A DNA stretch of 64,000 bases from the IMG/VR virus record IMGVR_UViG_3300032116_000001, positions 1 to 64,000 of that record; one strand, 5' to 3'. The notes beneath the pieces were generated by a model that was given only the letters and a program-made list of their open reading frames with translations, searched no databases and was not told where the DNA came from. Below are positions 1 to 64,000 of the stretch, one piece after another (positions within the stretch are counted from its first letter, which is position 1; the number at the start of each line of letters is the position of its first letter). Both the position numbers and the translations under genes were made by a program.

Positions 1-27
1 GACCCTAAAACACTCCAGTTTTACTCT

Positions 28-507
28 GTGGATTTTGAAGATGACGACACATTGCGCACATTACAAGGCATCGGATCAGTTGTTGTCCGCACGCACCCGA
101 AAACTGAATTGATTTCTTTTTATTCTGATTTTCGAAACAGAGAAATGCAATATGCGCTCGGAGTTAAAATGCTCGGGGCTAATTTTGCCACGATCAGAGA
201 ACTAACTCCCAATTGCAGCTTTTTTGATGATGAATGTGCGTTCTATTTTCATGCCGAAAATCCAGATAAATTAGGAGATGTATATTTCCAAGAATATAGA
301 CGATATCACAATCTTAGAGACAATTTAGCACAAACATCAAAGCTCAGTCGAAAGAAAATCGAACAAGAACTCGTACATTTTGATTCTTACGAAGAATATC
401 GATCTTTTCGGGCTGGGGCAATTTACTTCGTGATCTTTAACATTTGCCGAAAGTATAATATGACTTTTGTGCAAATCCCTTCATGCAGGCTGGATCGAGC
501 TTTTTAA
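28..507 (+). CDS. hypothetical protein
   Basis: 159-aa ORF, same strand as its neighbours. Confidence 0.55.
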   Translation: MDFEDDDTLRTLQGIGSVVVRTHPKTELISFYSDFRNREMQYALGVKMLGANFATIRELTPNCSFFDDECAFYFHAENPDKLGDVYFQEYRRYHNLRDNLAQTSKLSRKKIEQELVHFDSYEEYRSFRAGAIYFVIFNICRKYNMTFVQIPSCRLDRAF

Positions 508-508
508 A

Positions 509-937
509 ATGCAGACATTTCTTCCATATCCTGATTTTAAGAAGAGCGCACAGTCACTCGACTATAGACGATTACAAAAACAGATTGTCGAGTGCCAGCA
601 GCTCCTTAACGCTCTCACGAGCCCCGATGCAAAAGGGTGGCGAAACCACCCAGCTGCACTTATGTGGAAAGGGCATGAAAAGGCACTTGCGCAATATGCC
701 GAAGCATGCTGGGATGAATGGAAAAATCGAGGATACGGCCCCGATCACAAATCCATTGTTAAAATTCGAGAAATAATGCGCGACTTTCAAACGACAGACG
801 AGATGCCCCGATGGATTGGAGATGAAAACTTTCATGCTTCTCATCGGGGAAATCTACTAAGAAAAGATTTGGCTTATTATAGCCAATACAACTGGACAGA
901 AAGCCCCGACCTGGAGTATATCTGGCCAACACCATAA
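509..937 (+). CDS. pyrimidine dimer DNA glycosylase/endonuclease V-like protein (MSMEG_6728 family)
   Basis: MQTFLPYPDF...LDYRRLQKQ...GWRNHPAALMWKGHE...HASHRGNLLRKD family signature. Confidence 0.85.
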   Translation: MQTFLPYPDFKKSAQSLDYRRLQKQIVECQQLLNALTSPDAKGWRNHPAALMWKGHEKALAQYAEACWDEWKNRGYGPDHKSIVKIREIMRDFQTTDEMPRWIGDENFHASHRGNLLRKDLAYYSQYNWTESPDLEYIWPTP

Positions 938-952
938 AAGAGAACAAACATA

Positions 953-1144
953 ATGACTGATAACGAACGACAAGAACTCGAACTCTTCCTTAAAGACATT
1001 GAAGTGCTTCAGGAAACTTTCACCACATTGCCCGATAAGATGCAAAGCAATATCGGCAAGGACATGACGATTCAGATGAACGATATTATGCGAGAGATCA
1101 AGCGACTCAGAGCAGAAACGCTTGTTGAACTTGGGTTGATTTAA
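953..1144 (+). CDS. hypothetical protein
   Basis: 63-aa ORF in operon-like spacing. Confidence 0.6.
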   Translation: MTDNERQELELFLKDIEVLQETFTTLPDKMQSNIGKDMTIQMNDIMREIKRLRAETLVELGLI

Positions 1145-1149
1145 TTGAC

Positions 1150-1509
1150 ATGACAGAGAAACAACAAATCAAACTTTTTCAAGAAATAGTCAAGATGGCA
1201 GCCAGTAATCCAACTGATCATGAATTGGGTGAGTCCGTTGCTGAGTTGTTAAAAAAGAATAACGCGCTCGAATGGTGGGACAAAAAAACCAACCGCACCA
1301 CATTCACCAAAGAAGAACAAGAGGTTATTCACGCAGTAAAAAGTGGTTGGCAGTTTTATCGAATGGATGGTAAAAACTGGTATTGGATGAATGATGTGGA
1401 AGACCCATGGACATGCCCGCGCATGCCGAATATAAGATATGTTTCTACGCGAATGATAAACAGGCTAAAAGCCTGCGGGCAGTTTCCCAAAAACTACAAA
1501 TTCGCTTAA
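1150..1509 (+). CDS. hypothetical protein
   Basis: 119-aa ORF. Confidence 0.65.
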   Translation: MTEKQQIKLFQEIVKMAASNPTDHELGESVAELLKKNNALEWWDKKTNRTTFTKEEQEVIHAVKSGWQFYRMDGKNWYWMNDVEDPWTCPRMPNIRYVSTRMINRLKACGQFPKNYKFA

Positions 1510-1524
1510 AAATCAATTCATATC

Positions 1525-1932
1525 ATGATCCTGTATCACATTAGCCATCAATACCTCGGGGAAAATCCAACTTTTTCCCCGAAAATCCCCGATCACCCAA
1601 TGCCAGGGGAAAATGAAACCATCCCTCGAATTTGCACGGCTCCAACAATCTCGGGATGTTATCTTGCAATTTTGTCAGATTTCTATCTGCTCGCCAAAGA
1701 AGGACAAGACATCCCCGAATATTTCGTCTATGCAACTGAAACTGACAAAGCTGTTTTCGCAGGGGAAAATGTCCCCGATTCCAACATAACAGGAGAACAC
1801 TGGATTAAGGAGCCAACACAATTTCATCTAATAGGCAAAGCACCTAGAATCAAAATCACAATGAAAAGATATGCCCAGAAACCATTTCTTAACCAACTCA
1901 GAAAAACCGTGGATGAAACGATCACTTTCTAA
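1525..1932 (+). CDS. hypothetical phage protein
   Basis: MILYHIS...ENETIPRICTAPTISGC...VPDSNITGEHW, a motif typical of phage hypothetical proteins. Confidence 0.7.
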   Translation: MILYHISHQYLGENPTFSPKIPDHPMPGENETIPRICTAPTISGCYLAILSDFYLLAKEGQDIPEYFVYATETDKAVFAGENVPDSNITGEHWIKEPTQFHLIGKAPRIKITMKRYAQKPFLNQLRKTVDETITF

Positions 1933-1973
1933 AAAATCCCCCTTTTCATAAACTCTGATCGGATATATAAATC

Positions 1974-2276
1974 ATGCCGAAATTCAAAGTTGATTTCATT
2001 GTTCAGAACTTTCCCGATCCCGACGAGTCCGCATACCTAGCGACAAGAGAAGCTGTTCGCAATCAGCTCAAACATACTAAGGTCAAAACTAGGCAATGGA
2101 ATAGGAGCACTACAACTATTGTCTATACAGAATTTTGTGATGATGCTGTGATCGGATATGAAGACTGGAAAGAAAAGTATCTCGAAAGCCTGATCGAAGA
2201 AGTCAAAGAAAAGGGAGTCGTGATCCGAAGTGTTGAGATCACTGCCACATCTTACGAATACATTATCCAAGACTGA
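1974..2276 (+). CDS. hypothetical protein, paralog of 2594..2902
   Basis: Directly follows the promoter motif; shares DDxVIGYxD...EKYL with 2594..2902. Confidence 0.75.
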   Translation: MPKFKVDFIVQNFPDPDESAYLATREAVRNQLKHTKVKTRQWNRSTTTIVYTEFCDDAVIGYEDWKEKYLESLIEEVKEKGVVIRSVEITATSYEYIIQD

Positions 2277-2283
2277 AAACACT

Positions 2284-2586
2284 ATGCCTAAAACTAACAC
2301 TCAAGAACTGCTTGATCAAATCGTAGAACAGTGCTTTAATCATCTAACCCCAGGTAAAAACATTCATCTTATCTACAGAGAAGGCAACCCAGTTCCATGG
2401 GAATTAAGAATTGATGATTTTGAAAGCTGGACACATTTGAAAAAAGGTATGTCTTTTATGGGAATGATGATGAAGGTAGCGCAAATTCTAGATTGCGAAA
2501 ATGGCGACCAAGAAGTATACAAGACTTATGGATGCCCCACTTGTGGCTGCGGCGACAAAGACATGTATACGCTTAAATTCTGGTGA
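2284..2586 (+). CDS. hypothetical protein with C-terminal CxxC
   Basis: ORF from ATG 2284; CPTCGC motif. Confidence 0.65.
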   Translation: MPKTNTQELLDQIVEQCFNHLTPGKNIHLIYREGNPVPWELRIDDFESWTHLKKGMSFMGMMMKVAQILDCENGDQEVYKTYGCPTCGCGDKDMYTLKFW

Positions 2587-2593
2587 AAACACT

Positions 2594-2902
2594 ATGCCGA
2601 AAATCAAAATTGAACTCCAAATTAAAGACTCGCAAAATCATACTAATCCGCCGCATGTCCTGATTAGAAATGTCTTTCGCGATCATATCAAGCACGCCAA
2701 GATTCAAACAAGAAACTGGAGGGCATATGCTCGATGGGGCTACTACTGGATGATTCTGAAATTCAATGATGATACAGTGATCGGATATGATGATTTTAAC
2801 GAAAAGTATCTCCGCGAAATTTTGGATGAAATCGAACAAAATGGTGTATGTGTCCCGAAGGCGGAAGTCACTGTCAAATCCAAAGAAACGATCACTTTCT
2901 AA
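2594..2902 (+). CDS. hypothetical protein, paralog of 1974..2276
   Basis: Sequence similarity to 1974..2276. Confidence 0.75.
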   Translation: MPKIKIELQIKDSQNHTNPPHVLIRNVFRDHIKHAKIQTRNWRAYARWGYYWMILKFNDDTVIGYDDFNEKYLREILDEIEQNGVCVPKAEVTVKSKETITF

Positions 2903-2943
2903 AAAATCCCCCTTTTCATAAACACTGATCGGATATATAAATC

Positions 2944-3609
2944 ATGAAAAACATTATTGACGTACATGGAAACAAAACCAGAGCCATTTATCATATCACC
3001 ATACGCGGAACTGGTGCATGGGCTCAAATTGATGTTAGATCAACTGGCCCTAAAGCGATCCCAGAATATACGATTGCAGTGGATGAGCCAGATCAATTAG
3101 TTAGTTGTATGACCAATGCGATTAATGCCGCAGAATTTCTAGTGCAGAAGGAAAGAGAAAAGGGTACGCTGTGCGCCAACATTTCGCCCAACAATACTTT
3201 CATTGCAATTGACAACACATACCTTCGGGGCATTGATGTGAATACTATCGTTGAAATTTTGGAAACAGACTTCATTCACGCATGGATTGAAAAAACAAAC
3301 AATAGACTGTCAGCTAACATTAAAGTCAATGTAGAAATGCCCATTTTAGAGTTGCTGGGTTGCACTACAATTGATTATCGCTTTGTGAGCAATAAACACA
3401 CCTCAATCCCTAAGCGCCGAATCAACTTCCCCGAAGGATTTATGTTGCGAGAAAACTCAATCGGAGACTGCAAATACTCTCTTGAAAATCTCACAAGAAC
3501 GAGCATGGACGGTTGCTATATTGCCGATCTGCAAATTCCAGATTGGATGATGCCTCTCGTTGACGCATTCATGGACGAAAACGCAGATTGGGTTAACAAT
3601 CATCCCTAA
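2944..3609 (+). CDS. hypothetical protein, paralog of 3958..4614
   Basis: Promoter motif; shares PxNTFIxID, ILELL and LxENxxGxxKYSL with 3958..4614. Confidence 0.75.
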   Translation: MKNIIDVHGNKTRAIYHITIRGTGAWAQIDVRSTGPKAIPEYTIAVDEPDQLVSCMTNAINAAEFLVQKEREKGTLCANISPNNTFIAIDNTYLRGIDVNTIVEILETDFIHAWIEKTNNRLSANIKVNVEMPILELLGCTTIDYRFVSNKHTSIPKRRINFPEGFMLRENSIGDCKYSLENLTRTSMDGCYIADLQIPDWMMPLVDAFMDENADWVNNHP

Positions 3610-3649
3610 AAATCCCCCATTTCACAAACCCCAATCGGATATATAAATC

Positions 3650-3958
3650 ATGCCAAAAGTTAACCTTACTGAACACGATACCACAATTCTTAGAGAAGCC
3701 AAAGCCTCCTTAGAACGACTTGCTGAAATGATCGGGCCAACTGGGTTTTACCCCATCAACTTGGCTAATCAAATCCAAGGTATCTTGGACAAAGCCGAAC
3801 AAACCAAGACCGCAACCCCCGAGCTGATCGAACTTGCCCGACAACAATACCAGCAAGAAGGATATGTTGAAATTGATGACAACGCGGAAGTTTCCGAAGG
3901 CAAAGATCAAGGCGTCTATGTGCAAGCATGGGTGTGGGTAGGCAAAGGAGAAGAATAA
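3650..3958 (+). CDS. hypothetical phage protein
   Basis: Promoter motif; EIDDNAEVS...GVYVQAWVWV. Confidence 0.75.
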   Translation: MPKVNLTEHDTTILREAKASLERLAEMIGPTGFYPINLANQIQGILDKAEQTKTATPELIELARQQYQQEGYVEIDDNAEVSEGKDQGVYVQAWVWVGKGEE

Positions 3959-4614
3959 TGGAAAACCATCTCGTTTACGGTGAAAAAGGAAAGACATATA
4001 GCATCACTTTGACTTTGCCTCGTCAAGATTGGCGATACGCTGACATTCACGTTGTTAATAACGCAAACTTACATCAACTGAATATGAACGTTGACCACAT
4101 AGCAGAGCTTTCCGAAAAACTGATGTACGCCGTGAGGGCAATGAATCTTGTTGCGCAAAAAACCAGAAATGAAGCTCGTGACGAAGTGGCGAATGAATGG
4201 CCCGAAATGACCCCATACAATACTTTTATTGATATTGATTACGATGAAGATATGACGGTCAAAATTCTGAGAGAGATTGAATATGAAACGATCAGCACAT
4301 TCGTCCCCGAATGGCAAGCAAAACATCAAGAAAAAACCATGGGATCAAGACAGATCAAGCTGGATCAAACTATTGATATTCTTGAACTTTTGGACTTTAA
4401 TAACCAAGAATATGAATGGGAGAGAGATGTGCCCCCTTATAAACGATCAGTAATGATCGGACCCAAAATCTATCTTCAAGAAAATGAAAAGGGGGAATAT
4501 AAGTATTCATTAGTTAAATTTGTCTGGGTAGGAGAGCGCTCAGTTAAAAATCTCCCTATTCAAAAATGGCTTATGCCGATCATTGATAAATTCATGAATG
4601 AAAACGCAAAGTAA
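3958..4614 (+). CDS. hypothetical protein, paralog of 2944..3609
   Basis: TAATG overlap with the upstream gene; paralogy. Confidence 0.75.
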   Translation: MENHLVYGEKGKTYSITLTLPRQDWRYADIHVVNNANLHQLNMNVDHIAELSEKLMYAVRAMNLVAQKTRNEARDEVANEWPEMTPYNTFIDIDYDEDMTVKILREIEYETISTFVPEWQAKHQEKTMGSRQIKLDQTIDILELLDFNNQEYEWERDVPPYKRSVMIGPKIYLQENEKGEYKYSLVKFVWVGERSVKNLPIQKWLMPIIDKFMNENAK

Positions 4615-4639
4615 ACAAAAAATCATAGCCATTTGAAGC

Positions 4640-4673
4640 AATCCCCGATCTGAATTATGATCGGGGATTTTTT
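4640..4673 (+). terminator. intrinsic terminator
   Basis: AATCCCCGATC-loop-GATCGGGGATT followed by a T-run. Confidence 0.7.
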
Positions 4674-4785
4674 ATGACTTTCTATCACGATCTTTTTTAT
4701 GACTTTCTATCACGATCTTTTTTATGACTTTCTATCACGATCTTTTTTATGACTTTCTATCACGATCTTTTTTATGACTTTCTAT
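4668..4785. repeat. 25-bp tandem repeat (TTTTTTATGACTTTCTATCACGATC) x4 plus a partial copy
   Basis: Identical head-to-tail units with no spacers. Confidence 0.95.
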
Positions 4786-4884
4786 GATCGGGTGCCACGG
4801 CGGGCTTATTTTCTAAAAAAATCCCCTTTTTTCATCTGCTCGATATACTATATAAACTACCTTTAATCAGGAATCCACCAGATA

Positions 4885-6984
4885 ATGATTACTAACCAAA
4901 CTAACAAGCCTGTTGAATCTCTTGGGGTTCAATCTGAAGCATTTTTCAACGTCAAGCAAGAAAACCTCGCGTTTATCTTTGGTATCCTCCGCAATAACCT
5001 TTACTCTGATAAGCCCCTGGCTATTCTGCGAGAGTATTCTGCTAATGCCAAGGATGCTCATGCTGAAAATGGTTGCCCTGAGCGACCGTTTGTCGTCACG
5101 ATGCCCACGGCCTTGTCTCCGAATCTTAGCATCCGAGACTTTGGCAAGGGTCTGAGCGAAGAACAAGTCTATAATATTTTTGCATCGTATGGTGCGTCAA
5201 CCAAGCGCGAAACCAATGACCAGATTGGGGGCTTTGGCATTGGCTCCAAGTCGGCTTTCTGTTATGTTAATGGTTTTACGATTGTTAGCATCTTTGAAGG
5301 CAAGAAGTCTACTTATCGTGCCTACATTGATGAAACCAATATCGGTAAAATCTCTCGAATGGGCGAGCCTACTGACACCGATGAAGAAAGTGGCCTTGAA
5401 ATCATTGTTGAAATCAAGCAAAATGATATTCACTCTTTTGTTGCGGCTGGAAAGTCTCTCTTTAAGCACTTCAATCCCAAGCCGATTATTGTTTCTTGCC
5501 GCGATTTGAGCGAGTATATTGCTAACTATCGTCAGGGTGAAGTCTTGATCGAAGGCTCTGATTGGAGCATTGTGAAGCGTCAAAACTATGGTTCTTCCGA
5601 GGCTTATTGTGTTATGGGAGATATTCGCTATCCCATTCAGATCAACAAGATCACTTCTGATCGTAAGGGCTGGGTTGATTCACTTTATGGTAGCACAATC
5701 AACATTGTCACTCCGATTGGGTCTGTGAAGATGAGCGCAAGCCGTGAATCACTTGAGTATGACGAGGTTACAATTGACTTTCTTAACAAGTCTGTCGAAC
5801 GAATCTATGCCGAAGCCTGCCAAATGGTGACGAATGAACTCAAGAATTGCAAGACTCTTTGGGAAGCGCGAATTTACCTCAAGGAAATGGACAAAATTTA
5901 CGGTAGCCTTAATGTTAAGGCTGAGTGGAATGGCGAACCTATTAAACTACCGCACGTCCATCTTGGGCCGAATGGTTCTGTTGGCGCGATTGAAGGTATT
6001 AGCCTTATTCGACGAGCAGAAAAGACCCGTAACGGGGACCTAAAGTGGTGCCGATGTGCTGATATTGTGCCTTCTAAGAATGTCATTATCTTTACGGACA
6101 ATGGCACGGTGAAGCGAAACACGCTCTTTTCGCGAATTAACAAGTACGTTGCTGACAACAACTTCGGGGGAACCTGCGTGCTTGCTCAATTCACTACGGC
6201 TGAGGCCCAGAAGGAGTTTGAGACTCACGAAGAAATCATCGGCGCGAATATCATTGATGTTGAAACCCTGGCTTATGTGCCTCCGATTCGTGCGAAGCGC
6301 ATTAGCACTGGTGCGCGTGATAAGCAAAAGTGTTCGGCTTTCACTTACAATGGCAAGACCTATGCCAGCGTGAAGTCTCAAGCCTGGGACCCCGTGGAAG
6401 TGGACCTTGTTAATGATGGCGGGGTTTATGTTTACATTGACAAATTCTTGCCAGTCGGTTTTAGTGGCTTTGGACACCTGAAAAAGATCATTGAAGCATT
6501 GGGAGAATTAACTAATGAAACGATCATTGTTCACGGGTTCCGCGCAATGAAGAAAACCGAAAACCTTGGAAGCAATTGGGTTAGCCTTGAGGACAAAATC
6601 AAGAGTGTTATGCAAGATTGGGCCGCTGATGAGCAAACTAGCATGATGGTTGCTTCAAACTACGTCCATGATGAAACGGAAAGAATTTTTGATTATATTC
6701 AAGCGCACCGTGACTTACTTGATGATTCAAGTGTCGCCGCTGAGTTTGTAGACTTTATCAGTGAGTTTCCGACTGTGGTTGATGAAAATGCTCTGGATAA
6801 TCTGAAATACCTGTCTAATTATTCTTGTGATTTTTACAATACGTCTGATGTGGATGAGCATCGGAGTAAGTATAATGAACTCAAGAAAAAGGTCTGGGAA
6901 ACTTATCCTATGCTGATATGCATTGCCCATAAGCATGAAGATCGGCGAGCTTTAGACTACATTGCTCTGGTGGACAAAAAGTAG
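4885..6984 (+). CDS. rIIA: rIIA-like protein (N-terminal GHKL/HATPase domain)
   Basis: NLYSDKPLAILREYSANAKDAH, RDFGKGLS, YGASTKR, GGFGIGSKS; adjacent to an rIIB-like gene. Confidence 0.85.
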   Translation: MITNQTNKPVESLGVQSEAFFNVKQENLAFIFGILRNNLYSDKPLAILREYSANAKDAHAENGCPERPFVVTMPTALSPNLSIRDFGKGLSEEQVYNIFASYGASTKRETNDQIGGFGIGSKSAFCYVNGFTIVSIFEGKKSTYRAYIDETNIGKISRMGEPTDTDEESGLEIIVEIKQNDIHSFVAAGKSLFKHFNPKPIIVSCRDLSEYIANYRQGEVLIEGSDWSIVKRQNYGSSEAYCVMGDIRYPIQINKITSDRKGWVDSLYGSTINIVTPIGSVKMSASRESLEYDEVTIDFLNKSVERIYAEACQMVTNELKNCKTLWEARIYLKEMDKIYGSLNVKAEWNGEPIKLPHVHLGPNGSVGAIEGISLIRRAEKTRNGDLKWCRCADIVPSKNVIIFTDNGTVKRNTLFSRINKYVADNNFGGTCVLAQFTTAEAQKEFETHEEIIGANIIDVETLAYVPPIRAKRISTGARDKQKCSAFTYNGKTYASVKSQAWDPVEVDLVNDGGVYVYIDKFLPVGFSGFGHLKKIIEALGELTNETIIVHGFRAMKKTENLGSNWVSLEDKIKSVMQDWAADEQTSMMVASNYVHDETERIFDYIQAHRDLLDDSSVAAEFVDFISEFPTVVDENALDNLKYLSNYSCDFYNTSDVDEHRSKYNELKKKVWETYPMLICIAHKHEDRRALDYIALVDKK

Positions 6985-7132
6985 TCTAGCATCGGGGAGC
7001 GGGCATAATGCCTGTCTCCCCATTTTTATGACTTTCTGCGATTATGCAGCACGATTAATCTTTTTTTAAAAAAATCCCCTTTTTTCGCAGAGAAACTTGC
7101 TATAATAAAGTATCGGAGACGTAGAATAAGTA

Positions 7133-8386
7133 ATGAAGATCACCGCATGTATTTACCAAACTGGCGATAGCCTCACAATCGCTTTTGACAATGGAAGTCC
7201 GCTGACTATCCATAGTTACGATGGCAATTTTAACAAGGCCGTTGAAGCCTATCGCAATGGGGATGTTGAAGAACTTTATAGTTTGATGAACATCCTCACA
7301 TCTATCGAAAAGATGAGCGAATCTATTGATGACATTAAGGTTGTCGGCAATAGCGTTTATTATCGTGATGAAGAAATCCACAACGTTATTGTTGATCGGA
7401 TTTTGGACTTCCGTAATAATGGCTTTGACATTAAGCCGCTTGCGCGAATGTTGTCCAAGCTGATGCTGAACCCCTCTCGCCGCGCCGTGGAAGAACTCTA
7501 CAAGTTCCTTGCCCACAAGAACCTTCCCGTCACCGATAATGGTAATTTTCTTGCCTATAAGGGCGTGACTTCGGATTATTGGAGCATTACGAGTGGTGAT
7601 GCCAAGCTGATTAAGGGGACGGTTGATGATGGAGGCCGTATCTACAATGGTGTCGGTGAAGAAATCCAAATGCACCGCAATAAGGTGGATGACAATAAGG
7701 ACAATCACTGTTCTTATGGCCTTCATGCTGGTAGCCTTGAATACGCTGATAACTTCCGTAGTTACGGCGGCTACGGCGGAAAGCTGATGATCGTGGAAAT
7801 TGACCCCGCTGATGTAGTGTCGATTCCTAGCGATTGTGGTTGCCAAAAGCTCCGAACTTGCCGCTATAAGGTTGTTGGCGAGTATGACGGACCTCTGACT
7901 CAGCCTCTGTACGAATCTAATTTTTCCACCGAAAATGACGATCTTTATGATGAAGATATTTTTGACGAAGATGATTGCAACGAAGGTGACTACGACTATA
8001 CTGAGCCCGAGGATTTTGACAATGAAGATGATTTAGGTGTCGTCACCGACCAGTGTGGGAATGTTCTTAATGATGGCGATGTTTGTCTGTCTGATGACGG
8101 CAAGTTGTACGCCTGGAATGAAAATAACAAGACGTTTGTTGACCTTGACGATTCTGAAAATGAGCTTGATAGCGCGATGTGGGAGAAGATGACCTATCTC
8201 GACCCCGATGCCCGAAATGATAGTGACTTTTTGGTACTGATTGATGGCATGATCTACGAGGACTCTTTCGGCAATAAACTCAAGTGGAATGAGACGGCTG
8301 ACTTGTTTGAATATGTCAATACAACGTCGTGGCCCAAGCCTACTTATCTTCAGGCAATTCGCAATAAGATTGTTCGCGTTCAGTGA
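7133..8386 (+). CDS. rIIB: rIIB-like protein with acidic C-terminal extension
   Basis: NPSRRAVEELYKFL, GNFLAYKGV, CSYGLHAGSLEYA, VEIDPADVVSIPSD, KLRTCRYKVV. Confidence 0.85.
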   Translation: MKITACIYQTGDSLTIAFDNGSPLTIHSYDGNFNKAVEAYRNGDVEELYSLMNILTSIEKMSESIDDIKVVGNSVYYRDEEIHNVIVDRILDFRNNGFDIKPLARMLSKLMLNPSRRAVEELYKFLAHKNLPVTDNGNFLAYKGVTSDYWSITSGDAKLIKGTVDDGGRIYNGVGEEIQMHRNKVDDNKDNHCSYGLHAGSLEYADNFRSYGGYGGKLMIVEIDPADVVSIPSDCGCQKLRTCRYKVVGEYDGPLTQPLYESNFSTENDDLYDEDIFDEDDCNEGDYDYTEPEDFDNEDDLGVVTDQCGNVLNDGDVCLSDDGKLYAWNENNKTFVDLDDSENELDSAMWEKMTYLDPDARNDSDFLVLIDGMIYEDSFGNKLKWNETADLFEYVNTTSWPKPTYLQAIRNKIVRVQ

Positions 8387-8400
8387 ACAATCAAATAAGA

Positions 8401-8430
8401 AGAAAGGCCCCTAAAAGGGGCCTTTCTTTA
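8401..8430 (+). terminator. intrinsic terminator after rIIB
   Basis: AGAAAGGCCCC-TAAAA-GGGGCCTTTCT-TT. Confidence 0.75.
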
Positions 8431-8463
8431 TGACTTTCTACGATTATGCGACAGCACAGCCGA

Positions 8464-8503
8464 TCACTCTCCAAGTCACTCTCCAAGTCACTCTCCAAGT
8501 CAC
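8464..8503. repeat. 12-bp tandem repeat TCACTCTCCAAG x3
   Basis: Read directly from the sequence. Confidence 0.9.
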
Positions 8504-8548
8504 CAAAAATCCCCTTTTTTCTGGCAAGCAACACAATATATAGAAGTA

Positions 8549-8848
8549 ATGAAAGTCCGAGTTTATCACAACCCCGATGATGTTTTTGATTTCACCAGCA
8601 TTGAAGATATGATCGCTGTTGCAGACGTTGAGTGTGATGATATTGAGCACGCAATGGAATTGACCATGAGTATTGATGACGATTGGTGGAAGAACAGCGG
8701 TGTGACCAAGTTATTTGAGGATGAAATTTGTCGCAGCACGAATGCTGGCGATGCGATTGTGAACTTGGATACTAATAAGATTCATGTTGTTGAGTTGCTT
8801 GGTTTTCGCACGATTGAATCTGACGTAATCTTTACGGGGAAGGAATAA
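8549..8848 (+). CDS. hypothetical protein
   Basis: Promoter motif upstream. Confidence 0.7.
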   Translation: MKVRVYHNPDDVFDFTSIEDMIAVADVECDDIEHAMELTMSIDDDWWKNSGVTKLFEDEICRSTNAGDAIVNLDTNKIHVVELLGFRTIESDVIFTGKE

Positions 8849-8850
8849 CA

Positions 8851-9066
8851 ATGCACGGTATTTTGTTGCTTGGTTTTTTAATGATCGGCTTTGTGGTCAT
8901 GGCTTGCGGCGTGACTGGTTGGATGATGGCTGGCGTGTTAAGTGACACTATTTTCAATGAGAAGTCCGAGATTGATTTTCATAAGCGAATGGCTTTGATC
9001 GGTTTTATGATTATGGTGCTTACTGTTCTTATTGACTGGGCAATTGGAGGGTTCCCATGGGCGTGA
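8851..9066 (+). CDS. small membrane protein (2 TM)
   Basis: Two hydrophobic segments. Confidence 0.65.
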   Translation: MHGILLLGFLMIGFVVMACGVTGWMMAGVLSDTIFNEKSEIDFHKRMALIGFMIMVLTVLIDWAIGGFPWA

Positions 9067-9389
9067 CACTTGAGTGTCGGTATTTGACCGAAGAGCGGAA
9101 GGGAGGATATGTAAATTTCATAAACGACAATTGTTTTATTTTTGCCAAGTTGCCAATTAATGATACTGGGATTGACGCGATTGGTAAAATGATTGTCCTT
9201 GAGGGTGATATCAGTAAGGTTGAAGAAGATCAACTTTTTGATTGGATCACAGGTGATATGGGAAGCCGAAAATATCACGAAGTGAAGTTTGTTGGGTCTT
9301 TTCAGCCAATTATCGAAGTAAAATACGAACCTTTGGAATTAGATCGGGTAAAAGAATATTTAAGTCTTTTGGAGAAAATCAATGGATAA
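9057..9389 (+). CDS. hypothetical protein, paralog of 9465..9839
   Basis: Shares VTLEC, GGY, GKMI and EVK motifs with 9465..9839. Confidence 0.7.
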   Translation: MGVTLECRYLTEERKGGYVNFINDNCFIFAKLPINDTGIDAIGKMIVLEGDISKVEEDQLFDWITGDMGSRKYHEVKFVGSFQPIIEVKYEPLELDRVKEYLSLLEKING

Positions 9390-9464
9390 TCTTGAAGCCA
9401 TGACAGATTCACAAACGAATATTTGTGATCGGAATTCTTGTTTTCTAACTGGCAGGAGTTTAAC

Positions 9465-9839
9465 ATGAGTGTAACGCTTGAGTGCAGTTTTCTGGATTTT
9501 GGTTATCGTCACCCACTGCGATTCGGTGTGTTGATGCTTGGCGGATATGCAAAATACATCGAGGGCAATTATTTTGTTTTTGTCAAGGTTCCTCCGCACA
9601 TTGGATGTGAATTTGTCGGGAAAATGATTAGTGAGTCGCATTTTCCTGATGATATAAGTAGCATGCGTGATGATGCTTTTCTTCGGTTGTTTAAGAACGA
9701 TGCAGTTAAAGGTGAGTTTCGCGAAGTAAAGGTTACATCATCATCATGGCGTCATCAAACTATCGAAGTTGACGATGAGCCAATGCATCCCGATAAGCTA
9801 AAAAAATTCATAAAATTATTAAAGGAAAGAAATGGATAA
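9465..9839 (+). CDS. hypothetical protein, paralog of 9057..9389
   Basis: AGGAG Shine-Dalgarno before ATG 9465; paralogy. Confidence 0.7.
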   Translation: MSVTLECSFLDFGYRHPLRFGVLMLGGYAKYIEGNYFVFVKVPPHIGCEFVGKMISESHFPDDISSMRDDAFLRLFKNDAVKGEFREVKVTSSSWRHQTIEVDDEPMHPDKLKKFIKLLKERNG

Positions 9840-10212
9840 GTACGAACATCTTGAAACCATGACCGCGGAAGAATTGCGCTTCAGAATCCACTATTTGGAA
9901 TCTGAGGTTGAAATGTTCCGTAGGCTTGGAAGAGACTTGCTTGAGCAGCGATTAAACTATCGTAGCTTAGTCAAGCATGCTATAGAAACGGGCGAATTAG
10001 ATGAACTGGAGCGGGCCTTGTATGAAACTCAGAGAGATGTTTCTGCTGACCCGCATGCTCATAAAGTGCTGCCAAATTCTCAATCGACTGTTTACACAGA
10101 CGAAAAAGTCACAGTTCAATGGGACCCCGCTTGTTTCAATTACATCAAAGTGTATTTGCCCAGTGAGTTTTCAAAAAAGAAAGTTCATGTTCGTGTTCGC
10201 GCTGTAGAATAA
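9832..10212 (+). CDS. hypothetical protein
   Basis: 126-aa ORF overlapping the previous stop. Confidence 0.65.
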   Translation: MDKYEHLETMTAEELRFRIHYLESEVEMFRRLGRDLLEQRLNYRSLVKHAIETGELDELERALYETQRDVSADPHAHKVLPNSQSTVYTDEKVTVQWDPACFNYIKVYLPSEFSKKKVHVRVRAVE

Positions 10213-10248
10213 TCCCCTATTTTTTCACTCTGAGTTGATATAAAAGAC

Positions 10249-10581
10249 ATGGAAGAACTTTTGTTTAAGCATTATGACTCTTTGCTCGGGGAAGAAAAGG
10301 CAAAGGAAGCTCGTGCTATGGGCAATACTGAAGAAGCTCGGGGCTGGCTGGCTTCCGCGATTATTCTTAATGTTGAGGCCACGGACATTCACGAAAGTGA
10401 GCATGGGGACCCGAAGCGTCCCGAAAAGCTATTAAGTGCAGCCAAGTTACTGTATGATATAAAAGAATGGCGTCATGCAGAGCGACTTGCTGCTGAAGGC
10501 ATTTCTTTGAATGCAGATAGGGACACGTTGGTATCGCTTCGCTCGTTGATGTTGGCGTGCCAAATTATGCTAGGGGATTAA
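10249..10581 (+). CDS. hypothetical helical protein
   Basis: Promoter motif upstream. Confidence 0.7.
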   Translation: MEELLFKHYDSLLGEEKAKEARAMGNTEEARGWLASAIILNVEATDIHESEHGDPKRPEKLLSAAKLLYDIKEWRHAERLAAEGISLNADRDTLVSLRSLMLACQIMLGD

Positions 10582-10585
10582 TCCA

Positions 10586-10927
10586 GTGGAAAAACAAAGA
10601 ATAAAGCACGATCTTGTTCAGATGGAGTGGGGCAATTATTATGGCAGAGAAGTCATCAAGAATGCTTTGAAAATTGTCAATGACCCCGATCAGGCTGCGA
10701 GGAAAGAGGCCTCATGTTGTGTTCGTTGTTATTATGTTACTCAAGTCGGCGGTGCAGCTATGACAACTTGGTATTGTGGCATTTGTGGAGCGAAGGACAT
10801 GCATGGTAGCACCAATACACCTTGTTTGTGCAAGGCGTGTGCGAAAGATAATGGATTGTGTTTTCGCTGCGGAGCGGACATGGAATTAAAGAATCGGAGA
10901 AAACAAAAATGGACGATAACGGACTGA
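10586..10927 (+). CDS. Cys-rich putative zinc-binding protein
   Basis: Four CxxC pairs. Confidence 0.7.
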   Translation: MEKQRIKHDLVQMEWGNYYGREVIKNALKIVNDPDQAARKEASCCVRCYYVTQVGGAAMTTWYCGICGAKDMHGSTNTPCLCKACAKDNGLCFRCGADMELKNRRKQKWTITD

Positions 10928-11221
10928 CATTAAAGTTTTTTACAGTCGGGCGGTTTTCCAAAGCTGCTTGGAATGAAATGGCAACTAAGTTTTTTGACCC
11001 TGGGGTTCAAACTACTATCCCGTCTTACACTCGCGCTGAGGCTTTGCGAACGAAAAAAAGAATGGCTAACAAGAAGATCAACATCATCAATGGTGATGGT
11101 GAAGTAGTTGAGTCTGTCAACTTATACGATCACGTTGTCGTCAGGAATGCCAAGGGTAAGATCGTAGGCTAAGCCACTAAAAAATCCCCTATAAAATCGT
11201 GGGGATTTTCCTATATAAATT

Positions 11222-11485
11222 ATGATTGTTCATCAGAGTTCTTATCGGGGGTGGGACATCGAGATTCGTGAAGTTGATGGTGGGTTTACTGCTGTTTTCT
11301 CGAACGAGTTTGTTGAGAGTTCTTTCCCCGAAGGTGTTCAAAGTGTCAGTATTGAAGACTGCGTTCGGAAGGCACAGCGTTGCATTGATGTGAACGACTA
11401 TCACGAGCCTCAGTATCGTTCTGCTTCTTATCGCGACGTTGAGCCTCCTGATATTGATGATTGGTTGATAGGTAAAGAAAAATGA
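11222..11485 (+). CDS. hypothetical protein
   Basis: Promoter motif upstream. Confidence 0.65.
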   Translation: MIVHQSSYRGWDIEIREVDGGFTAVFSNEFVESSFPEGVQSVSIEDCVRKAQRCIDVNDYHEPQYRSASYRDVEPPDIDDWLIGKEK

Positions 11486-11904
11486 AATGGTTTCCTCGAT
11501 TTGCATGGCTGAAGAAGAATGGATTCACTTACAGGCAGGTCGAGGAATTTTCTATTCCTTTGATTGATGATTGTGTGGCGAAATTGTGTGCAGCTACGGG
11601 CACTCCGATTGTCATCAGTAGTGTTTTACTGGGCGGTAAGTTAAGTGTTCGTGGCCGCTTGATTCGTCAAGTTAGGGTTGATGCTCGCGAGATTGATGGC
11701 TTTGATCGAGATACTCTGCCTCAGAGCGCGATCAAGTATTTCGATCAGTACGTGAATAGTGCTTCACAATCGGAGTTGCGTTACTCTGGCGAGTTTAATT
11801 GGGCTTTAATTGATTTGGATAATCGGACTGTTCAGCATATTCTTGGGCAATATGCTGAACATCTTCGCGTCCTTCATCCTGGTTGCGAGTTTATTGTAAT
11901 TTAA
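11482..11904 (+). CDS. hypothetical protein, related to the C-terminal half of 21692..22321
   Basis: ELRYSGEFNWALI vs EIRYSGDYNWSLL; HPGCEF vs YPGYDI. Confidence 0.7.
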   Translation: MKWFPRFAWLKKNGFTYRQVEEFSIPLIDDCVAKLCAATGTPIVISSVLLGGKLSVRGRLIRQVRVDAREIDGFDRDTLPQSAIKYFDQYVNSASQSELRYSGEFNWALIDLDNRTVQHILGQYAEHLRVLHPGCEFIVI

Positions 11905-12265
11905 CCGCGAGTCCTTGTTCAACTTCTTTTACATATCTATCAAAGAAGTTGGCTGTGATTCTTTTCATAATCGCAGGAGTGATTTCTTGTCCATGTGCCA
12001 CTGCGTTATAAATCTCTGGCAATTCATTGAAATCCTTTTCATACATACTTGGCATAACCATATCTTCCGCTGTCGCTGATTGAATAATATTCACAATAAT
12101 GATTGGGTTTCTTTCTATTTCGTCGATCAGAAAGCGATAAGCATGCTTTTTGATATGATATAGAACTTGAATATAGTCATCTTCCTGGATGTTGTCTGTG
12201 GAGAGGTCACAAATGGTTCCCCCGATCAATTTAACCAAAACTTCGCTCATTTGCTGCATTTGCAT
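11891..12265 (-). CDS. hypothetical protein
   Basis: Reverse-strand promoter-like motif at ~12283-12304 precedes the ATG. Confidence 0.6.
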   Translation of the reverse strand: MQMQQMSEVLVKLIGGTICDLSTDNIQEDDYIQVLYHIKKHAYRFLIDEIERNPIIIVNIIQSATAEDMVMPSMYEKDFNELPEIYNAVAHGQEITPAIMKRITANFFDRYVKEVEQGLAVKLQ

Positions 12266-12337
12266 TATGTATTTGTTTGTGACAGGAAAAATAGGGGATT
12301 TTTTGGAATACATAGTGGAGAGGACAGGAGAAGAACA

Positions 12338-13057
12338 ATGGCTCTTACAACTGCAAGTACATTTCAACCTATCGCTGAGGCCATTGGCGCAGCTGATCAC
12401 AACATACAGAGCACTTTAGACTTGGGTTCTGCCAGCAGCGCGGCGTCTAAGATTACAGATGCTCGCGAAGCGATTGGGGCTGAATCCCTTTTGGCAGCCG
12501 TGGCTGACTTTGACGACATGAACACTTATGAGACGTCGATGCGCACATTGGAAAAGGACTTGGTTACACGTGTTCAACCAGCCGTGGCTGCTGCGATCAC
12601 AGCGACACAAGTCTATTTCCTTGCGGAAACGGGCGCAAATTTTAGAGATTATTTTAATGCAACTACTAGTGGGAAAACATTTACATTTAACACGGACTTC
12701 AATCGATTCCGCACTGCCTGGCGCAGAGTAAGAAATGAAGAGTTAATCGTTCCCATTGGTAGTGTTACTCGATCTGCTGGTGTTTGGCCGACGTCCTTGA
12801 CCACCGAGCAAACATTCTCTTTGCCCAGTTTGCTTGAAGTTCGTGCTGGTAGTTTGATCGGGGCTGCTGCGATCACTCTGAATTTGACTTGTGTGCGTGC
12901 TGATGGGACAAATGATCTGATCGTTTTGAGCATCCCTGCCGCTACGCCCGATGGAACTCGCTTTTCTATTGGTGGGACGCAGAAATACACGAGTGTTACA
13001 ACGGTCACTGCAACTGGTGGCACGAACGCTGATGTGCTCGAAGTCTGGATTCGTTAA
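12338..13057 (+). CDS. putative virion structural protein (Ala/Thr-rich, beta-rich C-terminus)
   Basis: Strong AGGAG SD, MALTTAS start, composition typical of virion proteins, followed by a terminator-like hairpin. Confidence 0.55.
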   Translation: MALTTASTFQPIAEAIGAADHNIQSTLDLGSASSAASKITDAREAIGAESLLAAVADFDDMNTYETSMRTLEKDLVTRVQPAVAAAITATQVYFLAETGANFRDYFNATTSGKTFTFNTDFNRFRTAWRRVRNEELIVPIGSVTRSAGVWPTSLTTEQTFSLPSLLEVRAGSLIGAAAITLNLTCVRADGTNDLIVLSIPAATPDGTRFSIGGTQKYTSVTTVTATGGTNADVLEVWIR

Positions 13058-13153
13058 TTTTCTTGATCATGAGTCGATAGCAGAAGGGCGGAGATTTTCT
13101 CCGTCCTTTTTAATTTTCCCCTATTTTTCTAGGCTTTATTTGATATATAAAAC

Positions 13154-13429
13154 ATGAACGAAGTTTCAGAAAATCAAATTATCGTAGATTGTTATGTTTA
13201 TGAACAGGACCCTAATATGTGGTGTGTTCAGGGGCATCTGGTGACTGGAGGATTGTCTATGATGTTTACGGATGGTCTTGTAGACTGCACTGAGCATTTT
13301 GACGTGTATGTTGACCATTTGCGCACAATGGCCGAAAGCCTTGGAATCCCTTTTGTTCTTGAAAAAGATGCCGTAGAGATTCGGCAAGAACTGGAAGAAG
13401 AAGAAATGGGAGAAGAAAATCATGATTAA
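13154..13429 (+). CDS. hypothetical protein
   Basis: Promoter motif upstream. Confidence 0.7.
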   Translation: MNEVSENQIIVDCYVYEQDPNMWCVQGHLVTGGLSMMFTDGLVDCTEHFDVYVDHLRTMAESLGIPFVLEKDAVEIRQELEEEEMGEENHD

Positions 13430-13619
13430 GGTCGGGCAAGTTGTTTACAACCGTGACAAATCTGAGGTTGGTGTTACCACTGGTTCTGGTCGTCGTTGTC
13501 AATCAAGTGGATGTTCTGGGTTTTGGATTATGGTTCGGTGGGATGATGGGAAAGTCACATGGCCTTGTCTAAAAGGAATGAAATTTGACCCTGATGCGAA
13601 CTCTTGGCAAATTCTGTAA
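13422..13619 (+). CDS. small SH3-like hypothetical protein
   Basis: KVGQVVY...VRWDDGKVTWPC. Confidence 0.6.
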   Translation: MIKVGQVVYNRDKSEVGVTTGSGRRCQSSGCSGFWIMVRWDDGKVTWPCLKGMKFDPDANSWQIL

Positions 13620-13822
13620 AAAATCCCCTTTCTTCTTGATTGTGATCGGATATATAAAGTATGCGATTTAAGATTATTGATTTCAAGCCGTACTTCATTT
13701 TCGATGATGAAGATGAAGCCTATGGTTTTTACAATCGGATTCCCCGTTCTTTGCGGCGATTCTTCTTCTTTCAGTGTGTGGGCGGATATTACAACGCGGT
13801 GACGCTTCGCTACTAAGAAAAT

Positions 13823-14434
13823 ATGACTTACATTGTTAAGCCTTTGTGGGAAATCATGGTCCCCTATGTTATGGGCGATCATGATGGAACAAATCCTGAT
13901 TTACCGAAAAGAAATCGCAACATTCCCGTTCCCTATCATCAAGAATGGGATGAGTTTGTTCGCAATGTGACAGGCGGCTTAACGATTCATCGCGCTGCTC
14001 GTGGTCAGTGGGAAGATCGTGACGGAAAACTTTACAAGGAAATTATGATTCCTGTGCGGATTGCTTGCACACAAGAGCAGATCGCGGAAATCGCGGAATT
14101 TACAATTCAGCATTACAAGCAGAAGGCAGTTTTCGTTACCCTTGTTAGCGAAAAGACTCTGATCTTTTATGCCGATGGTGAAGCTCCTGAGCCAGACCCC
14201 AACACTATCGTTGCCGTGGCGTTTTACTGGGATGACTTGGAAGATATTGGTGGTTGGTGCTCCGATCTCAGTAAGGAAAGCCTCGATTATGAACGCAAAG
14301 AGTCCCCTGGCTTACGCTTCAAGCCCATCTATGCCAGCGATAAAGGACGATGGGAAAACGACATGGAAGATTGGACGTCAGATTGGATAAATGAGCTTTG
14401 CTCTCGTCCTTTTGTATTTGATAAAAATGATTAA
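13823..14434 (+). CDS. hypothetical phage protein
   Basis: LWEIMVP...WDEFVRNVTGGLTI...GQW...MIPVRIAC...HYKQKAV. Confidence 0.7.
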   Translation: MTYIVKPLWEIMVPYVMGDHDGTNPDLPKRNRNIPVPYHQEWDEFVRNVTGGLTIHRAARGQWEDRDGKLYKEIMIPVRIACTQEQIAEIAEFTIQHYKQKAVFVTLVSEKTLIFYADGEAPEPDPNTIVAVAFYWDDLEDIGGWCSDLSKESLDYERKESPGLRFKPIYASDKGRWENDMEDWTSDWINELCSRPFVFDKND

Positions 14435-14909
14435 GCCTCAGAAACCAAGTGCCCGATTAGGATGGATAGCGCCGAATGGTGATTGGTATCCATGCGCTTA
14501 TACTGCTCATCGACATTTAGCCTCGATCATTGGGCAGAATCTATTCCCAGACACATACTTTCATGACGAACTTCTTTTAGAGCAAAATGGATGGGTTTCT
14601 GTTCGATCTGGTGGCATGATTAGTAATGGCAAAATGATCACGCCCGATCAGATGAATACATTAAGGCTAATCGTGGAAGAATTTGAATACATGGAAAGTG
14701 AAAATCCTAATATAAGTTGGGATGAAGAACTCTGTCGTAATCCAGAACTATATTTTCGCGTCCGCTGTTTCACTATGCCAACAGAAGGCATGAAGGCCAG
14801 CTTTGCCAAAACACTACGATCACGATTTGATTACTTATCGGGGAATGATCATTCCTTGGTTGAAGAATCAAGATTGTCACGAAGAAATAACGTTCATCCA
14901 GGGGATTAA
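14427..14909 (+). CDS. hypothetical phage protein
   Basis: GWIAPNGDWYPC...H...LEQNGWV motif. Confidence 0.7.
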   Translation: MIKPQKPSARLGWIAPNGDWYPCAYTAHRHLASIIGQNLFPDTYFHDELLLEQNGWVSVRSGGMISNGKMITPDQMNTLRLIVEEFEYMESENPNISWDEELCRNPELYFRVRCFTMPTEGMKASFAKTLRSRFDYLSGNDHSLVEESRLSRRNNVHPGD

Positions 14910-14950
14910 AATATCCCCTTTCTTTTTGATTGTGATCGGATATATAAACC

Positions 14951-15310
14951 ATGGACTACAAGATCGAATTAAATGAATATTCTGGAATGCTTGTGGGGAA
15001 TAGATGGTACGAGATTGACATCTTCTATTTAAGCGGCGGATGTTTCGTAGTTGCCATTAACTTTTTGGGATTTTATTCAAAAGGAACAAAATTGTCTCAG
15101 CACGGCAAAAAAGAAGTTGTTAAGAAGGCTTGTGGCTCGGTCAATGATGTGAAAGATTTTGTTTTGGCACATTTTGAAATGGAACAATCCACACATGGTG
15201 GTGATGTTGAATTCACTGGGGCGATGATTGATAATGAAGTCCTGACCAAAAGCAAAATCCTTGGTTTTTCGCGGCGCGAAATTGTTATCCCTTCTGCGAG
15301 CTGCTGTTAA
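14951..15310 (+). CDS. hypothetical protein
   Basis: Promoter motif upstream. Confidence 0.65.
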   Translation: MDYKIELNEYSGMLVGNRWYEIDIFYLSGGCFVVAINFLGFYSKGTKLSQHGKKEVVKKACGSVNDVKDFVLAHFEMEQSTHGGDVEFTGAMIDNEVLTKSKILGFSRREIVIPSASCC

Positions 15311-16233
15311 CTTTTTTGATTATCATCATTAGGGTTGGGATCGGGGAAGTTTTCTTGATCTTGAACAAAGTCTCTCAAATCTTCGGTTCGATTAAACCAT
15401 CCTGGGTTTGCTTTGGCATGAGGTCTCGTCTTCAAATAGGCCTCTCGAAGATTCGTGATTTTAATTGCCAGCTCTTGGTCTTTTTCAGGTGTACTTGCGT
15501 ATTCCCACGTAAGTTTCATCGTTGCAGGCCCAAGAACGCCTGTTTGTGGAGCCCCGACAATTCTTTGAAGCAGCCTTATAGCCCTTGTTGTTCCCCCATG
15601 ATATCCCCAGTCGGCGAGGGCCACAGCAGTTCTTTCAGGAAGTTCATTTCCTCGAATGGGGTTCCAATACATCTTTTCCATAATTTTATGGGCTTCATTC
15701 GGGGTCATTTTTCTCACGCTTTGTCTTGGTAAATCCATCGAATCTCGCCATTGATTGTATGTGTTTTGTGTGACGCCCATGTTTGTGGCCCCGCCTGGGT
15801 CAGCGGATTTCTTTCTGTGGACAAATCCGCCTTCTGCTGGCAGCGTGAATTGTTTGAATTTTTTCAGATCGCCACGATTTGGTTTAACTTGTTTTGCTGG
15901 AGCTGGTTTAGTTGCTTGTTGTGGTGCAATAGGCTTGGATGTCTCTTTTCTGATCGGTTCTGGTGCTTTGGCTGCTGGCTGAACAAATTCTGTCGTGATC
16001 TTAACTGGTTCTCGATTTGAATCATAAGCGGGCGTCATTAATGCTTGGCCTGCAAGCATTGCTGGCACGCCGTACATCAGCGCTTTTGCAAATGGGTTTG
16101 TTCGTTTTTTTCTTGATTGAGCAAGTTTAACTGCGATGTCGTCAAGATAGTCAGCCTCTGTATAATGCCCGATATTATCAAGATGGCTGGCTATTCTATT
16201 CAGCTCTCCGATCATAGCAGTAACGTCTCTCAT
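15307..16233 (-). CDS. glycoside hydrolase family 108 lysozyme with PG-binding region and N-terminal leader
   Basis: EGGFVH...DPGGATNMGVTQ...YW...LQRIVGAPQTGVLGPAT...GWFNR. Confidence 0.85.
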   Translation of the reverse strand: MRDVTAMIGELNRIASHLDNIGHYTEADYLDDIAVKLAQSRKKRTNPFAKALMYGVPAMLAGQALMTPAYDSNREPVKITTEFVQPAAKAPEPIRKETSKPIAPQQATKPAPAKQVKPNRGDLKKFKQFTLPAEGGFVHRKKSADPGGATNMGVTQNTYNQWRDSMDLPRQSVRKMTPNEAHKIMEKMYWNPIRGNELPERTAVALADWGYHGGTTRAIRLLQRIVGAPQTGVLGPATMKLTWEYASTPEKDQELAIKITNLREAYLKTRPHAKANPGWFNRTEDLRDFVQDQENFPDPNPNDDNQKS

Positions 16234-16345
16234 ATTGGGCAATCTCCAGAACTTATATTTGGCGAAAATTCTGGCTCTCACCTTTGAGGCTAGACGACAT
16301 TTGAAAAATCCCTTATTTTCGAGGTTCTGATCGGATATATGAGCT

Positions 16346-16519
16346 ATGGACATTTTGCGTTCGCCTATGACTCTCAAACAAATCATTTCCATGTCTGAGA
16401 ATGATGAAAATGGCTACGTTCATGGAATTGTGCCCTTTTCGCTTGATGAAATCATGAACAACGATTTCGAGGGTATGATGGATTTGTTTTCGGAAAGACT
16501 CACTGCCACTGATCTTTAA
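16346..16519 (+). CDS. small hypothetical protein (possibly the 5' part of a frameshifted gene continuing in 16519..16794)
   Basis: Follows the promoter motif; MDILRSPMTL...ERLTATDL; TAATG overlap. Confidence 0.5.
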   Translation: MDILRSPMTLKQIISMSENDENGYVHGIVPFSLDEIMNNDFEGMMDLFSERLTATDL

Positions 16520-16794
16520 TGGATATTCATTACGAGGCTGTTGGCTTTGCTAATGGAATGATCTTGATTAAAGTTACTGGCGACCCTGAAACGATCATTG
16601 AGGGTGAATTTGGTCTAAAGGATGAGTTTCCCTACAATCTTCAACCTGGCGACGAGGTTACTTGGAACGACCCCGATGATGGCCTTTGCAGTGTCACAGG
16701 TATTATTTCTGAGATTGAGTGGAATGGCGACTCTGCAACAATCATGTTTACCTCTGGTCAAGAGATTGAAGTATTGGCAGGAGAGCTTTCGTGA
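16519..16794 (+). CDS. hypothetical protein (SH3-like C-terminus)
   Basis: LQPGDEVTWNDPD. Confidence 0.65.
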   Translation: MDIHYEAVGFANGMILIKVTGDPETIIEGEFGLKDEFPYNLQPGDEVTWNDPDDGLCSVTGIISEIEWNGDSATIMFTSGQEIEVLAGELS

Positions 16795-17321
16795 AGATTA
16801 CTAAGTTTGCAGACATTCCTCAATACACCCGAGGGGCAAATTACGCAGTTAATGTTCCCTGGAGCCACTTGGAACGTGCGCTTGAAGCTTACAATGAGGG
16901 ATGCACTAATCTTTATCTGGACCCTGATTTCCAACGCGGTCATGTCTGGTCACTTGATAAGAAGATTGCTTATGTTACATACATTCTTCGCGGTGGTCAA
17001 GGCAGTCGTGAAATTAAGTTCAATCATCCTAATTGGTCAAATAGTGTCAAAGGAGATATGGTTCTTGTTGACGGTAAACAAAGACTTGAGGCTGTTCGTG
17101 GATTTCTTAGAGATGAATTCCCAATTTATGGTAGCTTGTTCAGTGAATTTACTGATGAATTGCGAATCATGCGATGCGATTTTGTTTTCCAAGTGAATGA
17201 TTTGAAAACCAGAGAGGAAGTTTTACAATGGTATCTTGACTTGAATAGCGGTGGTGTTGTTCACACCGAAGAAGAGCTTAATCGAGTCAGAGAAATGCTT
17301 GAAAAGGAAAAGGGGAATTAA
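16791..17321 (+). CDS. DUF262 (ParB/GmrSD N-terminal-like) domain protein
   Basis: LDPDFQRGHVWS and LVDGKQRL motifs; LNSGG. Confidence 0.85.
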   Translation: MKITKFADIPQYTRGANYAVNVPWSHLERALEAYNEGCTNLYLDPDFQRGHVWSLDKKIAYVTYILRGGQGSREIKFNHPNWSNSVKGDMVLVDGKQRLEAVRGFLRDEFPIYGSLFSEFTDELRIMRCDFVFQVNDLKTREEVLQWYLDLNSGGVVHTEEELNRVREMLEKEKGN

Positions 17322-17361
17322 AAAATCCCCTTTTTCAGAATAATGATCGGATATAAGAAGC

Positions 17362-17709
17362 ATGAGTGAAGATTTTTTGAACGGTTTTGCTATCGGTGCT
17401 GTTGCGATTATAGTTATTTGGGTTTGCTCGGCAATTAAGGCGAGTATTCCAAAACCTACAAACATGGGGTGGCTCGATGGATCGGGTGATTGGATTGAGG
17501 TGGTTCGTATCGGTCACTCAGGAGTGACTGTGCGACATTGTGGGTATAATTCACGTAATTCACACTGGACATTTAGGCGCTGTGCAGAAGATGCTGGCTG
17601 GCCTCTTTCCAAGATGCTTGATTACCTGGGCCTTCCCGATGAAAAGACACTCAAGGAAGCTGACATGACCATGGGTGAATGGCTTTCACAAAAAAATAAA
17701 AATTCTTGA
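17362..17709 (+). CDS. membrane-anchored protein, paralog of 18211..18567
   Basis: N-terminal TM; CAxDAGW...LGLPDExxLKExxMTxGEWL shared. Confidence 0.75.
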   Translation: MSEDFLNGFAIGAVAIIVIWVCSAIKASIPKPTNMGWLDGSGDWIEVVRIGHSGVTVRHCGYNSRNSHWTFRRCAEDAGWPLSKMLDYLGLPDEKTLKEADMTMGEWLSQKNKNS

Positions 17710-17777
17710 AACTTTTCAAAGGTGATCGCCGTATAACAAAAGAACATACACAAAGCAAAAGCTTTAAGGACACAATT

Positions 17778-17846
17778 ATGACTCGCCGATATCTTTCACT
17801 GCTAGGACTCTTATCGCTTTCTCTTGAGAAAGCGGCGATTAGCTGA
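17778..17846 (+). CDS. Leu-rich leader peptide MTRRYLSLLGLLSLSLEKAAIS
   Basis: AAGGAC SD; 7 Leu codons in 22 aa; upstream of a terminator and two tRNA-Leu genes. Confidence 0.8.
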   Translation: MTRRYLSLLGLLSLSLEKAAIS

Positions 17847-17908
17847 TAGATTTTGCGATCAGTGTTTAATCCCCGATTTCTCTCAAGGAGTCGGGGATTT
17901 TTGTTTTT
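17815..17908 (+). promoter_or_regulatory. transcription attenuator (1:2, 2:3 and 3:4 terminator helices)
   Basis: 1:2 CGCTTTCT/AGAAAGCG; 2:3 GAGAAAGCGGCGATTA/TAATCCCCGATTTCTC; 3:4 AATCCCCGATTTC/GGAGTCGGGGATT followed by TTTGTTTTT. Confidence 0.8.
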
Positions 17909-17919
17909 GCGTTTCACAT

Positions 17920-18004
17920 ACCGCTCTGGAGTAGCCAAACTTGCTACAGGCAACAGTCTTAGAAACTGTCTCTTTTCTGGGTTGGAATCCCAGGGGCGGT
18001 ACCA
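17920..18004 (+). tRNA. tRNA-Leu (anticodon TAG), atypical
   Basis: ACCGCTC/GGGCGGT-ACCA; ACAGT-CTTAGAA-ACTGT; T-loop TTGGAAT. Confidence 0.75.
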
Positions 18005-18055
18005 ATATTGACAATAGAATAGAGGAAAGAGAAAATAGATTTTCGAGTGATAAAT

Positions 18056-18142
18056 GCGGACGTGGCGGAATTGGTTTACGCGCTACTTTGAGATGGTAGT
18101 CCCCGATTGGGGGTGTGGGTTCGAGTCCCACCGTCCGCACCA
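18056..18142 (+). tRNA. tRNA-Leu (GAG)
   Basis: Full cloverleaf, long variable arm, CCA. Confidence 0.95.
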
Positions 18143-18210
18143 AAAATCCCTCAAATTTTCGAGCCGCGATTGTATATATGAATTATGAATGATTTTCATG
18201 GGAGTGCTCT

Positions 18211-18567
18211 TTGTCTAGTTGGCTGATCGGGTTGATTATCACGTTCTTTGTGATTTATTTTTTCTTCGGGAGTCAAAACCTTGATGATGAAGAAGAAGAT
18301 TTAGAGTACTTACATTCTTGGAAAGATGGAAATGGCTTTACGACTAAAGTAATCCAAATCGGTCACGATAAGATCGTTGTAGAAAATTTTAGCAGAAAGC
18401 GCGGGCGAAAAGTTCGGGTGTGGACTGTTGAAGAATGCGCCAAAGACGCAGGATGGTCAGTTGAAAAGATGAGAGATCATCTTGGCCTTCCCGATGAAAG
18501 CGCTTTAAAAGAAGTTGAAATGACTCTTGGCGAGTGGCTTCACGAAAAGAATCAACATCAAAGATAG
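18211..18567 (+). CDS. membrane-anchored protein, paralog of 17362..17709
   Basis: Paralogy; start uncertain. Confidence 0.7.
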   Translation: MSSWLIGLIITFFVIYFFFGSQNLDDEEEDLEYLHSWKDGNGFTTKVIQIGHDKIVVENFSRKRGRKVRVWTVEECAKDAGWSVEKMRDHLGLPDESALKEVEMTLGEWLHEKNQHQR

Positions 18568-18621
18568 AACCGATCAGTAAAAAATCCCCTGTTTTCGTGG
18601 GGGATTTTTGATAGATAAAGC

Positions 18622-19747
18622 ATGGCAACACGAGGCTGGGAGCCCACAGACTACAATCCGAACATTATTCGTGATGTTTCTAATCGAACCATTGAAGAAT
18701 TTGAAAACGATATTCGATTTTCTCGTGACTGGGGCTTCGTACAAAGTTATGGCCTTGAAAGAGCTACTCAGCTTCTGGGTCGAGCCCCAGATACCCGAGC
18801 AGTTGAATTCTTTAATGAGTTCATGTCTCAGTATTCCCGAGCCGTCGAGCTTATGGAACAGCTAGGCATCAAAAAGAAGATTCTGAAAAAATTCAAGCGA
18901 TATCCGATTGCTCCTTGTCTTTATGCTGATTTGAATGAAGAATGTAATGATGTATTGACGGGATCGAAAATCGGTGGAATTCCTGACCAGCGCCAAGCTG
19001 GAAGTGCGCTGTCTTCAAGGCAATATTGTTAGTCGCATCAAGGCAGCTTGGCCCAAGGATTCAAATGGTAAATATATGATATTCGTTGGCCAAATCAAAG
19101 TGCCTGGACACATCGTCGCTCCCTGGGATTATATCATGGGCGAGAAAATAGACAAGTATGGAAATTATGATCGACCTCTTAATGGGTTTAGCCACGGGCA
19201 GAACATTTTTGAACAAGAGCATACTTATTTAATTTTTCGCAGTGCGCATGCACCAAATTTTGGAGACATGTTCGATTGTGCGATGGTGCATTCTCGCTTC
19301 GATGCCAATGAATCGGTAAAGGAAGATAAATATATTGAGGCTGTGAAAAAAGCTATTCCGCAGTATCGCCGAAGCAACATGGAAGACAATTGTCCAATTT
19401 GGAGTGATCGGTGTCACACGCTAACTGATTACCGAGTTAGCATGACGCTTGATTTAATTCGCGACTTTGAATGGGCAGGTGGGTTTGAAGGCAATGTATT
19501 TGATTACATAGATTCGTGGAGAGAACACTTCGGTTCTTATGGCACAATTCAAATTTTTGGCGATCCAAGATCACAACAGACCCCACAGCGATTTGCTGAA
19601 ACACGCACTGTTTACCGTCCTCGAATGATGCGCCCGTGGCTTGGAATGACAGACCTAAAGCACGATTACACTTGGCAATATAATTTTTGTCACGAAGGTT
19701 TTCTGAGTGAATCAATTATGGGCAAAGTTGATGGAAGCTGTACCTAA
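18622..19747 (+). pseudogene. probable single gene split by a frameshift (18622..19032 + 18974..19747)
   Basis: One promoter, two overlapping ORFs in different frames, no clear start signal for the second. Confidence 0.45.
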
Positions 19748-19791
19748 TTAAAAATCCCCTGTTTTTCATGGGGGATTTTGATATATAAGGC

Positions 19792-20193
19792 ATGGCTGAT
19801 TATTACACCCATTTTTCCTTTGTCGTTGACGTTAAGAATCGTGAACAAGCAGACGGTTTGAAGAAAATGCTCACCCAGGCCAAAAATGAAGAGCTAAATG
19901 AAGAAACTTTGTACACTCCTTGGAGTTGTGAAACTAAGGACGATTTAACTAGCTTTTGGTTTCACTCTGATGATTGTGGTCAGGTTGATCTTATTGTTGA
20001 CATTTTGGCTAAATGGCAAGAAGACTTCAATTACGATCAGCCCATTTGTTTTGAGTGGGCGAATACTTGTAGTAAGCCCAAACTGGATGCTTTTGGTGGT
20101 GGGTCAGTTCTGATTTACAAGGGCGAAGCTCATTACACGAACACTTTTGATTGGTTGACTAAAAAGAAAGCCGAACTTGGAATCGTTGACTGA
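19792..20193 (+). CDS. hypothetical phage protein
   Basis: Promoter motif; MADYYTHFS...FEWANTCSKPKLDAFGGG. Confidence 0.75.
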   Translation: MADYYTHFSFVVDVKNREQADGLKKMLTQAKNEELNEETLYTPWSCETKDDLTSFWFHSDDCGQVDLIVDILAKWQEDFNYDQPICFEWANTCSKPKLDAFGGGSVLIYKGEAHYTNTFDWLTKKKAELGIVD

Positions 20194-20240
20194 CTAAAAA
20201 ATCCCCTGTTTTTCAATAGGGGATTTGATATATCAATTGT

Positions 20241-20375
20241 GCCAAGAAGCACTTGAAGTGCAGTCTACGGATATGCCTTATTAGGGCATGTGATTACTGC
20301 GTAGGAAGGACAGGGTGTAATGAAGTACGGTCGCGACGAAAAGTTACATCGGGTTAAAATCCCAACTTGGCACCA
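20241..20375 (+). ncRNA. 135-nt tRNA-like RNA
   Basis: GCCAAG/CTTGGC-ACCA acceptor, D-like and T-like hairpins, elongated internal arms, own promoter. Confidence 0.6.
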
Positions 20376-20397
20376 AATTGAAAAATGAGAATCTAAT

Positions 20398-20698
20398 CGG
20401 GGCGTGGCGAAATGGCAGACGCAGGGGACTTATAAAATGAGCACTTGTTTGTGAAAGCTGCAAGTGAATGCAATCAAATTCGGTGAAACCTTAACAGTTA
20501 GGCTGATGGCAATACCGAGCCAAGCTAACTCAAAACAGAGTTAGAAGGTGTAGAGACTAGATGGTTGCTGCCTAAGTCGAAAGATATGGCAAAGGTATAG
20601 TCCAGACCACAAAATCCTTTGGGATCGTAGTGAAAGCTATAGTGGTATGAAAATCCCTTAGTAGCAATACTGTGTGGGTTCGAGTCCCACCGCCCCGA
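20398..20698 (+). tRNA. tRNA-Leu (TAA) interrupted by a group I intron
   Basis: Exons 20398-20431 and 20650-20698; joining them restores GGGGA-CTT^AAAA-TCCCT. Confidence 0.92.
20432..20649 (+). mobile_element. group I intron (tRNA-Leu UAA type, IC3-like), 218 nt, no ORF
   Basis: Inserted after the U of the anticodon, ends in G; P AAATTCGGTGAAA, Q AATACCGAGC, R GTAGAGACTAGATGG, S AAGGTATAGTCC. Confidence 0.9.
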
Positions 20699-20748
20699 TT
20701 AGGTTATATATTGATTACTAATGCGCTTTGTGTGCTTTTAGTATAAGA

Positions 20749-21246
20749 ATGTTTGTGTCACGTTTGCAAAAATATACCCTAGAGGAGATAAAAGAAATAA
20801 TATCTAAATCAAAATCTTATGCTGAAGTAATTCGATCTATTGGTTTAATTCCTGCTGGTGGAAATTACAAAACATTGCAAAGTTTTGTACATGAATACCG
20901 AATTGATACTTCGCATTTTCTGGGCTCAGCTTGGGGGCGAGGAAACCAATTGGATTATCTCCACAATAGCAATAGAAAATCATTAGAAGATGTTTTTTCG
21001 GGAAAAGTAGCTTATAAATCAAGCCATAAATTAAGGCTTCGGCTGATTAAAGAAGGATATTTTGAGCATAAATGCTATAAATGTGGACTAAAAGAGTGGC
21101 AAGGACACGAAATACCCTTGGAATTAGAGCATATAAATGGAGATCATTGTGATAACAGTCTCGAAAACCTCATTATTCTTTGCCCCAACTGTCATGCTCA
21201 AACAGAAACTTATGCTGGTAAAAACAAAAAAAGACGATTAGGTTAA
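20749..21246 (+). CDS. HNH homing endonuclease
   Basis: CYKCG...LELEHINGDHCDNSLENLIILCPNCH. Confidence 0.9.
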   Translation: MFVSRLQKYTLEEIKEIISKSKSYAEVIRSIGLIPAGGNYKTLQSFVHEYRIDTSHFLGSAWGRGNQLDYLHNSNRKSLEDVFSGKVAYKSSHKLRLRLIKEGYFEHKCYKCGLKEWQGHEIPLELEHINGDHCDNSLENLIILCPNCHAQTETYAGKNKKRRLG

Positions 21247-21286
21247 AAATCCCCTAAATTTTTCTTCAGATTTCGATAAATTAATT

Positions 21287-21535
21287 ATGATCGATGACAA
21301 AAGAACTTCAGAATGTGTTATTCTTCATATTGAAGTTGATGTTGAGTACCCTGAAGGAATGCATCTTGGGGTTGTTCTATCTGGTTTGCAAAACAATGCG
21401 AAAATTGCCATTACTGAACTTGATGACGATAGGGTCCAAATCACAGCAAATAGAATCACAGCAGTTGAACATTTTGTTACTGGAGAAATTTTAGAAGATT
21501 ACCAGTGGAAAAAGAAAAAAGAATCTCCTCGATAA
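21287..21535 (+). CDS. hypothetical protein
   Basis: Promoter-like motif upstream. Confidence 0.6.
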   Translation: MIDDKRTSECVILHIEVDVEYPEGMHLGVVLSGLQNNAKIAITELDDDRVQITANRITAVEHFVTGEILEDYQWKKKKESPR

Positions 21536-21539
21536 ATGT

Positions 21540-21623
21540 GCCGCAGTGGTGGAATGGTAGACACGGCAAGCTCAAACCTTGCTGCCGAAAGGCGTGAAGG
21601 TTCGAATCCTTTTTGCGGCACCA
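21540..21623 (+). tRNA. tRNA-Leu (CAA)
   Basis: Cloverleaf, GCAAG-CTCAAAC-CTTGC, CCA. Confidence 0.95.
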
Positions 21624-21691
21624 TATTTTCACATATGCATGACTATGTGAAAAATCCCCTGTTTTCTCTTTCTTGATCGGATATATAAATC

Positions 21692-22321
21692 ATGTTTAAT
21701 ATGAATGTGATTCTTTTCAAGAACAATTCTATCGAAGAAAATTATCTTTTCTCTGGTGAAAATTCTGAAGATGTTGCGAAAAAGGCAGAAAGCAAAATGA
21801 TTGAAATTCTTCGTTCAGAAATGTCTAACTTTGACGAATACACGTCGGAAGATATTGACAACATTTTGGAAGATGGATATGAATCCTTTGGAAATGGAGC
21901 GGTTTTTATTACGTGGCCTGACATTGTTGATGTTGATAAGGAGATTGATTCGGAAAATAATTTTGTTTTTCGTGGCACTATTGAATACTCCATCCCGCAC
22001 ATTGATTCAGAAGTAGTTCGCCTGTGCGCCGCACTAAATGAGCCCATTGAAGTTGGTCTACAGTGGGAATCACATTATCGCAATGGTAATGGCTACGCTG
22101 TCCGCGTTAATGCAGATATCTACTCAGTTGATGAAGAACTTGCTGCCGAGGAATTTAGTGATTATTGGGATTCAGGATGCGATGATGAAATTCGCTATTC
22201 TGGGGACTACAATTGGTCCCTTTTGGGCAAAGACTATAAAGAGGCCATCAGTATTCTCCAAAAGTATGTTGATGAGCAAAAGCGTCGTTACCCAGGCTAC
22301 GATATTAGAATTAGCAAATAA
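21692..22321 (+). CDS. hypothetical two-domain protein
   Basis: Promoter motif; C-terminal half resembles 11482..11904. Confidence 0.75.
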   Translation: MFNMNVILFKNNSIEENYLFSGENSEDVAKKAESKMIEILRSEMSNFDEYTSEDIDNILEDGYESFGNGAVFITWPDIVDVDKEIDSENNFVFRGTIEYSIPHIDSEVVRLCAALNEPIEVGLQWESHYRNGNGYAVRVNADIYSVDEELAAEEFSDYWDSGCDDEIRYSGDYNWSLLGKDYKEAISILQKYVDEQKRRYPGYDIRISK

Positions 22322-22358
22322 TCCCCTGTTTTCTCTTTCTTGATCGAATATATAAATC

Positions 22359-22781
22359 ATGACAATTGACGGAAAGTTGCTTAAAAGACTAATGTGTAGC
22401 AACGAGGCTTTTGATATTTTGGGTGACATCGTAAGTTGGAATTCTGGAGGTTGCTGGATTCTTGCCGAAGCTCTGCGCCGATTCATTGGCGATCAGGCTA
22501 CTATCGTGGCCATCGCTGATGATCGCTGCCAACACCAACATATTGTCGTGAAAGTGGGGAATTTGTATTATGACGCCGACGGAGAGTCGAACGAAGGGCG
22601 TCTGCTGCATCGCTGGATGGATTATGAACGACTCCGTAATCCTCGAATCGTAGGTTTTGATCCAGAACTGGCCGCTGATTTAGAAATTCCTTGCGAAGAA
22701 GAACTTGTAACGCAAGTCTATAACTTGCTGAACTCGCGTCTGAAAAATCCCCTTTTTTCACAATCGGGAGCGCATATATAA
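22359..22781 (+). CDS. hypothetical protein, possible papain/transglutaminase-like Cys-His-Asp fold
   Basis: GGCWILAEAL...HIVV...YYDADG. Confidence 0.55.
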   Translation: MTIDGKLLKRLMCSNEAFDILGDIVSWNSGGCWILAEALRRFIGDQATIVAIADDRCQHQHIVVKVGNLYYDADGESNEGRLLHRWMDYERLRNPRIVGFDPELAADLEIPCEEELVTQVYNLLNSRLKNPLFSQSGAHI

Positions 22782-22784
22782 ATC

Positions 22785-22991
22785 ATGGACCCATTTCTTT
22801 TTTATTCTACCTATTTTATCTTGGGACTTGGTTTTATGTTCGCATTGATGGCAATCGGAGCGCATCACTATACCAATGGCCCATCTCGTGAACAAGAACA
22901 AAAACAAAGAATCAAGTTTATTATTCTATCAGTGCTTTTAATAGCTAGTGCAATTTTTCTGGGCCGTTATGCTGCGGGTCTGCTTTTTTGA
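22785..22991 (+). CDS. small membrane protein
   Basis: Promoter motif; 2 TM. Confidence 0.7.
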   Translation: MDPFLFYSTYFILGLGFMFALMAIGAHHYTNGPSREQEQKQRIKFIILSVLLIASAIFLGRYAAGLLF

Positions 22992-23057
22992 TTTCATTCT
23001 CTTGAAATGGTTTTAAAAAATCCCCTTTTTTCAGAAAACCAAATCAATATAAAAAAT

Positions 23058-23378
23058 ATGCGAATTCGACCGCAATCCGACCCGAACAAGGAATATCTCA
23101 TCGACTTTTACTACCCGTATGGGAAGCAAGGACACAAGAAGAAGGGCACCAAGACTGTCTGCACTATCTCTGTCGGCCCTGTGGGTAGTCTCGACAAGGA
23201 CAAGACCGAAGTCTCGACCACTACCGTTCGCCGACATAGTACCGATCAGGACAATCTTGTCGTAGCTCGTAATTATGCACTGGCCAAGGCCCTATCCCCG
23301 ATTGAAGCTAGTGTCCGACAAGAGATTTGGGAACAGGCTCCGATTCGACGAGCAGACATTTCCCTGGAACTCGACTAA
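23058..23378 (+). CDS. hypothetical phage protein
   Basis: Promoter motif; followed by an inverted repeat at 23391-23426. Confidence 0.7.
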   Translation: MRIRPQSDPNKEYLIDFYYPYGKQGHKKKGTKTVCTISVGPVGSLDKDKTEVSTTTVRRHSTDQDNLVVARNYALAKALSPIEASVRQEIWEQAPIRRADISLELD

Positions 23379-23505
23379 ACTCCAAAAACATTCTCATTGA
23401 GGGAGAATTTAATCCCTCAATGAGAAAAAACAAAAAACTGCTAACAAAAAGCAGGTGATCGTCGTATAATAAGAGAAGAAACTGAAAAGCACAAAGAGCT
23501 ATATT

Positions 23506-23628
23506 ATGAATCATCTCTTATCGACGACAATATGTGGAACAACAGGAACCTCAACAAGAGGAATCCTTTCCCTTGGCGTTATCGGCAAGGATAGTGATTC
23601 TGATTCAGGAGAACCCATCGAATCGTAG
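23506..23628 (+). CDS. Gly/Ser/Thr-rich leader peptide (40 aa)
   Basis: MNHLLSTTICGTTGTSTRGILSLGVIGKDSDSDSGEPIES; run of GGA/ACA/TCA codons; upstream of a terminator and tRNA-Gly/Ser/Thr. Confidence 0.8.
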   Translation: MNHLLSTTICGTTGTSTRGILSLGVIGKDSDSDSGEPIES

Positions 23629-23689
23629 CTTTACTGTGATTACAGAACAAAGAGGCTCGATTCGATAAGATCGAGCCTCTTTTCTTTTT
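23617..23689 (+). promoter_or_regulatory. transcription attenuator (antiterminator overlapping the leader stop, plus terminator)
   Basis: 2:3 ATCGAATCG(T)AGCTTT/GAGGCTCGATTCGAT; 3:4 AAAGAGGCTCGAT/ATCGAGCCTCTTT followed by TCTTTTT. Confidence 0.8.
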
Positions 23690-23818
23690 AGATATGATGT
23701 CTGGGAAGAGAAAGATCGAATATTGAAAATTTCATACAGGTATAGATATAAAAGTGTTAGGGGGTGTTGGATCGATCTTTGATCGCAGGCCTCACCCCCT
23801 TGATCGAGACACATTTTC

Positions 23819-23892
23819 GCGAGATTGGTATATGGGTTGTGCCCTAGCCTTCCAAGCTAGAGAAAAGGGTTCGAATCCCTTATCTCGCTCCA
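23819..23892 (+). tRNA. tRNA-Gly (TCC)
   Basis: GCGAGAT/ATCTCGC-TCCA; CTAGC-CTTCCAA-GCTAG. Confidence 0.95.
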
Positions 23893-23943
23893 ATTTAAGA
23901 CACATTTCTTTGTGCTGCCAATGGGCAGCTTTCAAAAGAAAAC

Positions 23944-24030
23944 GGATGGGTGACAGAGCGATCTATTGTAGCGGTCTTGAAAACCGCCGTGCCAAAAGCA
24001 CCGTGGGTTTGAATCCCACCCCATCCTCCA
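23944..24030 (+). tRNA. tRNA-Ser (TGA)
   Basis: GGATGGG/CCCATCC-TCCA; long variable arm. Confidence 0.92.
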
Positions 24031-24128
24031 TTTTGTAACAAAATCATAAAATTCAAAGCAGGTGTAGCTCAGTGGTAGAGCGCCCGCCGCGAAGGTTGAT
24101 GGTTGCAATATCGATAAATAGATTATGT

Positions 24129-24545
24129 ATGGCAATAACAAAATACAAAGGAGCCGTCGGGCTAACTAATGTAATGGCCTGTCTTGTCAATCAAAAAGCA
24201 AAAATCTTTGTTCCAATAGACGAAGACTGTCAATATGACCTGGTGGTAGATTATCAAAATTATCTTTACAGAGTGCAAGTTAAATATGCTGAGGCAAAAA
24301 ATGGCAAGATCGTTGTAAAGACGCGCTCAACGAATAACTATTGTGAAATTCGTTATACTAAAGATCATTTTGACGTGATTGCTGTTTGGGACAATGTTGG
24401 CAAAAAAGCATATTTTATTTCATCGAATTTAATCACAGAAGGAATGACGGAAATGACCTTGAGATTAGATGCACCAAAAAACAATCAAACTAAAAACATA
24501 AGATTGGCTCGTAATTATGAGCAATTTAATGCTGCGGTCGCATAG
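24129..24545 (+). CDS. PD-(D/E)XK homing endonuclease (I-Ssp6803I/PDDEXK_5-like)
   Basis: YDLVVD...RVQVK...YTKDHFD...LRLDAPKNNQ. Confidence 0.85.
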   Translation: MAITKYKGAVGLTNVMACLVNQKAKIFVPIDEDCQYDLVVDYQNYLYRVQVKYAEAKNGKIVVKTRSTNNYCEIRYTKDHFDVIAVWDNVGKKAYFISSNLITEGMTEMTLRLDAPKNNQTKNIRLARNYEQFNAAVA

Positions 24546-24613
24546 TGGTCGATTGCACCTCTCTTGTAAAGAGGAACTCCACACCGTGGGTTCGAATCCC
24601 ACCCGTAGCTCCA
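24531..24613 (+). tRNA. tRNA-Thr (TGT)
   Basis: GCTGCGG/CCGTAGC-TCCA; CCTCT-CTTGTAA-AGAGG; overlaps the endonuclease stop. Confidence 0.9.
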
Positions 24614-24725
24614 TTTTTCGCACATATGTGTCAGGGGTTCGAATCCCCTCTCCTGCTTTGAGTTGAGTGATGATATCCGATCATAAAAAATCCCCCTTTT
24701 TCTCAATAGTGATCGGATATATAAA

Positions 24726-25325
24726 GTATTGCTGTGAGCTAAATCAATTGACACAGCATGATGAAACCAAAATCATCTAAAAACAATAAGGTGCTCCATA
24801 TACGTCTGGGAAAGATAAATTAGACGTGGACACACTGTGATGTGGACTAATCACAGCGCACTGGGGCATGTGTGCAAGCCCGAAAAGCCTATCTTTACTG
24901 ATATAGTTAAAGAGAAAGAGCAGAGAGTTAAGGCTTAAAATAAACTCCATGCGTTCGTAAGGATGAACTCAAAGACGAGTTCAGTTATGACTAGGATACG
25001 AGAGGAGGGAGGCAATGAGTTTCTCTCCTCTCCCCGACAAAGCGATTTCCGACTGCTCATCGGAGAAGTGATCTAGTAAAACACTCAGAAAAACACTAGC
25101 GTAGGAAATGCGTTAATCCCTGATTTTTTATCGGTTTTTAGAGACAAAAAACTGTTCGTATAGGGCTTGCGGTAAGCCTCTTGTTTTAGCTAGGTGATCC
25201 TGTATGTAAAAACCAAGCGGATGGAACAAATCAATTTGTTTTCGCGAGCAAATGATCCATTGACTTTGGGGAACAGCGTAAGAACGTTTCGCCATGAGGC
25301 TTTGAGCAAAGTCTCGTTCCCCAAA
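24726..25325 (+). ncRNA. large structured ncRNA (~600 nt), ROOL/GOLLD-like
   Basis: No + strand ORF of 60 aa or more, own promoter, many helices, located between tRNAs. Confidence 0.65.
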
Positions 25326-25339
25326 AATAAAAAGATTCT

Positions 25340-25416
25340 GGGTATGTAGTTCAGTTGGTTAGAGCACCTGCCTGTCACGCAGGAAGTCGCGAGTTCAAGT
25401 CTCGTCATATCCGCCA
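25340..25416 (+). tRNA. tRNA-Asp (GTC)
   Basis: Canonical cloverleaf, CCA. Confidence 0.97.
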
Positions 25417-25436
25417 AAATTTCCAAAGGAGACAAA

Positions 25437-25652
25437 ATGAATAGACAAATAGAAAGCCTCGATCATCTGGTGTCTCTTGGGCTACTGACATCATATGAGT
25501 TTGTAAACGTGTCAGCCAATAACATTGAGGGCGAGATTTCAGAACATCATAATTCTGATCGATTGAAACTCATATTCCCGAATGGGTTGGAAGTGAAGAT
25601 CACTGCGATCACAACAGGCATGGAAGAAGATGCTCTTTTGAGATTGGAATAA
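25437..25652 (+). CDS. hypothetical protein
   Basis: AAGGAG SD. Confidence 0.65.
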   Translation: MNRQIESLDHLVSLGLLTSYEFVNVSANNIEGEISEHHNSDRLKLIFPNGLEVKITAITTGMEEDALLRLE

Positions 25653-25692
25653 AAATCCCCCATTTTCAGAAGAGTGATCGGATATAAGAAGT

Positions 25693-25950
25693 ATGGAAGC
25701 AAAGATTTATCGCCAGGCTCATCCCCAGGATGAAAATCGTCTTTCTGTTGCCGCTGATATTTTTGCACGGCGGCACCGCCTTGAGATTTCTCACCACAGC
25801 GATTTGAACTACACTGATCTAACTGGGGCAAACAATTTGGCTTTCCTTTGGGAACGCGCAAAGTGCCGAGCATTACTTATGCCCTTGAAGATCAGTGAAA
25901 AGCATCAAATTTGGCTTGAGAACGACAAAATTGTTCTGACTCCTTACTGA
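25693..25950 (+). CDS. hypothetical protein
   Basis: Promoter motif upstream. Confidence 0.7.
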   Translation: MEAKIYRQAHPQDENRLSVAADIFARRHRLEISHHSDLNYTDLTGANNLAFLWERAKCRALLMPLKISEKHQIWLENDKIVLTPY

Positions 25951-26000
25951 CAATGGTCCCGCTTGGGAACACTATCGGCAAGACCAATCGTAGAACAAGT

Positions 26001-26291
26001 ATGAATAGTTCAGACAACATTCTTCAGGAACAAGAAATCGAAAGAATTCTCACGTCATTTATCCAATCGCGAAATCGACAAGAAAGAGAATGCTCATTGG
26101 AGGAATGCCAAGGGATTATTAATTGGGCAGCTGAAGTTATTGTGAATTACACAGCCTTGCAGCTTTTATTAAAAGGTCATGCGGAAATCGAAGATTTTGA
26201 TGGTGATGATGTTCGTCTCACCACTCCCGAAAACATTCAGTTTCATACTCCGCTGATGAATCAAATCGCGAGGCAAATTGAAGAACTTTAA
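26001..26291 (+). CDS. hypothetical protein
   Basis: 96-aa ORF. Confidence 0.6.
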   Translation: MNSSDNILQEQEIERILTSFIQSRNRQERECSLEECQGIINWAAEVIVNYTALQLLLKGHAEIEDFDGDDVRLTTPENIQFHTPLMNQIARQIEEL

Positions 26292-26488
26292 TAATTGATT
26301 TTCCAACGAAGCACCTTGGCAAGAGCTTTTTCTAACAGTTTTGGCTCCATGCCAAGAAGGACACGTGCCCTGAAACCACGTGTTAATGCTGAAAATATGG
26401 GGACAATCGGGAGAGACCGATAAAAAATCCCTCTTTTTTGGGGAATGAAATTCATATAAGAAATGTGAAGTGAAAGAAAAGTAAAAAG

Positions 26489-26634
26489 TTCGCCCGAATT
26501 AAATATCGGAACAATCCTTTCCTGAAGAGGTTTAGCACTAATTAGGATTAAAGACACTTGGAGTGGGAACTCTGTTTGAAAGAAGTAACATATACCCCGC
26601 AATGGTAACAGACCTACCACCGAGGCGAAAAATT
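26489..26634 (+). ncRNA. putative structured ncRNA, copy A (related to 50739..50906)
   Basis: Identical 22-nt and 19-nt end blocks shared with 50739..50906; the ends pair (TTCGCC/GGCGAA). Confidence 0.55.
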
Positions 26635-26801
26635 GCTAGATAAATGGAAATCTAGCTCAACGAGCACAGACACCTTGTAGCTAAAAGCGTCGCATGTGAG
26701 AGCCATTGCGGAAGTGGTGTGACAATCGGGAGAGACCGATAAAAAATCCCCTTTTTTCGAGGGATAAAACAATATAAAAGATATCAGTGCAGTGCGGAGT
26801 G

Positions 26802-26934
26802 ATAGCTACACGAAGCACCTGGAAAAGCTAACCAGAGACACTGTGATGCTACGGTGGTGTATAGAGCACAGCAGAACGAATTGACCTCGGTCATGCAGGG
26901 ACGCAGGAGGCGACTTCGCTCGCCCCGTAGCTAT
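26802..26934 (+). ncRNA. putative structured ncRNA upstream of the tRNA-Ser pair
   Basis: Closing helix ATAGCTAC/GTAGCTAT; internal hairpins; motif shared with 24806-24857. Confidence 0.5.
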
Positions 26935-26942
26935 AATTTTTC

Positions 26943-27030
26943 GGAGAGTAAACCAGTCAAGGATTGGGGCATCCTGGAAAGATGATCGGATGTGCGAACA
27001 TCTACGGGGCAGGTCCGTTGCTCTCCTCCA
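26943..27030 (+). tRNA. tRNA-Ser (GGA), atypical T-loop
   Basis: GGAGAGT/GCTCTCC-TCCA; CATC-CTGGAAA-GATG; long variable arm. Confidence 0.75.
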
Positions 27031-27047
27031 TTTTCATTCAAAAGAAC

Positions 27048-27133
27048 GGAACGTAATCCCGACAGGTGCTGGGCGATGTTTGCTAAACAATCGGCTTTGT
27101 AAAAGAAGTGGGGTTCGAGTCCTCTGCGTTCCT
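27048..27133 (+). tRNA. tRNA-Ser (GCT)
   Basis: GGAACGT/GCGTTCC; anticodon loop TTGCTAA; GGTTCGAGTCC; no encoded CCA. Confidence 0.75.
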
Positions 27134-27178
27134 AAAAAAATCCCCCTTTCTTTTTGTTCCTGGAGTGATATATAAAAC

Positions 27179-27379
27179 ATGAAAGATTTTGAAGACGTGG
27201 TTTTTGGAAGTTCCGATGAATGGAATGGGGCAGCTGGTATTGTGCCTGAGGACAAGTTTTACGTTTCTTATCCCGATTGTTCCATTCAGATTTGCGACAC
27301 CGAAGGAGAGTGTGCGGCAATTCAAAGAGAATTCCGTGTTATGCACCGCCGAAACCCGATCACTGGCGAAGCAACTTAA
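27179..27379 (+). CDS. hypothetical protein
   Basis: Promoter motif upstream. Confidence 0.7.
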   Translation: MKDFEDVVFGSSDEWNGAAGIVPEDKFYVSYPDCSIQICDTEGECAAIQREFRVMHRRNPITGEAT

Positions 27380-27419
27380 AAATCCCCTTTCTTTCGTGGC
27401 CTAATCGGATATATAAGAT

Positions 27420-27602
27420 ATGGAACGAGACTACCAAGTTGATATTAGTGCCACGGCTGTGGTGCGAACCTGTGTTGAAGTTCGGGCTTCCAGCCCCGAA
27501 GAGGCCGTAGGCTTGGCCATCGAAGTTGCTGAAAGCGGCAACGTGATCTGGAAGTATGACGGCGTAAACGATGGGACTATGATCGTTTTTAACGTGGAAT
27601 AA
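27420..27602 (+). CDS. small hypothetical protein (VxAxSxEEA motif)
   Basis: Promoter motif; VEVRASSPEEAV. Confidence 0.7.
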   Translation: MERDYQVDISATAVVRTCVEVRASSPEEAVGLAIEVAESGNVIWKYDGVNDGTMIVFNVE

Positions 27603-27643
27603 AAAATCCCCTTTTTGTTCACAAGCAAAATCATATAAAAGAC

Positions 27644-27994
27644 ATGGGAAACACATCTTACAAACCCACGCTCGGATTCTATATCACTTTTGGTATTTTG
27701 AATCTTGTCACTTCGATTTTTTCAGGCTACGCCGTCTCGACTCTCTGGGAATGGTTTGTTGTTCCCCTTGGGGTTCCTAGCATCGGGCTTTTTCATGCGA
27801 TTGGGCTCGTTGTCTTGGGGACTGTGTTCACGATGGGAATCACCCAAGTTCTTGCGATTCTTAACATGAACACTAGCGAGAATGTTTCACCAGAAGAGAG
27901 TTACACTCGTTTGAATGTTGTCCTCGGGTTTGTTGGCATTATGCTTCCCGCAATTGCTCTTGGCTCGGGATACATCTGCAAGATTTTGATGTAA
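27644..27994 (+). CDS. membrane protein, paralog of 28819..29187
   Basis: LWxWFxxPxG...xFxAI shared; 3 TM. Confidence 0.75.
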   Translation: MGNTSYKPTLGFYITFGILNLVTSIFSGYAVSTLWEWFVVPLGVPSIGLFHAIGLVVLGTVFTMGITQVLAILNMNTSENVSPEESYTRLNVVLGFVGIMLPAIALGSGYICKILM

Positions 27995-28039
27995 AACATT
28001 ATCCAGGGGGAGTAATTCCCCCTGGAAGCGAGCATAAAC

Positions 28040-28306
28040 ATGAAATTCAAAGTTTGCAACATTCAACATGGCGAAGAAGATTTTTGTGTCATGGTGTCTA
28101 TTCATCAAGACCCGATCAGTGATCTGACCGTAGTGCAATGCTTGGATTATGATATTGCTTCACAAGGCAAAACCGAAGAAGCTGCGATGATTCGATTTGA
28201 GCGATGTTTTATTGTCGCTATCGAAGCCTTTGAAAAATACGGCGTGAACTTTCGAGAAAGTCTTGCTGAAGCTCCGCCCGAATACTGGAAAGGCTGCCCG
28301 ATTTAA
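28040..28306 (+). CDS. HicB-like N-terminal domain protein
   Basis: QCLDYDIASQGKTEEAA resembles the HicB xxGxTxEEA motif. Confidence 0.5.
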   Translation: MKFKVCNIQHGEEDFCVMVSIHQDPISDLTVVQCLDYDIASQGKTEEAAMIRFERCFIVAIEAFEKYGVNFRESLAEAPPEYWKGCPI

Positions 28307-28381
28307 GCTGATATGGCGCAGTGGTAGCGCATCTCCTTGGTAAGGAGAAGGCCGCGAGTTCAAATCTCGCTATCAGCTCCA
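28307..28381 (+). tRNA. tRNA-Thr (GGT)
   Basis: Canonical cloverleaf, CCA. Confidence 0.97.
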
Positions 28382-28423
28382 AAAAATCCCCCATTTTCTA
28401 AACTCTTATCGGATATATAAGAT

Positions 28424-28765
28424 ATGAGCAATTACATCAAGAAGGCAGATGAAATTTACAAAGCAATCGAAGACCTGAGCCGAAATGACGATGGAGTTGA
28501 ACGATTTAAGAAAGCCGAAGAAGATGATCTGATTGACGTTGAGGTTTATGGCAAGGACTTTCGTCACGCAAAGCATGGTGAAGGATGCTATGTTCTGCAA
28601 ATCACGATTTGCGATAAGGATTATTGCGCCGTTTGGTTCAACACTGTTGGCGGCGATTGGATTGAAATCAATCACTATGAATTTTCCGAATGGCGTCAGC
28701 TATACAAGAAGTATATTTCCAACACTTCTAATGATATTTTGGGCGATGATTTGGTGACCAATTGA
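28424..28765 (+). CDS. hypothetical protein
   Basis: Promoter motif upstream. Confidence 0.7.
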   Translation: MSNYIKKADEIYKAIEDLSRNDDGVERFKKAEEDDLIDVEVYGKDFRHAKHGEGCYVLQITICDKDYCAVWFNTVGGDWIEINHYEFSEWRQLYKKYISNTSNDILGDDLVTN

Positions 28766-28818
28766 AAATCGGGTAAAAAAATCCCCTTTTTTCATTCAAT
28801 CAGAATCATATAAGAAAT

Positions 28819-29187
28819 ATGGGTAATGATCCTGTAGTAATCAAAGTTCGGGCGTCGGCCTTTTTCGGATTTCTTTTCATGTCTGTTTTGGTGGGCATCT
28901 ATCGAGCCTTCGTACTGACTCAAATTTGGCTTTGGTTTGCCACCCCTCATGGAGCCACGCCTTTGACGATCTTCCAGGCTATTGTGATTATGCTTGTAAC
29001 CTCACTTCTGTCATATTCCAAGTCATTGTCAAATACTCAATATAAAGTCGAAGAAAAGACTGAGACTAAGCCGAATGAAAAGTTCAATGATTTTGTGAGT
29101 ATTCTTTACAGCAATCTCAACTCTTCCCTAGTGTTGATCACGTTCGTTTACATCACTTGTTTCGCCATCTACAAACTGGCCCCCTAA
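28819..29187 (+). CDS. membrane protein, paralog of 27644..27994
   Basis: Promoter motif; paralogy. Confidence 0.75.
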   Translation: MGNDPVVIKVRASAFFGFLFMSVLVGIYRAFVLTQIWLWFATPHGATPLTIFQAIVIMLVTSLLSYSKSLSNTQYKVEEKTETKPNEKFNDFVSILYSNLNSSLVLITFVYITCFAIYKLAP

Positions 29188-29235
29188 AAGATTTGTCCCC
29201 TGTAAACCAGGGGGCAAACTCCCCATAATATCACC

Positions 29236-29496
29236 ATGAATTCAGAAACCGAAAAGCAAGAAAGTATTCTTGTCGTGAAAGATCACAAGACGCTCAGAAA
29301 TCATCCCGTGCCCGTGCTGAAAGCCTGGTTGAATAGATTTGTTGAGAATGGAGATCAAGTGACAATCAAACAAGTGGACGATGACATTCTATTTACTTGT
29401 CCTAATCGATCACTTGAATTTTATGTTCTTAAACTTTGTGATGTGATCGATGAATTTGGATTTGCAAAAACACTCTTCCCCGAGGACACGATCTAA
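29236..29496 (+). CDS. hypothetical protein
   Basis: 86-aa ORF. Confidence 0.6.
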   Translation: MNSETEKQESILVVKDHKTLRNHPVPVLKAWLNRFVENGDQVTIKQVDDDILFTCPNRSLEFYVLKLCDVIDEFGFAKTLFPEDTI

Positions 29497-29540
29497 AAAA
29501 TCCCCCTTTTTTGCACGACGAAACAGATATATAAAAAGTA

Positions 29541-29735
29541 ATGGTAATTTTCAACAAAGGTGATCGAGTTCAAATCTCCGCAAAAGAATCCACTTCCGTG
29601 GATGAATGGGGTAGAATCTCCTCGACTGGAACCGTGGAAAGCAACATCCCAGACCAAAATGGCGAAATCTTAGTGCATGCTGATGGCCTTTTGGCTATGA
29701 TTAGTGTTCTGCCTACAGAATTGACGAAAATCTAA
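29541..29735 (+). CDS. small SH3-like protein
   Basis: FNKGDRVQI...GTV...ELTKI. Confidence 0.6.
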   Translation: MVIFNKGDRVQISAKESTSVDEWGRISSTGTVESNIPDQNGEILVHADGLLAMISVLPTELTKI

Positions 29736-29753
29736 AACAACGTAAAACACCTT

Positions 29754-29831
29754 GGGGGTGTAGCTTAGTTGGACTAAAGCAAACCGCTCATAACGGTTAG
29801 ATCGTGGGATCGTAGCCCACCGCCCCCACCA
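29754..29831 (+). tRNA. tRNA with CAT anticodon (Ile2 or elongator Met)
   Basis: G1-C72 paired, AACCG-CTCATAA-CGGTT, atypical T-loop ATCGTAG. Confidence 0.85.
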
Positions 29832-29873
29832 AATTTCCCCTTTTTTCACCCGATCAGAATCATATAATAGATA

Positions 29874-30353
29874 ATGAACATCTCAGTTAGAAACGCAAAG
29901 GTTGACGCACATAATTCCCAGGAAACTCTGTGCTTTTCGGCGCAAATAACCATTGATGACAAACTTGCTTTTTATGCCGAAAACAATGGCACTGGCGGAA
30001 CTAATACTTATTATCTCAACACTGATGAAGATCAATCCGCACAATTCCTTGAAGATGCAGAGGAATTTGCTAAGAATCTAACTGGAGAAAATTTTGAAGC
30101 ACTGGATTTGCTGATCGGGTCACTGGTAAGCGCATACACAACCGCGAACGAAAAGATTGACACGACCATTTTTATGATCGAAGATTCACAAGTTTACACC
30201 GTGGATTTTGGAAAGAATCTTACCCTGTTGGATATTGTAGGCTTTGTTAAAGACAATCCCAACGCAAAGGTTCTGAATATGCTGAATTTTTCAGACGCAG
30301 TTCGCGAAATCGCCCTGGCAGATTTGAAGAACCAGGATTTTTCCCAAGTTTAA
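29874..30353 (+). CDS. hypothetical phage protein
   Basis: SQETLCFSA...AENNGTGG. Confidence 0.75.
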   Translation: MNISVRNAKVDAHNSQETLCFSAQITIDDKLAFYAENNGTGGTNTYYLNTDEDQSAQFLEDAEEFAKNLTGENFEALDLLIGSLVSAYTTANEKIDTTIFMIEDSQVYTVDFGKNLTLLDIVGFVKDNPNAKVLNMLNFSDAVREIALADLKNQDFSQV

Positions 30354-30398
30354 GAGAAAAATCCCCTAAGTTTTGGAAATCAAAAGGATATATAAAAC

Positions 30399-30980
30399 AT
30401 GAACCAGCTGCTTTCGGAAGAAGAACAACAAGATCGCGCAAGCTTCTTGAAGAAACAAAAGTTATCTCAAATCAAGACAATCGCGATCATTATGGTGATC
30501 GTGTTCACTGGAATCTGGGGCACGACTAGTATCATCAAGAACCATCAAAACATGATTGCACAACAAAAAGCCGCGCAAGAACGACAAGCAAAGAAAGATC
30601 AAGAAGCTGCACGGCTCGCAGAACAATCGAAGGCTGAACAAGATTTTATCGAATCCTATAAAGGACGACTTGAAGCATGGGAGAACATTCTCGGCAATGA
30701 CAACCCCATTAAGGGCTGGCCCGTGCGCCGACGAGAATACATCATTCAAGACATTGCCAATAAAGAAGCAGAGATCACAAATATCTTGAGCAAAATTGGT
30801 TCAGCCACAACTAGGACTGAACACAATAACGGAAACACATCGCTTGCTTACAACGTAGAACAGATGAGCGAACTGCAAAGTCAACTCAAAAAGGCTGAAT
30901 ACGAGCTTTATCTACTGAATACAGAACTCCGCCGCGATGAATACTTTGAAGGACGAATCGCTGGATACGATCTAAAATGA
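30399..30980 (+). CDS. membrane-anchored coiled-coil protein
   Basis: One TM followed by a Q/E/K-rich helix. Confidence 0.75.
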   Translation: MNQLLSEEEQQDRASFLKKQKLSQIKTIAIIMVIVFTGIWGTTSIIKNHQNMIAQQKAAQERQAKKDQEAARLAEQSKAEQDFIESYKGRLEAWENILGNDNPIKGWPVRRREYIIQDIANKEAEITNILSKIGSATTRTEHNNGNTSLAYNVEQMSELQSQLKKAEYELYLLNTELRRDEYFEGRIAGYDLK

Positions 30981-31083
30981 TTAGCTTTTTCTATGTCATG
31001 TCGTTTGTAACGATCATAGCCATTGTTCTGATCGTAGCGTGGATTAAAGAAGTGATTCATCACTTCAAAAAGTAAAACAAAAT

Positions 31084-31159
31084 GCCCCAGTAGCTCAGTG
31101 GATAGAGCAGCGGCCTTCTAAGCCGTTTGTCGGAGGTTCGAGTCCTCTCTGGGGCACCA
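31084..31159 (+). tRNA. tRNA-Arg (TCT)
   Basis: Canonical cloverleaf, CCA. Confidence 0.97.
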
Positions 31160-31202
31160 AATTTTCCCCTTATTTCAAAACACTTTTATACTATATCAAA
31201 GT

Positions 31203-31913
31203 ATGAAGCTCTACACCACGCAACCAATTGAAGTGTGGAACAAACTCCAAGAACAAAAGATTCTGATCGCAGATGCGATGCTGGGAGAACACATCGATCA
31301 AGAATACGCAGAAAAGAATGGGTTTTCTATCGAAGATGATAGCTTCTATGCCGCCTATTCGTGGATGAAAGAGCAAATGGAACATCGAATTCCAGGCTAC
31401 CAAGGTAACTGGCCGTGGTGGGCATGGACGCATAAAATTGACATCCGATCAGAACGACATCTGTACCCAAAGGGAGAAGAATTTGTTATGATCGAACTCG
31501 AAATCCCCGATGAGAAAGTATTATGTTCTTGCTTCCAGGGATGGCACTCCGTTTTGAATCGACGCTATCTAGCGAAAACTATGATCGAAGAAGCCAAAGC
31601 CGATCAAGAATGGATGGAGATTACGAACATGGACACAGACCCCGAGAAACCCAAAATCTCACTCTACCAATTACGAAAGTATGCCAAGGGCGAAGAACCA
31701 TGGCCCGAAACAATCGAAGATTCCCCCGAAAAAGCACGAAAGAAGCAAGAATATAAAGAAAAGCAAAAACGAACATGGGAAAATATCTTCGACATTGAAT
31801 GGATGAAGAAATCACAGTACGAAGGCGGGGACCAGATTCAAGCCTGCTTTGAAGAACTAAACATCAACCAAGTCATCAAAGCAAAGATGTTCAAAGGGGC
31901 GCGAAAGTCATAA
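31203..31913 (+). CDS. DUF3841 domain protein
   Basis: LYTTQ...AYSWMKEQM...WPWWAW...ELEIPDEKVLCS..WHSVLN...WENIFD...IQA. Confidence 0.8.
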   Translation: MKLYTTQPIEVWNKLQEQKILIADAMLGEHIDQEYAEKNGFSIEDDSFYAAYSWMKEQMEHRIPGYQGNWPWWAWTHKIDIRSERHLYPKGEEFVMIELEIPDEKVLCSCFQGWHSVLNRRYLAKTMIEEAKADQEWMEITNMDTDPEKPKISLYQLRKYAKGEEPWPETIEDSPEKARKKQEYKEKQKRTWENIFDIEWMKKSQYEGGDQIQACFEELNINQVIKAKMFKGARKS

Positions 31914-31953
31914 AAATCCCCCTTTTGTTTACGATCAAATTCATATAATAGAT

Positions 31954-32163
31954 ATGAACGATTCAAATCGCTTTGAAGTAATCAGCTCAGGTCCATACAA
32001 TTTGAAGATTGTTGCGCAAACTATGACTGAGTGCATGGATATGATTCGACGAAACTCTGACATGGTGGACTTCTGGGCAGTTTTAGACCATTCTACGAAA
32101 ACCGTGGTCGCTTTAAGCCAGGACTGGAAAGTCTTGCCAACATTCAAACCCGCAGTAAACTAA
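31954..32163 (+). CDS. hypothetical protein
   Basis: Promoter motif upstream. Confidence 0.6.
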   Translation: MNDSNRFEVISSGPYNLKIVAQTMTECMDMIRRNSDMVDFWAVLDHSTKTVVALSQDWKVLPTFKPAVN

Positions 32164-33443
32164 TGAAAGAATCTCGATATATTTTCGCTGACGTGAGCGC
32201 GAATAATAACAAGTTTTGGAACATCAAAATTGAACCAAACTTCACGGTCGTAACTTCGTGGGGCCGAGTCGGAGATAACGCACAATCAAAGGAATTTCCC
32301 CACGGAAGCCTTGCAGACGCAGAAAAGTTCTTCGATAGGAAATGCCGCGAAAAGGAACGAAAAGGATACGTTAAGCAAAGAGTTCTGATCGGAGAATACA
32401 CCACGCAAGATAACACTTCGCTTGCGTCAGTTGCCAAACAACAAATCAACACAAATAGCCCCGAATTAGATGAACTAATTGCCTTCCTGACTAAAGCAAA
32501 CGTTCATAACATTCTAACAGCAACAGCTATGGAATACGACACTTCAAAGGGAGTTTTTACAACGCCCCTCGGAGTTGTCACGAACGATGCCATTCAAGAT
32601 GCACGAAGCATCTTGGCATCAATGGGCCTTCTTGTGCATAATCAAGATTGGAACTCCCCCGATTGGAATTCGCTCTTGTCTATGTACCTTACTGCCATCC
32701 CTCAAAAGATTGGACGCAGAAAGCCAGACCCAAGAGAACTCTTCCCGAGCCTTCAAGCTATTCAAAATCAAAGCAAAATTCTTGACGACCTGGAAGCATC
32801 ATTCCAATCTGTCGTGAGCGCACCACTGACGCAGAAAGGGGATGACACAAACACGCCACAAGTGTTTGATGTGAAATTGCATCTTGTAGACGATCAAAGC
32901 ATAATTCGACGAATCAAAAACAAATACGACTCCACACGAAAGACCATGCACGCATCATATCATCTGGGGGTGAAACGAGTCTTTTCTGTCGAAATTAACG
33001 CGATGGCAAAGGCATATGGTGATCGGGGAAAGAACGTCGGCAACGTGATGGAACTCTGGCATGGGACACGAGCGGGGAACCTTTTGAGCATCCTTAAAGG
33101 CGGACTGCAAGTCCCACCCGCATCGAGCCCTCATGTGACGGGGAGAATGTTCGGGGATGGATTGTATTTTTCAGATCAGTCCACGAAAAGCCTCAATTAT
33201 GCCTATGGAGCAGCACCAGGACAAAGAGGAGGAATTGAATCGTCCACGTTCATGTTTCTCGCAGATGTAGCAATGGGACGCCCATTTGTCCCAACGTCCT
33301 ATACACGACCGTCAAAGTACCCCGTGCAAGGACATGATTCAATATTTGCAAAAGCAGGACAATCAGGCGTACACAATAATGAAATGATCGTATACACCAC
33401 CGATCAATGCAACCTCACCTACCTGGTTGAATTCGGAAACTAA
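32163..33443 (+). CDS. WGR-domain poly(ADP-ribose) polymerase (PARP)
   Basis: WGRVG; helical regulatory domain; LWHGT, GRMFGDGLYF, KSLNY, NEMIVY (H-Y-E triad). Confidence 0.92.
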   Translation: MKESRYIFADVSANNNKFWNIKIEPNFTVVTSWGRVGDNAQSKEFPHGSLADAEKFFDRKCREKERKGYVKQRVLIGEYTTQDNTSLASVAKQQINTNSPELDELIAFLTKANVHNILTATAMEYDTSKGVFTTPLGVVTNDAIQDARSILASMGLLVHNQDWNSPDWNSLLSMYLTAIPQKIGRRKPDPRELFPSLQAIQNQSKILDDLEASFQSVVSAPLTQKGDDTNTPQVFDVKLHLVDDQSIIRRIKNKYDSTRKTMHASYHLGVKRVFSVEINAMAKAYGDRGKNVGNVMELWHGTRAGNLLSILKGGLQVPPASSPHVTGRMFGDGLYFSDQSTKSLNYAYGAAPGQRGGIESSTFMFLADVAMGRPFVPTSYTRPSKYPVQGHDSIFAKAGQSGVHNNEMIVYTTDQCNLTYLVEFGN

Positions 33444-33492
33444 AAAAATCCCCCGTTATCAAAAGGGGGATTTGATATAATAAAATACCACA

Positions 33493-33786
33493 ATGACCGT
33501 TAAACAAGCATTTGAAAAGGCCTTTGGACCAATCCCCGAAGGGGCTACTTGCCATATCGGGTGCCGCGACATGTACAAGAACATCGAAGTGGACGCTTGC
33601 TATCGCCACATTGGTGAGACGTTCTTTTTGAACGTTCATAACAAGTTTGTTAGGTTCTGCGACCATTTTGCGTTTGGACCCGACATTAGCCACCGACCCG
33701 CGTCAGCGTTCCTCGGCTTCTTTGGGGGTGAGTATGATCGTGTGGTCGAAGAATGGATCGAATCTCAAAACGAAAAGCATAACTAA
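33493..33786 (+). CDS. hypothetical protein
   Basis: Promoter-like motif upstream. Confidence 0.65.
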   Translation: MTVKQAFEKAFGPIPEGATCHIGCRDMYKNIEVDACYRHIGETFFLNVHNKFVRFCDHFAFGPDISHRPASAFLGFFGGEYDRVVEEWIESQNEKHN

Positions 33787-33831
33787 AAAAAATCCCCCTT
33801 TTTTCAAAAGGGGATTGAATATATAGAAGAG

Positions 33832-34506
33832 ATGAGCATTTCTCAATCGCAAACCAATAGCATCAAGAACATCGTAAACGAGCTTGTGAAGAAGGGGACT
33901 TCCTTCACCGCCCATGACATCACCCTGATTATGCGCGGCTCTGGCAATGACGTTACGCATAATTCCGTCAAGCCCGTTGTGCATGATTATATGCAGAGCG
34001 TAGGAAAGTATTCCAGTAAGCTGCGCACCTTCGGCCTCGCCGTGTTCGGCACGCTCGTCGCCATCCGCGCCATTGTCTATGGCCCGACTTCCACGGACAT
34101 TGCCAATTATGACCCGAATTCCATTCGGAATATTCTTGCCAATAATCAGGCACCCGTGACCTCCAACACGAATCAGCCCACGACTAGTTCTGCTCGTGGA
34201 ACTAAGACCACCAACACTCAAAACAAGGGAGTGATTAAGGTGGGTAGTGGTGGCCGTGTCCGCGTCCCGACCAAGTATGTAAACGCCCTTGGAGTGAACT
34301 GGCAAGGCAAGGAAGTTGGACCTTACGTTTACTACTCGAAAACCAGTGACGGCTTTATCGTCGCCAAGAATGACCAAGGTCAAGGATGGAAGTCCATCAC
34401 CGTCGATCAATACGGAAACGTTCTGCTCCGAACCAATCTCAACGTAAGTAACTTTACGATTGAACAAGTTGGCTCCGACAAGATTGAAATTCGCGCAAGT
34501 CAATAA
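33832..34506 (+). CDS. putative DNA-binding protein with AbrB/MraZ-like C-terminal repeats
   Basis: KVGSGGRVRVPTKY and TVDQYGNVLL. Confidence 0.5.
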   Translation: MSISQSQTNSIKNIVNELVKKGTSFTAHDITLIMRGSGNDVTHNSVKPVVHDYMQSVGKYSSKLRTFGLAVFGTLVAIRAIVYGPTSTDIANYDPNSIRNILANNQAPVTSNTNQPTTSSARGTKTTNTQNKGVIKVGSGGRVRVPTKYVNALGVNWQGKEVGPYVYYSKTSDGFIVAKNDQGQGWKSITVDQYGNVLLRTNLNVSNFTIEQVGSDKIEIRASQ

Positions 34507-34682
34507 ACTGACTTAACACAATCGGCTATAGGCGGAAGTGATTTTATCACTTCCGCTTTTCTTTTATGAACACGATTTTTTATGACTTTATATCATGATC
34601 TTTTTTATGACTTTCTATGATCGGGTGGCACGATTATAATAAAAATCCCCTTTCTTTTGTGGTCCAATCGGATATATAAATT

Positions 34683-35264
34683 GTGATTAATATCAGTAAT
34701 TTCCGCGGTCCTATCGTCCAAATCGAACTTCGCCAGGGGAGTCTTTTGGAAGCAAAAGACTTAGACATCATTGTTAATGCTGCGAACTGTAAGATGCGCG
34801 GTGGCGGAGGATTAGACGGCGCGGTTCATGATGCTGCAGGCCCTAACCTTCTTGAAAAGCTGAAAGAACTTGCCCCCTACGGCAGCCCGACTTCCCATCC
34901 CGTTGTTACAGATGGCTTTGAAACTGGATTTAAGAAAATCATTCACACTCCTGGTCCTGTGTGGGCTGATGGTGTTTCAGGCGAGCGCATTGCACTTCGG
35001 GCAACATATGATTATGCTCTTGATGCCGCTAATGCGATCTGCAAAAACAAGAATTATAAATCAGTGGGGTTTGGTTCTATTAGCACAGGAATCTTTGGAT
35101 TTCCTCTTGACCTTGCAATGCCCATCGCTCTTGGTGCCGTATCTGAATGGGTGCGGGTTGCGCAAAATGTTTATTTCAACAAAATTGTCTTTGTGATGTA
35201 CGGGGAAGAAGAATACAACAAGTATAAAACAGCTTTTGACGCTATTAAAGCGTGGAACCCGTAA
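34683..35264 (+). CDS. macrodomain ADP-ribose hydrolase (MacroD/YmdB-like)
   Basis: IVNAAN..MRGGGGLDGAVHDAAG, IIHTPGP, ISTGIFGFP. Confidence 0.92.
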   Translation: MINISNFRGPIVQIELRQGSLLEAKDLDIIVNAANCKMRGGGGLDGAVHDAAGPNLLEKLKELAPYGSPTSHPVVTDGFETGFKKIIHTPGPVWADGVSGERIALRATYDYALDAANAICKNKNYKSVGFGSISTGIFGFPLDLAMPIALGAVSEWVRVAQNVYFNKIVFVMYGEEEYNKYKTAFDAIKAWNP

Positions 35265-35412
35265 AATATCGCCAAAATCAAAAGAACTCTAATATGGGTT
35301 CTTTTGATTTTATAACGCTCTTCCATCGTGACGCATAAAAATAGAAAGTCATAAAAATCCCCGATTTTCGAGCGAAAACCTACTATAATAATTAAGGAAA
35401 ATCGAGGAAACA

Positions 35413-35961
35413 ATGAAAACCCTGAGTGAATGGAAATCTTTCCTGAAGACAAATCCCTGCATGAACTCTCGATTTGCCAAGGCACGAGAAGAATGTCCCG
35501 ATTTAATTAACAAAGAATTAAATCAATTGCCTGTCCCACCATTGGATTTGATTTTCGAGGCTGTAAGTCGTGCGTCTTGCGATCCAAACTTTGATCCTTA
35601 CGAGCCTTTCGAGGCCCTTTTGCACGAAGACCCGATGCGGCGCATGCGGGCACTTTCAGAGGTTAACATGCGCATGGATCATATTTACACTCTGGTTCAC
35701 AAAACACATTGTCGAGGATGCTTAGCGAGAGGCAATTTTGAATACATTTGGCAAATCATCAAGCATTACTGCCCCGATCACGATATTGACTGGCCCGACA
35801 TTGAATATAAAAAATTCTCATTGAGTGATTATGTTCGTGACGTAACTAAAACGCTTAATAGTCGCATGTGTTACGATATTGGCTGCATGGATTCCATGAG
35901 TGAAGATTATGGTCGAGAAGGCAAAGCGCAGCTTTTGCCACATGTGCTTGACGAGGGATAA
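35413..35961 (+). CDS. hypothetical protein
   Basis: 182-aa ORF with GAGG SD. Confidence 0.7.
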   Translation: MKTLSEWKSFLKTNPCMNSRFAKAREECPDLINKELNQLPVPPLDLIFEAVSRASCDPNFDPYEPFEALLHEDPMRRMRALSEVNMRMDHIYTLVHKTHCRGCLARGNFEYIWQIIKHYCPDHDIDWPDIEYKKFSLSDYVRDVTKTLNSRMCYDIGCMDSMSEDYGREGKAQLLPHVLDEG

Positions 35962-36002
35962 AAATCCCCTTATTTTCGAGGTTCTGATCGGATATATAAG
36001 CC

Positions 36003-36251
36003 ATGAAGTCTTGTGATTTCGAGCTTAGTGGCCAGTTATTGATCGACGAAAATCTTGCCCCCCAACACGATTTTGAAGGAAAGTGCTTTGGATTCAAGCT
36101 GCCTGATGGTCGTATTGTTCGAATGGTAATGGCCTTGGAGATTGAAAACCCAGACACGGGGAATTTCGAGTATTTTTCTGATTGTTCCAAGATGGAATCC
36201 ATCGGGATGACTCTTCTCGATTACTTTAAGTCTAATTTTACTTTGATCTGA
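36003..36251 (+). CDS. hypothetical protein
   Basis: Promoter motif upstream. Confidence 0.7.
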   Translation: MKSCDFELSGQLLIDENLAPQHDFEGKCFGFKLPDGRIVRMVMALEIENPDTGNFEYFSDCSKMESIGMTLLDYFKSNFTLI

Positions 36252-36268
36252 AGTGGAGAAGAATAAAA

Positions 36269-36658
36269 ATGTCTAAGTGGACCAAAGAAATTCCGACGGA
36301 ACCTGGGTATTATTGGTTCTACGGATGGTTTGAAAAAAACAGCTCTTACTACAAAAAAGACGGAAGTATGTATTTTGTCGAGGTTAGTAAAGCGGCAAAT
36401 TCTCTTGTCTTCGTAACGAAAGGTACGTTTCTTTATCCCACAATGGCCCTTGGACAATGGTCTAAAGCTGATGTCCCCGATGTGCCCGATCTTGGTCCGC
36501 ATTTTTATGAGGGTTGTGAAGCATTGTTGATTGAAGATCAAGAGCGCCATATAGTCGCAAAAATAGATGCCCCCACCACCCGTGTGAAAACCCACCCGAT
36601 TGGTGTTGACCCAATTCATGCGGTGTGGCGGGCAATGGATGATCTTGAATTCATCTAA
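36269..36658 (+). CDS. hypothetical phage protein (WTxExPTEPGxYW)
   Basis: Common phage N-terminal motif. Confidence 0.7.
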   Translation: MSKWTKEIPTEPGYYWFYGWFEKNSSYYKKDGSMYFVEVSKAANSLVFVTKGTFLYPTMALGQWSKADVPDVPDLGPHFYEGCEALLIEDQERHIVAKIDAPTTRVKTHPIGVDPIHAVWRAMDDLEFI

Positions 36659-36989
36659 AAATCCCCTTTCTATCGTTGCAGAAAATAATATAAAACCGAG
36701 GATACACATTTTGATTTCAAAGCAACAAGCACTTGATTATAATACGAAAGAGTCTTTATTGATGCGTTACATTGATTCAAAGATTCTTCTCTATCGCGGT
36801 CGTATATTAGAGTTTTCGGTTGAGGGTCATTCTCAAGAATTGCTTGATAAGTTGATGCCATTGTATCAAGAAAATGGGTGGGATATCAAGCAAATTAATC
36901 GAAAAAAGACAGGTGGACACAGCAAACATCGGTATTGGCGCGTAAAATAATCCCCCATTTTCCATAGCCGAAAATAATATAAAAAGAAC

Positions 36990-37065
36990 GGGTCAGTAGC
37001 TCAGCAGGTAGAGCAGCGGTCTTTTAAACCGCGGGTCGTGGGTTCGAGTCCCACCTGGCCCACCA
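36990..37065 (+). tRNA. tRNA-Lys (TTT)
   Basis: Canonical cloverleaf, CCA. Confidence 0.97.
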
Positions 37066-37081
37066 AATTTCCATCACTCTC

Positions 37082-37306
37082 ATGAACATATATTCAACCA
37101 GCGCAGAAGAAATCGTTTCGGCGATTGTCAAGCAGCAAAAGAACAAGCCGACATTTGTGCATGTTCAAGGTGATGACAGTTATGAATTTTACATGACTGA
37201 TGCCAATGTGTTCCTGTGCTACGATTGGAATATTAACAAGGAATTTAAGGTCGAAACGATTGAAGAACTGATCGACGAAATCAATCGACTCAAGTCGTAC
37301 ACCTAA
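37082..37306 (+). CDS. hypothetical protein
   Basis: 74-aa ORF. Confidence 0.6.
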   Translation: MNIYSTSAEEIVSAIVKQQKNKPTFVHVQGDDSYEFYMTDANVFLCYDWNINKEFKVETIEELIDEINRLKSYT

Positions 37307-37351
37307 TTTTCCCCCGTTTTTACACGATCAGAATCAATATATAAAGGTATC

Positions 37352-38260
37352 ATGGACGAATCGCAGATCATCTTTTATTCTGTTTTTCTGGGGTTGATTT
37401 TCTTGAGCATTGCGATTTACGCATTGTGCCAACACCTAGACAAGAAAAAGAAAGTAGAAAGAGTAGAGCTTTATTCATTTATCAAAACTGGTCTGGCACA
37501 GACGGTTGATATCAAAGTGTTTTTTTCTACAATTGAAACAATGGCTCATAAGCAGCGCTGGAGTTGTTATCAGGTATCTAGGGCGATTGCTGAAGTTACT
37601 TGCACTTCGATGCTTAATAAACCAATAGGATCAGCATTATTTTCCTGGATTGATATACCCCGCTTTGCTGTGTGGTATGCAGTAAATGTTTTTGCCAGCG
37701 AAAACACAAGAAAAATGGCATGCATCAATCCACTTACTGCAATTGACTACGCTCTATATGTTGACAAAATGCCTCACCACACAACCAGATCAGCAGCATG
37801 TAGACTAGGCGTTGTCCCGAACTATCTCGAAGCCCCATACAATACTTTTTTTGCTATTGATCGCAGCTTTGGTTACACTAATGTTGAAAAACAACATAAT
37901 TATAGTTTGCCTTGGAAGGTTTTAGTGTCATCTGGCAGGTTCGCAATAGATTATGCATTAAAGGTTGATAAATCCCCCAACGAAGAAACTAGAGAGGCGG
38001 CATGCAGGCATTTTGTAACGGCGATGGAGTATGCTATTCAGATTGATCGAGGTCCTAATGAAAAAACTCGGAAGGCCTGTTGTGAAGATGCACGCTGCGC
38101 CTTTGAATATGCTTTTAATATAGATAAGTCGGCGCATCCTGATACGTATAGATCAGTTTGCGGTTTGCAGCTCCATCACGGCCTTGTTAGGTGGAAGCAT
38201 GTTAAATTCAATGATTTAGTTAGACAATATGAAGCTTCGTTGGGTAAACCAAAGATTTAA
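37352..38260 (+). CDS. membrane-anchored helical-repeat protein
   Basis: N-terminal TM; ~25-aa repeats AxxYAxxVDKxPxxxTRxAAC x4-5. Confidence 0.75.
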   Translation: MDESQIIFYSVFLGLIFLSIAIYALCQHLDKKKKVERVELYSFIKTGLAQTVDIKVFFSTIETMAHKQRWSCYQVSRAIAEVTCTSMLNKPIGSALFSWIDIPRFAVWYAVNVFASENTRKMACINPLTAIDYALYVDKMPHHTTRSAACRLGVVPNYLEAPYNTFFAIDRSFGYTNVEKQHNYSLPWKVLVSSGRFAIDYALKVDKSPNEETREAACRHFVTAMEYAIQIDRGPNEKTRKACCEDARCAFEYAFNIDKSAHPDTYRSVCGLQLHHGLVRWKHVKFNDLVRQYEASLGKPKI

Positions 38261-38305
38261 CTTAATTTTCCCCGTTTTTGCACGATCAGAATCAATATAT
38301 AAAGT

Positions 38306-38633
38306 ATGAGCAAAATCACAATTGGAATCTACAAGTCCGATGGCACTCTACTTGGTTACAAGGCAAGCCCCAAGTGGACACTCACTTCTGACAAAAGTGA
38401 TGCCGAACGCTACGTTTACAATCCAAGCGGGGATGGTTACAATTACAACATTGAGAAAGTGTTCCATATTGTCACGCGCAATCATGGGGCCTCTAAATTT
38501 CGTTTTCGATGAAATCTTCAACATACTAAAGTCTCACAAAGGTTTGAGAATCGGATATGAGTTTGAGGATTCTGACGAGCCTGTAATCACACACATGATT
38601 GAAAGCTCGGGTGTCTACCAAATTTCCCCTTAA
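38306..38633 (+). pseudogene. frameshifted paralog of 38663..38992
   Basis: Extra C at ~38483 (CGCAATCATGGG vs CGCAATATGGG in the paralog). Confidence 0.75.
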
Positions 38634-38662
38634 TTTCTAAAAAGCAATCAATATATAAAGCA

Positions 38663-38992
38663 ATGAAGGACACAATTGCTATTGGCATTTACCACTCTGA
38701 CGGAAAACTTCTCGGATACAAAGTAGACACGTTTTGGTCACTTTCTCAAGACAAAGCTGATGCCAAGCCTCACATTTTTGATGAAAAAGGAGAAATCCCC
38801 GATAATATTATTGGTAATCTAAGTCAGATTGTCACGCGCAATATGGGTCCTCTAGCCTTCTTCTCCGCAGAAACCGTGAACAAGATCAGTTCTCATAAGG
38901 GTCTCCGAGTGGGCTATGAACAAGATGGCTCCGACAAGCCTGTGATCACACACATGATCGAGGCTACAGGGGTTCATAAAATTTCCCCTTAA
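38663..38992 (+). CDS. hypothetical protein
   Basis: Intact paralog; promoter motif upstream. Confidence 0.75.
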   Translation: MKDTIAIGIYHSDGKLLGYKVDTFWSLSQDKADAKPHIFDEKGEIPDNIIGNLSQIVTRNMGPLAFFSAETVNKISSHKGLRVGYEQDGSDKPVITHMIEATGVHKISP

Positions 38993-39020
38993 TTCCAAAC
39001 AAAACTCCCTATATAAAGAC

Positions 39021-39917
39021 ATGAGTAGAGTAAAGAGAGTTATTGATAATGGTCTGGTATCGAAAAACTCAGTGCCAAAGCACTTCCCCGATTCGATTCA
39101 ATACGAGACGATCATGGGAAGTGTGGCCTACGGAGTGTCTTCTGATACGTCGGATATGGATATTTATGGATTTTGTATCCCGCCCAAGCACATTGTCTTT
39201 CCTCACTTAGCGGGACATATCCCTGGCTTTGGTCAACAGCCTGAGAAATTCGAGCAATGGTCGGTGCATCATATCAAAGATGAAGAAAAAAATACCGAGT
39301 ACGATTTTTGCATTTACAATATCGTCAAGTATTTTAGTTTGGTTATGGAAAACAATCCCAACATGGTGGATTCTCTTTTCACTCCACAAAACGCGATTTT
39401 GCACTGCTCTCCAATCGCTCAAATGGTGCGTGACGAACGTCATATCTTCTTGCATAAGGGAGCGTGGCACAAGTTCAAGGGCTATGCCTACTCGCAGATG
39501 CACAAAATTCGATCAAAGGAGGCTCCGCAAGGCAAGCGAAAAGAGCTGGTGGAACAGTTTGGATTCGACGTGAAGTTTGCTTATCATGTTGTAAGATTGA
39601 TTGACGAAGTTGAGCAAATTCTTGTTGAGGGCACTCTTGATCTTCAAAGAAATCGAGAACAGCTTAAATCTATTCGGAGAGGTGAATGGACTTTAGAGGA
39701 AATCGAGGAATACTTTACTCGTCGAGAAAAAGAACTTGAGCTGGCTTATGCTAACTCAAAGCTGCCTCACACGCCCGATGAAAAGCGAATCCGCCAGCTT
39801 TTGATGAATTGCCTTGAGCATCATTACGGAAACCTATCAGACGCCGTAGTGGATGTTGACGCGGCCACGAGAACACTTCAGCAAGTTGCGCATCTAATTC
39901 GACAAGGGGGATTCTAA
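39021..39917 (+). CDS. DNA polymerase beta-superfamily nucleotidyltransferase (YcgL-like)
   Basis: GSVAYGVSSDTSDMDIYG; NPNMVDSL; DVKFAYHVVRL. Confidence 0.88.
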   Translation: MSRVKRVIDNGLVSKNSVPKHFPDSIQYETIMGSVAYGVSSDTSDMDIYGFCIPPKHIVFPHLAGHIPGFGQQPEKFEQWSVHHIKDEEKNTEYDFCIYNIVKYFSLVMENNPNMVDSLFTPQNAILHCSPIAQMVRDERHIFLHKGAWHKFKGYAYSQMHKIRSKEAPQGKRKELVEQFGFDVKFAYHVVRLIDEVEQILVEGTLDLQRNREQLKSIRRGEWTLEEIEEYFTRREKELELAYANSKLPHTPDEKRIRQLLMNCLEHHYGNLSDAVVDVDAATRTLQQVAHLIRQGGF

Positions 39918-39957
39918 AAATCCCCCGTTTTTTCTTTTTTGATCAATATATAATTCC

Positions 39958-40308
39958 GTGAGCATCAACAGATTGCAGCTATCACCATCGGTTCTCGAAA
40001 AGCTCGATTCTCTAATTAATCGAGCTAAGGAAATTGAGAAGAACGCTCCTGATGACTATGACGAAAATGGAGTCATCATTGATTTTTTGGGAGACAACAC
40101 AAAGACCAAGGCCCAATCAGCGATCAGTTTTTTCCGCGATTCTATTACAGAACGAGCAACACGCCTTTCTGAAAATCTTGTTGAAGCTATTGAGCAACAG
40201 GTTCCGCAATTACCAGATCATCCTCTTGAAGCCTTTGATATCGCGAATCAACCCAAAAGCCCAATGAGAAACATGATGATTCGGAATGAAATTGATCTTC
40301 TTGATTGA
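39958..40308 (+). CDS. hypothetical protein
   Basis: GTG start after the promoter motif. Confidence 0.65.
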   Translation: MSINRLQLSPSVLEKLDSLINRAKEIEKNAPDDYDENGVIIDFLGDNTKTKAQSAISFFRDSITERATRLSENLVEAIEQQVPQLPDHPLEAFDIANQPKSPMRNMMIRNEIDLLD

Positions 40309-40351
40309 TAAAATTCCCCTTTGTTTTTGAATCCAATCGGATATATAAGAA

Positions 40352-40708
40352 GTGAAGTTCAATCAAGAAGCGCCTGGTGAATTTGTTTCGTCCTGTGGCA
40401 ATTGGTGCATTCAAGCATCCAATTCTAAGTTCCGCGCATTTAAGGTTTTCACTCAAATCAACCTTGGGCCTTTTGACACTTTTGAATTAGCAGTCGCGGG
40501 CATCGGCGATTATGACCCCAGCACTTGCAGCCGCGATGAAGAATTCGATGTTGATGACCGTGTGCAAGTTCCCGCGCCCGTAGAGGGCGATTTGCACAAT
40601 CATGAATTTGTTGGTACAATTGTGGGTTTTCGTGAAGATTATGCCCAGGTCGAAGATATGGAAGGTAATGTTTTCGATATTGAACCATGCAGACTCGAAA
40701 AGATTTAG
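40352..40708 (+). CDS. hypothetical protein (SH3-like C-terminus)
   Basis: GTG start after the promoter motif. Confidence 0.7.
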   Translation: MKFNQEAPGEFVSSCGNWCIQASNSKFRAFKVFTQINLGPFDTFELAVAGIGDYDPSTCSRDEEFDVDDRVQVPAPVEGDLHNHEFVGTIVGFREDYAQVEDMEGNVFDIEPCRLEKI

Positions 40709-40753
40709 TCAAAAAATCCCCTTAGTTCATGGTGCAAAAATCATATATTAAGG

Positions 40754-41065
40754 GTGGACAAGCGAGAACCCAGTAACCTTTTTGACGCTTTTAGCATTTG
40801 TGCAGAAATTATTAAGCAAATGCTAGCAGGACGTTCGACTGCCGAAATCATCGACAGCATTGACGTGAATGAAGAACATCTTGCCAACATTGCCGCCGAC
40901 ATGATTGTTGTTTGTGGGTTGAATAATGATTTGGCGATGGTTCTTAATGATGGAGAAACTTACACAAACATCTCAGGGTGTTCTATTCGGCAAATGACCG
41001 AAGAGTTTGACGAAGATGGGGAGTTCGTTGAAGATACGTTCGGTGACCCTATCATCGTAATGTGA
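40754..41065 (+). CDS. hypothetical protein
   Basis: GTG start after the promoter motif. Confidence 0.65.
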   Translation: MDKREPSNLFDAFSICAEIIKQMLAGRSTAEIIDSIDVNEEHLANIAADMIVVCGLNNDLAMVLNDGETYTNISGCSIRQMTEEFDEDGEFVEDTFGDPIIVM

Positions 41066-41188
41066 GTAAATTGACAGGAAACTAATCGGGGCAATGAAGC
41101 CCTGATTTTTTATAACTTTCTACGATTGTGCGGCACGATCATTATAAAAATCCCCCTTATTAATCGGCTCAATTTACTATAATGATAT

Positions 41189-41527
41189 ATGTACCACGTA
41201 GACGATTGCGTTATCGGAAAAGAAATTGCAAGTCAGGCTGAATATCATATCAATGTTTATGACTATGACGTTCGGTTATGTTCCGATGGCTGTTGCATTG
41301 AGGCGCGGACGGCAGCTGAACTTTGGAGCAACGACTGTAAAACTTTTCTAACCGAAGATGTGGATGGGTTTTGCAATAGTGGCGAGGCCGCTCAGAAGGT
41401 AATCAATTTGGCCAAGGCGCGTGGCCTCAATGTTCATCGAGGTAATACGGCGATCTATGTGGACGGCGATAGAGATTGTTCTAACGAATTGATTTACGGA
41501 TTGAAAAAATTTCCCCTAGATTACTGA
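41189..41527 (+). CDS. hypothetical protein
   Basis: Promoter-like motif upstream. Confidence 0.65.
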   Translation: MYHVDDCVIGKEIASQAEYHINVYDYDVRLCSDGCCIEARTAAELWSNDCKTFLTEDVDGFCNSGEAAQKVINLAKARGLNVHRGNTAIYVDGDRDCSNELIYGLKKFPLDY

Positions 41528-41551
41528 GACAAGAGGCATATATAAACTACC

Positions 41552-42292
41552 ATGACAATCGAACACGATAACATCGAAGAGCGAGTTGGAAAGGGAACTT
41601 TAATTCGTATTTCCAAGCTGCTTACCATGGCGAAGGATAAGCGCACGAACGAGAATGAAGCCCATAGCGCTATGCAATCGGCTCTTGCGCTTTTGTCTCG
41701 GTATAACATTACGGCTTCTGATGTTGAGAATTCGGGCATTTTCGAGGAAGCAGTGGGTTCTGAATCTTTTAATCCAACTGAAAATCGAAATCACTCCACA
41801 TGGCGATCCCAGCTAATCAATTCCATCGCAAGCACTCACTTCTGTCATGTCTATCGACGAAACGGGGGCGAGTTTATTCTGACTGGTAAGGAAACTAATC
41901 GTGCCGCCGCGATGATGCTTTTTCAGTATCTTTCCGTCGTGATTGAAGAAAATGCCCTTCAGGCTGTCCGCGAATACGACGGATGGGAATCGAAAAAGAC
42001 TTATGGCAATGCCTATCGGCTTGGAATGGTGACTCGAATTAATGAACGACTTATTGACCAAAAGCGCCAAATTATTCAAGAGGCTTCATCCAATAACACT
42101 GAAATTGTTGCTGTCAATCCTTATGAACAGGCCGAAAAAGAAAATCAAGCCTATGTCAAATCGAAGGGCGTAAAACTGTCGTCACACGCCTCAAGCAGTA
42201 ATCTTGGAAGTGGCGCGGGTTGGCATCGAGGGCGCAAAGATGGCGAGCGCGTTGGGCTTACCGCTGGGCGAGCACTAGGATATAAAAAGTGA
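41552..42292 (+). CDS. DUF2786 domain protein
   Basis: RISKLLTMA...NENEAHSAMQSALALLSRYNI; AYRLGMV; GWHRGRKDG. Confidence 0.8.
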   Translation: MTIEHDNIEERVGKGTLIRISKLLTMAKDKRTNENEAHSAMQSALALLSRYNITASDVENSGIFEEAVGSESFNPTENRNHSTWRSQLINSIASTHFCHVYRRNGGEFILTGKETNRAAAMMLFQYLSVVIEENALQAVREYDGWESKKTYGNAYRLGMVTRINERLIDQKRQIIQEASSNNTEIVAVNPYEQAEKENQAYVKSKGVKLSSHASSSNLGSGAGWHRGRKDGERVGLTAGRALGYKK

Positions 42293-42717
42293 GAGATACG
42301 CAAAAAGCCAAATTTTACAAATTCGAGGACTATATCATCAAGCGATTCCTCCAAAAAGAACTACATGATGGACTTGAATTTCGAGAAATCGAAGGGCTTG
42401 TTGGAAGAATCTGCCATTCTTATAATGTCCGCCCGCCAAAGATAAAGGTCGGTCGGCAGAATTCGAGCAAAGCCTACTACAAAACGATTGACCATAGTAT
42501 CACGCTTCCGCCATGGGCTCAGAGAACATGGACGGTAGTCCATGAAACAGCTCATGCAATTACTTATGGGAAAGGATATAAGGACCCTGGGCACGATGGT
42601 GATTTTGTTGGAGTATGGGTAGAGCTTTTTTCAAGAATGTATGACATCCCCAAGGAAACTCTTGAGTCGGAAGTTAAGCTGGCGGGATTGAGATATGTCA
42701 AATTTTCCCCCAAATAA
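42289..42717 (+). CDS. SprT-like HExxH zinc metallopeptidase
   Basis: ITLPPWA...VVHETAH...GHDGDF. Confidence 0.75.
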   Translation: MRDTQKAKFYKFEDYIIKRFLQKELHDGLEFREIEGLVGRICHSYNVRPPKIKVGRQNSSKAYYKTIDHSITLPPWAQRTWTVVHETAHAITYGKGYKDPGHDGDFVGVWVELFSRMYDIPKETLESEVKLAGLRYVKFSPK

Positions 42718-42742
42718 ATCAGAAAGAAATCATATATAAGAC

Positions 42743-42958
42743 ATGAACACCAAGCAAAATCAGGTCGCAGATGACATTTATAATCGGCTTTCCAGTTCCG
42801 CGCCTGGGTTTTATCGATATTGGTCTGATACGGTTGACCGATCAGTGGCCCAAGCACTAATCAAAAAGGGACCATTTTTCAGTTACGGCAATTCTTGGCG
42901 ATTCAAGGCCGAAAGTCTCGGGGCTGGAATGTATCGTGTCAAGATCATTGAAGCCTAG
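42743..42958 (+). CDS. hypothetical protein
   Basis: Promoter motif upstream. Confidence 0.65.
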   Translation: MNTKQNQVADDIYNRLSSSAPGFYRYWSDTVDRSVAQALIKKGPFFSYGNSWRFKAESLGAGMYRVKIIEA

Positions 42959-43029
42959 TCCCGATCAGGCCATCTTCATAAAAATCCCTTATTTTTATCG
43001 TTTCGATTCGATATAAAAAGGGAGGCTAA

Positions 43030-43482
43030 ATGATTACCCTTTTCAAGTTCGAGACCGAAGATGACGGCACGATTATCATTCCGATGGAGAAAATCGGAGT
43101 CACTATCAAGGACCTACAAGATGCCTTCAAGGAGGCAAAAGAACACGCCCAAGACGAATATGATGTAGAGCTGACCAAAGACACGATTTTCACAGTCGAA
43201 GAAGTCCACGGCCTGAAAGATTTTCTTGAGAAATACACTCTAATCGAGCGTCCGACGGCGAAGGCTGGCAAACCGTTCTCTAAAGCCGTTTTTGACCCTG
43301 ATTTGCATACCCTTCCCGAAGTTGCAGACCAGAACCAAGTCTGGACCTGGACCGATTGTGATGATGGCGGAAGTTATCTGATTCAAGGATACCATCATGC
43401 CAATCGCTTGGGCTATATCTTTACTGAAAACAAAGATGGAGAACCAGTGCCGATTGATGGAAACTCCTACTTTGTAGACTAG
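43030..43482 (+). CDS. hypothetical phage protein
   Basis: GGAGG SD; VWT...GYHHANRLGY. Confidence 0.7.
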   Translation: MITLFKFETEDDGTIIIPMEKIGVTIKDLQDAFKEAKEHAQDEYDVELTKDTIFTVEEVHGLKDFLEKYTLIERPTAKAGKPFSKAVFDPDLHTLPEVADQNQVWTWTDCDDGGSYLIQGYHHANRLGYIFTENKDGEPVPIDGNSYFVD

Positions 43483-43850
43483 GTGACTGGGAACAAGAAA
43501 GGGGGAAGTAACTCCCTCTTTCTTTATGACTTTCCGTGATTATGCGCCACGATCATTAAAAATCCCCTATATCTTATATTCCAATCGGATATATAAGATA
43601 TAATGAAAACCAAACATGTTTTTCGAGTTTACCCCAAGAATGCAACATCTTCCGAGGATGCTTTGGTAATTGAGAAAACCATAAGCCCGAAATCTGTCCT
43701 TCGAGTAATGGGAAACCTTCTTGGCAAGTATAATGCTTCAGAAGTGGCTTTATTGAAATCCGAGGACAAATAAGACTTTTTTAACAAAAAGTCCCAAAAT
43801 CATAGGACGATTTTGTTTTTTGATCGTATAATAGATAAGGACACTTTATT

Positions 43851-43943
43851 ATGAAGACCCACACCACATCAAATACGAATATGGTCTTCACCCGACGCAA
43901 TTCCGCGACGGGCGTCCAACAACGCTGTCGGCGTTCCGCTTAA
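43851..43943 (+). CDS. Gln/Arg/Cys leader peptide MKTHTTSNTNMVFTRRNSATGVQQRCRRSA
   Basis: AAGGAC SD; CAA CAA CGC TGT CGG CGT codon run; upstream of tRNA-Gln x2, tRNA-Arg x2 and tRNA-Cys. Confidence 0.75.
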   Translation: MKTHTTSNTNMVFTRRNSATGVQQRCRRSA

Positions 43944-44032
43944 GTCGGGCTGACACGTTACCACCTGCAAGTAACTTCTTTTTCGAAGAATTAGCCCGCT
44001 CTCTGAGCGAGACGTCGATTATCATCTCGTGC

Positions 44033-44106
44033 TCGGGGATCGTCTAGAGGCAGGACTCTGGTCTCTGGAACCAGAAGCGGTGGTTCGAATCCATCTCTCC
44101 GAGCCA
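44033..44106 (+). tRNA. tRNA-Gln (CTG)
   Basis: TCGGGGA/TCTCCGA-GCCA; CTGGT-CTCTGGA-ACCAG. Confidence 0.93.
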
Positions 44107-44113
44107 GCTTCAC

Positions 44114-44199
44114 TGGGTCTTAGGCGAATTGGTAGAGCCGCCTGTCTTTGGAACAGGACTCCTGAAAAGGTGGAGGTTCGAATCCTCCCGACCCAGCCA
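44114..44199 (+). tRNA. tRNA-Gln (TTG) with enlarged variable arm
   Basis: CCTGT-CTTTGGA-ACAGG; GCCA end. Confidence 0.88.
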
Positions 44200-44271
44200 A
44201 TTAAAGGCTTTATGCATTTTGAAAAAATAATTAAAAAAGGCTTTCTTAACAGAAGTACATAATTAAAACGA

Positions 44272-45057
44272 GTGATTCAAACTTCCAATAAGAAAACAAG
44301 AGTAAAGCGCAGTCGAATTTGGACGATGCCTAAAGACGAGTTCGCTCAACTAGTGGCCTCAAGTCAAACTTATGTCGAAATTCTCCGAGCCATTAACTAC
44401 ACCATACGAGGAGGAGCTTTTCGAATTTTAAAAGAACGAATTGCGACAGAAATGATCGACGATTCACATATATTAAAGAATGGAAGGCAAACCATTTATG
44501 CCCATAGATTCAATACTCGGTCAGATGACGATATATTTTGCGAAAATTCTACATACAATAGTGGCCCTGCCCTGAAAAAGAGAATGATTAAGCTAGGCTT
44601 ACCTGAAGAATGCACAAAATGTGGGCTTGGTGCAACATGGAATGATGAACCTCTATCTCTGCAAGTAGACCATATCAATGGGGTGCGCAACGATAACAGA
44701 TTAGAGAATTTGAGGCTTCTGTGCCCAAATTGTCATTCTCAAACCGAAAATTTTGCTGGCAGAAAGTTGAACGCAAAAAACAAATCATGTCCAGAATGCT
44801 GCGCTAAGATCAGTGGATACCGTAAAGATCAGAGATGCCAATCTTGTGCCAATAAGATCAGGTCTAGAGAAATGCAACTAATATCAAAACCATCAAAAGA
44901 CGAGCTTCAAGATATGTTGTGGAAAATGCCCGCGACTAGGATTGCTAAGATATACAATGTGTCCGATAAAACAGTTGGTAATTGGGCTAAATCCTACAAA
45001 ATTGACAAACCGAGCCGTGGACACTGGGTCAAAAAAAATACTCCCCCCCCCTTGTAG
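44272..45057 (+). CDS. HNH homing endonuclease with C-terminal zinc-finger/HTH
   Basis: LQVDHINGVRNDNRLENLRLLCPNCHSQT; ATRIAKIYNVSDKTVGNW. Confidence 0.9.
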   Translation: MIQTSNKKTRVKRSRIWTMPKDEFAQLVASSQTYVEILRAINYTIRGGAFRILKERIATEMIDDSHILKNGRQTIYAHRFNTRSDDDIFCENSTYNSGPALKKRMIKLGLPEECTKCGLGATWNDEPLSLQVDHINGVRNDNRLENLRLLCPNCHSQTENFAGRKLNAKNKSCPECCAKISGYRKDQRCQSCANKIRSREMQLISKPSKDELQDMLWKMPATRIAKIYNVSDKTVGNWAKSYKIDKPSRGHWVKKNTPPPL

Positions 45058-45123
45058 CTTAATGGATAGAGCGCAGCACTTCGGATGCTGATGTTATGGG
45101 TTCGAGTCCTATCGAGGGGGCCA
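45048..45123 (+). tRNA. tRNA-Arg (TCG)
   Basis: CAGCA-CTTCGGA-TGCTG; overlaps the HNH stop. Confidence 0.9.
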
Positions 45124-45134
45124 AAATTTAAAAC

Positions 45135-45210
45135 ACGCCTGTAGCTCAGTGGATAGAGCATCAGCTTGCGGAGCTGAGGGTCGGAGGTTCGAACCCTCTC
45201 AGGCGTGCCA
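45135..45210 (+). tRNA. tRNA-Arg (GCG)
   Basis: TCAGC-TTGCGGA-GCTGA; GCCA end. Confidence 0.92.
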
Positions 45211-45216
45211 ATATAC

Positions 45217-45291
45217 GGCCACGTACCCAAATGGTTAAGGGCTCCCTCTGCAAAAGGGATGTTGCGAGTTCGATTCTCGCCGTGGCCTCCA
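45217..45291 (+). tRNA. tRNA-Cys (GCA)
   Basis: GGCCACG/CGTGGCC-TCCA; U73 discriminator. Confidence 0.95.
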
Positions 45292-45335
45292 AAAATCCCC
45301 TATATTTTTGTCACAATCGGATATATAGTTAGAGA

Positions 45336-45902
45336 ATGACCCAGATTCAAATCGAAGCCGCGAAGCAAATGAAAAAGGCCTGCTATCGGAGTCGCGGGAC
45401 CTTAATCAAAGCAATTCTGGCTTATGTCGAATACCTGATGCGATGTTCGGATTGCCCGCGCAATTGGCCCAAGCACAATCAAGTGAACGTTTCTGCCGAA
45501 ACTCTAAAGTCTCTTGCGTGGCTTTACGGCAATTATCATACTGCGGTTTTAGGACAGAAGTTAAACAACCTTCAGTTTTGGATTGAAGAAAGTGGTCGTC
45601 AAATCCCGAGCGAATCTATCGAAGACTATCATGTAAACTCTCTTGACAATAGGATGCTTACCCGAAGAGAGATTTGGGCTGGTGAGATTTTGAGTCACTT
45701 GGTTTTTGCGATTGTCTTTCCCGAAGAAATGGCTCAGACGGGGCTGACTGCTGATGGAATGAATCAAAGATTCGCGGAACTTGATTATGATTTTAACTTG
45801 GTGCTTGAAGATGCTTCAGAAGGCTACGGGACGATTTGCGCATGGATGTCTAAATCAACATCGGTTGAAGTCTTGCGAGACATCTGGCACTTAAACAAGT
45901 AA
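45336..45902 (+). CDS. hypothetical protein
   Basis: Promoter motif; terminator at 45910-45942. Confidence 0.7.
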   Translation: MTQIQIEAAKQMKKACYRSRGTLIKAILAYVEYLMRCSDCPRNWPKHNQVNVSAETLKSLAWLYGNYHTAVLGQKLNNLQFWIEESGRQIPSESIEDYHVNSLDNRMLTRREIWAGEILSHLVFAIVFPEEMAQTGLTADGMNQRFAELDYDFNLVLEDASEGYGTICAWMSKSTSVEVLRDIWHLNK

Positions 45903-46021
45903 GTTGATAAAAATACCCCTGTCCACCAAGGGGTATTTTTTATTACTTTCTACGATTATGGTTCACGATCATTATAAAAAATCCCCTGTTTTCGAGAAAT
46001 CAAAACAATATATAAAATAGA

Positions 46022-46261
46022 ATGTTGATTCAAGTGTATGACAGTCTTGACGGCAATTATGTCGGCGGCATCTACAAAGTCACTCGCAATGATGGCGGAG
46101 ACCAATCGCAACACCAATTCATTGATGCTTGGGCTCGTGCTGTGGAACAAGCGAAAAGCATTGGAGAGGATTGGGGAGAAGATGACATTTTCGAGGCTCT
46201 GAAAGAGTTTGGTTGGGAAGTCGTGCTTCCAGCCATTGACATTTTGCCAGTACAATACTAA
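46022..46261 (+). CDS. hypothetical protein
   Basis: Promoter motif upstream. Confidence 0.65.
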   Translation: MLIQVYDSLDGNYVGGIYKVTRNDGGDQSQHQFIDAWARAVEQAKSIGEDWGEDDIFEALKEFGWEVVLPAIDILPVQY

Positions 46262-46262
46262 A

Positions 46263-46592
46263 ATGACCGCAAAACAAGCAAAAGAAATTCAACAAGAAGT
46301 CATTGTGAAGCAAAACAATGATAACGCAAGCATCATCGACAATCTTCTTGAAAAGGGTATTTTTAAGAAGATTGAAGACGCGGCTAGGGATGGTAGAAAT
46401 TCAACTCGTATTGGGCGTCCTTACCACGATACTGGTTTTGAAACTCCAGAATTCCGTTGTGGCGACTTTAGCCTAAATTATGTTTTGGGCTTCATTGACA
46501 ACAATGCGATGCGCGAGATTATCATTCAAAAACTCAAAAACCTGGGATATACTGTGTCTGTTGAGGCCTCTAGTTTGATAATTGAGTGGTAA
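46263..46592 (+). CDS. hypothetical phage protein
   Basis: IEDAARDGRN...LKNLGYTV...IEW. Confidence 0.7.
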   Translation: MTAKQAKEIQQEVIVKQNNDNASIIDNLLEKGIFKKIEDAARDGRNSTRIGRPYHDTGFETPEFRCGDFSLNYVLGFIDNNAMREIIIQKLKNLGYTVSVEASSLIIEW

Positions 46593-46640
46593 AAATCCTT
46601 TCTTTTCATTGATGCAATCGGATATATGATTTAGGTCACG

Positions 46641-46925
46641 ATGAGAAACGAAGACGCCTCTAGCATTAATTTTGACATTGATAAGCCCTTTCATGTATTT
46701 ATTTGCGATGGATGTCGGGAGGCTGGCCCGTATACTCAATATGGCATAAGTCATCTTGACGCTGCTGGTCGCTTTGCAGAACGATGGAACAAGAATCTTA
46801 TGTCATGCTCTAAATCGCATTATGGCTATGGGAAACAATGGGAGGAAGCCCCCCGTAAACCTGAACAGTACGCAAACCATCACTATTTCCAAGACGAGCG
46901 AGGCAACAAACTCTTGATTATCTAA
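46641..46925 (+). CDS. hypothetical protein (Lar-like CxxC...WN motif)
   Basis: CDGCREAGP...AERWN. Confidence 0.55.
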   Translation: MRNEDASSINFDIDKPFHVFICDGCREAGPYTQYGISHLDAAGRFAERWNKNLMSCSKSHYGYGKQWEEAPRKPEQYANHHYFQDERGNKLLII

Positions 46926-47019
46926 CCAAGAGTTTGTTGCAATATAATTATTTTTCACGACAAAATGATCGTGCCGCATAACCATAGAAAGTTATAAAAA
47001 AGAAGGGGGCAGTGCCCCC

Positions 47020-47706
47020 TTAGTGTTTGAGAAAAGCAATATCTTTCTTATGCTTGGGATTGAAGCACAGACGACAGGCCGCGCAATTTGTTTTCTTATC
47101 ACTTCCTTTATGAAGTGCCAAGTCATAAGGGCAAAGAGTCGTATTATCGTCCTGGTCTGCAATCGTATCAATGACTTGCGCGGTTCGGAATCCGTTATCC
47201 TTCGCAATCTTGCGCTCAATCGGAGACTCTACAGAGGCCACAATATGTAGGTTTTCGGGGAAACTTCCCTTGGCATAACTGAAGCCCGCCGCAATCATAC
47301 AACGCACGTCATGAGTATACGTCCATACCGTCACGTCGGGATTCTGCTTGCACCATTCAATAACTTCCGTTAGATACGGCACGTCTAGCGCATGAACACC
47401 GTTCCCGTCAGAAGTAAAGAAGTCGCCAGAAGTATGCAAACGAACCAATCTGGCACCTTTTGAAGTCAGGCGGTCAAGGTCATCATGCCGCGCCGCAGAC
47501 TTTTTTTGTTGCTGATTTACAAGAAACTTCCGAGTGTAACACCCTCCGCCCTTACTCGGCAAGTGAGGACAGGTGCCAGGACAGGTGCCTTCACCCTTGC
47601 CAGCATCCCCGACAGGGCGATAAGTCGTCGCCACCTTATTGAGTTTATCCTTGGGGTCGCTCAGTTTGGAGTTCTGCGACCAAGGAGAAATCAAAGTCGT
47701 GTTCAT
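47020..47706 (-). CDS. gene product 88-like (radical-SAM-related Fe-S) protein
   Basis: NSKL; TCPGTCP...CY; VRLHTSGDF; WTYT; CP...CAACRLC...IAFLKH. Confidence 0.75.
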   Translation of the reverse strand: MNTTLISPWSQNSKLSDPKDKLNKVATTYRPVGDAGKGEGTCPGTCPHLPSKGGGCYTRKFLVNQQQKKSAARHDDLDRLTSKGARLVRLHTSGDFFTSDGNGVHALDVPYLTEVIEWCKQNPDVTVWTYTHDVRCMIAAGFSYAKGSFPENLHIVASVESPIERKIAKDNGFRTAQVIDTIADQDDNTTLCPYDLALHKGSDKKTNCAACRLCFNPKHKKDIAFLKH

Positions 47707-47823
47707 GCTTTATATATCCGATTGTGCTACGGCAGAAAGGGGATTTTTTATGACTTTCTAAGGTTATGTGCCACGATCATAAAAAATCCCTTGCTTTTTG
47801 TGTTTCAAGCGGATATATAAGAT

Positions 47824-48300
47824 ATGTTGATTTTGCCTAAGTTTCACAGCCGATTTGGTGATAAGGGTTTTGCACGCACGCTAGGCAGGCTTATCAGATT
47901 TTATTTTTGGCCTGTTGCCTTTTTTGTCATTTCTCTTGTCTGCCGATTTCAGACTAACCATCATGCAGCGTTTATCTTTAGTGTAGCCACACTGGGAGTG
48001 GTAATCGTTCTGTGCGTTTTATCGGGGTTCGTTGCAAAACTTTCTGAGTCAAGCAATGAACAAGTAGATGCTTTTTGGGCTTTTCTTTCGCATACGGCAA
48101 AGGGCATTTCTGTTGGGTTTTCGCTTTCTGTTTTGAGTTTCATCTTGTGCGTGGCAAGCGTTGTAATTTATAACACCCAAGTCAATGACTTGGTGTCTAT
48201 AACTCTATCGTCTCTTATCGTGGCAAATCTTGTGGTAATGGGCTCTATCGTAAAAGAAACCTTTGAAGACATCGTGCTTGCTTTTAGGGAGCAAAAATAA
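47824..48300 (+). CDS. multi-pass membrane protein
   Basis: 4 TM; promoter motif. Confidence 0.7.
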   Translation: MLILPKFHSRFGDKGFARTLGRLIRFYFWPVAFFVISLVCRFQTNHHAAFIFSVATLGVVIVLCVLSGFVAKLSESSNEQVDAFWAFLSHTAKGISVGFSLSVLSFILCVASVVIYNTQVNDLVSITLSSLIVANLVVMGSIVKETFEDIVLAFREQK

Positions 48301-48394
48301 TGCGACACTATATCATTTTTATGACTTTCTACGATTGTGTGGCACGATCATAAAAAATCCCCCTAATAAAGCTGAGTAATCGGATATATAATGT

Positions 48395-48474
48395 GGGGCA
48401 AATAGCTCAGTAAAGACATATGGGAATGTAACAGTAGAGGTTTCCGCGTATGTTCAAATCCTGTTGCTCCACCA
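48395..48474 (+). ncRNA. tRNA-Ala-like mini RNA lacking an anticodon arm
   Basis: GGGGCAA/TTGCTCC-ACCA with G3:U70; own promoter. Confidence 0.55.
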
Positions 48475-48515
48475 AAAATCCCCTATATTTTCCGCGTTCA
48501 TGCCATATATAAACT

Positions 48516-48698
48516 ATGGCAAAATACACTGTCACCTGCTACAATCCTCACTGCGGCCAAAATGGTCAAGTCATCAATAAAATTGACGTTGACGAGGCTA
48601 ACGAAAATCTACTCGTAGAAAACTTTGGTCAAGGAGGAGAAGATGAAGAAGATTTTTGTGAAGAGTGCGGAATGTTAGGGGTTTTGGAAGAAGCCTAA
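48516..48698 (+). CDS. small Cys-containing protein
   Basis: Promoter motif; CxxxxC...CxxC. Confidence 0.65.
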   Translation: MAKYTVTCYNPHCGQNGQVINKIDVDEANENLLVENFGQGGEDEEDFCEECGMLGVLEEA

Positions 48699-48737
48699 AA
48701 CCATTTTTTGAGGAAAAAATCGAAGGAGAAAATCGAA

Positions 48738-49055
48738 GTGAACAACCAAACCGTAACAATCCCGCAGGTGGGCATGGGAGCCACTCAATGCGTCGGCTCT
48801 GACCGACGAGCGTATACAGTCGTTGAAATTATCAATGACCGAAAAATTGTCCTCCAGCGAGACAAGGTAAAGCGCATCGACTCGAACGGTTTTAGCACAG
48901 AACAAAAGTACTCTTATGAACCAAACCCCAATGGTCACGAAGTTGTTGTGACTTTACGCAAGAATGGACGATGGTGCGAGGTTGGAGAGGCCATCGACAA
49001 CGGAGTTCAATATGTAGTTGGGCATCGAAAAGAATACGACGACCCGCACTTCTAA
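48738..49055 (+). CDS. hypothetical phage protein
   Basis: AGGAG SD with GTG start; PQVGMGAT...SDRRAYTV...YDDPHF. Confidence 0.7.
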   Translation: MNNQTVTIPQVGMGATQCVGSDRRAYTVVEIINDRKIVLQRDKVKRIDSNGFSTEQKYSYEPNPNGHEVVVTLRKNGRWCEVGEAIDNGVQYVVGHRKEYDDPHF

Positions 49056-49192
49056 AACAAAAGCAAAAGACAATGGTATCTAAGAAAATGATGCCATTGT
49101 CTTTTGCGAAAAAATCGAAAAATCGTGGCACACAATCGCAGAAAGTCATAAAAAATCCCTTATCTTTGAGATTCTAATCGGATATATAAATT

Positions 49193-49405
49193 ATGAAGAA
49201 GTTTCTCCTTTTCGCTGGCGAATATACTCCCGAGGGAGGAATGAAAGATTTTCAGGCCTCTGATGACAATGTCGATGCTCTTTACAGAATTTTGTCTTAC
49301 GAAATGGTCAAGCATGATTGGCGATGGTGGCATATTGTTGATAGAGACACTATGAACATTGTTTCAGACAGCAAGTTCCCCGAAGATGGTCCGACCCGAG
49401 TGTAA
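49193..49405 (+). CDS. hypothetical protein, paralog of 49407..49604
   Basis: MKKFLLFAG...WWHIV shared. Confidence 0.75.
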   Translation: MKKFLLFAGEYTPEGGMKDFQASDDNVDALYRILSYEMVKHDWRWWHIVDRDTMNIVSDSKFPEDGPTRV

Positions 49406-49406
49406 A

Positions 49407-49604
49407 ATGAAGAAGTTTCTCCTTTTCGCTGGCTCTTTCCCAAATGAGGGGCAAGGCTGGCGAGATTATAAGTTCACAGCAGATACGATAGGGGAGGTTC
49501 ACGCCTTCCTTGCCAACTACATGGTAAACGAAATGGTGGGCTGGTGGCATATTGTATCTGCGGAAACGATGGAAATTGTAGATAATAACAAGCCGATTCA
49601 TTGA
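49407..49604 (+). CDS. hypothetical protein, paralog of 49193..49405
   Basis: Paralogy. Confidence 0.75.
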   Translation: MKKFLLFAGSFPNEGQGWRDYKFTADTIGEVHAFLANYMVNEMVGWWHIVSAETMEIVDNNKPIH

Positions 49605-49723
49605 TAAGGGCAATTCGTTGAAAAGCGAAAAGTCCTTTTTTCACGCCTTAATGATCGTGCCGCACAATCGTAGAAAGTCATAAAAAATGGGGGCCAATCC
49701 CCCATTTTTTATCTTAGTCCTTT

Positions 49724-50599
49724 TTAGGCCGTCGCCAGTTCTTTCTTTGCTTCCAGGCTCTTGGCCTTGCCTCGGCCCATAATGAAGTTTGCGGCTTTCC
49801 CCGCAAGTCCTGCGGCCTGCACGACCATTTTGGGGTCGTCATTCAGAACCTTGAGCCAGCCCTGAATATAGGCCTGGGTGTTCTCGGTGTCATTGTCGAT
49901 GCCGATTTCTTGGCAGAGAAAGGCGGCTGTGAGTTCTGCTACCAGTTCCTCGCGGCTGTAACCTTCCTTGTCAAGCGTTGAGATTTGCATGACTTCGGGT
50001 CGAGCCAATCGGGATTCGTGGCCCGTCGCGTGACCAAGTTCATGGAATAAGGTCGCGTAATAGGCTTCGGAACTGACAAAAGATTCGATAATAGGCATTT
50101 GGACCCAATCGCCATAAGGCGAATAACAGGCACGATTTCCACCGTGACGAATCTCAGGCACCAGCGGCATTTCTTGGACCACTTCCTCACAACGTTCGAT
50201 GCGGCGATTGTCTTTCAGTTCCTCAATCGGCGGCAGGTCGAGCCCTTCGGTTTGCTCCACATTGAAAACATAAAATTGCTTCAATACGGGGTAGGAACCT
50301 GTCTTGCCAGTCTTATCATCCTCATAACTCACCTGCTTCCAGAACACAATCGGTGTGCCCTTCTCGCCCTTCTTGATTCGCCCGCCCATCTTGTTGATTT
50401 GATTGCAAGTCATCCAGCGCGGGTCGGCAAAGGTAGACATTGACAAAAGCAGAAGGTTGAGCCCGCTATACTTGGTTCCGCTACTGGGGTTGCAGGGTCG
50501 AATCACCGACCAGGGTCGCTTCCAAGCAACGTTTCCGCTCTTTAGGCCCTCGATGATGGTGTTGGTTACGATTTCGTAGACTTCGGACTTCTTCTTCAT
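49724..50599 (-). CDS. ardC: ArdC-like antirestriction protein (ssDNA-binding + zincin-like)
   Basis: WKRPW, YSGLN, IKKGEKG, VFNVEQ, YYATLFHELGHATGH, YSREELVAEL, AYIQGW. Confidence 0.92.
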   Translation of the reverse strand: MKKKSEVYEIVTNTIIEGLKSGNVAWKRPWSVIRPCNPSSGTKYSGLNLLLLSMSTFADPRWMTCNQINKMGGRIKKGEKGTPIVFWKQVSYEDDKTGKTGSYPVLKQFYVFNVEQTEGLDLPPIEELKDNRRIERCEEVVQEMPLVPEIRHGGNRACYSPYGDWVQMPIIESFVSSEAYYATLFHELGHATGHESRLARPEVMQISTLDKEGYSREELVAELTAAFLCQEIGIDNDTENTQAYIQGWLKVLNDDPKMVVQAAGLAGKAANFIMGRGKAKSLEAKKELATA

Positions 50600-50738
50600 T
50601 AGTCTGCCTCTCTTTATATATCCGATTAGACTACGATAGAAAGGGGATTTTTTATGGCTTTCTGAGATTATGGGCCACGATCATTAAAAATCCCCTTTTC
50701 AAGTAAATTCATATAATATAATAGAAAGAAAGGCAAAA

Positions 50739-50906
50739 TTCGCCCGAATTAAATATCGGATTAATGAAGCGAACACATGAATAAATCATGTGGTGACATT
50801 GAAAATAAAGAGGCCGTAAAGATAAGACTTGGCATCCAAGTCAATGCCGTGAAGCCAAGGGCCAACGACATCTGGTGGAGCCTTACCACCACCGAGGCGA
50901 AAAATT
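50739..50906 (+). ncRNA. putative structured ncRNA, copy B (related to 26489..26634)
   Basis: Shared end blocks with copy A. Confidence 0.55.
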
Positions 50907-50960
50907 ACTTGACAATCGGAAAAATCCCCCTTTTCCACTAACACAATCGGATATATAAGC

Positions 50961-51064
50961 AGGTGTCCAGGGGGCGGTGAAAGTCCGCAAGGCGGCTGCA
51001 GAGTCATGAATCTGCAGTGCGGCTGGTTTCCTCTGCGCTTGCGCAAGACCACCCTGGCGAGCCT
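50961..51064 (+). ncRNA. GC-rich structured RNA / 5' leader
   Basis: CCAGGG/CCCTGG, GCGG/CCGC, CTGCAGA/TCTGCAG and TGCGC/GCGCA helices directly after a promoter. Confidence 0.5.
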
Positions 51065-51079
51065 TCACAAGAGAGAAAT

Positions 51080-51292
51080 ATGCACGAGTTTGGTATAACT
51101 TTCCAAAACATCCATGGCGAAACATATGACAGCCCCGAATATGTTGGTCTTACGCTGCCGTTTCGCCCAAATGTTGGTGATGAAATCCTGATTGTGGGGG
51201 CAGGAGGAAAATCCTACAGAGTCTTGAAAGTTGAATATTGCGCTGGGCCATCGTTTGGTGACTTTCTTCTCACCGTCGAACCCGTGGTGTAA
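51080..51292 (+). CDS. hypothetical protein
   Basis: LPFRPNVGDEI. Confidence 0.6.
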   Translation: MHEFGITFQNIHGETYDSPEYVGLTLPFRPNVGDEILIVGAGGKSYRVLKVEYCAGPSFGDFLLTVEPVV

Positions 51293-51333
51293 AAAATCCC
51301 CTATATCTTTTCATCACAAAAGATATAACAAGT

Positions 51334-51570
51334 ATGCTGGAACAGCTGACTCTTGAACATCACGGCGACTTTCATTGCGTGCGTGAGTTTTGGGATTGTG
51401 AATGTGATGATGATTACATTCGGGGCAATGATGACCACAAGTGCGAAAAGTGCGGCATTGAACGCGATGATGCGCCAAACTCTCGACTGACCGAAGTGAT
51501 TGAACGCTATCCCGATTTGGAGAACGTTCCCTGGGTCATTGACCAAGCGTCCAAGAGCTTCATTCACTAA
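51334..51570 (+). CDS. small zinc-binding protein
   Basis: FWDCEC...CEKCG...PNSR. Confidence 0.7.
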   Translation: MLEQLTLEHHGDFHCVREFWDCECDDDYIRGNDDHKCEKCGIERDDAPNSRLTEVIERYPDLENVPWVIDQASKSFIH

Positions 51571-51665
51571 AGGTTCAAACAAAAAAGAGGGCATTGCCCT
51601 CTTTTTTATAACTTTCCATGATTATGGGCCACGATCATTAAAAATGGAAACAAAAAAATGAGACC

Positions 51666-51848
51666 CTATAAGGGCCTCTCGGAGATTTCTTTCTTCCATT
51701 CGGTAATGGTTCGATACCATCCTGGGTACGTATCGGTTTTCCATCCGCCTTGGTATCTAAAGATATTACAAACCGCCACCCAGCCGTGACCATTGTGATA
51801 GCCAATTTGCTTCGAGCCGTCTGACAAAACCGTGGTTTGGATTCTCAT
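51666..51848 (-). CDS. hypothetical protein
   Basis: Coupled to 51845..52057. Confidence 0.55.
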   Translation of the reverse strand: MRIQTTVLSDGSKQIGYHNGHGWVAVCNIFRYQGGWKTDTYPGWYRTITEWKKEISERPL

Positions 51849-52057
51849 TGCGACTTTGCATTGCTGCGAACTTGGCAGCAGTGACAGGGAAAAAACATGT
51901 TATTCACCAAAATCATAAGAATGGCGACATTAAGCCAATCTTGAGTATCAAGTGGAATGCCCAGCGAGAAAACAGAATTACACAGCACAAGAAGAGCCAA
52001 CGGGATGAGAGTGATTGTGTTATTGATGATATTGTTCTTGATGGTCGAAAAACTCAC
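51845..52057 (-). CDS. small membrane protein
   Basis: Reverse promoter motif, GTG start. Confidence 0.65.
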   Translation of the reverse strand: MSFSTIKNNIINNTITLIPLALLVLCNSVFSLGIPLDTQDWLNVAILMILVNNMFFPCHCCQVRSNAKSQ

Positions 52058-52146
52058 ACTTTATATATCCGATTAGACCACGAAAAACAAGGGATTTTTC
52101 AATAATCGTGACACATAATCTCAGAAAGTTATAAAAAATCCGCTTC

Positions 52147-52587
52147 CTAAAAGGAAACGGATTTGAGTGTGTCTAGTATGGCTTCGTTCGATTTGATTTC
52201 GGCTTCCATTTCTTTAAGTCTTTGTTTAGCCCGAGGTATCGAATCCGATAAACGCCTAATTCTATCCTTTCTCCACTTTTCAAGATTCCCCCGCAAAATG
52301 TCATTGTCCAAAATCGCTTTCACCACCAAGTCCTGAAGTTCTTGAGGCACTTGAAACGACTGGCGTCCAGGTCCATGTTTATTGGGCTCCCATCCTTTGA
52401 AACGCCATTCACCGTTATCAAAAGTTGCGCTAATAACATGGCTCATTTGCCTAAAGTGAATAATAGGGGCATTTGAAAGAAGAGTTCCATAACCGACTTC
52501 AAACTGATTGTTATAGTGTCCTTCACCCATGAAACACACCCCATATTTGCCCAAATCACCTTGGTGGTTATAACATCTTGTGTTCAC
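52147..52587 (-). CDS. hypothetical protein
   Basis: Reverse promoter motif. Confidence 0.7.
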   Translation of the reverse strand: MNTRCYNHQGDLGKYGVCFMGEGHYNNQFEVGYGTLLSNAPIIHFRQMSHVISATFDNGEWRFKGWEPNKHGPGRQSFQVPQELQDLVVKAILDNDILRGNLEKWRKDRIRRLSDSIPRAKQRLKEMEAEIKSNEAILDTLKSVSF

Positions 52588-52627
52588 ACTTTATATATCC
52601 GATTAGGCCATGAAAAACAAGGGATTT

Positions 52628-52972
52628 TTATCGAACCCAGTGAATTGCCACGGTTCGCTCACCCTGTTGAAGCCCCAGCCCGTGAACACTTGGCTTGCTT
52701 ACAGCAATTTCACGCGCTTCCTCGAAAGTCTTAGTTACTAGGTCGCCAGTCAAATCATAAATGGCACTCCACGCTTCTGCATCTTGCTCAGACGCGAAAG
52801 TAGCCAAAAGACCAACCGTCATAGGGTCTGGCGCAGGAGTCGTTGCATTTACAGCCGCAAAACGACCACTACCAAGTGAAATCATCACTACAGCATCGGG
52901 GAAAGATTCATCCCCGCCAAGAACATCATTGACTTCAATGTCCAAATCACTCAGAATATCTTCGAGGGGCAC
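52628..52972 (-). CDS. hypothetical protein
   Basis: Reverse promoter motif. Confidence 0.7.
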   Translation of the reverse strand: MPLEDILSDLDIEVNDVLGGDESFPDAVVMISLGSGRFAAVNATTPAPDPMTVGLLATFASEQDAEAWSAIYDLTGDLVTKTFEEAREIAVSKPSVHGLGLQQGERTVAIHWVR

Positions 52973-53646
52973 CCTTTATATATCCGATTAGAACAAGAAA
53001 AACAAGGGATTTTTATGACTTTCTACAATCATGTGCCACACCCAAAGAACACACCAAAATCTCGGATGGAGCGAACACACTTTTGTGCGCCGCTCAAGCC
53101 GAGAAACATACAGAAAACAGAAAATGCCAGAATACTTAGATGCTACATGGTTTTGTTCTCCTCGATGGTGTTTCGCATATTGATTTGATTTTCCTTCGAG
53201 TTTAGAGCTGTTGCCAACTCTTCTTTATATATCCGATTAGAGCCATGCAAAAAGGGGATTTTTTATATAATGATCGTATCACATAATCTCGGAAAGTCAT
53301 AAAGAAAGGCCCCATTTTAGGGGCCTTGTTTTCTTAGACGCTAGTCGTCATAATCGTCATTCCGACGTTCTTTTCCTCGGCGGCGAGACCAATTTAGGTC
53401 CTCACGAGCATGCTTCCCCGCCTTTTCTTTCTTTCTCTTGTTTTTGATGTCTTTGGGCACTAGCCCCCAGTGTTTTTCTGGCCAATCCGAGTTTCGGTTG
53501 GGATTCATCATTACCCTCCTTTTTATATATCCGATTGAAACCATTCAAAAAGGGGATTTTTATAATGATCGTGGCGCATAATCGCAGAAAGTTATAAAGA
53601 AAGGGGCATTAGCCCCTAGTCTTTACTTATGCCCCAGAAGGCAACT

Positions 53647-53841
53647 TCACTTAGCCGTCGGCTTGAGATAAAACATTCCGTCAGTGGCGTCCACACGTTC
53701 AAGAGGTAATTGTTCAGTCACCCCAAGTGACTCCGCAAAACCAAGAAGCGAATAATACGCACTTTCCACCACGCCCATGTCGTTGTCAAGAAGCTCATTG
53801 AAGAGTAGAAGGAATTGCTTTTGTATGAGTCCCTTATTCAC
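53647..53841 (-). CDS. hypothetical protein
   Basis: Reverse promoter motif. Confidence 0.65.
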   Translation of the reverse strand: MNKGLIQKQFLLLFNELLDNDMGVVESAYYSLLGFAESLGVTEQLPLERVDATDGMFYLKPTAK

Positions 53842-53881
53842 TCTTTATATATCCGATTAGAACACGAAAGAAAAGGGATTT

Positions 53882-54277
53882 TTATGAAGCCCACTCGAAG
53901 CGATTCCGCTCAATATGATTCTGAAACACGCGGACAACGGCATCAATGTCCGTGAGTTTTTCATACTCCATATGAGTGTTGAGGCCACCACGGTAGTCCT
54001 TTTGCCCCTTAACGCATCGATAGTAGAACTCAGGTCGCGGAATGCTTCCACCCAGGTGAACATAAAGATTGTCCGAGTGCAAAATCACTTCACCAAGACA
54101 AGCCACGCCAGCCTTGTTTGAGCGAATAGAATACTGCCCGTCTCTCAGGCCAAGACCGTGAGCAATTTCTTCAAGATACTGCTTTGCAAGACGATGAAAA
54201 GTTCGCTTAGCCCTATCATTATAGCCACTATGGGTGGAAGCGATATGAGCCATCATCCTAATGTCTTTAACGTCCAT
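53882..54277 (-). CDS. hypothetical protein of mobile elements
   Basis: IRSNKAGVACLGEVILHSDNLYV...YYRCVKGQKDY. Confidence 0.7.
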   Translation of the reverse strand: MDVKDIRMMAHIASTHSGYNDRAKRTFHRLAKQYLEEIAHGLGLRDGQYSIRSNKAGVACLGEVILHSDNLYVHLGGSIPRPEFYYRCVKGQKDYRGGLNTHMEYEKLTDIDAVVRVFQNHIERNRFEWAS

Positions 54278-54408
54278 GGTTTGTTCCTACATTATATATC
54301 TGATTGAAATACAAAAGAAAAGGGATTTTTTATAATGATCGTGGCGCATAATCTCAGAAAGTTATAAAGAAAGCCCCGTTTTCAGGGGCATTTCTTTGAA
54401 GTCAGTTA

Positions 54409-54870
54409 TTAGAACCCAAAAGACGGGGTTTTCAGCAAGGTGGGCAGTTCTTGAATCGGCACCAACTTCACCTTCCCGTTGGTCTTTTGGTGGACCAAAT
54501 CCGCCCACTTTTCATCCAAGTGCGTGTTAGCGTTGTAAACGATGAGCCCGCCGTCGTAATTCCCGATAATGCTCATCAATCGGGCCACATTGTTCTTCAC
54601 CATAGACCCGATGTAAAGTTGCTGGGTGGCGAAGATTTCAACGGCAATTTTCTTGCCGTTAGTCACCACTTCAAGGTCAATGGTGTGTTCAAATCCAGGC
54701 CGCTCAACGACCGCTTGCGGAACAACCATACCCTTTCCAACGACGGCCTCGAAGGCCTGTTGGACAACAAGTTCGAGCTGAGAGTGCTCGTTGCTGGTGG
54801 AGCGGAAAAGCTTTAGGGGCCAATTGTCGGGGATTTGAAGAAGGGCGACGATGGTTGCAATCTCAGTCAT
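54409..54870 (-). CDS. possible PD-(D/E)XK nuclease-fold protein
   Basis: TIDLEV...KIAVEIF; GAGG SD; reverse promoter. Confidence 0.5.
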   Translation of the reverse strand: MTEIATIVALLQIPDNWPLKLFRSTSNEHSQLELVVQQAFEAVVGKGMVVPQAVVERPGFEHTIDLEVVTNGKKIAVEIFATQQLYIGSMVKNNVARLMSIIGNYDGGLIVYNANTHLDEKWADLVHQKTNGKVKLVPIQELPTLLKTPSFGF

Positions 54871-55275
54871 GATTGTTTTCCTCTCCTTATATATCAGATT
54901 GGGCTACGAAAGAAAGAGGATTTTTTATGACTTTCTGCGATTGTGTGACACAATTCAATGCAAGCCAAATATAAACAAAATCCCTGGCCACGGAGCCTCA
55001 TGCTCATGCGCGACCAGGGTGCCGTCAGTTTTTGGATAATCTCTATACTGTTTGCAACCAATATAGAACCACGTAATCGCGTCCTGAGACTGACCGTTGC
55101 ATTTTCACGCTCTGCAACTAGAGGGGAAGCGGATACTCTTTGGTGTGCAGTCCACTTCTCAGCACTAGCGAGGTTGAGGCCTCGTTCTTCTTATATATCC
55201 GATTAGGCCAATGTAAAAAGGGGATTGTTTATAAAAAAACCCCCGCATTTTCAAACACAATCGGATATATAAAAT

Positions 55276-55674
55276 ATGACCGAAGTCTTTGGACAGACCA
55301 CAGTCGCCGAGGCACTGCACTCGTCAGTTCACGAAGTCGCAAATCTCATTCTTGACAAAGGTTACCAAATCTTTACAGCTGACTGCCGCCCCGACATTCA
55401 CTTCGCATGGCCCAATCGTGACTTTTACTTCACTGACGGGAAGCGCGTTGGATATTGCCAGTATGACAATCTCAATGGACTTGTATTTTGTCAAGTGTTG
55501 AAGGGTCATGGGTTTGGGAATGTCTACGATTATAAAAGCCCCCTGAGCGATTTAGTAGAAAAGACCCTAAACGAAATGCATGAACGACAATATCAAGACT
55601 TTGCAGAGTTTTTGGAATACAGAAAGCAAATTGGTGTACTGTATGAAGTGAAGTCTTTTGAAGTGAAGTTGTAA
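55276..55674 (+). CDS. hypothetical protein
   Basis: Promoter motif upstream. Confidence 0.7.
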   Translation: MTEVFGQTTVAEALHSSVHEVANLILDKGYQIFTADCRPDIHFAWPNRDFYFTDGKRVGYCQYDNLNGLVFCQVLKGHGFGNVYDYKSPLSDLVEKTLNEMHERQYQDFAEFLEYRKQIGVLYEVKSFEVKL

Positions 55675-55771
55675 ATCTCAGGGGCAAAATAAGCCCTTGA
55701 TATTTACTTTTATAACCAAAATGATCGTGCCACACAATCGTAGAAAGTTATAAAAAAGACTAGGGCAAGCC

Positions 55772-55960
55772 CTAGTCCAAATCCTCAAGAAGTTCAGCGT
55801 CGCCTTCATCCATCTCGTTGTCAGAATACCATCGAGAAAATGGGATACTGGCTTTGAAATCTTCCCATGCTTGCCCCAATTCATCTGCTGAATTTACAGA
55901 GAATGATGCCGTATAAGCGGCACTACTGTCTTTATCACAAGCCCGAAAGATTCCAGTCAT
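55772..55960 (-). CDS. hypothetical protein
   Basis: Reverse promoter motif. Confidence 0.65.
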   Translation of the reverse strand: MTGIFRACDKDSSAAYTASFSVNSADELGQAWEDFKASIPFSRWYSDNEMDEGDAELLEDLD

Positions 55961-56000
55961 GCCTTATATATCCGATTGGGACAAAACAAACGGGGGATTT

Positions 56001-56396
56001 TTAGATTTGACTCTCTCGAACAGGAATCCAGTTCTTTTGACGTTCAACTCTTTGGCCAAACTTACCAACCGTGGAAATCAACTCACGAAGTGAAGCGTAT
56101 CCCTTCTCTCGCTCATTGCCCTCGACAATCCCGTAAAACAGGAAGTCATGAGCCTCGGACTGGCGGGCAGTCGAATCTTCGGGGTGAATCATCACACCAT
56201 TTTCGTCCACGGGGCTGCCCTCGATTATAAACCATCGCCAAGTAGGAGCAACAAAGAACAGTTTCAAAACCACCATCGGATTCGGATTCGAGTCTTGAGA
56301 GTAGAGCGGAGGAAGAATGTCCAAAATCTCATCGGGGAGCAAGTGAGAAGCCTGCTTCATGAGTTCAGAGTAGGAAAGTTCAGCGGTGGTGGACAT
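56001..56396 (-). CDS. DUF2958 domain protein
   Basis: LPPLYSQ...VVLKLF...WRWFIIE...FYGIV.G.E.E.GY.SL.EL...VER. Confidence 0.8.
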   Translation of the reverse strand: MSTTAELSYSELMKQASHLLPDEILDILPPLYSQDSNPNPMVVLKLFFVAPTWRWFIIEGSPVDENGVMIHPEDSTARQSEAHDFLFYGIVEGNEREKGYASLRELISTVGKFGQRVERQKNWIPVRESQI

Positions 56397-56451
56397 TTTC
56401 TGTTAACCTCTGTCTTATATATCCGATTAGAATACGAAAGAAAGGGGTTTT

Positions 56452-56676
56452 TTATAATGAGCTTGGCCTATACTCACGGACCACAGGTGCATCATAGACA
56501 TCGTTGGAAATGTCACTCTGAAGGTCACCACAATCCATTATTTTGCTGCACTTATCAAAAAAAGATTTATCAATGCTTTCACCAAGAAGTTCAGCACACA
56601 AAGCCGCGACCTGAAAGTTGTATTCGCTCGGAACACCAGATTCAGCCATGAGCTTTAGGTTTCGCATTTTATCCAT
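56452..56676 (-). CDS. hypothetical protein
   Basis: Reverse promoter motif. Confidence 0.65.
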   Translation of the reverse strand: MDKMRNLKLMAESGVPSEYNFQVAALCAELLGESIDKSFFDKCSKIMDCGDLQSDISNDVYDAPVVREYRPSSL

Positions 56677-57152
56677 ATTTTCATATATCCGATTAGAACA
56701 CGAAAAACAAGGGTTTTTTTATAATGATCGTGTCACACAATCGTAGAAAGCCATAAAGAAAAAGACCCGTCCATCCATGACGGGCCTTTCTTCCTCTTCT
56801 TTTTGTACTTGTATTTTTTTATTCTGGATTTTTGATAGAGTGTGACTTGGGAAACCCAAACAAGATACAAATGAAAATGGTTAATTACTCCATCCTCATA
56901 ATCTCTTGCATCTGATATACGCCCATCGTATACTTCGACACCGCTAAGTTTCAAGACAACGCGCCCGCCTTGCAAGGGACTCGAACCCAAGCTTCGATGT
57001 TAAACGTTTCTCAGATTGTGAAACTTAATTCACTATCACACTCTTCTTTATATATCCGATTAGAGCCATGCAAAAAGGGGATTTTTTAATGATCGTGGCG
57101 CACAATCGTAGAAAGTCATAAAAAAGACGGATGCTCATATTGAGCATCCAAT

Positions 57153-57353
57153 TTAGAGTCTGCGGTATACCGTTACCCCATTGCGATTATGAGACTTCAT
57201 ATAGCCTAGATTTTCCAGTTTTTCAAGTCTCTCAGCCAAAATCACATCATCAAAAGACACTTTAAGGGACAATTGATAGAGCGTTTTTCGCTCGTTGGTG
57301 CCACCGAATTGTCTCAGAATGGCATGGTCGTATGCGGTCAGATTCTTATCCAT
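57153..57353 (-). CDS. small winged-helix protein
   Basis: LTAYDHAIL...LEKLENLGYM...VYR. Confidence 0.6.
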   Translation of the reverse strand: MDKNLTAYDHAILRQFGGTNERKTLYQLSLKVSFDDVILAERLEKLENLGYMKSHNRNGVTVYRRL

Positions 57354-57571
57354 TAGGACACTCGCTCAAGCCGAATCACACCCGCATCATCGAGTTGCAT
57401 AAGTGCTGGGCAAACGACGTAAGACCTATTGCAGTAATAGCCGTCAGCAGGAAATGCAACACAATCCCCATGAACATCATGGTTTTGTTCGCGCCAAGGC
57501 ATCATATCCATGCCTTTCAGAAGTTCCTTGATGGCTTGCTTGAGAATGTCATTTTCTTCTTGAACCGTCAT
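57353..57571 (-). CDS. hypothetical protein
   Basis: Reverse promoter motif. Confidence 0.65.
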   Translation of the reverse strand: MTVQEENDILKQAIKELLKGMDMMPWREQNHDVHGDCVAFPADGYYCNRSYVVCPALMQLDDAGVIRLERVS

Positions 57572-57923
57572 ATCTTATATATCCGATTAGACCACGAAAG
57601 AAAGGGGATTTTTAATCAACGGCGTAAACAGAAAAGTTTAGCCCCAACAAATAATTGTTGGGGCTAACGACATGCCTATCTTGTCTTGGTTTTTGAGTTT
57701 TCAGTTACACTTTCTTTCTCATGCTGGTAAGGTTCGTCCAGCTACTATAAGGGCTACAGGGCCTGGTCATCGAGCACAATCTGAGTCTCGCGCTTTCCTC
57801 AGTCTTGTTACTTTATATATCCGATTAGAGCCATGCAAAAAGGGGATTTTTTAATGATCGTGCCACATGATCACGGAAAGTCATAAAGAAAGACAGATAA
57901 CTTGTATCTGCCTTTCCAAGTTT

Positions 57924-58328
57924 TCAATCCCCGATGGAGTAGTATTGTTTGAACACCACTACTTGAATGTTCGCCATTATGCAGTGAACAGAAATGTCCC
58001 CGCCCTGCCATGCATTGCCAATGTCATAAAGAACATTTGCAAGTTCGGAGTTTTCAAGCCCAGCCGTGGTGAAGAGATTGTATCTGACCGCACTGTAAGA
58101 CGCATTGCCCCAGGCCTCTTCAACATTTTGGATTCGATTGAACGCATTGTCGCTTGAAATGTCAATCCAAAGCCGCTCTCCATTTGACAAATCGGCGATA
58201 TAGTATTCTCCCCGATTGGTTACAACCTTGCGAATGGCATGATTCAGAAAGTGTTCGCCCGACCGCGTGGGAAGGATTTTTTCAGGCTGAGTAGGATACT
58301 CGGCTGTGATTGTGGGGACTTTGATCAT
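57924..58328 (-). CDS. hypothetical protein
   Basis: Reverse promoter motif. Confidence 0.65.
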   Translation of the reverse strand: MIKVPTITAEYPTQPEKILPTRSGEHFLNHAIRKVVTNRGEYYIADLSNGERLWIDISSDNAFNRIQNVEEAWGNASYSAVRYNLFTTAGLENSELANVLYDIGNAWQGGDISVHCIMANIQVVVFKQYYSIGD

Positions 58329-58470
58329 CTTGACTTTCCACCTAGTTTATATATCCGATTAGAATACAAAAGACAAGGGATTTTTTTAATGATCGTGCCA
58401 CATAAAAACAGAAAGCCATAAAAAATCCCCTTTCTGCATGGCTCCAATCGAATATATAAAGAGAGGAACA

Positions 58471-58953
58471 ATGACTACTGAACAAGTCGCCGCCGCCCTC
58501 GCCACCAAGCGCAAGGGAACAATATTCACCCTTCGCGTTGCACGTCCCGCCAAACTTCGCGCTGGTTCGCGAGATATGGATATTGTCAAGGCTTCCGTTA
58601 TGCAAGGCATGGCGAACACTGACTATGCCAGCCGTGGCCCCGTTCGCGAAGCCGTGGCCCTGGGAGAACGTGATGCCCCTGCCCTGCCCAAGCATATTGA
58701 AAAGACATTCACGGAAAACGACGTGAAGTTTTGGAAAGGCCACAATGGCGAAATCTACTTGCCCGTTTGCCTTACGGGGAATCATGCCGAAGTCACCTGG
58801 CTTCAGGATGGCGAGGAAGTCAGCCTGGACGAAATCAAGGACCATCTGCTTGCTTCCGAATATGCAAGCCGCACCGATAAGGATGACCTTGCAGAACGCG
58901 GCCAAGTGCCCTTTATCGGCGTAAATGTCAAGCACATCGAATCGGTAAACTAA
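58471..58953 (+). CDS. hypothetical phage protein
   Basis: Promoter plus GAGG SD; terminator at 58970-58993. Confidence 0.75.
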   Translation: MTTEQVAAALATKRKGTIFTLRVARPAKLRAGSRDMDIVKASVMQGMANTDYASRGPVREAVALGERDAPALPKHIEKTFTENDVKFWKGHNGEIYLPVCLTGNHAEVTWLQDGEEVSLDEIKDHLLASEYASRTDKDDLAERGQVPFIGVNVKHIESVN

Positions 58954-59068
58954 GCCAGACCATAAAGACTAGGGGCGCAAGCCCCTTTCTTTATAACTTT
59001 CTATGATTGTGTGCCACGATCATTATAAAAATCCCCTTTCTTTTGTGTTCTAATCGGATATATAAAAC

Positions 59069-59176
59069 ATGAACAAAGGATTTACGCTCCCAGAACTTGT
59101 TTTCCTCATGCTTGGAGTTATTATCTTTGTCATCTTGACCCTTGCTGCTATTTACATCGGGATGCGAGTCTTTTGA
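59069..59176 (+). CDS. 35-aa type IV prepilin-like peptide
   Basis: MNKG|FTLPELVFLMLGVIIFVILTLAAIYIGMRVF directly after the promoter motif. Confidence 0.7.
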   Translation: MNKGFTLPELVFLMLGVIIFVILTLAAIYIGMRVF

Positions 59177-59502
59177 TGCCAGAAGTTATCAATGCAGAAA
59201 AATGGCTAAAGGCACCCAATAGACAGGGTAAATGGCTTTGCCTGACCGTGGGCTTCCAAAATTACGACCCACAAACAATCCGAGATTACGATGTCAATAA
59301 TGAACGTGATGGCGCAAGGGTGGTCAAAGCCGATTTCATCTACGTCCATTGGGCATATGACCAAAAGACCAAATCAAAGATTTTGCTCCAGGTGTATGCA
59401 CCGTTCACTTCCCGATGCCCGTCTATGCCACTGCCCGAAGATACCGATGCGGTAAAGTATTTCTATATCGGGCCTTTTGAACTTCCTTTTGACCAGCGAT
59501 AA
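59173..59502 (+). CDS. hypothetical protein
   Basis: Overlaps the stop of the pilin-like ORF (ATG at 59176 also possible). Confidence 0.6.
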   Translation: MMPEVINAEKWLKAPNRQGKWLCLTVGFQNYDPQTIRDYDVNNERDGARVVKADFIYVHWAYDQKTKSKILLQVYAPFTSRCPSMPLPEDTDAVKYFYIGPFELPFDQR

Positions 59503-59964
59503 AAATCCCCTGTATTTTCAAACACAATCGGATATATAAGATATGCAGAACGTAGAAGGAACAAACACCTGGGTGGGCGAGACTGTGCCAATGCAGTTCG
59601 GACGCATGGCTGATGAATGTGGCGAACCGATTGACCATACCGCTGTCACTATCGTTGTCCCCGATTGCCTTGAACACAAAAATGTTCGCATCACCATTGA
59701 AGTCATTGAATGATGGGCAGGCAGTGACCACAATAAAAATCCCCCGTTTCTTATAAGGCAAAACCATATATAAGAGGAGGGGGCAAAAACCCCTACCCAC
59801 ATCCGACCACCAAGACCCTGTACCACGATCAACAACGATGATGATTATGATCGGGCACCCATGTGTCATGATCGCTGCTATAGTAGAGGGGGGGGTACTA
59901 AAACTTTTAGGTACCATAAGGAAGCGGTACGCCACCCCGTCATTTTTTCGATCATGCCAAAAAA

Positions 59965-60225
59965 ATGGCCCCGATAGTTTCCCCGATCATAACTAATATT
60001 GTAGTTTACCCGATAGTTTTCTCGATCATAACCGATCAGAATCCACCCCGATAGTTTTCCCGATCATCTCGCCAGAGTAAGAAAAATAATTTGCGCTTAC
60101 TTTGCCCCCTATGATTATTTTTGTGATAGCAGGGGGGGTGGTAAAATTTTCGAGTAAGGTATCCCCCACCATTTCGGGAATCTTTCTATATATGTATATA
60201 ATTCTTTTCCCCGATCATAATTCTG
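59965..60225. repeat. iteron-like direct repeats CCCGATAGTTT(T)CCCGATCAT
   Basis: Copies near 59969, 60009 and 60046, and a partial copy at 60209. Confidence 0.7.
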
Positions 60226-60438
60226 ATAGTGTATGGGGGGTATTGAAATTTTTCTTAAGGTATCCCTGGTGGGGCCTTGAGTATACGTGAGGAGATTAGA
60301 GTGTTTATTCTCCTCATTTTTTGATGCGAATAACTACGCTATTCGCATCAAGATATTTTGGGCTTTTAAAATGGCTTGTCCATTTTAAAATTTGTTTGCG
60401 ATAAAAATGGTTTTCTTTTCGTAGTATTGTTTGTAGTT

Positions 60439-60975
60439 ATGTTTAAAATAGAAAGTCATTTATCTAAGTTGGCCGAGCATTTTTCTCGGCGCGTTCACAG
60501 TGAGACGGGCTGCACTTATGATGGTGTTGCTTATGACAAGCATTTGGATCATGTTTATGAAGTTTATTATAGATATTCTTATTTGCTTGATGATTCTGTT
60601 AAGACTTTCGTAGAGTGTGGAATTTGGCTTCATGATGTGATGGAAGACTGTCGTATTTCTTACGAGGAGTTATCTATTATGTTTGGTGTTGAAGTTGCTG
60701 ATTTGGTGTATGCGTTGACGAATGAGTTGGGTAAAACTCGATCTGATATTGTGAAGCGTACATATCCGAAAATCCGCGATCATGGTGATTTGGCTATTTT
60801 CGTAAAGCTTTGTGATCGTATTGCGAATACAGAGGCTTCTTTACGTGATGGTAATGAAAAGTACCGATCATTATATTTTCTTGAGTATTTTTATTTTAAG
60901 CAAGCTTTAAAGACTGATGCTTGGGATATCATGTGGCTACATTTGGATTCTTTGCATACGAGGCTTTGCGAATAA
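60439..60975 (+). CDS. HD-domain hydrolase, (p)ppGpp hydrolase/Mesh1-like
   Basis: H...Y..HL, WLHDVMED, VADLVYALT, VKLCDRIAN. Confidence 0.85.
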   Translation: MFKIESHLSKLAEHFSRRVHSETGCTYDGVAYDKHLDHVYEVYYRYSYLLDDSVKTFVECGIWLHDVMEDCRISYEELSIMFGVEVADLVYALTNELGKTRSDIVKRTYPKIRDHGDLAIFVKLCDRIANTEASLRDGNEKYRSLYFLEYFYFKQALKTDAWDIMWLHLDSLHTRLCE

Positions 60976-60978
60976 TTT

Positions 60979-61524
60979 ATGCGTTATTTTTTTGACACTG
61001 AGTTTTTCGAAGACGGCAAGACTATTGATTTAATTTCCATTGGTGTTGTTGCTGAAGATGGCCGCACCTTTTACGCAATTTCTTCTGAATTTGATGTTGA
61101 TCGTGTATTAGATGATCCGTGGATGCGCGATCATGTTTGGTCTTTTATCAAGGATGATTACGAGCATGGAAATACTTTAAGCCGCGAGGAAATAGCTGTT
61201 AAGTTTTTAGATTTCGTTGCTCCTCACCATCACTGGGATATTTTGCATATGAATATTCTGCCATTTGATTCCCCTTATGATTCGGAGTTATGGGGATATT
61301 ACTGTGCTTATGATTGGGTGGCTGTTCGCCAACTATATGGCAAGATGATTAACGGTCCACGAGGATTACCTCATTATTGCAATGATATTATGCAATATCG
61401 CGGCAAGTTGGGTGAGATTGCTTTGCCTCGCATACCCGAAAAGGATCGGCATCATGCTTTAGCAGATGCTGAAGAAGTAAAGCTGATGTTCGAATATTTG
61501 CGTGAAATTGAGGCGAATAAATAA
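60979..61524 (+). CDS. DEDDh 3'-5' exoribonuclease, Rv2179c-like
   Basis: MRYFFDTEF...LISIGVVAEDGRTFYA...AYDWV...HHALADA. Confidence 0.88.
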   Translation: MRYFFDTEFFEDGKTIDLISIGVVAEDGRTFYAISSEFDVDRVLDDPWMRDHVWSFIKDDYEHGNTLSREEIAVKFLDFVAPHHHWDILHMNILPFDSPYDSELWGYYCAYDWVAVRQLYGKMINGPRGLPHYCNDIMQYRGKLGEIALPRIPEKDRHHALADAEEVKLMFEYLREIEANK

Positions 61525-61544
61525 GTTAAAATCTTCAAGAGAAT

Positions 61545-61991
61545 TTATTTATTTCTCTTGAAGATTTTCTTCCACCACGGTTGTGGATCATCAATTTTTG
61601 GTTTTGTGTTTTGTATAGGATCGGGGAATTTTGGATGAAAGATTTGTCTTTCATTTTCGATCATTGTTGCGTTATTAATTTGGTTAATCGCCCAGTTTGC
61701 TTTTTGTATGAGAAAGTCTTCAACTTTTGTTTTTTCTCTTTTTCTCTTACCCATTTCATCGATCATTTTAAAGTATGCTTCTTCGGCTTCTTCTGGCGTT
61801 GCGTTTGGAGAAATTCCTAATACATAGAATGGATTTTCTATAACTTGTGCCAATCTTTTCATTACATCCGTGGATGCTGTTTTAATAGCAAGTTGTTTTG
61901 TAATTTCGTCGGCCAATTTATAAAGCCCCATTGAATCCGCGATTTGTGCGAGTTCACAGTATTCATTTATAGAATTCAATGGGTTCATCAT
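61545..61991 (-). CDS. protein with N-terminal AQ-leader and degenerate J-domain
   Basis: NPFYVLGISPNATPEEAEEAY but no HPD. Confidence 0.65.
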   Translation of the reverse strand: MMNPLNSINEYCELAQIADSMGLYKLADEITKQLAIKTASTDVMKRLAQVIENPFYVLGISPNATPEEAEEAYFKMIDEMGKRKREKTKVEDFLIQKANWAINQINNATMIENERQIFHPKFPDPIQNTKPKIDDPQPWWKKIFKRNK

Positions 61992-62521
61992 TACTGTCGA
62001 TTTTGGAGCGCCTTTTGGCTAGCAATTTGTGCATCAAATGCGCTAAGTGTTTTGATACCAAATTCGAGTGATTGTTTGCTTGATTTCAGATGTTGTTCAA
62101 GCGCGGCTCTTGTTTCTGATACGTTCTTGCCTTTTCTTGTGATCGCGTCGAATGCCCAGCCAAGATATCTTTTAATAAGTTCATTTTCTGGAGTAGTGGC
62201 TTGTGCTGGTTGCTGTGCATTGGGATTTTGCATAAAGTTCTGCAAAGACTGAGGGGCTTGTACATTTGCTGGCAATGTGTATACGGGACTGGCTAGAGCA
62301 GGAGTTTGAGGAATATTCACCGATCTTAAATCAACTGGTGCCAATGGATTGTAGGAATTTTGCTGTGGCATTTGTTGTGTAAACGGCATGGGGCTAAATT
62401 GCGCCACTCTTTTCATAACATCCGTGACTACATCTGCTTCTTTGGTCATATTTTGATTATCGAGATCAGATGCGATCCCTGCCAGAGTTTCGAGAATATC
62501 TTTGTTTTCCATTTTTATCAC
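61991..62521 (-). CDS. hypothetical protein with N-terminal AQ-leader
   Basis: LAGIASDLDNQNMTKEADVVTDVMKRVAQ. Confidence 0.7.
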   Translation of the reverse strand: MIKMENKDILETLAGIASDLDNQNMTKEADVVTDVMKRVAQFSPMPFTQQMPQQNSYNPLAPVDLRSVNIPQTPALASPVYTLPANVQAPQSLQNFMQNPNAQQPAQATTPENELIKRYLGWAFDAITRKGKNVSETRAALEQHLKSSKQSLEFGIKTLSAFDAQIASQKALQNRQ

Positions 62522-62548
62522 CGTGGAGAAGTTATTATATATTTTCTT

Positions 62549-63859
62549 TTATTGATTATGAATCCCTTCTTTATTTGGTCTTCCGATAGAATAATATTCA
62601 TATCCGATTCGTTTCATTTCTTCTTCTTCGAACATATTTCTTCCGTCAAAAATCCGCGGATTTCTCATTTTCTGTTTAATTTCGCGCCATTTAATGTCTT
62701 TGAATTCTTTCCATTCTGTAATGATCAGTATCGCGTCTGTGTTTTCGGCTAGTTCTTCGATAGTGTTAGTCCATTGCACATTCGTTAATATTTTTTCAGC
62801 ATTATGTTTGGCCACGGGATCATATACTTTAACGATGGCTCCTTCCTTGACAAGTTTTTGAATAATTGGAATTGACCTAGCGTCTCTCATATCATCAGTA
62901 TCGGGTTTAAATGCAACTCCGAGCACTCCGATAATTTTGTCATTGACTCCATTGAGATTCGTTTGAATTTTTTGGATAAATTCTTTAGGCATTTGTTCAT
63001 TAATTTCTTTAGTTGCTTTAAGCATTTTGAAATCATATCCGATTTGATCGGCGATATGGATAAGTGCGCTTGTATCTTTCCCGAAGCAGCTTCCACCCCA
63101 TCCTATTCCAGCCCCGAGGAATTTATCTCCGATTCTATGATCGAGTCCCATTCCTCTTGCCACTTCTTTTACATCGGCCCCGACTTGTTCGCATATTTGT
63201 GCAATGGCGTTGATAAAGCTAATTTTCGTGGCGAGGAATGCGTTTGATGCATATTTAATCATTTCGGCGCTAATTGTATCTGTGAGGAAAACTTGTGTTT
63301 GTAGTTCTTGATATGCTTCGATCAATTTCTCCGCGGTTTTCCAGTTATCTGTTCCGATCACGATTCTATCTCCATTCATAGCGTCATGGATTGCGCATCC
63401 TTCTCTAAGGAATTCTGGATTACTTACGACATCGAATGTTGTTGGAAATTTTTGATATTTTTGAATAATTTCTTTGACTCTATGTGCTGTTCCAGGGGGT
63501 ACTGTGGATTTATTCACCACGATGATATGTTCTCTCATGGACTCTCCGATTTCTTTCGCAACATTATCAATATATTGCAGATCGGGGCTGCCGTCTTCTT
63601 TTTCTGGAGTTCCCACGCACACAAAGACAATTTCGCCCCAGTTTGCGGCTTGTTCCACCGTGTTTCCGTAGAATATTTGTGCTTTAGCGTCTTCGATCAT
63701 ATCTTGGAGTTCTGGCTCATAGATAGGGCATTCTCCATTTTTGAGTTTTTTAATTTTTTCTGGATCACTATCTACGCACATAACATCGTGCCCGATGTTT
63801 GCCATGATTGCTGTTTGCACGAGTCCCACATATCCTGCTCCGATCACGCTAATTCTCAT
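62549..63859 (-). CDS. ugd: UDP-glucose 6-dehydrogenase
   Basis: GAGYVG, VCVGTP, NKSTVPPG, SNPEFLREG, KYASNAFLA, GGSCFGKD, AFKPDTDDMRD, DGRN. Confidence 0.96.
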   Translation of the reverse strand: MRISVIGAGYVGLVQTAIMANIGHDVMCVDSDPEKIKKLKNGECPIYEPELQDMIEDAKAQIFYGNTVEQAANWGEIVFVCVGTPEKEDGSPDLQYIDNVAKEIGESMREHIIVVNKSTVPPGTAHRVKEIIQKYQKFPTTFDVVSNPEFLREGCAIHDAMNGDRIVIGTDNWKTAEKLIEAYQELQTQVFLTDTISAEMIKYASNAFLATKISFINAIAQICEQVGADVKEVARGMGLDHRIGDKFLGAGIGWGGSCFGKDTSALIHIADQIGYDFKMLKATKEINEQMPKEFIQKIQTNLNGVNDKIIGVLGVAFKPDTDDMRDARSIPIIQKLVKEGAIVKVYDPVAKHNAEKILTNVQWTNTIEELAENTDAILIITEWKEFKDIKWREIKQKMRNPRIFDGRNMFEEEEMKRIGYEYYSIGRPNKEGIHNQ

Positions 63860-64000
63860 ATTTACTACTTATACCTTATAATTGCTTATTTTTCCTAATT
63901 GATTATCGTATTACATTTAGTTATGGACATGAAAACATTTATTAGTGAGTTGTCTGATGGCGAGGCTCTTTTTATTGATGGTTTTGACAATGCTTTATTG

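Follow-up and report, generated by a model that had tools for sequence, protein, structure and literature searches.

A conserved leader with a small open reading frame of cognate codons precedes a set of phage tRNA genes

In an uncultured giant phage, five tRNA genes for Gln, Arg and Cys are preceded by a folded RNA leader of about 190 bases, and this leader contains a short open reading frame (ORF) ending in a cluster of Gln, Arg and Cys codons. This suggests, but does not prove, that the phage gauges its own tRNA supply by the way in which ribosomes read the leader. The locus lies in a 64,000-nucleotide stretch of DNA (the window; positions 1 to 64,000 of IMG/VR record IMGVR_UViG_3300032116_000001). 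A preliminary description, made from the sequence alone, interpreted it as a leader peptide coupled to a non-canonical RNA switch.

The leader ORF and the tRNA unit

The observation itself proved correct. The ORF spans 43851-43943 on the plus strand, with an ATG at 43851 and a TAA at 43941-43943. It comprises 30 codons, carries CGA CGC at codons 15-16 and ends CAA CAA CGC TGT CGG CGT TCC GCT TAA. ARAGORN and Rfam place tRNA-Gln(CTG) at 44033-44106, tRNA-Gln(TTG) at 44114-44199, tRNA-Arg(TCG) at 45048-45123, tRNA-Arg(GCG) at 45135-45210 and tRNA-Cys(GCA) at 45217-45291, all on the plus strand. An HNH homing-endonuclease ORF (44272-45057; Pfam HNH and PHROG 10822 at 1e-47) is inserted in the tRNA unit and is not part of the regulatory element.

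The six codons for Gln-Gln-Arg-Cys-Arg-Arg (43917-43934) form the only run of six or more codons from the set CAA, CAG, CGN, TGT and TGC in the window, on either strand and in any frame. Second-order Markov simulations give 0.16 such runs per 64 kb. However, the same spot gives a 5-codon run on the minus strand, so that the local CG-rich composition contributes, and the locus was picked because of its codon match, which entails a look-elsewhere effect. The preliminary description had pointed to the use of all four CGN codons, but since 88% of the phage's Arg codons are CGN, this choice adds no evidence. None of the nine other tRNA sites in the window has a comparable upstream ORF.

A putative sigma-70-like promoter of the tRNA unit, which had been overlooked, lies at 43776-43832. 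It consists of an A/T-rich hairpin and A-tracts, a -35-like AGGACG (43804-43809), a 17-nt spacer and a -10 TATAAT (43827-43832). A simple promoter scan did not list it, because its -35 matches at only 3 of 6 positions. A boxA-like TTTAACAA at 43783-43790 is not conserved in the relatives. Further upstream, a small ORF of 56 aa (43603-43773, plus strand) without Pfam or PHROG hit lies behind a phage promoter motif at 43556-43602. No phage promoter motif lies between 43561 and 45294, so all five tRNAs can depend on this leader; the next motif starts at 45289.

Conservation in distant lineages

To find out whether the leader is conserved, we searched for relatives. About 20 contigs from other metagenomes are 99.85-100% identical over 39030-47482 and 100% identical in 43483-45335, and give no information. 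A 95-96% lineage (18,835-bp contig, JGI 3300059473 / GCA_041445565.1) did not appear in the metagenome, GTDB or IMG/VR scans. Its gene table, the only part used, shows a gap of 1053 nt against 1853 nt, so it lacks the HNH gene. A neighbour protein only 52-58% identical led to three distant syntenic phage lineages, here named L025, L027 and L030, which carry the same tRNA set; the HNH gene is absent in L025.

Each of the three has a homologous 29-codon ORF (L025, 8904-8993; L027, 13696-13785; L030, 6940-7029). Start and stop positions are kept, there is one in-frame 3-nt indel, and a block ATGVQQRCRR is invariant. Loss of the ORF in relatives with the same tRNA set had been named beforehand as grounds for abandoning the idea; instead, the ORF is conserved in every relative found that carries this set. 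A 27-nt core (43908-43934) that includes the six cognate codons is invariant except for two third-codon positions (CAA/CAG and CGC/CGT), and a regular expression for it matches the window, L025, L027 and L030 only. In codons 13-28, variable sites by codon position are 2/1/6, and pairwise synonymous:nonsynonymous counts are 21:9 in the ORF frame, against 3:26 and 7:24 in the other frames. The N-terminal 12 codons, by contrast, show no such periodicity (8/8/6). All three frames are nearly stop-free here, so that an open frame alone is weak evidence.

The putative promoter has the same layout in L025 (AGGACA-17-TAGAAT) and L027 (AGGACA-17-TAGAAC), while the -35 is degenerate in L030. ORFs of 47-49 aa, homologous to the small upstream ORF, lie just upstream of the leader in all three.

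IMG/VR was scanned with a fully degenerate TGVQQRCRR pattern, a pattern for two leader helices (H2 and P1, see below), the phage tRNA-Cys, the tRNA-Gln 5' half and a DUF2786 profile, each of which returned only the window's own contig or an unrelated locus. The GTDB pattern scan gave nine chance hits in bacterial genes with no tRNAs nearby. A 46%-identical DUF2786 lineage (L047/L048) has neither the tRNAs nor the motif nearby, and GenBank phages gave only tRNA-level matches. The evidence rests on four lineages only, which fall into two pairs.

Two alternative folds of the leader

The leader is also predicted to be a conserved structure. In its 5' domain, not noticed previously, a Shine-Dalgarno-like AAGGA (43837-43842) precedes the ATG by 9 nt, and a GGA lies 6-9 nt before the AUG in all four lineages. 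GGAC (43839-43842) forms the 5' strand of a closing helix, P1, and pairs with GUCC at 43914-43917; the sixth P1 pair is C-G, U-A or U-G in the relatives. Helix H1 (43852-43890; UGAAGACC/GGUCUUCA) holds the start codon and has a C/A-rich loop. It is kept in all four lineages, with a C-G to U-A change in L025. Hairpin H2 (43891-43912; CCCGaCGC/GCGaCGGG) lies inside the ORF and shows one compensatory C-G to A-U change in L030. This domain thus sequesters the ribosome-binding site and the AUG, although its covariation is not significant on its own (73 of 500 shuffles).

All helices of the preliminary description were found at the positions given. These are TGTCGGC (43926-43932) with GCTGACA (43949-43955), the mutually exclusive CGGGCTGA (43946-43953) with TTAGCCCG (43991-43998), a weak hairpin of GTTAC (43957-61) and GTAAC (43971-75) followed by TTCTTTTT, and GAGCGAGA (44006-13) with TCTCGTGCTC (44026-35), which overlaps the 5' end of tRNA-Gln. 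What had been missed is that the minimum-energy fold pairs GUCGGCGUU (43927-35) with GACGUCGAU (44011-19). This helix 1:4 closes one long three-way hairpin at 43927-44019 (state Y, domain B), which also contains a stop-codon helix (43937-44 with 44001-09) and helix 2:3 (43946-53 with 43991-98). The Cys-Arg-Arg codons and the stop codon lie in its 5' strand. An equivalent long hairpin occurs in each relative with different sequence (z -2.7 to -4.9); the strand in the ORF is invariant, while its partner differs in every lineage.

In the alternative state X, helix 1:2 (43921-43932 with 43949-43959) forms around a mini-hairpin whose loop holds the stop codon. It is the minimum-energy fold of 3'-truncated transcripts in all four lineages (-13.0 to -20.7 kcal/mol; z -1.5 to -4.5), with two unrelated segment-2 sequences, and is replaced by the long hairpin once the 3' strand is present. 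UAA stays at the same codon position although its pairing context differs. The region after the stop codon is 63-89 nt long with a C/G ratio of 1.19-1.50, and the H1 loop has 10-15 C against 1-3 G.

The interpretation in the preliminary description was thus only partly supported. The mutually exclusive pairings and the conserved ORF hold. However, the weak GTTAC hairpin with its U-run exists only in the window, and no relative has an intrinsic terminator. The helix overlapping the tRNA 5' end is not conserved either. Predicted tRNA misfolding upon masking of the leader by a ribosome is strong in the window, partial in L027, slight in L030 and absent in L025, so we rejected it as a conserved output. 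Rho-dependent termination, also suggested there, remains an inference.

A possible ribosome-read switch, its rivals and known systems

We propose, with a probability of about 0.45, that the segment 43838-44032 is the conserved 5' leader of a tRNA transcription unit and works as a ribosome-read RNA switch. In this model, the short ORF is translated once as the RNA emerges, and its last six conserved codons, which lie in segment 1 of the switch, are decoded by the very tRNAs encoded downstream. A ribosome held on these codons would keep segment 1 single-stranded. Helix 1:2 then could not form, and the downstream RNA would take a different fold than when the ribosome runs to the stop codon and leaves. 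The fold would set how much tRNA comes out of the unit. Our analysis establishes the ORF, the codon match, their conservation, the two alternative folds and the absence of a conserved intrinsic terminator. That the ORF is translated, that stalling is the signal, and what the output step and its sign are, we infer from sequence alone. The most likely output may be Rho-dependent termination or RNA processing acting on the roughly 65-90 nt that stay unfolded in the 1:2 state, and more tRNA when decoding is slow is the logical direction. The asymmetry between the invariant ORF strand and its variable partner fits an added coding constraint. On the other hand, no conserved terminator or other readable output was found, the GGA and the AUG sit in conserved helices, which could mean little or no translation, and the core is invariant at third positions too (ACG GGC GTC), so RNA-level constraint alone could produce the amino-acid conservation.

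If this holds, and we suggest it only tentatively, a phage tRNA operon would sense its own need, its leader ORF reporting the cell's decoding capacity, for example after host tRNA loss or cleavage during infection, and setting tRNA output through a terminator-less switch. Phage tRNA genes are usually treated as constitutive codon-usage helpers or as replacements for host tRNAs lost during infection, and the control of their expression is almost unknown. Such a leader would give a direct feedback loop from decoding capacity to tRNA supply and extend leader-peptide attenuation to tRNA genes and to a design without an intrinsic terminator. Literature searches found no report of a leader peptide controlling tRNA genes, and it would be the first such attenuator found in front of them. 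The leader would also yield a compact, portable sensor of tRNA availability, and the element is short, conserved and easily tested with reporter fusions.

The strongest rival, although less likely, is a structured, untranslated leader or stable RNA. It could be a processing or folding scaffold for the tRNA precursor, an RNase III/E or RNase P determinant, or an sRNA released on tRNA maturation, with the ORF and its codon match as by-products of GC-rich helices. The two conserved domains with compensatory changes, the invariant third positions in the core, the paired SD-like motif and AUG, the lack of periodicity in the first 12 codons, the open alternative frames and the minus-strand run are in line with this view. 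Against it, the AUG, the GGA spacing and the UAA position are all kept although their pairing contexts differ, third-position bias favours the ORF frame in codons 13-28, the unpaired linker CAACGY between the two domains is invariant without a structural reason, the ORF-side strand is invariant while its partner is free to vary, and the six-codon match is improbable by chance.

It is unlikely, though possible, that the ORF encodes a functional basic micropeptide (net charge about +6, arginine-rich C-terminus), such as an RNA- or ribosome-binding peptide or a nascent arrest peptide. The mRNA structure would then control the peptide's own synthesis, and the match to the tRNAs would be coincidental. 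A variable N-terminus with about 16 conserved C-terminal residues is the pattern of tunnel-acting arrest peptides (compare SecM, TnaC, SpeFL and the Erm leaders) and of arginine-rich RNA-binding motifs, but here it is confounded with RNA structure. The ORF-frame substitution pattern is in line with a peptide, and the small basic peptide gene tpr in the E. coli tyrT tRNA operon is a precedent. However, Pfam and PHROGs gave no family hit, and the exact sequence is absent from the protein collection. Nor does this reading explain the conserved alternative folds around the stop codon, or why the block uses only the three amino acids served by the operon.

A classical trp/his-type attenuator, with the GTTAC hairpin and TTCTTTTT as 3:4 terminator, is very unlikely despite the leader ORF and the 1:2/2:3 alternatives: the hairpin has 5 A/U-rich pairs and a 9-nt loop and lies inside helix 2:3 rather than after it, no terminator was called on the plus strand between 43851 and 44033, that part of the leader is unrelated in L025, L027 and L030, and no GC-rich stem plus U-tract precedes the tRNA in any of them. 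Least likely is a T-box-like riboswitch (RF00230) whose invariant, unpaired linker CAACGY pairs with anticodons without a ribosome, since, although multi-codon T-boxes exist, Rfam gave no T-box or other family hit in the leader of the window, L025 or L027 even at E up to 1-5, there is no conserved UGGN bulge to pair with the tRNA 3' end, and an AUG and a UAA frame the codons.

Among known systems, T-boxes likewise are cis-acting leaders whose logic is tied to particular tRNAs, but they bind uncharged tRNA directly through a specifier loop and the T-box bulge and need no ORF; no such motifs occur here. The phage T4 tRNA region, with stable RNAs C and D and a homing endonuclease, and the E. coli tyrT-tpr operon share with our locus a structured non-tRNA RNA and/or a tiny basic ORF co-transcribed with tRNAs, and a homing endonuclease inserted among phage tRNA genes. 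There, the RNAs and the peptide lie downstream of or between the tRNAs and have no known codon relation to them and no known switch. In the Rho-dependent leader-peptide switches (tnaC, mgtL/mgtP, corL, speFL), the ribosome position on a leader ORF decides whether a downstream stretch is folded or left open, and no intrinsic terminator is needed. Such switches have a conditionally exposed C-rich, G-poor rut region of about 70-80 nt. In our leader the post-stop region is richer in C than in G and the loops are C-rich and G-poor, but its target is a tRNA unit, and Rho dependence and a rut site would have to be inferred.

The ribosome-mediated attenuators of amino-acid operons and pheST (trpL, hisL, leuL, thrL, ilvL and pheL leaders) share with it a short ORF beginning Met-Lys, a cluster of regulatory codons near its end in segment 1, a stop codon between segments 1 and 2, mutually exclusive 1:2 and 2:3 pairings, more than one amino acid sensed (as in thrL and ilvL, and in our leader by inference) and a downstream segment that can pair with the leader's ribosome-binding site. 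Here, however, there is no 3:4 GC-rich hairpin with a U-tract, and segment 1 instead pairs with a distal segment 4 to close one long hairpin. The phage-encoded leader would regulate tRNAs rather than enzymes or synthetases, and the signal would be decoding capacity, including the tRNAs themselves, rather than amino-acid supply alone.

Genomic context of the leader ORF and the downstream tRNA genes

The window covers the first 64 kb of a 378,848-bp uncultured phage contig (IMGVR_UViG_3300032116_000001), and window and contig coordinates coincide. It has 41-46% G+C, 15 tRNA genes, an rIIA-like gene and a group I intron, the latter matched at 20421-20624 in the early region with 58.2 bits (gathering score 50). 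In GenBank, no cultured phage resembles it beyond tRNA-level matches.

The observation made in the preliminary description is confirmed, as all of its elements were found in the sequence at the stated positions. The leader ORF runs from ATG 43851 to TAA 43943 and encodes 30 residues, which end in Gln-Gln-Arg-Cys-Arg-Arg-Ser-Ala and include CGA, CGC, CGG and CGT codons. It is followed by tRNA-Gln(CTG), tRNA-Gln(TTG), an HNH endonuclease ORF, tRNA-Arg(TCG), tRNA-Arg(GCG) and tRNA-Cys(GCA). All five helices that had been proposed are present. The minimum-energy fold adds a pairing that had been missed, between 43927-35 and 44011-19, which closes a long three-way hairpin at 43927-44019 (z about -3).

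We next asked whether the codon match could have arisen by chance. Codons of the set {CAA, CAG, CGN, TGT, TGC} make up 10.8% of all triplets, and the run of six is the only run of six or more in the window, in any frame on either strand, where Markov simulations give 0.16 per 64 kb. The run lies on the right strand, in an ATG-initiated frame, about 100 nt before the cognate tRNAs. However, the minus strand gives a five-codon run at the same spot, so the local CG-rich composition contributes, and the finding was itself selected for this property. None of the other nine tRNA sites in the window has a similar upstream ORF.

The phage has more than 60 copies of its own promoter-like motif (for example at 1935, 2905, 43556-43602 and 45289-45335), which consists of AAAAATCCCC, about 20 nt, and (AATC)GGATATATAA, mostly followed by an ATG only 3-5 nt later. 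This implies mostly leaderless mRNAs. Some copies double as AAAAATCCCC...GGGGATTTTT hairpins. The relatives described below (L025, L027 and L030) use a different motif, AAAACTTTCCCTCTGATTT...CTATAA(T/G)GAT-ATG. No copy of the phage motif lies between 43561 and 45294. Instead, the leader is preceded by a sigma-70-like AGGACG-17-TATAAT with A-tracts upstream, a layout that is shared by L025 and L027 and is weaker in L030. The predicted start near 43838 puts GGAC at the 5' end of the RNA. A GC-rich 5' untranslated stretch of about 120 nt at 50960-51080, between a promoter motif and an ORF starting at 51081, is unlike the usual leaderless layout, and no Rfam family matches it. Directly behind another promoter motif, at 48395-48474, lies a tRNA-like sequence with acceptor ends GGGGCAA...TTGCTCC-A-CCA and a T-arm-like GTTCAAATC, which is called by neither ARAGORN nor Rfam. 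At 83 nt, tRNA-Thr(TGT) at 24531-24613 is longer than a standard tRNA-Thr.

Conservation of the ORF in distant lineages

About twenty contigs from other samples are essentially clonal, with 100% identity in 43483-45335. A further lineage of 95-96% identity, compared through its gene table only, lacks the HNH gene. More distant relatives were found through the DUF2786 protein encoded 1.5 kb upstream (41552-42292), which has homologues at 52-58% identity. Their contigs are syntenic and carry tRNA-Gln(CTG), tRNA-Gln(TTG), tRNA-Arg(GCG) and tRNA-Cys, although the contig of L030 ends just after the two Gln tRNAs, so that its Arg and Cys genes were not seen. This gives four distinct lineages, namely the window (W), L025 (identical to L026), L027, and L030 (identical to L029). 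A lineage with 46% identity (L047/L048) has neither the tRNAs nor the motif nearby, and scans of IMG/VR and GTDB found nothing further.

The tRNA units differ in detail. L025 (9266-9345) and L027 (14523-14602) carry aberrant tRNA-like genes with a UCG anticodon loop, no normal D arm and a long extra arm at the position of the tRNA-Arg(TCG) of the window. Rfam scores are 26.8 bits (tRNA-Sec model) and 30.4 bits (tRNA), whereas ARAGORN does not call them. At 44114-44199 in the window, 13849-14043 in L027 and 7093-7285 in L030 there are tRNA-Gln genes of 86-88 nt with a long variable arm (class II-like shape), which is unusual for tRNA-Gln. They still have U1-A72 and G73, which are Gln identity marks, and L025 has normal 74-75-nt versions. 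The HNH homing-endonuclease ORF of the window (44272-45057), located between tRNA-Gln(TTG) and tRNA-Arg(TCG), is also absent in L025, while L027 has a different minus-strand ORF at the same spot (14065-14508), so this is an insertion hot spot. The poly-C run at the junction (45036-45046) varies in length, with one extra C in the sequence L006. Immediately upstream of the leader always lies a conserved 47-56-aa ORF of unknown function (43603-43773 in the window, about 8650-8793 in L025, 13436-13585 in L027 and 6680-6829 in L030).

Each relative has a 29-codon leader ORF at the same place, encoding MKITPTTTYPIFSRRSSATGVQQRCRRTA in L025, MKNTNHTPYVIFTRRNSATGVQQRCRRTL in L027 and MKTFTNSPYVNFTRSNSATGVQQRCRRPL in L030. 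The AUG, a GGA 6-9 nt upstream and the UAA two codons after the last Arg are kept, and the window differs in length by one in-frame codon. A 27-nt core (43908-43934) is invariant except for CAA/CAG and CGC/CGT. In codons 13-28, the variable sites by codon position are 2/1/6, and pairwise differing codons are 21 synonymous to 9 nonsynonymous in the ORF frame, against 3:26 and 7:24 in the other frames. These counts should not be over-read as evidence of translation, since all three frames are nearly stop-free here, several third-position changes sit in base pairs, and only about nine variable sites are involved. The first 12 codons vary freely, with no periodicity (8/8/6). Because 88% of the Arg codons of the phage are CGN, the all-CGN choice in the leader means nothing.

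A conserved leader RNA with two predicted alternative folds

The RNA is conserved as a structure comprising two domains, as judged from thermodynamic predictions and from four lineages that fall into two pairs. In the first domain, GGAC (43839-42) pairs with GUCC (43914-17) and thereby encloses helix H1, which contains the AUG (43852-59 with 43883-90), and helix H2 (43891-98 with 43905-12). On a four-sequence alignment, 92.9% of cells pair, against 31-40% when the partners are slid. Two pairs show compensatory changes and the closing helix shows C-G, U-A and U-G, yet with four sequences this is not significant by shuffling (73 of 500). In W, a 16-nt deletion removed the UGGACA of the relatives, and an A-to-G difference, read directly from the alignment, re-creates GGAC in the preceding segment.

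The second domain is a long hairpin. Its 5' strand consists of the Cys-Arg-Arg codons, the last two codons and the stop, and its 3' strand ends 0-15 nt before the tRNA. Sequences differ almost completely between lineages, yet each folds the same way (-30 to -38.5 kcal/mol, z -2.7 to -4.9). The ORF-side strand is invariant, while the partner strand varies.

Folding of 3'-truncated transcripts shows that, before the distal strand exists, all four lineages form the 1:2 helix put forward in the preliminary description. In W, AACGcUGUCGGC pairs with GCUGACAcGUU, L025 forms a 10-bp version, and in L027/L030 G(C/U)UGUCGG pairs with CUGGCGGC. Two unrelated segment-2 sequences pair with the same invariant segment 1. 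The helix surrounds a mini-hairpin whose loop carries the stop codon (-13 to -20.7 kcal/mol, z -1.5 to -4.5). Once the 3' strand is present, the long hairpin is 5-18 kcal/mol more stable.

Possible output and relation to known attenuators

No intrinsic terminator is conserved. The GTTAC hairpin and U-run, which had been proposed as a weak terminator, are window-specific and were not called by the terminator scan. To ask whether the leader could instead act on tRNA folding, we masked ribosome-sized stretches and refolded the leader with tRNA-Gln. The acceptor-stem probability fell to 0.03-0.06 in W and 0.30 in L027, stayed at 0.64-0.82 in L030, and did not change in L025 (0.96). Sequestering the tRNA 5' end is therefore not a conserved output, and it also could not explain Arg and Cys codons in a leader that touches only tRNA-Gln. 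What remains is a mechanism acting on the whole unit. In the 1:2 state, the 63-89 nt between the stop codon and the tRNA, which are somewhat C-rich (C/G 1.2-1.5), are predicted to stay largely unfolded, whereas they are folded in the long-hairpin state. That contrast is what Rho or an endonuclease could read, although this step is inference only.

Taken together, conservation considerably strengthens the observation, and the interpretation offered for it is partly supported. A conserved leader ORF with cognate codons sits inside a conserved RNA with two predicted states, but the proposed terminator and the helix overlapping the tRNA are not conserved. We tentatively favour, with a probability of about 0.45, a ribosome-read sensor of decoding capacity that controls the tRNA unit. 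The ORF, its codon match, their conservation and the alternative folding predictions come directly from our comparison, whereas translation of the ORF, ribosome stalling and the output are inferred from sequence alone. A less likely but still possible alternative is an untranslated structural or processing leader, and a functional basic micropeptide or arrest peptide appears more doubtful still. A classical intrinsic-terminator attenuator and a T-box-like sensor are each very unlikely. Our literature searches found no report of leader-peptide control of tRNA genes.

The geometry of the leader matches that of trp-type attenuators, with the regulatory codons forming segment 1. From established footprint sizes, a ribosome at the stop codon would cover segment 2, while a ribosome stalled on the cognate codons would leave it free, a point that is again inferred. 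The leader nevertheless fails one defining feature of classical attenuators, the 3:4 terminator, and should therefore be described as working like such an attenuator rather than as a member of that class.

What the first reader, a model, noticed from the sequence alone, without database searches (positions are those of the whole stretch)
59069..59176. 35-aa type IV pilin mimic missed by the ORF track
A promoter-led ORF, MNKG|FTLPELVFLMLGVIIFVILTLAAIYIGMRVF, has a class III signal peptide (G-1, F+1, E+5) and a hydrophobic helix but no globular head. It could be processed by prepilin peptidase and poison pilus/T2SS assembly, giving superinfection exclusion if the phage uses pili.
Basis: partly seen in the sequence, partly recalled or inferred. 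Interest (0 to 1): 0.6.

Follow-up and report, generated by a model that had tools for sequence, protein, structure and literature searches.

The report
Headless prepilin-like mini-gene in a jumbo phage
A freshwater jumbo phage carries a real 35-codon gene whose product looks like the cleavable start and membrane helix of a bacterial pilus subunit with nothing else attached; similar mini-genes recur in other phages and may jam the host's pilus or secretion machinery, but this has never been tested.

Summary
The ORF is at 59069-59176 (+) exactly as described, and it is very probably a real gene. It starts 3 nt after a 45-copy phage promoter, where 26 copies place a start codon. Its stop overlaps the next gene's ATG, its codon usage fits, and strain variants differ by four synonymous changes and one V-to-I change. 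It has the features that define a class III (prepilin) signal: a short leader ending in Gly, Phe+1, Glu+5 and a hydrophobic helix of about 27 residues. It fails both curated HMM cut-offs, and its helix is unlike the host-type consensus. The context supports the reading. The phage also encodes two genuine full-length prepilin-type proteins, closest to Armatimonadota (Fimbriimonadaceae). Genomes of that lineage carry prepilin peptidase, 10-12 PilB/PilT-type ATPases and 37-66 prepilins each. A motif scan of IMG/VR found many prepilin starts that stop after 25-60 residues, and none in 31 bacterial control loci. They include annotated 28-31-aa genes of T4-like Aeromonas phages. Processing by the peptidase is plausible. 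Poisoning of pili and superinfection exclusion are untested inference.

The parts
58971..58996 (+). Terminator-like GC hairpin plus T tract that closes the upstream gene (58471-58953). It sets ORF35 at the head of its own transcription unit.
   Evidence: 6-bp stem, 5 GC pairs, T-rich tail; sequence
59027..59036 (+). Upstream promoter element AAAAATCCCC, 16 nt before the core element.
   Evidence: present at fixed spacing in nearly all 45 copies
59053..59065 (+). Core promoter element ATCGGATATATAA. The start codon follows 3 nt later, which suggests a leaderless or near-leaderless mRNA.
   Evidence: 45 copies; 26 have a start codon at offset 3; 0.06 copies expected by chance in the window
59069..59176 (+). 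ORF35, a 35-aa prepilin-like mini-protein (stop TGA at 59174-59176).
59069..59080 (+). Leader M-N-K-G. The predicted prepilin-peptidase cut lies after Gly4 (59078-59080).
   Evidence: Sequence. The phage's two genuine prepilin-type proteins also have 4-residue leaders. Cleavage itself is inferred.
59081..59164 (+). Predicted mature hydrophobic helix from F+1 to M+28, with Pro at +4 and Glu at +5 (59093-59095). Only R-V-F follows, and there is no globular domain.
   Evidence: mean Kyte-Doolittle 3.2 over the 16 residues after Glu+5; highest 19-residue hydrophobicity of all promoter-led ORFs
59174..59178 (+). TGATG stop/start overlap that couples ORF35 to the next gene.
   Evidence: No convincing Shine-Dalgarno sequence precedes the ATG at 59176 (read).
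59176..59502 (+). ORF108, a 108-aa orphan co-transcribed with ORF35. No TM segment, no family match, and the fold was not predictable.
59527..59539 (+). Next copy of the promoter core, which starts the following unit (ORF 59543-59713). It bounds the ORF35-ORF108 unit.

Best explanation
ORF35 is a genuine phage gene, probably expressed early. It encodes a 35-residue inner-membrane peptide built as a prepilin without a head. Shown: the gene sits at the canonical position behind a 45-copy phage promoter, is translationally coupled to the next gene, and is kept at the amino-acid level between strains. It also carries the defining features of a class III signal. Inferred: the peptide inserts with its N-terminus in the cytoplasm, the host prepilin peptidase cuts after Gly4 and probably methylates Phe+1, and the 31-residue helix with Glu+5 stays in the membrane. 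There it would interfere with the host's type IV filament systems (pili, or type II secretion-like systems). It could do so by competing for the peptidase, by occupying the assembly platform, or by entering the filament base as a subunit that cannot be built upon. The likely benefit is host takeover or exclusion of pilus-dependent competitors. My estimates for each step: real gene about 0.9; peptidase substrate about 0.6; interference with type IV filaments about 0.4; superinfection exclusion about 0.25.
For: Evidence that it is a real gene:
- The start codon is at offset 3 after the promoter core, as in 26 of 45 copies.
- A terminator lies upstream and a TGATG overlap links it to ORF108.
- The codon-usage score is +4.0 in this frame against -10.6 and -1.1 in the other two. 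Only 0.2% of out-of-frame windows score as high.
- A diverged strain (L043) differs by 1 of 108 nt in the ORF (V21I), against 3-5% in the flanking genes and 5-20% in the intergenic stretches.
- A minor variant contig has four changes, all at third codon positions and all synonymous, in codons 2, 6, 7 and 9.
- There is no Rfam match, and the RNA fold is ordinary.

Evidence for the signal:
- Gly-1, Phe+1, Glu+5 and at least 21 hydrophobic residues match the definition in PMC4471445.
- The motif is unique in the genome apart from the two true prepilins, and absent from 40 shuffles.
- The best NCBIfam hits are ComGD (E 0.013) and TIGR02532.

Evidence from context:
- The phage encodes two full-length prepilin-type proteins that pass the cut-offs, both with 4-residue leaders.
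- Their nearest relatives (56-63% identity) are in Fimbriimonas and Fimbriimonadaceae; 78 of the 80 best genome loci have titles naming Armatimonadota taxa.
- All 5 such genomes searched have Peptidase_A24 and 10-12 T2SSE-family ATPases. Two of them have 37 and 66 prepilin-type starts. One has a PilC-PilD-pilin cluster.
- GFTLPE occurs in a genuine prepilin of that family (L129).

Evidence for a wider class:
- In IMG/VR, 105 ORFs have K-G-F-T-L-I-E-L, a hydrophobic tail and a stop within the locus. Of these, 7 end within 35 residues of Phe+1, 13 within 50 and 24 within 65. None of 31 Armatimonadota control loci does.
- Cultured examples are Aeh1p044 and PX29 gp038, which their annotators noted as pilin N-termini.
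- Published precedent exists for phage pilin mimics and for a 60-residue truncated PilA (PMC12952977).
Against: - Both curated family models are below cut-off. Genuine host-lineage prepilins score 25-41 bits on TIGR02532.
- A profile of 110 host-type N-termini gives 9.7 bits, barely above noise.
- Position +4 is Ile in 110 of 110 homologues of the phage's own prepilins. Pro there is rare: one genuine case with Gly-1 in 101 family genomes.
- phmmer against 1.84 billion representatives found nothing but the protein itself.
- No RNA data exist.
- The host is inferred, not shown.
- The predicted complex with a Fimbriimonadaceae peptidase gave no verdict.
- The variant evidence rests on one 1.1-kb contig and one 89-nt contig of depth 3.7.
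- Nothing bears on pili as this phage's receptor.
Confidence: 0.45

Rival explanations
1. It is a generic small membrane peptide of an early phage region, such as a membrane modulator, an immunity-type protein or a holin-like protein. The GFTLxE start would then be incidental and not seen by the prepilin peptidase.
For: The HMM scores are sub-threshold. The helix is unrelated to the host-type alpha1N helix. Pro at +4 is unusual. The peptide is an orphan. Small hydrophobic early proteins are common in phages (my own knowledge).
Against: The strict motif with a hydrophobic tail at an N-terminus occurred 0 times in 40 shuffled genomes. It sits in a phage that uses the same signal on two genuine proteins with the same leader length. 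The motif codons vary only synonymously. The same 11-residue start recurs on a distantly related phage contig. Headless prepilin starts recur in viral contigs.
Confidence: 0.3
2. It is an upstream coupling ORF. Its translation serves mainly to deliver ribosomes to ORF108, which has no Shine-Dalgarno sequence of its own, and the peptide has no function.
For: The TGATG overlap and the weak ribosome-binding site before 59176. Viral mini-ORFs in L236, L164, L209 and L160, and the ORF in L294, show the same stop/start overlap with a downstream ORF.
Against: A pure coupling ORF needs no particular sequence, yet the amino-acid sequence is kept (four synonymous changes and one conservative change) and it carries a specific signal motif. 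The downstream ORFs of the different phages are unrelated. Coupling and a functional peptide are not mutually exclusive.
Confidence: 0.1
3. It is a remnant or split of a full pilin gene. ORF35 would be the alpha1N helix and ORF108 the former head domain, separated by a frameshift. This could be decay, or a two-gene pilin like Geobacter PilA-N/PilA-C.
For: 35 + 108 residues add up to the size of a pilin. The ORF108 frame is open across the whole of ORF35. ORF108 is predicted to contain beta-strands (low confidence).
Against: The variants in codons 2-9 are synonymous in the ORF35 frame and fall on first codon positions in the ORF108 frame. ORF108 has no signal or TM segment that would take it out of the cytoplasm, and no similarity to any pilin or any family. 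No slippery site fits a shift into its frame (read). The junction is identical in the diverged strain.
Confidence: 0.05
4. It is not a gene. It is a chance open frame in the 5' leader of ORF108.
For: It is very short, there are no RNA or protein data, and it has no homologues.
Against: The start codon is at the exact canonical offset from the promoter. The codon-usage score, the low divergence and the synonymous-only variation also argue against it.
Confidence: 0.05

Closest known systems
Class III signal peptide, i.e. the prepilin-type N-terminal cleavage/methylation domain (PF07963, TIGR02532) of type IV pilins and pseudopilins
   Same: A short basic leader ending in Gly, then Phe+1, Thr, Leu, Glu+5, Leu and a run of more than 21 hydrophobic residues. 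The predicted topology is N-terminus in the cytoplasm (definition in PMC4471445).
   Different: It scores below both curated cut-offs. It has Pro at +4. The helix sequence is unlike the conserved alpha1N helix. The leader has 4 residues against the 6-26 given in the review. No C-terminal domain follows.
28-31-aa 'pilin N-terminus' genes of T4-like Aeromonas phages: Aeh1p044 (NP_943922.1), PX29 CL89_gp038 (YP_009011467.1) and the Ah1 equivalent. Function unstudied.
   Same: They are phage-encoded mini-ORFs made of a 3-5-residue leader, G|FTLxEL and one hydrophobic helix, followed by a stop. They lie among small genes of a non-structural region in large virulent phages. PX29's is stop/start coupled to the next ORF and Aeh1's to the preceding one.
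   Different: Their helices are canonical pilin-like (they pass as prepilin-type in UniRef naming), and ORF35's is not. There is no detectable homology beyond the motif. The host phylum differs (Proteobacteria against probable Armatimonadota).
Truncated phage PilA (N-terminal ~60 residues) in six virulent Pseudomonas phages, and full-length phage FimU/PilA mimics (Sztanko et al. 2026, PMC12952977)
   Same: The idea is the same: a phage copy of a pilus subunit, either incorporated or blocking assembly, that protects against pilus-dependent phages. The authors explicitly propose that headless versions may inhibit assembly.
   Different: P-FimU proteins are full-length, are built into working pili and are shown to exclude phages. 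The truncated PilA is clearly homologous to host PilA and about twice as long. ORF35 is shorter, is not homologous to a host pilin and is untested.
PfsE of Pseudomonas filamentous phage Pf4 (PMC8764522)
   Same: It is a phage inner-membrane peptide of about 30 residues, N-terminus in the cytoplasm, that blocks type IV pili and gives superinfection exclusion. It shows that a peptide of this size can do the proposed job.
   Different: PfsE acts through an aromatic YxWGW motif that binds PilC, and it has no prepilin motif. ORF35 has no Trp and no such motif.
Naturally head-poor pilins: Flp/Tad pilins, Caulobacter PilA (prepilins as short as 44 residues; PMC4471445, PMC11067988) and Geobacter PilA-N
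   Same: These are pilus subunits that are little more than the N-terminal helix.
   Different: They still carry 40 or more mature residues and assemble with dedicated machinery. Flp has G|xxxxEY, which ORF35 lacks, and there was no Flp_Fap hit.

Membership tests
Class III (prepilin-type) signal peptide, PF07963 / TIGR02532 | Hydrophilic leader that ends in a conserved Gly at -1 | tested here: met
   The leader is M-N-K-G. Four residues is shorter than the 6-26 in PMC4471445. It equals the leader of the phage's two bona fide prepilin-type proteins and is the commonest called length among 110 homologues.
Class III (prepilin-type) signal peptide, PF07963 / TIGR02532 | About 21 predominantly hydrophobic residues after the cut, interrupted by Glu at +5 | tested here: met
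   The stretch from F+1 to M+28 has Glu+5 as its only charge. Mean hydrophobicity after Glu+5 is 3.2.
Class III (prepilin-type) signal peptide, PF07963 / TIGR02532 | Score above the curated cut-off of the family model | tested here: not met
   PF07963 gives 10.0 bits against 21.2. TIGR02532 gives 11.9 against 16.3. Only residues 2-11 align.
Class III (prepilin-type) signal peptide, PF07963 / TIGR02532 | Cleavage after Gly-1 and N-methylation by a prepilin peptidase | not testable with these tools
   The enzyme is present in 5 of 5 genomes of the probable host lineage. The predicted complex gave no verdict.
Type IV pilin / pseudopilin (structural subunit) | Globular C-terminal domain after the alpha1 helix | tested here: not met
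   The ORF ends 31 residues after the predicted cut.
Type IV pilin / pseudopilin (structural subunit) | Conserved alpha1N helix sequence that packs with host subunits | tested here: not met
   A profile of 110 host-type N-termini gives 9.7 bits, E 0.16 among 4545 phage ORFs. The two real phage prepilins score 71-74 bits.
Phage headless prepilin mini-ORFs (Aeh1p044 / PX29 gp038 type; truncated P-PilA) | Phage ORF of 60 aa or less = short leader + G|FTLxEL + a single hydrophobic helix + a genuine stop | tested here: met
   ORF35 has this architecture. The class was documented.
Phage headless prepilin mini-ORFs (Aeh1p044 / PX29 gp038 type; truncated P-PilA) | Sequence homology to known members | tested here: inconclusive
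   phmmer and tblastn find none. L294 shares the first 11 residues, but 8 of these were imposed by the search pattern, and the stretch is in frame with a 247-aa ORF.
PfsE-like pilus inhibitors | Conserved aromatic YxWGW motif needed for PilC binding | tested here: not met
   ORF35 has no Trp and no such motif (motif from PMC8764522).
Flp/Tad pilins (PF04964) | G|xxxxEY processing motif and a match to the Flp family | tested here: not met
   Glu+5 is followed by Leu, not Tyr. No Flp_Fap hit at E up to 10.

The most novel reading that the evidence does not exclude
Headless prepilins may be a widespread, virus-enriched class of host-takeover peptides: phage mini-proteins that are nothing but a class III signal peptide. 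They would hijack the host prepilin peptidase and shut down type IV pili, competence pili or type II secretion from inside the membrane. On this reading ORF35 is a divergent member from a jumbo phage of Armatimonadota. The members in T4-like Aeromonas phages (Aeh1p044 type) would make the idea directly testable in culture.
Probability: 0.3. Interest if true: 0.75.

Novelty: new variant of a known kind. Interest (0 to 1): 0.55.

Why it matters
If it is correct, a peptide of about 30 residues that is only a prepilin signal would be enough to disable a whole family of bacterial surface machines. That would be the smallest known pilin mimic. It would also be a new route for phage takeover or exclusion that uses the host's own processing enzyme.

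The same architecture recurs in IMG/VR viral contigs and in cultured Aeromonas phages. One experiment in a tractable host could therefore assign a function to a whole set of unannotated mini-genes that gene callers often skip.

The finding also gives a probable host (Fimbriimonadaceae, Armatimonadota) for a 379-kb phage. That phage is found in freshwater metagenomes from 14 studies.

Tried and rejected
**Searches and models that gave nothing usable**
- The search for homologous proteins refuses queries under 40 aa.
- tblastn of the peptide and of ORF108 against INPHARED phages found nothing meaningful. Megablast of the region found nothing.
- phmmer of the peptide against 1.84 billion representatives found only the peptide itself.
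- The ESM Atlas gave no lead for ORF35 or ORF108.
- Relatives sought through the neighbouring genes were absent or were unrelated small phages without the peptide.
- The promoter pattern was absent from IMG/VR apart from the phage's own record. In JGI metagenomes it found only the same phage at 100% identity.
- Complex prediction of a Fimbriimonadaceae prepilin peptidase with ORF35 gave no verdict (score 0.00). This counts neither for nor against binding.
- AlphaFold2 of ORF108 gave pLDDT 39, so no fold search was run. ORF108 has no PDB sequence match.
- An RNA element was rejected: no Rfam match, and a fold z-score of -0.89.
- No RNA run holds the phage, so expression and the transcription start are untested.
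- tblastn of a 42-aa prepilin start against phages returned nothing, probably because of the low-complexity filter.

**Ideas rejected**
- Stop-codon recoding. The genome has two tRNA(CUA), but table 11 already gives 92% coverage, so I named no other code.
- A programmed frameshift that fuses ORF35 to ORF108. There is no fitting slippery site, and the variants are synonymous only in the ORF35 frame.

- Read laying was given 1,501 letters.

Full report
**What is there**

The window is the first 64 kb of a 378,848-bp IMG/VR phage record with 40.6% GC. The phage has a replication module, a portal protein and a major head protein. It also has 34 tRNAs and a tmRNA.

It follows a terminator-like hairpin at 58971-58996 and a bipartite promoter-like repeat. 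The repeat consists of AAAAATCCCC, 16 nt, then ATCGGATATATAA. There are 45 copies in the genome, nearly all within 1-60 kb, on both strands and always pointing into genes.

In 26 of the 45 copies a start codon lies exactly 3 nt after the core, heading ORFs of 35-228 aa. ORF35 is one of these. It is the shortest and by far the most hydrophobic. Its TGA overlaps the ATG of a 108-aa orphan gene (TGATG), which has no convincing ribosome-binding site of its own.

**Is it a gene?**

Four lines of evidence say yes.
- The start is at the canonical offset from the promoter.
- Codon usage scores +4.0 in this frame, against -10.6 and -1.1 in the other two. Only 0.2% of out-of-frame windows from real genes reach that score.
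- A diverged strain (L043) differs from the window by 1 of 108 nt inside ORF35, a V21I change. The upstream gene differs at 16 of 483 nt, the intergenic stretch at 6 of 115, ORF108 at 16 of 326, and the next intergenic stretch at 8 of 40.
- A minor variant contig in one metagenome carries four changes in codons 2, 6, 7 and 9. All are at third positions and all are synonymous. The chance that four changes all fall on third positions is about 0.012. In the overlapping ORF108 frame the same changes fall on first codon positions.

An RNA element is unlikely, since there is no Rfam match and the fold z-score is -0.89. Public gene callers have called the ORF. The variant evidence is thin: one 1.1-kb contig and one 89-nt contig at low depth. 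No RNA run holds the phage.

**Is it prepilin-like?**

By the published definition, yes. That definition is a hydrophilic leader ending in Gly, then about 21 hydrophobic residues interrupted by Glu5 (PMC4471445).

The strict motif with a hydrophobic tail near a start codon occurs once in the six-frame translation of the genome, and in none of 40 order-3 Markov shuffles. A looser pattern adds only the phage's two genuine prepilin-type genes.

By the curated models, no. PF07963 gives 10.0 bits against a cut-off of 21.2, and TIGR02532 gives 11.9 against 16.3. Only residues 2-11 align. Beyond G|FTLxEL the helix is unlike the almost invariant helix of the relevant bacterial proteins. A profile of 110 such N-termini gives 9.7 bits, at noise level, and all 110 have Ile at +4 where ORF35 has Pro.

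Pro at +4 is rare but real. One genuine prepilin start with GFTLPE turned up in 101 Fimbriimonadaceae genomes.

**Context**

The phage itself encodes two full-length prepilin-type proteins of 291 and 253 aa at genome positions 292,303-294,017, outside the window. Both pass the cut-offs, and both have 4-residue leaders like ORF35.

Their closest named relatives (56-63% identity) are from Fimbriimonas and Fimbriimonadaceae MAGs. Of the 80 best genome loci, 78 have titles naming Armatimonadota taxa; one is labelled an uncultured archaeon and one only 'bacterium'. The host is therefore probably a freshwater member of that phylum. This is an inference.

All five such genomes that I searched carry a prepilin peptidase and 10-12 PilB/PilT-family ATPases. 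Two carry 37 and 66 prepilin-type starts, none in an open frame under 108 aa. One shows a PilC-PilD-pilin cluster. The phage has no peptidase or ATPase of its own.

**A wider class**

Of these, 111 have a hydrophobic tail and 105 reach a stop within the locus.
- Counted from Phe+1, 7 end within 35 residues, 13 within 50, 24 within 65 and 43 within 100.
- The nine shortest (24-33 residues) end in TAA and are followed by further stops in the same frame, so recoding is not the reason. Many have Shine-Dalgarno-like sequences.
- Several lie on contigs of 116-312 kb.
- In four short ORFs (mature lengths 26-54) the next ORF starts on the last base of the stop codon, as ORF108 does.
- The same filter on 31 loci from 41 Armatimonadota genomes gave lengths of 138-297 only. 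Fisher p is 0.001 for 65 or fewer residues. This control covers one phylum only.

Two of the mini-ORFs belong to cultured T4-like Aeromonas phages. Aeh1p044 (28 aa) and PX29 gp038 (31 aa) both lie just downstream of nrdB, and their annotators noted them as pilin N-termini. Phage Ah1 has an equivalent. I found no paper on them.

A scan with Pro at +4 found 16 stretches, 4 of them with hydrophobic tails. One, on a 139-kb contig (L294), has the same first 11 residues as ORF35, then a diverged helix of similar length and a TAATG overlap with the next gene. It passes TIGR02532 at 18.6 bits. That contig shares about 15 distant homologues with this phage. Two caveats apply: 8 of the 11 residues were imposed by the pattern, and the stretch is in frame with a 247-aa ORF.

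**Mechanism**

Established knowledge (PMC4471445):
- The class III motif alone is enough for membrane insertion with the leader in the cytoplasm.
- Gly-1 is the critical determinant for cleavage.
- Glu5 is dispensable for cleavage but matters for assembly.

On that basis ORF35 is a plausible peptidase substrate. The product would be a 31-residue membrane helix carrying Glu5 and no head. It could compete for the peptidase, occupy the platform, or dock at the filament base as a dead-end subunit.

Precedents:
- Phage FimU mimics that exclude pilus-tip phages.
- A truncated 60-residue PilA in virulent Pseudomonas phages, which its authors suggest may block assembly (PMC12952977).
- PfsE, a peptide of about 30 residues that blocks pili through PilC (PMC8764522).

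All steps after 'real gene with the defining motif' are inference. The strong divergence of the helix argues against smooth incorporation into host filaments. It fits better with action at the peptidase or the platform, or with no relation to pili at all.

**Verdict**

It is best described as a new variant of a known kind, the phage-encoded pilin mimics and headless prepilin mini-genes. Membership in the curated prepilin family is not met, and the function is untested.

Noticed in passing
window 1-60000 (e.g. 1958, 2928, 21676, 34667, 49177, 52988, 58359, 59053, 59527); genome copies also at 245727 and 366212: A 45-copy bipartite promoter-like repeat (AAAAATCCCC, 16 nt, ATCGGATATATAA) drives nearly every gene of the first 60 kb on both strands. 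In 26 copies the start codon follows after exactly 3 nt, which suggests leaderless early mRNAs. Other copies have 7-18-nt leaders, several with clear Shine-Dalgarno sequences. The pattern is absent from all other IMG/VR contigs.
   Followed up: partly
window 48379 (+), 50946 (+), 55203 (-), 57060 (-): These promoter copies are not followed by an ORF within 45 nt. The one at 48379 is followed by a tRNA-like start (GGGGCAAATAGCTCAG) that ARAGORN did not call. They may drive non-coding RNAs. There were no Rfam hits in 48200-51400.
   Followed up: partly
genome G000 292303-293178 and 293256-294017 (outside the window; loci L009, L010): Two full-length prepilin-type proteins (291 and 253 aa; precomputed Pfam hits on the 253-aa protein's closest relatives are PF07963 plus PF07596) are encoded by the phage next to a GroEL-like gene. 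Their closest relatives are in Fimbriimonas and Armatimonadota MAGs at 56-63% identity. They look like host-derived auxiliary genes, and they point to the host.
   Followed up: partly
genome G000 294065-294858 and 18056-45291 / 295315-334722: The phage carries 34 tRNAs and a tmRNA (tag AENNFAFAA). Two adjacent tRNAs have a CUA anticodon and would read TAG. TAG is the rarest stop (29 of 282 long ORFs). The standard code already gives 92% coverage, so recoding is not required, and the role of the suppressors is open.
   Followed up: partly
IMG/VR loci L143, L151, L157, L162, L164, L199, L206, L215, L236 (coordinates): Mini-ORFs of 28-44 aa consist only of a short leader, G|FTLIEL and one hydrophobic helix. 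They lie on viral contigs of up to 312 kb. No such short forms appeared in 31 Armatimonadota control loci or among 103 prepilin starts in two Fimbriimonadaceae genomes.
   Followed up: partly
Aeromonas phage Aeh1 NC_005260.1 39873-39959 (L290:703-789); PX29 NC_023688.1 30219-30314 (L292:784-879): Cultured T4-like Aeromonas phages keep a 28-31-aa prepilin-start gene just downstream of nrdB in two genera. The annotators noted it as a pilin N-terminus. I found no study of it. It offers a tractable system for testing the whole idea.
   Followed up: partly
L294:542-1285 (IMGVR_UViG_3300031746_000002, 138.9 kb, 31% GC): The same 11-residue start as ORF35 occurs at an internal Met, 37 codons before the end of a 247-aa open frame, with a GGAG 9 nt upstream. 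It is either a nested or separate mini-gene, or a C-terminal membrane anchor. The contig shares about 15 distant homologues with this phage.
   Followed up: partly
window 56500-61500: Near-identical DNA of this phage is held by freshwater metagenome runs from 14 studies dated 2017-2025 (some are labelled 'fungus metagenome'). It is a widespread and very stable freshwater jumbo phage. The JGI source contig is Ga0315903_10000009.
   Followed up: no
window 57153-57350 (-), 60376-60972 (+), 60979-61521 (+): The only neighbours with any family signal are a weak winged-helix match (below cut-off), an HD-type phosphohydrolase and an Rv2179c-like 3'-5' exoribonuclease (a PHROG annotated as RNase H). 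All other neighbours are orphans.
   Followed up: no

What the first reader, a model, noticed from the sequence alone, without database searches (positions are those of the whole stretch)
61545..62521. Shared N-terminal leader ending in (K/R)xAQ on unrelated proteins, including the lysozyme
Three N-termini share the pattern L..IA..lD..g....AD......(K/R).AQ and then diverge completely. They are 15307..16233 (ELNRIASHLDNIGHYTEADYLDDIAVKLAQ), 61991..62521 (TLAGIASDLDNQNMTKEADVVTDVMKRVAQ) and 61545..61991 (ELAQIADSMGLYKLADEIT...DVMKRLAQ). Inference: a capsid-targeting propeptide removed by a prohead protease, by analogy to the T4 capsid-targeting sequence and phiKZ head proteins. The GH108 enzyme would then be virion-delivered rather than a lysis endolysin.
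Basis: partly seen in the sequence, partly recalled or inferred. Interest (0 to 1): 0.6.

Follow-up and report, generated by a model that had tools for sequence, protein, structure and literature searches.

The report
Shared N-terminal hairpin tag, jumbo phage
The three look-alike N-termini are copies of an undescribed 37-residue two-helix module that heads at least 13 unrelated proteins in this 379-kb freshwater jumbo phage and hundreds more in its uncultured relatives; it is probably an address tag, perhaps for loading proteins into the capsid, but neither packaging nor cleavage has been shown.

Summary
The three N-termini belong to one module family. A profile built only from other contigs finds all three (E 2e-11, 1e-8, 2e-4).

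- **In this genome:** the 378,848-bp virus genome holds 13 confident copies and about 6 weak ones.
- **Elsewhere:** a profile search of 1.84 billion proteins gave 2,360 hits, some of them true TPR proteins. Related jumbo contigs carry 7-17 copies each, often as tandem arrays of small genes that each start with the module.
- **Structure:** the module folds as a confident alpha-hairpin (pLDDT 96) and looks TPR-like in sequence. Pfam, NCBIfam, PHROGs and PDB have no model for it.
- **Position:** 92% of carriers have it at Met1. Conservation collapses right after (K/R)-hydrophobic-(A/S)-Q, and Q is present in only about half.

The capsid-targeting and cleavage reading is plausible but unproven. 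In its favour, [KR][LIVM]AQ occurs three times in the 1,426-aa prohead protease-scaffold polyprotein (6 of 20,000 shuffles reach that). One site lies just after the protease domain and is conserved in relatives. Against it, C-terminal, internal and multiple copies exist, and no virion data exist.

The GH108 enzyme carries a SAR-like hydrophobic segment after the module, so "virion-delivered, not endolysin" is not established.

The parts
16117..16233 (-). Hairpin module, residues 1-39 of the GH108 protein, ending in KLAQ
   Evidence: Alignment. Profile hits. AF2 secondary structure shows helix 2-19 and helix 26-42, but that model is low-confidence.
16024..16116 (-). Basic stretch (SRKKRTNPFAK) followed by a weakly hydrophobic Gly/Ala-rich segment (residues 51-70), a candidate signal-anchor or SAR segment
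   Evidence: Sequence and hydropathy: maximum KD19 is 1.16. The G003 orthologue has the same layout. This is an inference; topology was not tested.
15307..16023 (-). Pro/Ala/Lys-rich linker, GH108 muramidase domain (residues 128-214, EGGF motif) and partial PG_binding_1, through the stop codon
   Evidence: Pfam PF05838 at 2.5e-20 and PF01471 at 0.0015. phrog_315 endolysin. NCBIfam holin-associated muramidase, below cut-off.
62399..62512 (-). Hairpin module, residues 1-38 of the 173-aa protein, ending in RVAQ
   Evidence: The AF2 model of this sequence with a 64-row alignment gives pLDDT 95.7, helix 3-19 and helix 23-39.
61991..62398 (-). Cargo part of the 173-aa protein: Q/P-rich and low in complexity, with no family match
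   Evidence: Its only relatives are near-identical copies in freshwater metagenomes.
61845..61991 (-). Hairpin module, residues 1-49 of the 148-aa protein, with a 10-residue insertion in helix 2, ending in RLAQ
61545..61844 (-). Cargo part of the 148-aa protein, with a weak J-domain-like start that lacks the HPD motif
   Evidence: Pfam DnaJ E = 0.071, below cut-off. Its start codon overlaps the upstream gene's stop codon.

Best explanation
The three N-termini are copies of a roughly 37-residue antiparallel two-helix module. It is TPR-like in sequence: helix, then an LD-x-x-G turn, then a helix with E-A-D/N, ending in (K/R)-hydrophobic-(A/S). The module serves as a common address tag on many unrelated, mostly small, acidic, fast-evolving proteins. 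It occurs in a lineage of uncultured freshwater jumbo phages related to Bacillus phage G.

Most likely mechanism (inferred, not shown):
1. The hairpin docks its cargo onto one common partner in the assembling prohead, probably the protease-scaffold core.
2. The cargo is thereby enclosed in the head.
3. The prohead protease (the N-terminal domain of the 1,426-aa polyprotein at genome positions 133087-137367) cuts at or next to the (K/R)-Phi-(A/S)-Q boundary.
4. The freed cargo leaves with the DNA at infection.

Shown here: the family, its fold, its N-terminal position, the sharp boundary, selection at the protein level, and recurrence of the end motif in the protease-scaffold protein.

Inferred: docking, encapsidation, cleavage and ejection.
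For: - **Copy number in this genome:** 13 confident copies, almost all starting at the initiator Met.
- **Position across the family:** of 267 distinct carriers, 246 have the module at the N-terminus. Cargo has a median length of 148 aa and is acidic.
- **Arrays in relatives:** related jumbo contigs hold 7-17 copies, with up to 12 consecutive genes each starting with the module and having unrelated C-termini. This resembles the T4 internal-protein loci with their shared capsid targeting sequence (T4 CTS as summarised in PMC5694885).
- **Boundary:** information content falls from more than 3 bits to under 1 bit right after (K/R)-Phi-(A/S)-Q.
- **Selection on the protein:** at conserved residues only about half of the codons are identical.
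- **Fold:** AF2 gives a hairpin with pLDDT 95.7.
- **Protease present:** it matches phrog_18299 and is 37% identical to phage G gp19. It is fused to a long scaffold-like region and lies next to the portal and the major capsid protein.
- **Motif in the polyprotein:** [KR][LIVM]AQ occurs 3 times there (6 of 20,000 shuffles reach 3). There are 5 occurrences in the head block against 1.07 expected (P = 0.005).
- **Site conservation:** the site about 50 residues after the protease domain is conserved as (R/K)LAQ-x-AGT in three relatives. The third site is conserved as (K/R)(I/Y)AQ.
- **Position in the genome:** module gene 120465-120926 lies inside the conserved head-gene block and has orthologues in all three close relatives.
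- **Lineage:** module-bearing contigs share the phage-G-type capsid protein.
Against: - No proteomic, structural or genetic data exist for any carrier. No cultured phage has the module.
- 28% of carriers have two or three copies. 7 have only a C-terminal copy and 14 an internal first copy. In this genome the copies at 121545-122333 and 239215-239901 are C-terminal. An N-terminal propeptide model does not predict these.
- Q follows the A/S in only 52% of members. In relatives the second polyprotein site reads KIAS, and the site in the neighbouring scaffold-like protein reads RVAA. The motif may simply be a helix end.
- Many module genes lie among DNA-metabolism and sugar-metabolism genes rather than head genes.
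- The motif test was made after the motif had been seen, on one genome plus three close relatives.
- The GH108 member has a membrane-type segment, which is unusual for head-internal proteins.
Confidence: 0.4

Rival explanations
1. The hairpin is an uncleaved docking or oligomerisation module. A Rop-like hairpin can pair into a four-helix bundle. It would tether family members to each other or to a common hub that is not part of the capsid, in the infected cell. The family would then be a set of host-takeover or anti-defence effectors sharing one adaptor.
For: - C-terminal, internal and multiple copies exist.
- The closest structural look-alikes are dimerising hairpins such as Rop, although the matches are not significant.
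- The sequence is TPR-like: 8 of 129 top profile hits are true TPR_10/12 proteins.
- Module genes are scattered among replication and metabolic genes.
- The cargo is acidic, disordered and fast-evolving, as in many anti-defence proteins.
Against: - It does not explain why 92% of copies start exactly at Met1 or why conservation stops so sharply.
- It does not explain why the end motif recurs at conserved places in the protease-scaffold polyprotein.
- No partner has been identified.
Confidence: 0.3
2. For the GH108 protein only: it is the phage's exported lysis muramidase, of signal-anchor or SAR type. The hairpin stays in the cytoplasm as a regulatory or tethering domain, and the enzyme is not packaged.
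For: - The layout is hairpin, then a basic stretch, then a weakly hydrophobic Gly/Ala-rich segment, then a Pro-rich linker, then GH108 with PG-binding.
- G003 has the same layout at only 30% identity.
- The domain matches endolysin families.
- Only 2 of 267 other carriers have a strong membrane segment, so this member is atypical.
Against: - No holin or spanin was recognised next to it.
- The genome also encodes an SLT enzyme with a Sec signal peptide, and G003 has a second, plain GH108. Another enzyme could therefore be the lysis enzyme.
- Known SAR domains sit at the extreme N-terminus, not behind a 40-residue folded module (from general knowledge of P1 Lyz and phage 21 R).
- The hydropathy is low (KD19 of 1.16).
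Confidence: 0.4
3. The hairpin anchors variable proteins to the outside of the virion (capsid decoration, whiskers or tail appendages), much as conserved N-terminal anchor domains hold variable tailspikes.
For: - The architecture is a conserved N-terminal part followed by a variable C-terminal part, arranged in arrays.
- One member lies in the structural gene block.
Against: - The cargo is short, acidic, largely low in complexity, and has no fibre, Ig-like or enzyme domains.
- A muramidase with a hydrophobic segment does not fit an external decoration role.
Confidence: 0.08
4. The similarity is due to chance, or to a compositional or TPR-like artefact, and has no common function.
For: - The module is short and helical, and it cross-hits true TPR proteins.
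- The count of 2,360 hits is inflated by such proteins.
Against: - Independent profiles give E-values down to 1e-13 within the genome.
- The module sits at Met1 in 246 of 267 carriers.
- Arrays occur in many contigs.
- The residues are under purifying selection.
- Pfam TPR models do not hit the carriers.
Confidence: 0.02

Closest known systems
T4 capsid targeting sequence (CTS) on internal proteins IPI, IPII, IPIII, Alt and gp24, removed by prohead protease gp21
   Same: - A shared N-terminal leader sits on otherwise unrelated, small, fast-evolving proteins.
- The genes are clustered in variable arrays.
- Conservation ends at the putative cut site.
- A prohead protease is encoded.
   Different: - The T4 CTS is 10-20 residues, unstructured, and cut after Glu in (L/I)-x-E (PMC5694885). 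Here the leader is a 37-residue folded hairpin ending in (K/R)-Phi-(A/S)-Q.
- There is no sequence similarity, and no Peptidase_S77 hit in the genome. The protease is of the phage G gp19 type.
- Copies also occur internally and at C-termini.
- Cleavage and packaging are untested.
Propeptides of head and ejection proteins in phiKZ-like phages such as SPN3US, cut by gp175/gp245 at A/S/G-x-E
   Same: - These are jumbo phages with many head-internal proteins and paralogous families.
- Processing is by a morphogenetic protease.
   Different: - Their propeptides are often longer than 100 residues and are not one shared module (PMC5694885).
- The cut motif and the capsid lineage differ.
Helix-turn-helix coat-binding domain at the C-terminus of the P22 scaffolding protein; C-terminal targeting tail of the HK97 protease; encapsulin cargo-loading peptides
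   Same: A small terminal element recruits a protein to the interior of an HK97-fold shell. The P22 element is also a two-helix hairpin.
   Different: - Those elements are C-terminal and occur on one or a few proteins, not on a large multigene family.
- There is no sequence relation.
- The comparison rests on general knowledge and was not tested here. The one complex prediction with the capsid protein gave no answer.
TPR repeats (Pfam TPR_10 and TPR_12)
   Same: The sequence pattern (A-x-x-L-x-x-I/L-A, then G-x-Y-x-E-A) and the helix-turn-helix fold are alike. The module profile cross-hits true TPR proteins.
   Different: - The module is a single unit, not an array.
- Pfam TPR models do not reach the carriers.
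- It sits at the extreme N-terminus.
SAR or signal-anchor endolysins (P1 Lyz, phage 21 R), compared with the GH108 member only
   Same: - It is a muralytic enzyme preceded by basic residues and a weakly hydrophobic Gly/Ala-rich segment.
- The GH108 domain is typical of endolysins.
   Different: - A 39-residue folded module precedes the hydrophobic segment.
- No holin was seen nearby.
- Topology is untested.

Membership tests
Protease-removed capsid targeting leader (T4 CTS type) | A shared leader at the extreme N-terminus of otherwise unrelated proteins | tested here: met
   12 of the 13 confident copies in the genome start at or next to the initiator Met. 246 of 267 carriers overall do so. 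Exceptions exist: 7 carriers have only a C-terminal copy, 14 have an internal first copy, and 74 have several copies.
Protease-removed capsid targeting leader (T4 CTS type) | The genome encodes a prohead maturation protease | tested here: met
   Residues 54-243 of the 1,426-aa ORF at 133087-137367 match phrog_18299 and phage G gp19 (37% identity). The gene lies between the portal and the capsid protein.
Protease-removed capsid targeting leader (T4 CTS type) | The leader ends in the protease's cleavage motif, which is also used in other head proteins | tested here: inconclusive
   [KR][LIVM]AQ occurs 3 times in the protease-scaffold polyprotein (6 of 20,000 shuffles) and 5 times in the head block against 1.07 expected. 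Two of the three polyprotein sites keep the Q in relatives; the third reads KIAS there. Q is present in only 52% of leaders, and neighbouring sites vary. The protease's real specificity is unknown.
Protease-removed capsid targeting leader (T4 CTS type) | The cargo is present in virions with the leader removed | not testable with these tools
   The phage is uncultured. No carrier was found in cultured phages.
Protease-removed capsid targeting leader (T4 CTS type) | Homology to the T4 system itself (CTS sequence, gp21 Peptidase_S77) | tested here: not met
   PF03420 has no match in the genome. The leader has a different length, sequence and fold. It is therefore an analogue at most, not a member.
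TPR repeat proteins | A match to Pfam TPR models, and tandem repeats forming a superhelix | tested here: not met
   No carrier in the genome hits a TPR model. Of 129 top hits, only the 8 true multi-repeat proteins do. The module is a single hairpin.
Glycoside hydrolase family 108 (15307-16233) | A Pfam PF05838 match above cut-off, and the N-terminal E-G-G-(Y/F) catalytic motif | tested here: met
   73.3 bits against a cut-off of 21.2. EGGF and DPGG-x-TN-x-G are present in the sequence.
SAR or signal-anchor endolysin (15307-16233) | An N-terminal, weakly hydrophobic Gly/Ala-rich membrane segment preceded by basic residues | tested here: inconclusive
   The segment at residues 51-70 is preceded by SRKKRTNPFAK. 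KD19 is only 1.16. The layout is conserved in G003. However, the segment lies behind a 39-residue module, not at the N-terminus, and no topology predictor or experiment was available.
SAR or signal-anchor endolysin (15307-16233) | A holin or pinholin (and spanin) gene nearby | tested here: not met
   The gene lies alone on the minus strand among plus-strand genes of unknown function. Only one weak hydrophobic ORF (14951-15310) adjoins it. Divergent holins could have been missed.

The most novel reading that the evidence does not exclude
The hairpin is a sequence-readable address tag that marks the whole set of proteins loaded into the head, and later ejected, by an abundant lineage of freshwater jumbo phages. 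A phage-G-type protease removes it at (K/R)-Phi-(A/S)-Q. The tagged set includes a muramidase with its own membrane segment, which would act from the outside at infection. The encapsidated proteome could then be predicted from metagenomes alone, and the tag could be used to load foreign proteins into large capsids.
Probability: 0.35. Interest if true: 0.75.

Novelty: new variant of a known kind. Interest (0 to 1): 0.55.

Why it matters
If the hairpin is an encapsidation tag, it would identify from sequence alone dozens of cargo proteins per genome. These are candidates for early-acting host-takeover or anti-defence factors. The phage lineage concerned is common in lakes: the window's DNA is held by freshwater runs from at least 12 studies, and its capsid protein has more than 900 relatives.

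It would also define the cleavage rule of a poorly known prohead protease family, and provide a folded, portable tag for loading proteins into large capsids.

Even if the tag points elsewhere, this is a large, undescribed, strongly selected module family that no domain library covers. It links many orphan genes to one mechanism.

Tried and rejected
- **No close relatives in GenBank phages.** Megablast of the region, tblastn of the 173-aa protein and tblastn of two consensus-like modules found nothing.
- **Single-protein searches of IMG/VR found nothing**. The 16-row alignment was too diverse for pattern search. A tighter alignment then worked.
- **Genome contigs of 185,579 prokaryote species:** no relative by the one pattern used.
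- **PDB:** the sequence profile gave only insignificant designed-TPR and similar hits. Foldseek on the hairpin model gave only generic hairpins, with E above 3.
- **ESM Atlas by features:** scores of 0.85 or less, so leads only.
- **Complex prediction of capsid protein with the module:** no answer, score 0.00. This is evidence neither for nor against binding.
- **Single-sequence fold of the GH108 protein:** pLDDT 38, unusable except as a hint of helices.
- **Phage G and the 485-kb record LR745208.1 lack the module**. The phage G papers give no cleavage sites.
- **Literature searches found no description of the family**.
- **Upstream regions:** inspection by eye showed no shared promoter motif that would date expression.
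- **RiPP-precursor reading rejected.** I considered a conserved leader with a variable core, but the cargo is 50-300 aa, includes an enzyme, and is not Cys/Ser/Thr-rich.
- **DNA-level repeat or gene conversion rejected.** About half of the codons at conserved residues differ.
- **Procedural points.** No other genetic code was needed.

Full report
**What is in the window**

- 15307-16233 encodes 308 aa. A GGAG lies 8-13 nt upstream of its ATG.
- 61991-62521 most likely starts at the ATG at 62512, giving 173 aa.
- 61545-61991 encodes 148 aa. Its ATG overlaps the stop codon of the gene before it.

The first 38-49 residues of the three align at 34-36% identity, and the sequences then diverge completely. 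The third copy has a 10-residue insertion. Pfam confirms GH108 plus a partial PG_binding_1 domain in the first protein and finds nothing above cut-off in the other two.

**The genome**

The window is the first 64 kb of a single 378,848-bp IMG/VR virus record. It has 40.6% G+C and is rated complete by CheckV.

The nearest cultured relative is Bacillus phage G, with 30% portal identity and 48% major capsid protein identity.

The head block lies at about 113-141 kb.
- The portal is at 130479-132941.
- A 1,426-aa ORF at 133087-137367 has a prohead protease as its N-terminal domain. That domain matches phrog_18299 and is 37% identical to phage G gp19.
- An acidic scaffold-like gene is at 137467-139305.
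- The 284-aa capsid protein is at 139986-140840 and has no N-terminal delta domain.

DNA matching the window is held by freshwater metagenome runs from at least 12 studies.

A profile made from the three N-termini finds 13 confident copies in the genome and about 6 weak ones. Almost all sit directly at an initiator Met. Weak copies lie internally (333301-333867, 251945-253009) or at the C-terminus (121545-122333, 239215-239901). The protein at 331754-332731 has two copies.

A profile built only from metagenomic proteins of other contigs recovers the three window proteins with E = 1.9e-11, 1.3e-8 and 1.6e-4. Chance is therefore excluded.

**Distribution**

A profile search of 1.84 billion representative proteins gave 2,360 hits at E ≤ 1e-3 and 48 at E ≤ 1e-10. 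In many of the best 150, the module occupies residues 1-39 exactly.

Of 129 top hits scanned against Pfam, 8 are true multi-repeat TPR_10/12 proteins and the rest have no family. The module is therefore TPR-like in sequence, and the raw count is inflated.

IMG/VR holds it in 41 loci, mostly on contigs of 100-358 kb. Five such genomes carry 7-17 copies each. In these contigs, up to 12 consecutive small genes each start with the module and continue with unrelated sequence.

Two subfamilies are visible. One begins MNKRQIIASLNKIANELD and ends (K/R)-(L/I/V)-(A/S)-Q. The other begins M-L/I-K-E-L-I-K-L-A-N and ends K-K-x-A.

Carriers from both subfamilies encode the phage-G-type capsid protein. Phage G itself and the 485-kb record LR745208.1 lack the module. 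No relative was found in prokaryotic genome contigs or in GenBank phages by tblastn. Pfam, NCBIfam and PHROGs have no model for it, and neither does the PDB.

**Properties of the module**
- With a 64-row alignment, AlphaFold2 gives a confident hairpin: pLDDT 95.7, helix 3-19, turn, helix 23-39. Foldseek finds only generic hairpins such as Rop, and the matches are not significant.
- Among 267 distinct carriers, the first copy is N-terminal in 246, C-terminal only in 7 and internal in 14.
- 74 carriers have more than one copy, and only 2 have a strong membrane segment.
- The cargo has a median length of 148 aa and is acidic.
- In 100 non-redundant full-length members, information content stays at 2-4 bits up to K/R (97%), L/I/V (93%) and A/S (99%). 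It drops to 1.7 bits at Q (52%) and is below 1 bit after that.
- Within arrays, about half of the codons at conserved residues differ, so selection acts on the protein.

**Does the end motif look like a protease site?**

[KR][LIVM]AQ occurs 28 times in the proteome against 7.8 expected from composition. Nine or so of these are in module copies.

Three lie in the protease-scaffold polyprotein, at residues 305, 568 and 1172. Only 6 of 20,000 shuffles of that protein reach three.

The head block, with module genes excluded, has 5 against 1.07 expected (P = 0.005). Six of the 18 non-module occurrences lie in the first 40 residues, against 15% expected.

In three relatives whose protease domains are 75-80% identical, the sites behave as follows.
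- The first site, about 50 residues after the protease domain, reads (R/K)LAQ-x-AGT in all.
- The second reads KIAS.
- The third reads (K/R)(I/Y)AQ.

In the neighbouring scaffold-like protein, the G000 site RVAQ reads RVAA in the relatives. In gene 125224, RLAQ reads KLAE or RLAA.

This is suggestive of a (K/R)-Phi-A site but is not proof. The test was made post hoc, on one clade, and the pattern could simply be a favoured helix end.

**The GH108 member**

After the module come SRKKRTNPFAK and a weakly hydrophobic Gly/Ala-rich stretch (residues 51-70, KD19 of 1.16). These are followed by a Pro/Ala/Lys linker and then GH108 with its EGGF motif.

G003 has an orthologue at 30% identity with the same order of parts, and also a second, plain GH108. 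G000 also encodes an SLT enzyme with a Sec-type signal peptide at 261423-262184. No Phage_lysozyme match was found, and no holin was recognised beside the GH108 gene.

The layout fits a signal-anchor or SAR-type exported muramidase at least as well as a packaged one. If the leader were removed, the new N-terminus would itself look like a signal-anchor. I cannot decide between these two readings.

**Expression hint**

Two freshwater metatranscriptome libraries hold three identical 151-nt contigs that lie only on 61781-62203, inside the two module genes. DNA carry-over cannot be excluded.

**Interpretation**

The best-supported reading is a shared address tag. The T4-like version, with docking in the prohead, cleavage and ejection, is the leading mechanism at about 0.4. 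It fits the following.
- The position at Met1.
- The sharp conservation boundary.
- The arrays of tag-plus-variable-cargo genes.
- The motif in the protease-scaffold polyprotein.
- A conserved member inside the head block.

T4 leaders are 10-20 residues long, and phiKZ-type propeptides are often longer than 100 (PMC5694885). A 37-residue folded hairpin cut at a different motif by a different protease lineage would be a new variant of this kind of system, not a member of the T4 system. PF03420 is absent.

The main rival, at about 0.3, is an uncleaved docking or oligomerisation module for a partner that is not part of the capsid. That reading better explains the C-terminal and multiple copies.

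A complex prediction of the module with the capsid protein gave no answer and counts for nothing.

Noticed in passing
window 62549-63859 (-); also genome 119231-120436 (+) and 305229-306614 (+): The phage carries sugar-nucleotide genes: a UDP-glucose/GDP-mannose dehydrogenase (Pfam families), a UDP-galactopyranose mutase about 50% identical to bacterial and prophage glf, and a galactosyltransferase-like gene. Together they suggest phage-directed glycan synthesis or modification.
   Followed up: partly
window 60979-61524 (+) and 60376-60975 (+): An Rv2179c-like 3'-5' exoribonuclease (Pfam 4.6e-9) lies next to a weak HD-domain protein. Both converge on the two module genes.
   Followed up: no
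genome 133087-137367 (outside the window): The prohead protease is fused to a scaffold-like region of about 1,100 residues. That region ends in two Cys-x2-Cys ... Cys-x2-Cys zinc-ribbon-like motifs and a conserved C-terminal tail (L-D-V-S/T-I-T-W). The arrangement is conserved in three relatives.
   Followed up: partly
genome 329190-331757 (-) and 350054-351523 (-): Two PcfJ-like proteins (Pfam PF14284) each flank a cluster of module-bearing genes, at 331754-333867 and at 346115-350057.
   Followed up: no
genome 261423-262184 (+): An SLT-domain protein carries a typical Sec signal peptide. It is a second candidate lysis enzyme and lies about 550 bp from the module gene at 260586-260870.
   Followed up: partly
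G007 (IMG/VR contig of 177,708 bp behind L054): 36547-37404, 168858-169682 and fragments at about 133 kb: One related contig holds two full-length copies of the major capsid protein gene plus several fragments.
   Followed up: no
G003 39.7 kb (L039 1476-4211; L073 3-1070) and L053 13127-13609: A roughly 912-aa protein in relatives ends with a C-terminal copy of the module. It has no counterpart in this genome.
   Followed up: partly
genome 290577-292217 (+), 236831-239002 (-), 248729-250969 (+), 377617-378846 (-): The genome encodes a GroEL-type chaperonin, a topoisomerase II large subunit, an exonuclease V or Dda-like helicase, and an RNA ligase.
   Followed up: no
window 61781-62203: Three 151-nt contigs from two freshwater metatranscriptome libraries match only this part of the 3.5-kb stretch that was laid, inside the two module genes. 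This could reflect expression or DNA carry-over.
   Followed up: partly
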